In this document: piece after piece, positions 1-4,716 of the stretch
Layout of the letters: each line of letters begins with the position of its first letter
Position numbering within the stretch: the first letter of the stretch is position 1
Virus record (IMG/VR): IMGVR_UViG_2548876952_000002
Location: 1 to 4,716 of that record
Length of the DNA stretch: 4,716 bases
Source: a virus
Lineage: Duplodnaviria; Heunggongvirae; Uroviricota; Caudoviricetes
Strand: one strand, 5' to 3'
Notes under the pieces: generated by a model
Database searches by the model: none
Told to the model about the DNA's origin: nothing
What the model saw: only the letters and a program-made list of their open reading frames with translations
Position numbers and translations under genes: made by a program

Positions 1-330
1 AATGGCGAGGACGTCAGGCCGGTGGCCGACCGCGTGACCGTGCAGTCTGCCGCCATTGTTGAATATCAGATAAACGCCACGCTTTACCTTTACCCAGGTC
101 CCGAAAGCGAACCCATCCGCGCTGCTGCCGTGAAAAAACTGGAAGCGTATATCACGGCACAGCACCGGCTTGGGCGCGACATCCGTCTGTCTGCCATTTA
201 TGCCGCTTTGCATGTGGAAGGCGTGCAGCGTGTCGAGCTGGCCGCACCTCTGGCTGACATCGTGCTCAACAATACGCAGGCGTCTTTCTGTACTGAATAC
301 CGCGTCGTGACCGGAGGCTCGGATGAGTGA
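1..330 (+). CDS. Baseplate assembly protein J-like, C-terminal part (5' end lies outside the window)
   Basis: Frame 1 is open from nt 1 to the TGA at 328..330; the track ORF begins at an internal GTG (22) but the frame continues to the window edge. Stop overlaps the start of the next gene (ATG 323), as in tightly coupled phage tail operons. The J assignment comes from position immediately upstream of a gpI-like gene and general resemblance to P2 gpJ C-termini, recalled rather than searched. Confidence 0.55.
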   Translation, partial: NGEDVRPVADRVTVQSAAIVEYQINATLYLYPGPESEPIRAAAVKKLEAYITAQHRLGRDIRLSAIYAALHVEGVQRVELAAPLADIVLNNTQASFCTEYRVVTGGSDE

Positions 331-934
331 TTCGCGACTGCTGCCGACCGGCTCATCACCGCTTGAAGTCGCCGCCGCAAAAGCCTGTGCGGAAATTGAA
401 AAAACGCCGGTCAGTATTCGTGAGCTGTGGAACCCGGATACCTGTCCGGCAAATCTGCTGCCGTGGCTGGCGTGGTCATTTTCGGTCGACAGGTGGGATG
501 ATAAATGGCCGGAAGCGACCAAACGCGCTGTTATCCGCGATGCGTATTTCATTCACTGCCATAAGGGCACTATTGGTGCGATTCGCCGTGTGGTGGAGCC
601 GCTCGGCTATCTGATTGAGGTGAGGGAGTGGTGGCAACTCAACGAGGAGCCGGGGACGTTCCGTATCGTTGTTGGCGTGCTTGAGCAGGGTATTACCGAG
701 GAAATGTATCAGGAGCTGGAGCGCCTCGTTGCTGATGCAAAACCGGCAAGCCGCCATCTGACGGGACTGGCTATCAGTTTAAGTACAACCGGCAACATTT
801 TTGCCGGTGCGGGATGCTATCACGGTGACGCCCTGACGGTTTATCCCTACACCCAGGAGGCCATTATTGTCGGAGGGGATTATTTCCAGGCCTCGGCCAT
901 TCATTTAATTGATAACCTGAGAGTAAACGCATGA
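323..934 (+). CDS. Phage tail (baseplate) protein I, P2 gpI-like
   Basis: 203-aa ORF; GGAGG at 314..318 is 4 nt upstream of ATG 323. Start overlaps the upstream stop and its own stop (TGA 932..934) overlaps ATG 931 of the fibre gene (ATGA coupling). Position between J-like and H-like genes matches the P2 order J-I-H-G. Confidence 0.7.
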
Positions 935-2109
935 CAGTGAAATACTACGCCATTCTGACTAATCAGGGCGCAGCACGGCTGGCTAACGCGACGATGCTCG
1001 GCAGTAAGCTGAATCTGACGCAAATGGCCGTTGGTGATGCGAATGGTGTCTTGCCGACACCAGACCCGGCACAGACAAAACTGATTAACCAGAAACGCAT
1101 CGCGCCGCTGAATCTTCTGAGTGTTGACCCGAATAACCAGAGCCAGATTATTGCGGAGCAAATCATCCCTGAGAACGAGGGCGGATTCTGGATCCGTGAG
1201 ATTGGGCTTTATGATGATGAAGGCGTACTCATTGCGGTGGCGAACTGCCCGGAAACGTACAAACCGCAGTTGCAGGAAGGCAGCGGTCGTACCCAGACTA
1301 TCCGCATGATTCTGGTTGTCACGAATACCGAAGCCATCACGCTGAAAATCGACCCATCGGTGGTACTGGCGACCCGTAAATACGTGGATGATGAAGTCCT
1401 GGAATTAAAGCTGTATGTGGATGACCAGATGAGAAACCACATTGCCGCACAGGATCCTCATACCCAGTATGCGCAGAAACATAATCCGACATTTACCGGA
1501 GAACCAAAAGCGCCGACGCCTGCCGCAGGAAATAACACCACGCGGATTGCGACTACTGCGTTTGTTCAGGCCGCTATTACCGCTCTGATTAACGGTGCGC
1601 CAGCCACACTGGACACACTGAAAGAAATTGCCGCGGCCATTAACAATGACCCGAAATTCAGCACCACCATTAACAATGCGCTGTCAGGCAAGCAGCCACT
1701 GGATGAGACGCTGACTCATTTGAGTGGAAAGGATGTTGCCGGCCTTCTCGCATACCTTGGTTTGGGAGAAGCGGCTAAAAGGAATGTAGGGACAGGTGCG
1801 AATCAGCTACCTGATATGGGTAGTTTTATGCTTTCTGCTTCAGTTCCTGGATATCAAAAATTGCCATCCGGTTTAATTATTCAATGGGGGCCAATTGATG
1901 TTCCGCTGACGTCTCAGGACACAGTAACCTATTTTCCGATTGCATTTCCGAACAGATGTCTGCGGGTATTTGCGACTCAGGATTACACTCCCGGCAGTGC
2001 AAATGTTGGCTATATAGCTTGTGCCGGTTATAACCAGGACCCAGTGAAATTTATTTCCAGAGCAGGCGTACCCGGTATCGGTGCTTCATTTTTCGCATTA
2101 GGGTGTTAA
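931..2109 (+). CDS. Tail fibre protein (P2 gpH / Mu S-like): constant N-terminal part (931..1758) fused to variable tip cassette A (1759..2109)
   Basis: 392-aa ORF. The N-terminus ([20 protein letters not shown]...MAVGD...[29 protein letters not shown]...EGSGRTQT) has the conserved pattern of P2 H-family fibre N-termini, and the region around [12 protein letters not shown]...[30 protein letters not shown] is typical of the fibre shaft. The crossover site at 1745..1770 lies inside the coding sequence at the YLGLGE motif. Confidence 0.85.
1745..1770. repeat. Left 26-bp invertase crossover site (hix/gix/cix/pix-like), inside the fibre gene
   Basis: TTCTCGCATACC-TT-GGTTTGGGAGAA: two 12-bp half-sites in imperfect inverted symmetry around a central TT. 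The inner half plus core (1757..1771) is a perfect inverted repeat of 3644..3658. Confidence 0.8.
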
Positions 2110-2135
2110 TTTCTTTTAACTATATGGAGTGAAAA

Positions 2136-2576
2136 ATGAATTACATATATTCCGCGACTACAAACTCTTTCTATCCGCTGGAGATGAAAGAGGATTACAC
2201 GCAAGCTGACTCATGGCCAGATGATGCTGTTGAAGTTGATGAGCAAGTGTATATTGAGTTTTCCGGATTACCGCCGAAAGGAAAAATCCGTATCGCTGGA
2301 GAAAATGGTTTTCCTGCATGGTCTGAAATTCCACCACCAACACATGAGGAACAGATTGCTGCAGCCGAACTGAAAAAGCAGCAATTGATTAATCAGGCCA
2401 ACGATTATATGAACAGTAAACAATGGGCTGGTAAAGCGGCTATTGGTCGTCTGAAAGGTGAGGAACTGGCGCAATATAATTTATGGCTGGATTATCTGGA
2501 TGCACTGGAACTGGTTGATTCCTCCAGTGCGCCAGATATTGAATGGCCTACGCCTCCGGCAGTTCAGGCCAGATGA
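2136..2576 (+). CDS. Tail-fibre assembly chaperone A (P2 gpG / Mu U / Tfa family), partner of tip cassette A
   Basis: 146-aa ORF with GGAG at 2126..2129 and ATG at 2136, 26 nt after the fibre stop. C-terminus ...LDYLDALELVDSSSAPDIEWPTPPAVQAR carries the conserved Tfa C-terminal motif (cf. P2 gpG ending ...NPEWPEMPQ). Confidence 0.8.
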   Translation: MNYIYSATTNSFYPLEMKEDYTQADSWPDDAVEVDEQVYIEFSGLPPKGKIRIAGENGFPAWSEIPPPTHEEQIAAAELKKQQLINQANDYMNSKQWAGKAAIGRLKGEELAQYNLWLDYLDALELVDSSSAPDIEWPTPPAVQAR

Positions 2577-3150
2577 CATCCGGCGCGGTGCTGGTATCTG
2601 TTGCCGTCACCGCGTCAATGTAATCCAGCGCAGCGTTAAGTCGGGCGGTTTCTGCCTGCGTCAGATTCCGTCCGGCCTGCAATTTCAGCTGAATCAGACC
2701 GATGGAAACCATTGCTGCATCAATCAGTGACTGGCGCTGTGCTTCTGCCGCGTCTACTGCGGCGTGATGCTGTGCCTCAGTATCGGTCACCCATTTCTCA
2801 CCATCCCATTTATCGTATGGCGTTAATGGGGCGATAGTGGTTGTATTTTCGGGGTAATCACCCGGAGTTGTGATTTCTTTGGCGTCTCCCGTTTCGGTGT
2901 TATAGACGATTTCTCCGCGATGGTCTGGCACATATTCCCATGAGTTTAAATCCGCAGAGCGGCAGATGGCATAACCAGCTTTATATGTTCCTGGTGCATC
3001 TAAACAGGAACATGCCGGAATACCGACACCAACAGCAAGATATTCAGTTGATGTGGAAATATATTCTCGTGTTTCACCATTATAATTATAGACAGTAATA
3101 TCCCCCGCCTTCGTGGCAATAAACTCGCTATTTAATACGGCATTATCCAT
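2548..3150 (-). CDS. Tail-fibre assembly chaperone B (Tfa / U'-type), partner of tip cassette B
   Basis: 200-aa minus-strand ORF with a GAGGG Shine-Dalgarno about 8 nt upstream of the ATG (complement of 3148..3150). C-terminus ...LDYIDAVTATDTSTAPDVIWPELPEA has the same conserved Tfa motif as chaperone A, while the N-terminal domain is unrelated. Its ATG overlaps the TAA stop of the upstream minus-strand fibre cassette by 1 nt. Confidence 0.8.
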   Translation of the reverse strand: MDNAVLNSEFIATKAGDITVYNYNGETREYISTSTEYLAVGVGIPACSCLDAPGTYKAGYAICRSADLNSWEYVPDHRGEIVYNTETGDAKEITTPGDYPENTTTIAPLTPYDKWDGEKWVTDTEAQHHAAVDAAEAQRQSLIDAAMVSIGLIQLKLQAGRNLTQAETARLNAALDYIDAVTATDTSTAPDVIWPELPEA

Positions 3151-3698
3151 TATGCAGCCCTCACGATGTAATTAAATGAAAGGTTACGAGGGCGCATTGA
3201 TATCCATGCCCCGGTAAAATTATCCTCCGCTGTCCTTTGAGTACCCGTTATGGAGTTATCTGCTGATGCAGGAACATAATCGCTATTATTTCCTGCTTTA
3301 GGATTAGCTGGGTTTCCAACAGTTATAACAGAATCAGCAGTAGCAAAAGCGATACCTACTTTGACATTAGTATTCAGATCGTAACCGTAATAATCCTGCA
3401 AAGCTGTACGAATAAATGTTGCAGCCTGACCACTTAGCAATGAACGCCCCGTATCAATCCCTCTAGAATCATCCCAGCCACGAATAAACTCACCACGTAA
3501 ATCAGGCAATTTATTTGTCGGGTAAGCCTTTGCCAGTTCCGGGTATTCTTCAGCAGAAAAAGCTGCTCCGTTGCATTTCAGCCAGCCTGTTGGAGGTGTC
3601 TCTGAAGGCCACGGAACAGGTGCACCAACAGGTAATGCTGAACCTTCTCCCAAACCAACGTTTATGAAAATGCAGAGATAACGGGCAACTGGCATCAT
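3150..3698 (-). CDS. Alternative tail-fibre C-terminal cassette B (S'v-type, silent in this orientation); functional part is 3150..3656, and the track ORF's first 14 codons (MMPVARYLCIFINV) are probably artefactual
   Basis: From the crossover site inward the minus-strand frame reads GLGEGSALPVGAPVPWPSETPPTGWLKCNGAAFSAEEYPELAKAYPTNKLPDLRGEFIRGWDDSRGIDTGRSLLSGQ..., a collar-type C-terminal fibre domain (LPDLRGEFIRGWDD is the classic motif). The ORF start lies outside the invertible segment and has no convincing RBS; the cassette is in frame with the constant fibre part after inversion. Confidence 0.75.
   Translation of the reverse strand: MMPVARYLCIFINVGLGEGSALPVGAPVPWPSETPPTGWLKCNGAAFSAEEYPELAKAYPTNKLPDLRGEFIRGWDDSRGIDTGRSLLSGQAATFIRTALQDYYGYDLNTNVKVGIAFATADSVITVGNPANPKAGNNSDYVPASADNSITGTQRTAEDNFTGAWISMRPRNLSFNYIVRAA
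3645..3670. repeat. Right 26-bp invertase crossover site (hix/gix/cix/pix-like)
   Basis: TTCTCCCAAACC-AA-CGTTTATGAAAA. The inner half plus core is the exact reverse complement of 1757..1770; the outer half is degenerate (7 of 12 matches to the left outer half). Located 55 nt upstream of the invertase start codon. Confidence 0.8.
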
Positions 3699-3725
3699 CT
3701 CCGGTTTTTATTCAGGGGGATGCTC

Positions 3726-4319
3726 ATGCTTATTGGCTATGTACGCGTGTCAACAAATGACCAGAACACGGAATTGCAGCGTAACGCGCTGGAGTGCGCA
3801 GGATGCGAGCGGATTTTTGAGGATAAAATCAGCGGCACGAAGTCCGACAGACCGGGACTGAAAAAAATGCTCAGAACATTATCAGCAGGTGACACTCTGG
3901 TAGTCTGGAAGCTGGACAGGCTGGGGCGTAGTATGCGGCATCTGGTCATTCTGGTTGAGGAGCTGCGCGAACGCGGCATTAATTTTCGCAGCCTGACGGA
4001 TGCCATTGATACCAGCACGCCGATGGGGCGTTTTTTCTTTCATGTGATGGGTGCCCTGGCTGAAATGGAACGAGAACTCATTGTCGAGCGGACACGCGCC
4101 GGACTGGAAGCAGCCAGAGCCAAAGGTCGTATTGGTGGCAGACGTCCGAAACTCACCGCGAGTGAGTGGGAGCAGGTCGGACGGTTGCTGGCTGCGGGGG
4201 AATCTCGTCAACGTGTGGCGCTGATTTTTGATATTGGCCTGTCCACGCTCTATAAAAAATTCCCCTCATCAGCGACAAAGAATAAATTGTGTCATCCCTT
4301 AGCCAACCGGGACAAATAG
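3726..4319 (+). CDS. pin: Serine DNA invertase, Gin/Pin/Cin/Hin family (small serine recombinase, resolvase/invertase fold)
   Basis: Translation MLIGYVRVSTNDQNTELQRNALECAGCERIFEDKISGTKSDRPGLKKMLRTLSAGDTLVVWKLDRLGRSMRHLV...INFRSLTDAIDTSTPMGRFFFHVMGALAEMERELIVERTRAGLEAARAKGRIGGRRPKLT...STLYKKF is near-identical in motif content to Gin, Cin and especially Pin: catalytic Ser in GYVRVSTNDQ (codon 3750..3752), the VVWKLDRLGRS and GRFFFHVMGALAEMERELI blocks, and a C-terminal HTH. The track ORF starts at ATG 3720 (MLML...), but ATG 3726 gives the canonical MLIGY N-terminus and 6-nt spacing from AGGGGGA (3714..3720). Gene symbol is by family resemblance only. Confidence 0.93.
   Translation: MLIGYVRVSTNDQNTELQRNALECAGCERIFEDKISGTKSDRPGLKKMLRTLSAGDTLVVWKLDRLGRSMRHLVILVEELRERGINFRSLTDAIDTSTPMGRFFFHVMGALAEMERELIVERTRAGLEAARAKGRIGGRRPKLTASEWEQVGRLLAAGESRQRVALIFDIGLSTLYKKFPSSATKNKLCHPLANRDK
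3819..3870. promoter_or_regulatory. Candidate Fis-dependent recombinational enhancer (two putative Fis sites) inside the 5' part of the invertase gene
   Basis: Two 15-mers fit the degenerate Fis pattern G-N13-C with an AT-rich centre: GAGGATAAAATCAGC (3819..3833) and GACTGAAAAAAATGC (3856..3870). In Hin/Gin/Cin systems the enhancer lies within the first ~150-200 bp of the invertase coding region. Exact positions here are pattern-matching by eye; the centre-to-centre spacing I measure (~37 bp) is shorter than the ~48 bp I recall for hin, so this is uncertain. Confidence 0.3.
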
Positions 4320-4378
4320 CCTGACATCTCCGGCACAACTGAAAATATCACTCACCCATTAACCACGGAGTTAAACGG

Positions 4379-4716
4379 ATGAGTGACTATCATCACGGCG
4401 TGCAGGTGCTGGAGATTAACGACGGCACCCGTGTCATTTCCACCGTATCCACTGCCATTGTCGGCATGGTCTGCACGGCCAGCGATGCGGATGCGGAAAC
4501 CTTCCCCCTCAATAAACCGGTGCTGATTACCAATGTGCAGAGTGCAATTGCAAAGGCCGGTAAAAAAGGCACGCTGGCGGCATCGTTGCAGGCCATCGCC
4601 GACCAGTCAAAACCGGTCACCGTTGTCGTACGTGTGGAAGACGGCACCGGCGACGACGAGGAAACGAAACTCGCGCAGACCGTTTCCAATATCATCGGCA
4701 CCACCGACGAAAACGG
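4379..4716 (+). CDS. Tail sheath protein FI (P2 gpFI-like), N-terminal part (3' end lies outside the window)
   Basis: GGAG at 4367..4370 is 8 nt upstream of ATG 4379, and the frame is open to the window end (112 codons). Translation [61 protein letters not shown]... matches the conserved N-terminus of P2-type contractile tail sheath proteins. It is absent from the ORF track only because no stop falls inside the window. Confidence 0.85.

Follow-up and report, generated by a model that had tools for sequence, protein, structure and literature searches.

The window, i.e., the whole 4716-nt stretch of DNA analyzed here, carries the following features:

22–934, plus strand: P2 baseplate genes, comprising the C-terminal end of gpJ (22–330) and gpI (323–934; PF09684 Tail_P2_I, E = 2.9e-56)
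931–2109, plus strand: tail-fibre gene H as a whole, 392 aa, with a PF12571 N-terminus and a PF21882 tip
931–1756, plus strand: constant part of gene H, codons 1–275 up to the crossover core (PF12571 Phage_tail_fib, E = 2e-62)
1745–1770, plus strand: left 26-bp crossover site (pix/gix-like), core TT at 1757–1758, within the codons for YLGLGE
1757–3658, no strand: invertible segment, 1902 bp, whose inversion is the sole difference between the loci L015 and L011 over 9594 nt
1759–2109, plus strand: tip A, 116 aa, gp53-like C-terminal domain (PF21882), fused to the fibre in the window orientation
2136–2576, plus strand: chaperone A, tail-fibre assembly protein, 146 aa (PF02413, E = 2.2e-37)
2548–3150, minus strand: chaperone B, TfaE-like, 200 aa (PF02413, E = 2.6e-31)
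3150–3656, minus strand: tip B cassette, 168 aa plus stop, an alternative fibre tip with a collar domain (PF07484) and a variable central insert
3645–3670, plus strand: right 26-bp crossover site, core AA at 3657–3658
3659–3698, minus strand: predicted short leader (MMPVARYLCIFINV...) of the mirror ORF, located in the non-inverting flank and starting with an in-frame ATG-ATG (3698/3695)
3726–4319, plus strand: serine DNA invertase of the Pin/Gin family, 197 aa, outside the segment (PF00239, E = 8.6e-53; PF02796, E = 5.1e-13)
3744–3815, plus strand: putative Fis-dependent recombinational enhancer within the 5' end of the invertase gene, assigned by homology
4287–4382, plus strand: P2 late promoter P_F region, from the activator-binding site to the FI start, assigned by alignment to P2 (NC_001895)

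The fibre gene is preceded by baseplate genes, and all related loci share this order and carry Baseplate_J domains. The gene order J-I-H-(G)-FI, together with PF09684, PF12571, and P_F, is that of a P2-like (Peduoviridae) tail module, and in the loci L004–L019 the module is flanked by full P2 late gene sets. P2 homology resumes at approximately position 4287, where it is near-identical and takes in the final 11 codons of the invertase gene. The P2 record used for the P_F alignment annotates both the activator-binding site and the F-operon transcription start.

The segment between the crossover cores contains tip A and its chaperone on the plus strand and tip B and its chaperone on the minus strand. 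Each chaperone gene lies directly downstream of its own tip on the same strand, and both products belong to Caudo_TAP, the family of lambda Tfa, P2 G, and Mu U. The 3' ends of the two chaperone genes overlap by 29 nt on opposite strands, and the stop codon of tip B overlaps the start of chaperone B (TAATG). The initial annotation considered one of the tips to be of unrecognized type, but both can be assigned. Tip A matches PF21882 gp53-like_C with 63.9 bits (cut-off 24.9) and has relatives in the PDB, namely 4mtm and the R1/R2 pyocin fibres. Tip B matches the PF07484 phage tail collar domain with 58.6 bits (cut-off 24), is represented by homologues in 716 phage records, and is structurally related to gp12 and to the T4 gp37 tip (2xgf, E = 1.8e-14). 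The minus-strand cassette withstood the homology searches proposed as a challenge to the switch because it is indeed a fibre domain.

The 26-mer of the left crossover site reads TTCTCGCATACC-TT-GGTTTGGGAGAA and that of the right site, reverse-complemented, TTTTCATAAACG-TT-GGTTTGGGAGAA. The two sites share the core and have identical inner halves, whereas their outer halves agree at 7/12 positions. They are part of the longest inverted repeat within the window (1742–1771/3644–3673), of which only about 18 nt (1754–1771/3644–3661) form a perfect repeat. Scanning the window with the Din-site consensus TTCTCNNAAACCNNGGTTTNNGAGAA and allowing up to three mismatches returned only these two places, with one and two mismatches, respectively, compared to 0/200 shuffles. 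A third crossover site was found in the window neither at this threshold nor with the 14-nt inner half. A multi-site inversion system, such as the shufflon-like Min system of p15B or the three-site EPEC P2-like locus, was rejected since only two sites are present. When 1757–3658 was inverted in silico, the 392-aa fibre was replaced by an in-frame 444-aa fibre with the same constant part, exactly the predicted change from 276 + 116 to 276 + 168 aa. All components of the complete Gin/Pin-type switch proposed in the initial annotation are located where it had placed them, including the inverted sites with identical cores, one PF02413 chaperone per orientation, and the adjacent PF00239/PF02796 invertase just outside the segment.

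Both orientations occur naturally. Locus L015, from an E. coli assembly, is identical to the window (4716/4716), and locus L011, from another E. coli assembly, is identical to the in silico inverted window (4716/4716); the inverted orientation that had been named as a check is therefore found at the level of assemblies. Once 1757–3658 is inverted, the two loci show 0 differences over 9594 nt. Mismatches arise as soon as bases of the outer half-sites enter the inverted stretch, which places the natural left breakpoint at position 1757 or further right, i.e., from the core inwards. Among public E. coli assemblies, the exact 392-aa fibre is encoded on 7 contigs and the exact predicted 444-aa fibre on 29, and complete genomes carry both states with matching annotation. 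Orientation-normalized comparison revealed four sequence lineages, each of which is present in both orientations. Oppositely oriented pairs within a lineage differ at 0, 1, 1, and 5 positions in 4716 nt, whereas 28–106 differences separate the lineages. The comparison of L015 with L011 and the four two-state lineages support a conservative inversion with exchange at the site centre.

The invertase consists of an N-terminal resolvase catalytic domain and a C-terminal HTH. Its likely start is the ATG at 3726 rather than that at 3720, in agreement with RefSeq and with the Gin alignment. The protein aligns to the Gin structures 3uj3/4m6f with E = 2.8e-94 and is 86.2% identical to PinE, 79.6% to Mu Gin, and 78.5% to P1 Cin. 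Its catalytic Ser9 motif YVRVSTNDQ aligns to Ser9 of Gin in 4m6f, the DRLGR motif is kept, and EWEQVGRLL and GLKKMLR align to EWEQAGRLL and GLKRALK of Gin. These stretches contain the presumed counterparts of the invertase-specific residues Hin Gln151, Arg154, and Leu155 and of the basic helix-B residues 47, 48, and 51, to which Fis/enhancer contacts have been assigned (PMC3798978). The invertase protein is 100% conserved across several diverged lineages, which points to purifying selection.

The putative enhancer aligns without gaps to nt 19–90 of P1 cin, annotated as the Cin enhancer in the P1 record, and contains two blocks, GTGTCAACAAATGAC (3747–3761) and GCGCAGGATGCGAGC (3796–3810), that are conserved among pin, gin, and cin. 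Enhancers of the Din family comprise two Fis sites about 48 bp apart and lie about 100 bp from a crossover site. Both blocks are candidate Fis cores, and the one at 3747–3761 is centred 96 bp from the right crossover core. Extra conservation of third codon positions in the putative enhancer was not significant (p = 0.11). By homology, the region may contain Fis sites, and inversion would depend on Fis.

Several explanations could account for two orientations without a working switch. If the orientations were old fixed polymorphisms of a frozen relic, as could be argued given that all comparisons were run between assemblies, opposite orientations should not separate pairs with 0, 1, 1, and 5 differences while same-orientation lineages are 28–106 apart, nor should L015 and L011 be identical across 9.6 kb save the flip. 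These near-identical pairs require at least four recent independent inversions, and we regard a relic as highly improbable; comparison between assemblies instead suggests that switching is ongoing. Inverted repeats can also mislead assemblers or recombine, so that the orientation differences might reflect assembly artefacts or RecA-dependent exchange at short repeats rather than site-specific recombination. However, sequencing reads are much longer than the perfect repeat, and efficient RecA exchange usually requires a greater length. Complete genomes show both states, and the breakpoints fall at the centre of Din-consensus sites, making this explanation extremely unlikely. It is also quite improbable that functional sites lie beside an invertase that is inactive or not responsible, with a host Din-family enzyme (e14 PinE, PinQ, or PinR) acting in trans. 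Din invertases cross-react, and a further Pin-type invertase encoded in the genome could act here because the e14 P segment is inverted by PinQ of Qin (PMC12529663); moreover, the right crossover site matches that of e14 exactly. Against this stand the intact adjacent ORF with all its catalytic and Fis-contact motifs and its complete protein conservation across diverged lineages, and we infer that the adjacent 197-aa invertase catalyzes the inversion.

A further question is what the cassette on the minus strand does when it is not joined to the fibre. The cassette had been described as start-less, which is not strictly the case, since the in-frame ATG-ATG opens a mirror ORF of 182 aa with tip B in the window orientation and of 130 aa with tip A in the inverted one. 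RefSeq annotates both versions, and they occur on 7 and 32 contigs, respectively, of public E. coli assemblies. These ORFs are the counterparts of StfE/StfE2 of e14, and their leader is the counterpart of the StfE leader MPFACYFFIFINVGLGE. StfE2, which consists of the leader and a gp53-like tip, is reported to block T2 adsorption after inversion of the P segment (Kirigo et al., 2025; PMC12529663). By this precedent, the "off" cassette might not be silent, and a small free tip protein made from the conserved ATG-ATG might act as a receptor-masking superinfection-exclusion factor in the lysogen, which we consider unlikely. That phage defence by such a 130-aa or 182-aa protein is the main payoff for the lysogen of a switch that does flip seems doubtful as well. 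The frame is open across the right crossover site, the annotated ORFs and the leader homology speak for a product, and a start reading M-P, positioned 12 codons ahead of the core, is retained in the window, e14, Mu, SEN8, Kp4846-2, and pro483. However, P88 and YenM201.16 do not have this start, and conservation of TGGCAT may merely reflect the promoter region of the invertase. The sole Shine-Dalgarno-like GGAG directly adjoins the ATG, leaving no spacer, a search of the minus strand for a promoter-like site found none, and chance alone would yield an open frame this long almost half the time. In addition, the StfE2 evidence comes from plasmid overexpression, and tip A shares only 34% identity with the StfP tip. 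Phage defence and a fibre switch are compatible, and both may hold; in that case, one flip would alter the host range of the virion and the phage-resistance profile of the host.

Our preferred reading is that the tail-fibre module of this E. coli P2-like prophage is a functional two-state inversion switch of the Din family (Pin/Gin/Cin/Hin-type), and we consider this very probable. It draws together the complete set of parts, the fusion in frame, the assignment of every protein to its family, and the two natural orientations with the crossover at the core. These data support the conclusion that the invertase switches a P2-like tail fibre to another C-terminal tip and another chaperone. Following the Hin/Gin paradigm, the invertase would bind the two 26-bp sites as dimers, be activated by Fis bound to the enhancer within the 5' end of the invertase gene itself, cut the identical TT/AA cores with a 2-bp stagger, and rotate the 1902-bp segment. 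In the window orientation, the late operon reads from the constant part (276 aa) into tip A (116 aa, a gp53-like lectin-type foot) and then chaperone A; in the inverted orientation, it reads from the constant part into tip B (168 aa, a T4 gp37-like collar tip) and then the translationally coupled chaperone B, so that a lysogen population would yield virions with two alternative receptor-binding tips. Tip exchange may thereby affect host range, and the element would serve, like its counterparts in Mu and P1, as a host-range switch for bet-hedging.

Mu is the textbook host-range switch, and its G segment resembles the element described here in several respects. The gin gene likewise lies beside the right site and outside the segment, alternative S/S' tips are joined to the constant part of the fibre, the U/U' chaperones are convergent, and the enhancer region is homologous. 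In contrast, the Mu segment is about 3 kb long with much longer variable parts, the phage backbone is different, and tips and chaperones show essentially no sequence relationship, the one exception being chaperone A, which matches U' (30% over 73 aa). The P1 C segment with Cin and Salmonella Hin share the recombinase family and the 26-bp site design. According to the P1 annotation, the enhancer is likewise in the 5' part of the invertase gene, but cixL lies at the 3' end of cin, unlike here; Hin switches a flagellin promoter rather than a fibre tip.

A closer relative is the P segment with PinE in e14 of E. coli K-12 (stfP-tfaP-tfaE-stfE-pinE), which has the same gene order and orientation, a homologous mirror-ORF leader, and also a 29-nt antiparallel overlap of its two tfa genes. 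Chaperone B is 88% identical to TfaE over 200 aa and chaperone A 60% identical to TfaP over 102 aa. Tip B is 57% identical to StfE but differs in its central variable part. The right crossover site is identical in 26/26 positions, whereas the left one differs at 3/26. While e14 is a decayed lambdoid remnant, the module described here is joined to an intact P2-type fibre N-terminus and to baseplate and sheath genes, and its invertase is extended at the C-terminus by 13 residues, reaching into the P2 P_F promoter. Inversion of the e14 P segment, which is near-identical and shares the inner repeat TTGGTTTGGGAGAAG, has been shown by qPCR (PMC12529663) and also experimentally in PMC4272514.

The same backbone, with a fibre-chaperone-chaperone-tip-invertase block likewise located between gpI and FI, is found in the P2-like phages pro483, S164, P2 from O157:H43 T22 (P2-T22), Klebsiella Kp48xx, and Salmonella SEN8 and in P2-like prophages of EPEC E2348/69. 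The cassette content varies among members. For pro483, the match extends over 84% of the window at 94% identity, and its annotation includes a "DNA invertase". Inversion in EPEC P2-like prophages has been shown by WGS and PCR (PMC4272514), and one of them has three sites and four states, whereas the element described here has two sites only. The Pin/Gin/Cin system has long been known, and this element is an ordinary example of it that public genomes already contain and annotate.

ORF listing and Pfam scans of the window identified the following features:

22-330, plus strand: end of the P2 gpJ gene
323-934, plus strand: gpI (PF09684)
931-2109, plus strand: 392-aa tail fibre with a PF12571 N-terminal domain and a PF21882 gp53-like C-terminal domain
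2136-2576, plus strand: chaperone A, a tail-fibre assembly protein of 146 aa (PF02413)
2548-3150, minus strand: chaperone B, 200 aa, convergent (PF02413)
3150-3698, minus strand: ORF with a phage tail collar domain (tip B; PF07484)
3720/3726-4319, plus strand: serine recombinase (PF00239 and PF02796)
from 4380, plus strand: start of the sheath gene FI

This analysis establishes the parts of an inversion switch, their reading frames and their protein family memberships. The convergent chaperone genes overlap at their 3' ends by 29 nt on opposite strands (2548-2576), as do tfaP and tfaE of the Escherichia coli e14 element. NCBIfam left the fibre, tips and chaperones unnamed and matched the invertase only below threshold. 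Scans for regulatory signals were uninformative, with two promoter-like consensus sites against 4.3 expected and terminator-like matches that fall within coding regions.

On related contigs the complete set of P2 late genes flanks the module on either side, and alignment to P2 showed that the window and P2 have nearly the same P_F late-promoter sequence. These findings identify the element as a P2-like (Peduoviridae) E. coli prophage. The position between G and FI, which in P2 belongs to the non-essential gene Z/fun, is taken by the invertase gene in the window. The last 11 invertase codons (4287-4319) form an extension past the Gin/Pin homology and overlap the activator-binding site of P2 P_F; P2 homology resumes exactly at this 3' end.

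The longest inverted repeat in the window (1742-1771 / 3644-3673) contains two 26-mer crossover sites. The left site (1745-1770) reads TTCTCGCATACC-TT-GGTTTGGGAGAA and the right site (3645-3670), reverse-complemented, reads TTTTCATAAACG-TT-GGTTTGGGAGAA, such that both share the central dinucleotide and identical inner halves, with outer halves matching at 7 of 12 positions. The Din-site consensus TTCTCNNAAACCNNGGTTTNNGAGAA matched just these two places across the window, with 1 and 2 mismatches, and 200 dinucleotide-preserving shuffles of the window gave 0 matches. A search of the window for a third crossover site, as in a shufflon, found none, so the switch has two states. Inversion of 1757-3658 in silico kept the reading frame and exactly reproduced the fibre lengths predicted by the initial annotation: the 392-aa fibre (276 constant residues plus 116 of tip A) becomes a 444-aa fibre (276 plus 168 of tip B). 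The TfaE-like chaperone then lies directly downstream, its start overlapping the fibre stop (TAATG).

Both orientations occur naturally, with exchange at the core. Among public E. coli assemblies, the exact 392-aa fibre is encoded on 7 contigs and the exact in-silico 444-aa fibre on 29; inverted loci were gathered via the invertase protein. One locus, L015 (GCA_012610915.1), equals the window at 4716/4716 positions, and another, L011 (GCA_044682145.1), equals the in-silico inverted window at 4716/4716, so that the predicted inverted orientation exists at the assembly level. The inversion is the sole difference between the two loci across the full 9594 nt compared. When the breakpoint was slid along this pair, zero mismatches were obtained only with the left breakpoint at 1757 or further in, and mismatches arose once non-identical outer half-site bases entered the inverted stretch. 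This pattern marks the central dinucleotide as the point of exchange. Two complete genomes show the two states, with tip B fused to the constant part of the fibre in CUPF09 and tip A in EFF60, and their RefSeq annotation matches each state; that the orientation difference reflects an assembly or RecA artefact has little probability.

When eleven full-length relatives were compared after normalising orientation, the closest pairs were opposite in orientation, with 0 (L015/L011), 1 (L005/L001), 1 (L013/L012) and 5 (L006/L016) differences, as against 28-106 differing positions between lineages. Because near-identical pairs differ in orientation, no fewer than four recent, independent inversions are required, and we consider it improbable that the switch is a frozen relic. 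Two independent Logan short-read contigs end about 140 nt past the right site (at about window 3795-3807), where the invertase gene is most conserved. Repeats formed by other pin genes of those genomes probably broke the contigs there; mixed orientation is not indicated.

The window encodes its own recombinase, which matches the Mu Gin crystal-structure sequences (3uj3, 4m6f) with E = 2.8e-94, keeps the serine motif YVRVSTNDQ and the DRLGR motif, and is 86.2% identical to e14 PinE, 79.6% to Gin and 78.5% to Cin. The EWEQxGRLL motif in helix 1 of the DNA-binding domain and basic residues of helix B are specific to Fis/enhancer-dependent invertases (McLean et al., PMC3798978), and alignment to Gin shows that the window protein retains both. 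Catalysis of the inversion in trans by other Pin enzymes appears unlikely. In the P1 record, nt 19-90 of cin are annotated as the Cin enhancer, and these align to window 3744-3815 without gaps; within this putative Fis-dependent recombinational enhancer, the blocks GTGTCAACAAATGAC (3747-3761) and GCGCAGGATGCGAGC (3796-3810) are conserved in pin, gin, cin, SEN8 and P88. The right crossover core lies 96 bp from the centre of the first block, and the corresponding distance in the Hin system is about 100 bp (PMC3798978). Since the putative enhancer sits in coding sequence, we looked for extra third-codon-position conservation in the putative Fis blocks, which was not significant (5/10 vs 5/25, p = 0.11), and we therefore infer the enhancer by homology only. 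Following the Hin/Gin paradigm, invertase dimers would bind the two crossover sites, a Fis-bound enhancer inside the invertase gene would take part, and 2-bp staggered cleavage would be followed by subunit rotation.

The view of the initial annotation that the two tips are unrelated holds, as sequence comparison detected no similarity between tip A and tip B. Its suggestion that one tip belongs to no recognised type fails: tip A, a gp53-like C-terminal domain, is related in the PDB to 4mtm and to the feet of the R1/R2 pyocin fibres and has homologues in 63 phage records, and tip B is a collar domain resembling the T4 gp37 tip and gp12. Tip B has a variable insert between a conserved N-terminal part and the C-terminal ...FNYIVRAA end, with homologues in 716 phage records. 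By the precedent of Mu and P1, the two fibres may confer different host ranges. Release of P2-type phages from lysogens depends on cox or P4-type derepression and not on SOS. A 17-nt inverted repeat with 94% complementarity pairs CGTTGCATTTCAGCCAG in the tip B coding sequence (3569-3585) with CTGGCTGAAATGGAACG in the invertase coding sequence (4056-4072); a rough estimate puts the chance expectation for the window at about 0.03 such pairs. The repeat has no apparent function and probably arose by coincidence from two conserved coding motifs.

In the tips and in the stretches encoding the chaperone N-termini (window 1800-2400 and 2850-3600) GC content falls to 41-45%, compared with 50-59% for the invertase gene and the P2 backbone; the low cassette GC is consistent with horizontally exchanged modules. 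Other cassettes occur in two loci whose invertase protein or fibre A is identical to that of the window: L010 (1761-4473) has a 391-aa fibre, chaperones of 144 and 197 aa and a 178-aa tip with no Pfam match, and L004 (7618-8726) has a diverged B cassette with a 201-aa chaperone and a 167-aa tip. Cassettes have evidently been swapped between otherwise similar prophages.

The minus-strand cassette had been described as start-less. This needs qualifying: an in-frame minus-strand ATG-ATG at 3698/3695, which lies between the right site and the invertase gene in the flank that does not invert, opens an ORF of 182 aa; after inversion the ORF has 130 aa and consists of the leader MMPVARYLCIFINVGLGE and tip A. 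In public E. coli assemblies the exact 182-aa ORF is found on 7 contigs and the exact 130-aa ORF on 32. The flank start is kept in 6 of the 8 related systems examined: the window, e14, Mu, SEN8, Kp4846-2 and pro483 have a Met-Pro start 12 codons ahead of the core, and P88 and YenM201.16 lack it. For ENT90, the search pattern used in this comparison found no site. The flank is invariant within the group of relatives compared. A lone Shine-Dalgarno-like GGAG abuts the flank ATG as read from the sequence, and the consensus scan returned no promoter-like site on the minus strand. The e14 counterparts of the two ORFs are StfE and the chimeric StfE2, which, when expressed, is reported to block T2 adsorption (Kirigo et al., PMC12529663). 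We regard it as doubtful that the ORF opened in the flank yields a protective protein, as has been claimed for e14.

The inversion switch was thus correctly read, but the system is already known. It has little discovery value. It is a clean example of a textbook mechanism, and pro483, S164 and many RefSeq E. coli genomes already provide deposited, annotated copies that are nearly identical. For annotation, the 392- and 444-aa 'phage tail proteins' represent one locus in its two states, as do the database ORFs of 182 and 130 aa named 'gp53-like / phage tail', and they should not be taken for different genes or strain markers. Flips recur among near-identical surveillance isolates, which shows that orientation does not serve as a phylogenetic character.

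Phage pro483 aligns to 84% of the window with 94% identity, and its annotation includes a 'DNA invertase'; a literature search on pro483 found no report on inversion. The same block on a P2 backbone is also present in S164, in P2 from O157:H43 T22 and in Klebsiella and Salmonella peduoviruses. In P2-like prophages of EPEC, phase variation of fibre loci was detected by sequencing and PCR (Goldberg et al., PMC4272514). The nearest relative of the invertible module is the e14 P segment, which shares its gene order, including the 29-nt antiparallel chaperone overlap. Identity to the e14 counterparts is 88% for chaperone B (TfaE), 60% for chaperone A (TfaP), 57% for tip B (StfE) and 34% for tip A (StfP tip). 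Of the crossover sites, the right one agrees with that of e14 at 26/26 positions and the left one has 3 differences. Inversion in e14 was mapped by sequencing and qPCR at the inner repeat TTGGTTTGGGAGAAG (Kirigo et al., PMC12529663), and this repeat is common to the window and e14.

Follow-up and report, generated by a model that had tools for sequence, protein, structure and literature searches.

A probable Din-family invertible tail-fibre switch in a P2-like prophage, with a crossover site in the reading frame of the fibre gene

The fibre gene in the stretch of DNA analysed here contains a sequence resembling the crossover site of a DNA invertase. This raises the question of how a single sequence can serve both as a site of recombination and as part of a protein, and whether the fibre reading frame remains intact in both orientations of the DNA. 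The window (i.e. the whole stretch that was analysed, 4716 nt in length) comprises the tail-fibre region of a prophage of the P2-like group (Peduoviridae), and the features that bear on the question are collected in Table 1. We consider that the window contains a Din-family invertible tail-fibre switch of the kind found in the Mu G, P1 C and e14 P segments, and place the probability of this reading at about 93%. The type of switch is already known and is of textbook design, and both isomers and both fibre proteins are already present in RefSeq.

Table 1. Positions of genes, gene parts and recombination elements in the window
Feature	Position	Strand	Remarks
Baseplate J gene, 3′ end	22-330	+	RefSeq name 'baseplate assembly protein' at near-identical loci
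P2 gpI-type tail protein	323-934	+	PF09684 Tail_P2_I, E=2.9e-56
Whole fibre gene, current orientation	931-2109	+	392 codons; PF12571 N-terminal fibre domain, Gp53-like C-terminal domain
Constant fibre part Sc, codons 1-276, ending in the left-site core	931-1758	+	
Left crossover site	1745-1770		Outer half TTCTCGCATACC, core TT (1757-1758), inner half GGTTTGGGAGAA; encodes (L)LAY-L-GLGE
Variable fibre end Sv, now expressed, 116 aa plus stop	1759-2109	+	PF21882 Gp53-like_C
Tail-fibre assembly chaperone for Sv	2136-2576	+	PF02413 Caudo_TAP, E=2e-37
Tail-fibre assembly chaperone for Sv′ (TfaE-like)	2548-3150	-	PF02413, E=3e-31
Silent alternative fibre end Sv′, StfE-like, 168 aa plus stop	3150-3656	-	PF07484 Collar domain
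Right crossover site	3645-3670		Inner half TTCTCCCAAACC, core AA (3657-3658), outer half CGTTTATGAAAA
Short leader from ATG 3698, outside the segment	3657-3698	-	MMPVARYLCIFINV; predicted ORF
Din-family serine DNA invertase, 197 aa	3726-4319	+	PF00239 (Resolvase) plus PF02796 (HTH_7)
Putative recombinational enhancer	3744-3815	+	Homology to the annotated enhancer inside P1 cin, same position in the gene
Tail sheath FI gene, 5′ part	4379-4716	+	PF22671; 'phage tail sheath' in RefSeq and contigs

The arrangement of genes is that of P2. In five contigs around the identical fibre protein the order is lysis genes LysA/C, R, S, V, W, J, I, H, G, invertase, FI and FII, and Baseplate_J Pfam domains are found on contigs that encode this fibre. 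The interval between G and FI, which in P2 is occupied by fun(Z), contains an inverted cassette together with the invertase in the window. The constant 5′ part of the fibre gene (Sc), in which the PF12571 N-terminal domain extends over residues 1-150, lies outside the segment that is bounded by the crossover sites. The two 3′ ends (Sv and Sv′) lie inside it in opposite orientations, and each is followed by its own Caudo_TAP gene. Sequence searching of the PDB indicates that Sv is related to the feet of R-type pyocin fibres. The Sv′ end as it stands is promoterless, and the gene for its chaperone is called tfaE at RefSeq loci. The two chaperone genes overlap tail-to-tail by 29 nt.

The two 26-bp sites are in inverted orientation, each comprising two imperfectly symmetric 12-bp half-sites that flank a 2-bp core, and the core dinucleotides are identical when read inverted (TT on the left, AA on the right). 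The right site lies ~55 nt upstream of the invertase gene. The inner halves of the two sites are exact reverse complements of each other, and the inverted repeat common to both sites is exact over 14-15 nt (TTGGTTTGGGAGAA[G]); it lies at the core of the longest such repeat that the window contains. On comparison with the Din half-site pattern TTNTCNNAAACC each site matches at 17 of the 18 specified positions, and the same scan revealed no third site in the window, i.e. nothing else matching at 13 or more of the 18. The left site has a dyad symmetry of 10/12 despite being coding sequence. Symmetry is weak in the right site's outer half, where AAACG stands next to the core in place of AAACC (dyad 8/12); the same outer half is functional in e14. 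By chance ~0.04 exact 14-nt inverted pairs would be expected per 4.7 kb, and from shuffled sequences (n = 2000) the expected number of sites per window was 0.001 at a threshold of at least 15/18 and 0 at 17/18 or above, the latter ruling out a chance inverted repeat. A multi-site shufflon was also considered, and is ruled out by the presence of only two sites in the window.

The left site lies inside the fibre open reading frame that begins at ATG 931, with the coordinates and sequence given in the initial annotation. The difference between 1756 and 931 is divisible by three, and therefore the CTT at 1756-1758 is Leu276; this is the leucine codon that the core TT had been said to complete. It had further been claimed that the inner half-site encodes Gly-Leu-Gly-Glu whichever way the segment lies, and this is indeed the case. 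In the frame of the constant part the codons of either inner half-site are GGT TTG GGA GAA, so that the 276 constant codons always join either end in frame. In the current orientation the fibre reading frame is open over 392 aa. Inversion of 1759-3656 in silico, followed by translation from ATG 931, generates an open reading frame of 444 aa with neither a frameshift nor a stop codon at the junction, in agreement with the manual translation reported previously.

The inverted form of the locus occurs naturally. A 600-nt query spanning the in-silico inverted junction was matched end to end, at 99.5%, in E. coli CUPF09. The prophage of this strain (L001) aligns with the window in three blocks, corresponding to positions 1-1771 forward, 1754-3661 reversed and 3644-4716 forward, with ~98% identity and no indels; Sc is thus collinear with the inverted isomer as far as position 1771. 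A three-block alignment lacking indels indicates a clean inversion with breakpoints inside the repeat, and these fall within 1754-1771 and 3644-3661. The annotated RefSeq fibre protein of CUPF09 is identical to the in-silico fusion at 444 of 444 residues. The window's own orientation is present in strain EFF60 (L002) and in five draft contigs (L075-L079). Taking alignments at 80% coverage or more, uninterrupted matches to the junction in complete E. coli genomes comprised 270 with Sc-Sv′ (inverted) and 28 with Sc-Sv (current). Comparison between strains therefore reveals the segment in both orientations, in prophages that are ~98% identical. We note that of 14 truncated draft loci, 11 have their contig end within the inner half-site on the proximal side, a pattern that assembly would be expected to produce from mixed orientations or repeated sites. 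As far as a single static sequence can tell, this particular copy probably flips.

The invertase can be aligned without gaps to PinE of e14, Gin of Mu and Cin of P1, with identities of 86%, 80% and 78% respectively, and its match in the PDB is Gin (3uj3, E=3e-94). The N-terminus, MLIGYVRVST, is catalytic, with Ser9 lying in YVRVST, and the HTH is located at the C-terminus. Staggered 2-bp cleavage, subunit rotation and dependence on Fis are all established for Gin and Hin. By the same mechanism, dimers of the invertase (3726-4319) would bind to the two inverted 26-bp sites, and the dimer-bound sites would synapse at a Fis-bound enhancer. Staggered cuts of 2 bp at the cores, a 180° rotation of subunits and religation would then leave 1759-3656 flipped. 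Sc would be joined either to Sv, giving a fibre of 392 aa with a Gp53-like foot, or to Sv′, giving one of 444 aa with a collar domain and a resemblance to StfE.

The putative enhancer at 3744-3815 has a nucleotide identity of 78% to P1 and 74% to Mu. When identity at third codon positions in 3744-3815 was compared with that in the rest of the invertase gene, using cin, gin and pinE, no consistent excess was observed. By analogy with the related systems, flipping of this copy may depend on Fis and the putative enhancer. A simple scan of 2050-4420 found no sigma-70-like promoter for either the invertase or the minus-strand leader ORF, and promoter-like matches in this region were fewer than in shuffled sequences. 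The virion fibre would be made only from the cassette that faces the late operon, so that a population of lysogens would yield particles of two host ranges. The C-terminal domains of the two ends, Gp53-like_C and Collar, are unrelated, which suggests that the ends may confer different host ranges.

How general is the coupling between site and frame? Relatives of the invertase were surveyed using one genome per species, giving 67 loci from many genera of Enterobacterales. In 36 distinct loci the distal site lies within an ORF that extends without a stop for 85 codons or more to either side of it, and it is always in the same frame, encoding x-L-x-(N/Y)-L-G-L-G-(E/D). The proximal site is ~80 nt upstream of the invertase start in the surveyed loci, and there a long ORF opens inward only. 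The cores of paired sites covary across genera, TT being found with AA or TC with GA. In statistics that are inflated by the ascertainment of sites with a consensus scan and by the shared ancestry of the loci, for which reason p-values are nominal only, the codon for Gly+1 is GGT in 35/35 (compared with a background of 31% in the same ORFs), that for Leu+2 is TTG or TTA in 32/33 (background 27%) and that for Asn-1 is AAC in 29/30 (background 46%). The third base is T in all 36 loci at codon -4, where the residue varies between A, V, L, F, S, I and T, and it is A in all 36 at codon -2, where the residue varies between A, K, Q, S, E and T.

Sites were also sought without using the consensus, by taking the longest exact inverted repeat between the 140 nt upstream of the invertase and the DNA further upstream, and then the best dyad. 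This identified the same sites as the scan in ~15 loci. Elsewhere it failed, either because the exact repeat was shorter than 11 nt or because a longer repeat, unrelated or internal to a cassette, was preferred. Some of the relatives have three sites, an example being L042.

The initial annotation proposed that reading frame and site symmetry are constrained together, and this is supported by the fixed choice of codons and by the occurrence of the same frame at 36 distinct loci. Since codon choice is fixed even where the amino acid changes, it is the DNA site that appears to be conserved. This suggests that the site is the primary constraint, and that the junction peptide is conserved mainly as its translation. 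The junction falls between Pfam domains, a few residues ahead of the receptor-binding modules, and the similarity of the variable ends to structures in the PDB begins 2-10 residues beyond it. No solved homologue that confidently spans the junction was found by PDB sequence search, and the alignment with pyocin fibres has low posterior support where it crosses this point. From its position, the description of the junction peptide as a linker seems reasonable.

The same data bear on other explanations of the locus. One would be that L-G-L-G-E serves the fibre protein as a structural hinge and has been selected as such, the symmetry of the DNA being secondary. Positions 0, +1 and +2 almost always hold L, G and L, and the peptide persists in gene H of P2, which is not invertible. 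Yet the choice between synonymous codons is fixed (GGT 35/35, TTR 32/33, AAC 29/30), codons -4 and -2 change the residue while keeping the base that the half-site needs, and the noncoding outer half of the right site has the same half-site pattern. Moreover, in P2 H, where there is no invertase, the half-site has drifted synonymously, with TAT in place of TAC. Selection for a hinge therefore seems to us a rather improbable account. P2 H also provides an argument that the window could contain a relic, once invertible and now frozen, with the in-frame alternative left over. Since gpH retains a gix-like sequence (VIEYLGLQE) in the absence of a partner site or an invertase, the motif can evidently outlive the switch. 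In the window, however, both sites are present and their cores are identical, the invertase ORF is intact, and each of the two cassettes is complete and has its chaperone; the dyad of its left site is 10/12 compared with 6/12 in the P2 relic, and ~98% identical prophages are known in both orientations. A frozen relic is thus very unlikely. It is scarcely credible that the isomers arise by RecA-dependent homologous recombination between short inverted repeats instead of by site-specific exchange. The repeats are exact, but over just 14-15 nt, which is well under the usual minimum for efficient exchange by RecA; in addition a dedicated invertase that is 80-86% identical to proven invertases adjoins the segment, and the covariation of paired cores across genera is hard to reconcile with a process of this kind.

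A further possibility concerns the minus strand. An ORF that starts at ATG 3698 runs through the right site without loss of frame whichever way the segment lies, with a length of 182 aa now and 130 aa after inversion, and both forms are annotated as genes in RefSeq (L001 and L002). It is the counterpart of StfE/StfE2 of e14, and its leader resembles that of e14 StfE. The StfE2 protein has been reported to block adsorption of T2 (PMC12529663). The switch might then mainly serve the host, as reported for e14 with PinQ, a free receptor-binding protein blocking the adsorption of other phages. We regard this as quite improbable for the window. The GGAG sequence abuts ATG 3698, which is poor spacing, and the scan described above found no promoter; in many related loci there is a stop codon 1-9 codons upstream of the proximal core, so that the leader ORF is not general. 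The element is, moreover, part of an apparently complete P2-like tail module, and for this reason a role in the host range of the virion is the simplest reading. In a combined scheme, a single flip would exchange the C-terminus of the virion fibre and, at the same time, that of a free receptor-binding protein with a short leader, the latter protein being host-protective and phase-variable. This too is unlikely. If it were true, the 'silent' cassette of a P2-like prophage would be a phase-variable superinfection shield for its host.

Interpreted as an invertible fibre switch, the locus is a clean example of one 26-bp sequence with two uses: it is the site of a recombinase and also encodes the junction of a protein. 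There are practical consequences. Annotations routinely list a silent fibre half as a 'phage tail protein' gene in its own right, and draft assemblies are prone to break at the site. The in-frame junction also marks a point at which receptor-binding modules could be swapped in the engineering of P2-type phages or tailocins.

The window can be compared with the known invertible fibre genes at the level of the junction itself. Alignment of the fibres, as had been proposed, places the boundary between constant and variable parts at the same L-GL-x-E motif and in the same frame in Mu S, P1 S and e14 StfP. In all of these and in the window the boundary is located at the annotated or repeat-defined crossover point, and the peptides there are LAYLGLGE (window), IQNLGLQE (Mu), IQYLGLRE (P1) and LENLGLGE (e14). 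The corresponding sites are TTATCCAAAACC TC GGTTTACAGGAA in Mu (gixL, encoding FIQN-L-GLQE-TVN), TTATCCAATACC TT GGTTTAAGAGAA in P1 (cixR, encoding VIQY-L-GLRE-LGT) and CTCTCGAAAACC TT GGTTTGGGAGAA in e14 (the left site, pixL, encoding LEN-L-GLGE-GAK).

The Mu G segment with Gin has the same gene order as the window, i.e. Sc / Sv U - U′ Sv′ / invertase, and its fibre gene likewise contains, in the same frame, a 26-bp site with a 2-bp core. It differs in having TC rather than TT as the core, in its inner half-site (GGTTTACAGGAA) and in the 3-kb length of the segment, and neither its variable ends nor its constant part are related in sequence to those of the window. The P1 C segment with Cin (to which Min of p15B is related) shares with the window the core TT and the boundary motif, and has its enhancer in the 5′ end of the invertase gene. 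It differs in that 0.6-kb inverted repeats lie inside a 4.2-kb segment, and cin is on the other side relative to S. The Min system of p15B has six sites compared with two in the window, and the R64 shufflon uses a tyrosine recombinase, where the enzyme of the window is a serine recombinase.

The P segment of e14, a cryptic prophage of E. coli K-12, has the organization stfP/tfaP - tfaE/stfE - pinE. Its right site is identical to that of the window at 26/26 positions, and the two systems share the inner repeat TTGGTTTGGGAGAA. Between the left sites the outer half alone differs (CTCTCGAAAACC compared with TTCTCGCATACC), and the two have in common the junction peptide (N/Y)-L-GLGE. The similarity extends into the cassette, where Sv′ and its chaperone gene have ~85% nucleotide identity to stfE and ~87% to tfaE. 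Inversion of the e14 segment at TTGGTTTGGGAGAAGG / CCTTCTCCCAAACCAA has been observed by whole-genome sequencing, and generates chimeric stf genes (PMC12529663). By contrast, the Gp53-like foot (Sv) and chaperone of the window are unrelated to e14 stfP. In e14, a defective lambdoid remnant, the constant part is short, with 97 codons open upstream of the site. The window has a constant part of 276 codons of the P2 gpH type, in an apparently complete P2-like tail operon.

P2-like phages with an invertible fibre end, such as pro483 and the prophages of EPEC E2348/69, belong to the same family and have the same type of invertase, and the switch is positioned between H/G and FI as it is in the window. 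Phage pro483 aligns with 84% of the window, the identity being 94%. The pairs of cassettes in pro483 and in the P2-like elements of EPEC E2348/69 differ from that of the window, and one EPEC prophage has three repeats in a shufflon-like arrangement. Each of e14, Mu and two EPEC P2-like prophages has been detected in culture in both orientations (PMC4272514). Gene H of P2 itself is not invertible, and its N-terminus is 42% identical to the fibre of the window. It has a gix-like sequence at the homologous position that is 23/26 identical to Mu gixL and encodes VIEY-L-GLQE, placed where similarity to the Mu and P1 fibres begins. P2 has neither an invertase nor a partner site, its dyad is eroded to 6/12 and the half-site has drifted at the synonymous position noted above.

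The right crossover site is crossed in frame by a minus-strand open reading frame (see table below) whose ATG, directly abutted by GGAG, lies outside the invertible segment. The predicted product is 182 aa in the present orientation and would be 130 aa following inversion; both forms are found as CDS in RefSeq, in related prophages. Within the segment the convergent tail-fibre assembly genes have a 29-nt tail-to-tail overlap (window 2548-2576), while the stop codon of Sv′, the silent fibre end, and the start of its chaperone gene tfa′ share the sequence TAATG (window 3148-3152). The latter overlap suggests translational coupling of the two genes.

Coordinates of the reading frame and crossover sites
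Feature	Position	Strand	Sequence
Minus-strand ORF	window 3657-3698, on to 3150	-	ATG 3698, leader MMPVARYLCIFINV
Crossover sites, L042	2560, 4811, 5910	+, -, -	
gix-like site, phage P2 gene H	L074 1124-1149 = NC_001895 13857-13882		TTATCGAATATC TC GGTTTACAGGAA

Some related loci contain at least three crossover sites, among them L042 (Pantoea allii), L009, L043 and L064. The junction peptide LGLxE is read in frame at every one of these sites, and these loci are therefore multi-cassette, shufflon-like versions of the switch in the window.

Fourteen of the 67 invertase loci, all from draft genomes (L005, L010, L012, L013, L015, L026, L029-L032, L041, L044, L047 and L048), end 64-131 nt upstream of the invertase. 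As their first 20-60 nt show, 11 of these contigs break off within the proximal crossover site, in its inner half (e.g. ...AAACCAACGTTT), a pattern characteristic of assembly breaks at a flipping or repeated site. Two invertase relatives (72-93% identity), L043, from a MAG that bears the name Mobilitalea sp., and L062, a 228-nt contig of Acinetobacter idrijaensis, have enterobacterial-type sites on very short contigs with unrelated taxon labels; their placement probably reflects contamination or mis-binning.

The gix-like site of P2 gene H encodes the peptide VIEYLGLQE, and is identical to Mu gixL at 23 of 26 positions. Its dyad is down to 6/12, and no partner site was found within P2 12734-22000. 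It is a relic in a non-invertible gene.

The counterpart of the minus-strand ORF in the cryptic prophage e14 is StfE/StfE2, for which a block of T2 adsorption has been reported (PMC12529663). Comparison of window 2110-3725 with P2 (L073 1276-3652) shows that the interval between the fibre chaperone and sheath genes is occupied by fun(Z) in P2, but by the inverted cassette and invertase in the window, so that this interval is a single variable slot carrying different cargo.

Follow-up and report, generated by a model that had tools for sequence, protein, structure and literature searches.

The distal fibre tip that is expressed in the window orientation (tip A; the window is the whole 4716-bp stretch of DNA analysed) is an ordinary receptor-binding domain with the lectin fold of gp53-like proteins and of R-pyocin 'feet'. 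The DNA of the window comes from a P2-like E. coli prophage and covers its tail-fibre region, part of which is an invertible segment of the Pin/Gin type; tip A very probably acts as the distal gp53-like receptor-binding module of a P2-type fibre, chaperoned by TfaA and swapped by inversion. Neither the kind of domain nor the sequence of tip A is new: its family and fold are documented, as are the inversion switch and the logic of the chaperones.

A complete P2-like prophage of E. coli EFF60, extending from portal, terminase and capsid genes through ogr, matches the window from end to end at 97.8% identity, and conserved parts of the window show 94–97% DNA identity to P2-like phages and prophages. 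The order of genes is given in Table 1. The constant part of the fibre matches Pfam PF12571 Phage_tail_fib on residues 1–150 (E=2e-62). The P2 backbone has a G+C content of 0.52–0.55, compared with 0.43–0.46 in both tips and in the N-parts of TfaA and TfaB. Within the segment, the C-terminal part of TfaB stands at a G+C of 0.59 against 0.43–0.47 for the rest.

Table 1. Features of the 4716-bp window, with coordinates, strand and supporting matches
Feature	Coordinates	Strand	Basis or remark
Baseplate gene 3′ end (P2 gpJ-like)	22..330	+	ORF; EFF60 'baseplate assembly protein' ends here
P2 gpI-type tail protein, 203 aa	323..934	+	Pfam PF09684 Tail_P2_I, E=2.9e-56
Tail-fibre ORF, 392 aa, constant part + tip A	931..2109	+	
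Fibre constant part, residues 1–276: baseplate-attachment domain + shaft	931..1758	+	
Left 26-bp crossover site TTCTCGCATACC-TT-GGTTTGGGAGAA	1745..1770	.	Central dinucleotide 1757–1758; encodes ...L-GLGE
Tip A, 116 aa + stop, in-frame fibre C-terminus in window orientation	1759..2109	+	
TfaA, 146 aa, chaperone cognate to tip A (= YfdK)	2136..2576	+	PF02413 Caudo_TAP, E=2e-37
TfaB, 200 aa, TfaE-type chaperone cognate to tip B	2548..3150	-	PF02413 on residues 78–199, E=3e-31
Tip B, 168 aa + stop, silent Collar-type alternative fibre C-terminus	3150..3656	-	PF07484 Collar, E=6e-16
Right 26-bp crossover site TTCTCCCAAACC-AA-CGTTTATGAAAA	3645..3670	.	Central dinucleotide 3657–3658
Pin/Gin/Hin-family serine DNA invertase	3726..4319	+	PF00239 Resolvase E=9e-53; PF02796 HTH_7 E=5e-13
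Tail sheath gene 5′ end (P2 FI-like), exits window	4379..4716	+	Frame translation; EFF60 'phage tail sheath protein' matches position

Positions 1759–2106 translate in frame with the fibre as the 116-residue C-terminal segment, ending FFALGC, of the 392-residue ORF. An earlier reading of the DNA made without database searches (the sequence-only reading) had placed the start of the cassette at 1759; this boundary is right because 1759 immediately follows the TT at the centre of the left crossover site. The tip A string quoted there comprised 112 residues and began at fibre residue 281, not 277. The central dinucleotides of the two sites match, the AA of the right site being TT on the other strand. 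The longest inverted repeat of the window pairs 1742–1771 with 3644–3673, and the hix/pix-type palindrome pattern has two matches in the window, both of them the 26-bp sites, with 0 expected by chance. Both sites include the repeat TTGGTTTGGGAGAAG reported for the e14 P segment (PMC12529663). The window has only two crossover sites, unlike the multi-inversion P2-like prophage found in EPEC, which has a third.

Inversion of 1757–3658 in silico yields an in-frame 444-residue fibre that ends in the 168 residues of tip B and is followed by TfaB. The tip B ORF as listed (3150–3698, 182 aa) carries a spurious 14-codon leader (window 3657–3698, minus strand). Both orientations of the segment occur in nature: the expressed junction of the window is found with at least 80% of the query covered in 45 genomes, and the simulated inverted junction, which leaves tip A silent with its start beside the invertase, is found with at least 80% of the query covered in 139 E. 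coli genomes (best identity 99.8%). As the sites, the in-frame inversion product and the natural inverted junctions agree, the cassette model of the sequence-only reading, including its designation of tip A as the expressed cassette, is correct.

The invertase is 86% identical to PinE, and the 5′ region of its gene has 85% DNA identity to e14 pinE. Its ORF opens at ATG 3720, although the RefSeq homologue begins at 3726 (MLIGYVRV, as in PinE); the product, 199 aa long if read from 3720 and 197 aa if read from 3726, exceeds PinE (184 aa) by a C-terminal extension of ~15 residues. This Pin-type serine invertase would recombine the 26-bp sites and thereby replace tip A/TfaA with the Collar-type tip B/TfaB. 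In the Mu G segment (S/S′, U/U′, Gin) and the P1 C segment, a serine invertase flips alternative fibre C-termini together with Tfa, the crossover lying inside the fibre gene. The window segment follows the same switch logic. Of its two tips only tip B is Collar-type; tip A is gp53-like. Tip A is the shorter of the two, as had been proposed (116 aa versus the 168 aa of tip B obtained by simulated inversion), and has no PF07484 match at E≤0.01, which bears out the reported lack of a collar-type motif. The proposal of a distinct receptor specificity is likewise upheld, since the two tips differ in domain type and each has its own chaperone, implying two receptor specificities.

Tip A is laid out as a conserved neck (residues 1–30) and a gp53-like lectin-fold head (~31–116). 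It matches Pfam PF21882 Gp53-like_C, scoring 68.1 bits as an isolated tip and 63.9 bits within the complete fibre (cut-off 24.9), and the match runs over profile positions 1–84 of 84 and fibre residues 310–392 of 392, i.e. the extreme C-terminus. Against PDB sequences, phmmer matches tip A to gp53 of Acinetobacter phage AP22 (4MTM, 3.6e-5) and to the R2/R1 pyocin fibres (6CT8/6CU2, 6CL6, 6CXB, 6CL5; 1.7e-4 to 2.9e-3), with alignments that extend across a core beginning LIIQWG. An exhaustive HMMER search recovered 3205 representative clusters at E≤1e-3, and PHROGs assigns tip A to tail-fibre families. Given the agreement of the PF21882, PDB-sequence, HMMER and PHROGs lines, it would be wrong to say that tip A has no recognisable motifs; the FPIAFPN-containing signature of Gp53-like_C is present. 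The predicted model, a monomer of moderate confidence with a weak stretch at residues 81–95, shows an eight-stranded lectin-type β-sandwich, as in 4MTM and 6CL6.

Across 38 non-redundant relatives of tip A, the near-invariant scaffold comprises G31, L35, P36, G38, Q42-W43-G44, P60, F63, P64, A113, and G115, and the most variable stretches are ~45–58, 66–75, ~86–97, and ~102–110. Alignment to 4MTM together with the loop table of PMC6363177 identifies ~45–58, ~86–97, and ~102–110 as L1, L3, and L5. Full-length relatives fall into discrete identity classes (~98%, 88%, 77–74%, 71%, 65%, and 47–43%) and form no continuum, which suggests that a limited set of specificity alleles circulates in Enterobacteriaceae prophages.

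Four cysteines had been counted in tip A, including the terminal residue. The terminal residue is indeed a cysteine (C116), but the tip has three, at tip residues 67, 88, and 116 (fibre 343, 364, and 392); the fourth of the fibre, C106, falls in the constant N-terminal domain. The column of C67, which lies on the strand that follows FPN, has Cys more often than any other residue (37%): Cys is found in R2 pyocin and e14 YcfK, Leu in AP22 gp53. C88 and C116 are limited to a close subfamily, Ala and Tyr dominating those columns in other relatives. On this column composition we rejected the cysteines both as a special trait (a disulfide or metal site) and as family-defining residues.

In the window orientation, residues 1–276 of the fibre (attachment and shaft) run, at the crossover site that codes for GLGE, straight into a neck of ~30 residues and a head of ~85 residues. 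The head, with its eight-stranded lectin-type β-sandwich, is the far end of a fibre that is probably trimeric. Tip A would trimerise, its conserved neck leading into the β-sandwich head. The variable N-terminal part of TfaA may dock on tip A, and its conserved C-terminal helical part would then drive trimerisation from the C-terminus. TfaA is expected, by analogy, to follow the model for Mu Tfa of North et al. (2019), as outlined in PMC9608196: the N-domain, which varies, attaches to the fibre tip, and the C-domain, which is conserved, brings about trimerisation. Chaperones were also required for the solubility of R-pyocin fibre fragments (PMC6363177). Among PDB sequences TfaA had no meaningful match, and phmmer missed Mu Tfa (5YVQ); the Tfa mechanism thus draws on Pfam membership and the literature.

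Between TfaA and TfaB only the C-terminal part is shared, and the same holds for TfaA and e14 TfaP, whose partner tip has diverged (34% identity); both observations fit a model with a variable N-terminus and a conserved C-terminus. The N-termini of the two window chaperones had been called unrelated. By BLASTP their N-parts indeed show no similarity and the C-terminal ~73 residues align (40%), but the Caudo_TAP model already covers residues 8–141 of TfaA, and its match to TfaB begins at residue 78. TfaB is better described as having an extra N-terminal region of ~77 residues together with a diverged N-part. The TfaA and TfaB genes are convergent and their 3′ ends overlap by 29 bp (2548–2576), an overlap also found for e14 tfaP/tfaE.

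The receptor of tip A is probably a saccharide of the LPS core or O-antigen, which would be contacted by the variable distal loops (~45–58, ~86–97, and ~102–110). An LPS saccharide is the most likely class because R pyocins adsorb via core LPS (PMC6363177), and the argument is one of analogy, since tip A is 28% identical to the pyocin feet and the specificity loops differ. The R1/R2 pyocin foot (PA0620; 6CL5, 6CL6, 6CT8, 6CU2, and 6CXB) differs from tip A in its distal loops, so the core-LPS specificities (R1–R5) are not transferable, and it also differs in having extra head and shaft domains and no invertible segment. AP22 gp53, the namesake of PF21882, belongs to a strictly lytic phage of a different host and is part of no inversion switch. 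The sequence-only reading had held that strong homology to a characterised tip with a known receptor would remove the novelty of tip A. The clear match to R-pyocin feet, which have core LPS as their receptor class, does so in part; at 28% identity it does not fix the receptor of this allele.

Binding of tip A to an outer-membrane protein rather than to an LPS saccharide is rather unlikely, though it has points in its favour. The e14 gp53-like chimera StfE2 blocks T2 adsorption and docks onto OmpF and FadL (PMC12529663), a contact that, if real, would make a protein receptor possible for tip A, and AP22 gp53 has no demonstrated sugar receptor. The StfE2–porin contact comes from docking only, however, and tip A shares just 34% identity with e14 YcfK. 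The fold of tip A, moreover, is that of the discoidin and H-type lectins, and those of its relatives that have been studied best, the R pyocins, have core LPS as their receptor (PMC6363177). An LPS saccharide is therefore preferred.

Comparison of the window with related loci supports the suggestion, made in the sequence-only reading, that tip A was acquired by module exchange: tip A plus TfaA DNA (96–97% identity) recurs on different fibre N-termini, the module beginning exactly at the crossover site and riding also on a short Mu-like/e14-type fibre. DNA identity is 96.2% to the cryptic prophage CPS-53 over window 1746–2838 (tip A, TfaA, and the TfaB 3′ end) and 97.2% to the Mu-like phage vB_EcoM-720R4 from window 1746 to the end of the phage record. 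In the window fibre, tip A is joined at ...LAYL-GLGE to a P2-type shaft of 276 residues, whereas in CPS-53 and 720R4 it is joined at ...LENL-GLGE to an N-terminus of ~95 residues common to e14 YcfK.

In K-12 MG1655, the copy of tip A lies in CPS-53 (KpLE1) between the yfdM remnant and yfdK, and is yfdL; yfdL-yfdK (L001:5703-6805) corresponds to window 1746–2576. Tip A is identical to the YfdL C-terminus at 117/120 positions (98%) and TfaA to YfdK at 144/146 (99%), and the shared DNA includes the TfaB 3′ end, there the tfaS remnant. The YfdL tip differs in its setting, an e14/Mu-like short-fibre N-terminus of ~95 residues with a disrupted start, and CPS-53 is without tip B, the right crossover site and the invertase, in contrast to the complete switch of the window. 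In 720R4 (ON470603.1; L003, 3710-5392), the tip A/TfaA/TfaB module (97% DNA identity) lies behind Mu-like baseplate genes (Mup43-48), with the tip on a short fibre of 213 residues that has the N-terminus of e14 YcfK, and the record ends within the segment.

The e14 P segment (ycfK/stfP - tfaP - tfaE - stfE - pinE) uses the same crossover sequence as the window segment and has an identical architecture: a gp53-like tip and its short Tfa come first, a TfaE-type Tfa and a Collar-type tip follow in convergent orientation, and the Pin invertase comes last. Identity to the e14 counterparts is 88% for TfaB (TfaE), 86% for the invertase (PinE) and 57% for tip B (StfE). The e14 segment differs in its gp53-like tip, YcfK being just 34% identical to tip A, in TfaP, which matches TfaA only over the C-terminal part (60%), in the short constant part of its fibre, and in belonging to a defective prophage.

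The yfdONMLK operon of K-12, which includes yfdL-yfdK, is reported to be transcribed and activated by SrsR, and deletion of yfdK raises H2O2 sensitivity (PMC3105296, PMC9181523); no explanation has been given for such an oxidative-stress effect of a tail-fibre chaperone. That the YfdL-type tip recognises a receptor new for coliphages and that its K-12 copy has been co-opted as a host surface-acting protein is improbable: co-option might take the form of receptor masking, as reported for StfE2, or underlie the yfdK oxidative-stress phenotype, but the window itself gives no evidence for it. It is likewise improbable that tip A of the window is a decaying or domesticated prophage remnant that serves the host through receptor masking or stress tolerance, and is not a virion adhesin. 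The near-identical copy in a cryptic prophage, the SrsR-controlled transcription and yfdK phenotype of its operon, and the phage defence conferred by the e14 gp53-like chimera (PMC12529663) all lend themselves to that account. In the window, however, tip A is in frame on a full-length P2-type fibre with its chaperone and a second cassette, and the invertase and the flanking baseplate and sheath genes are intact. The nearly identical EFF60 copy (97.8%) lies in a complete P2-like prophage (portal to ogr), and both orientations are present in many genomes. These features argue for a virion adhesin.

Of 5426 complete E. coli genomes, 421 contain tip A DNA, nearly always at 95–99% identity, and the RefSeq/NCBI label of tip A is 'gp53-like domain-containing protein'. 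Phage vB_EcoM-720R4 is the only sequenced phage with tip A at 98%, and one phage record names the protein 'putative protein YfdL'. The literature on 'yfdL' contained nothing on the function of the protein, and that on vB_EcoM-720R4 nothing about host range or receptor. Silent cassettes are routinely annotated as stand-alone proteins of ~130 aa with a spurious leader (MMPVARYLCIFINV- or similar), which arises by reading across the crossover site from the flank on the invertase side (database proteins P0003, P0015, P0020, and others); silent cassettes of this kind make up most of the ~130-aa entries named 'gp53-like domain-containing protein'. A partial entry with the same name (P0013; 99% identical, 113 member sequences) has the NCBI label Staphylococcus aureus, most likely the result of E. 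coli (cloning-host) contamination of assemblies.

Although tip A lacks the Collar domain, has no pairwise similarity to tip B and is carried at high identity by a single sequenced phage record, the possibility raised in the sequence-only reading, of a new, uncharacterised receptor-binding domain unrelated to known fibre tips, is scarcely tenable, since tip A falls in the curated family PF21882 and matches the sequences of homologues that have been crystallised, AP22 gp53 (4MTM) and the pyocin fibres (6CL5/6CL6/6CT8/6CU2/6CXB).

Tip A can thus be annotated with confidence as a gp53-like/pyocin-foot receptor-binding domain. The crossover site, through its GLGE codons, doubles as the joint at which tip and chaperone are swapped between P2-like and e14/Mu-like fibres, and, with the invertase exchanging one tip/chaperone pair for the other, a single prophage would yield virions of two host ranges.
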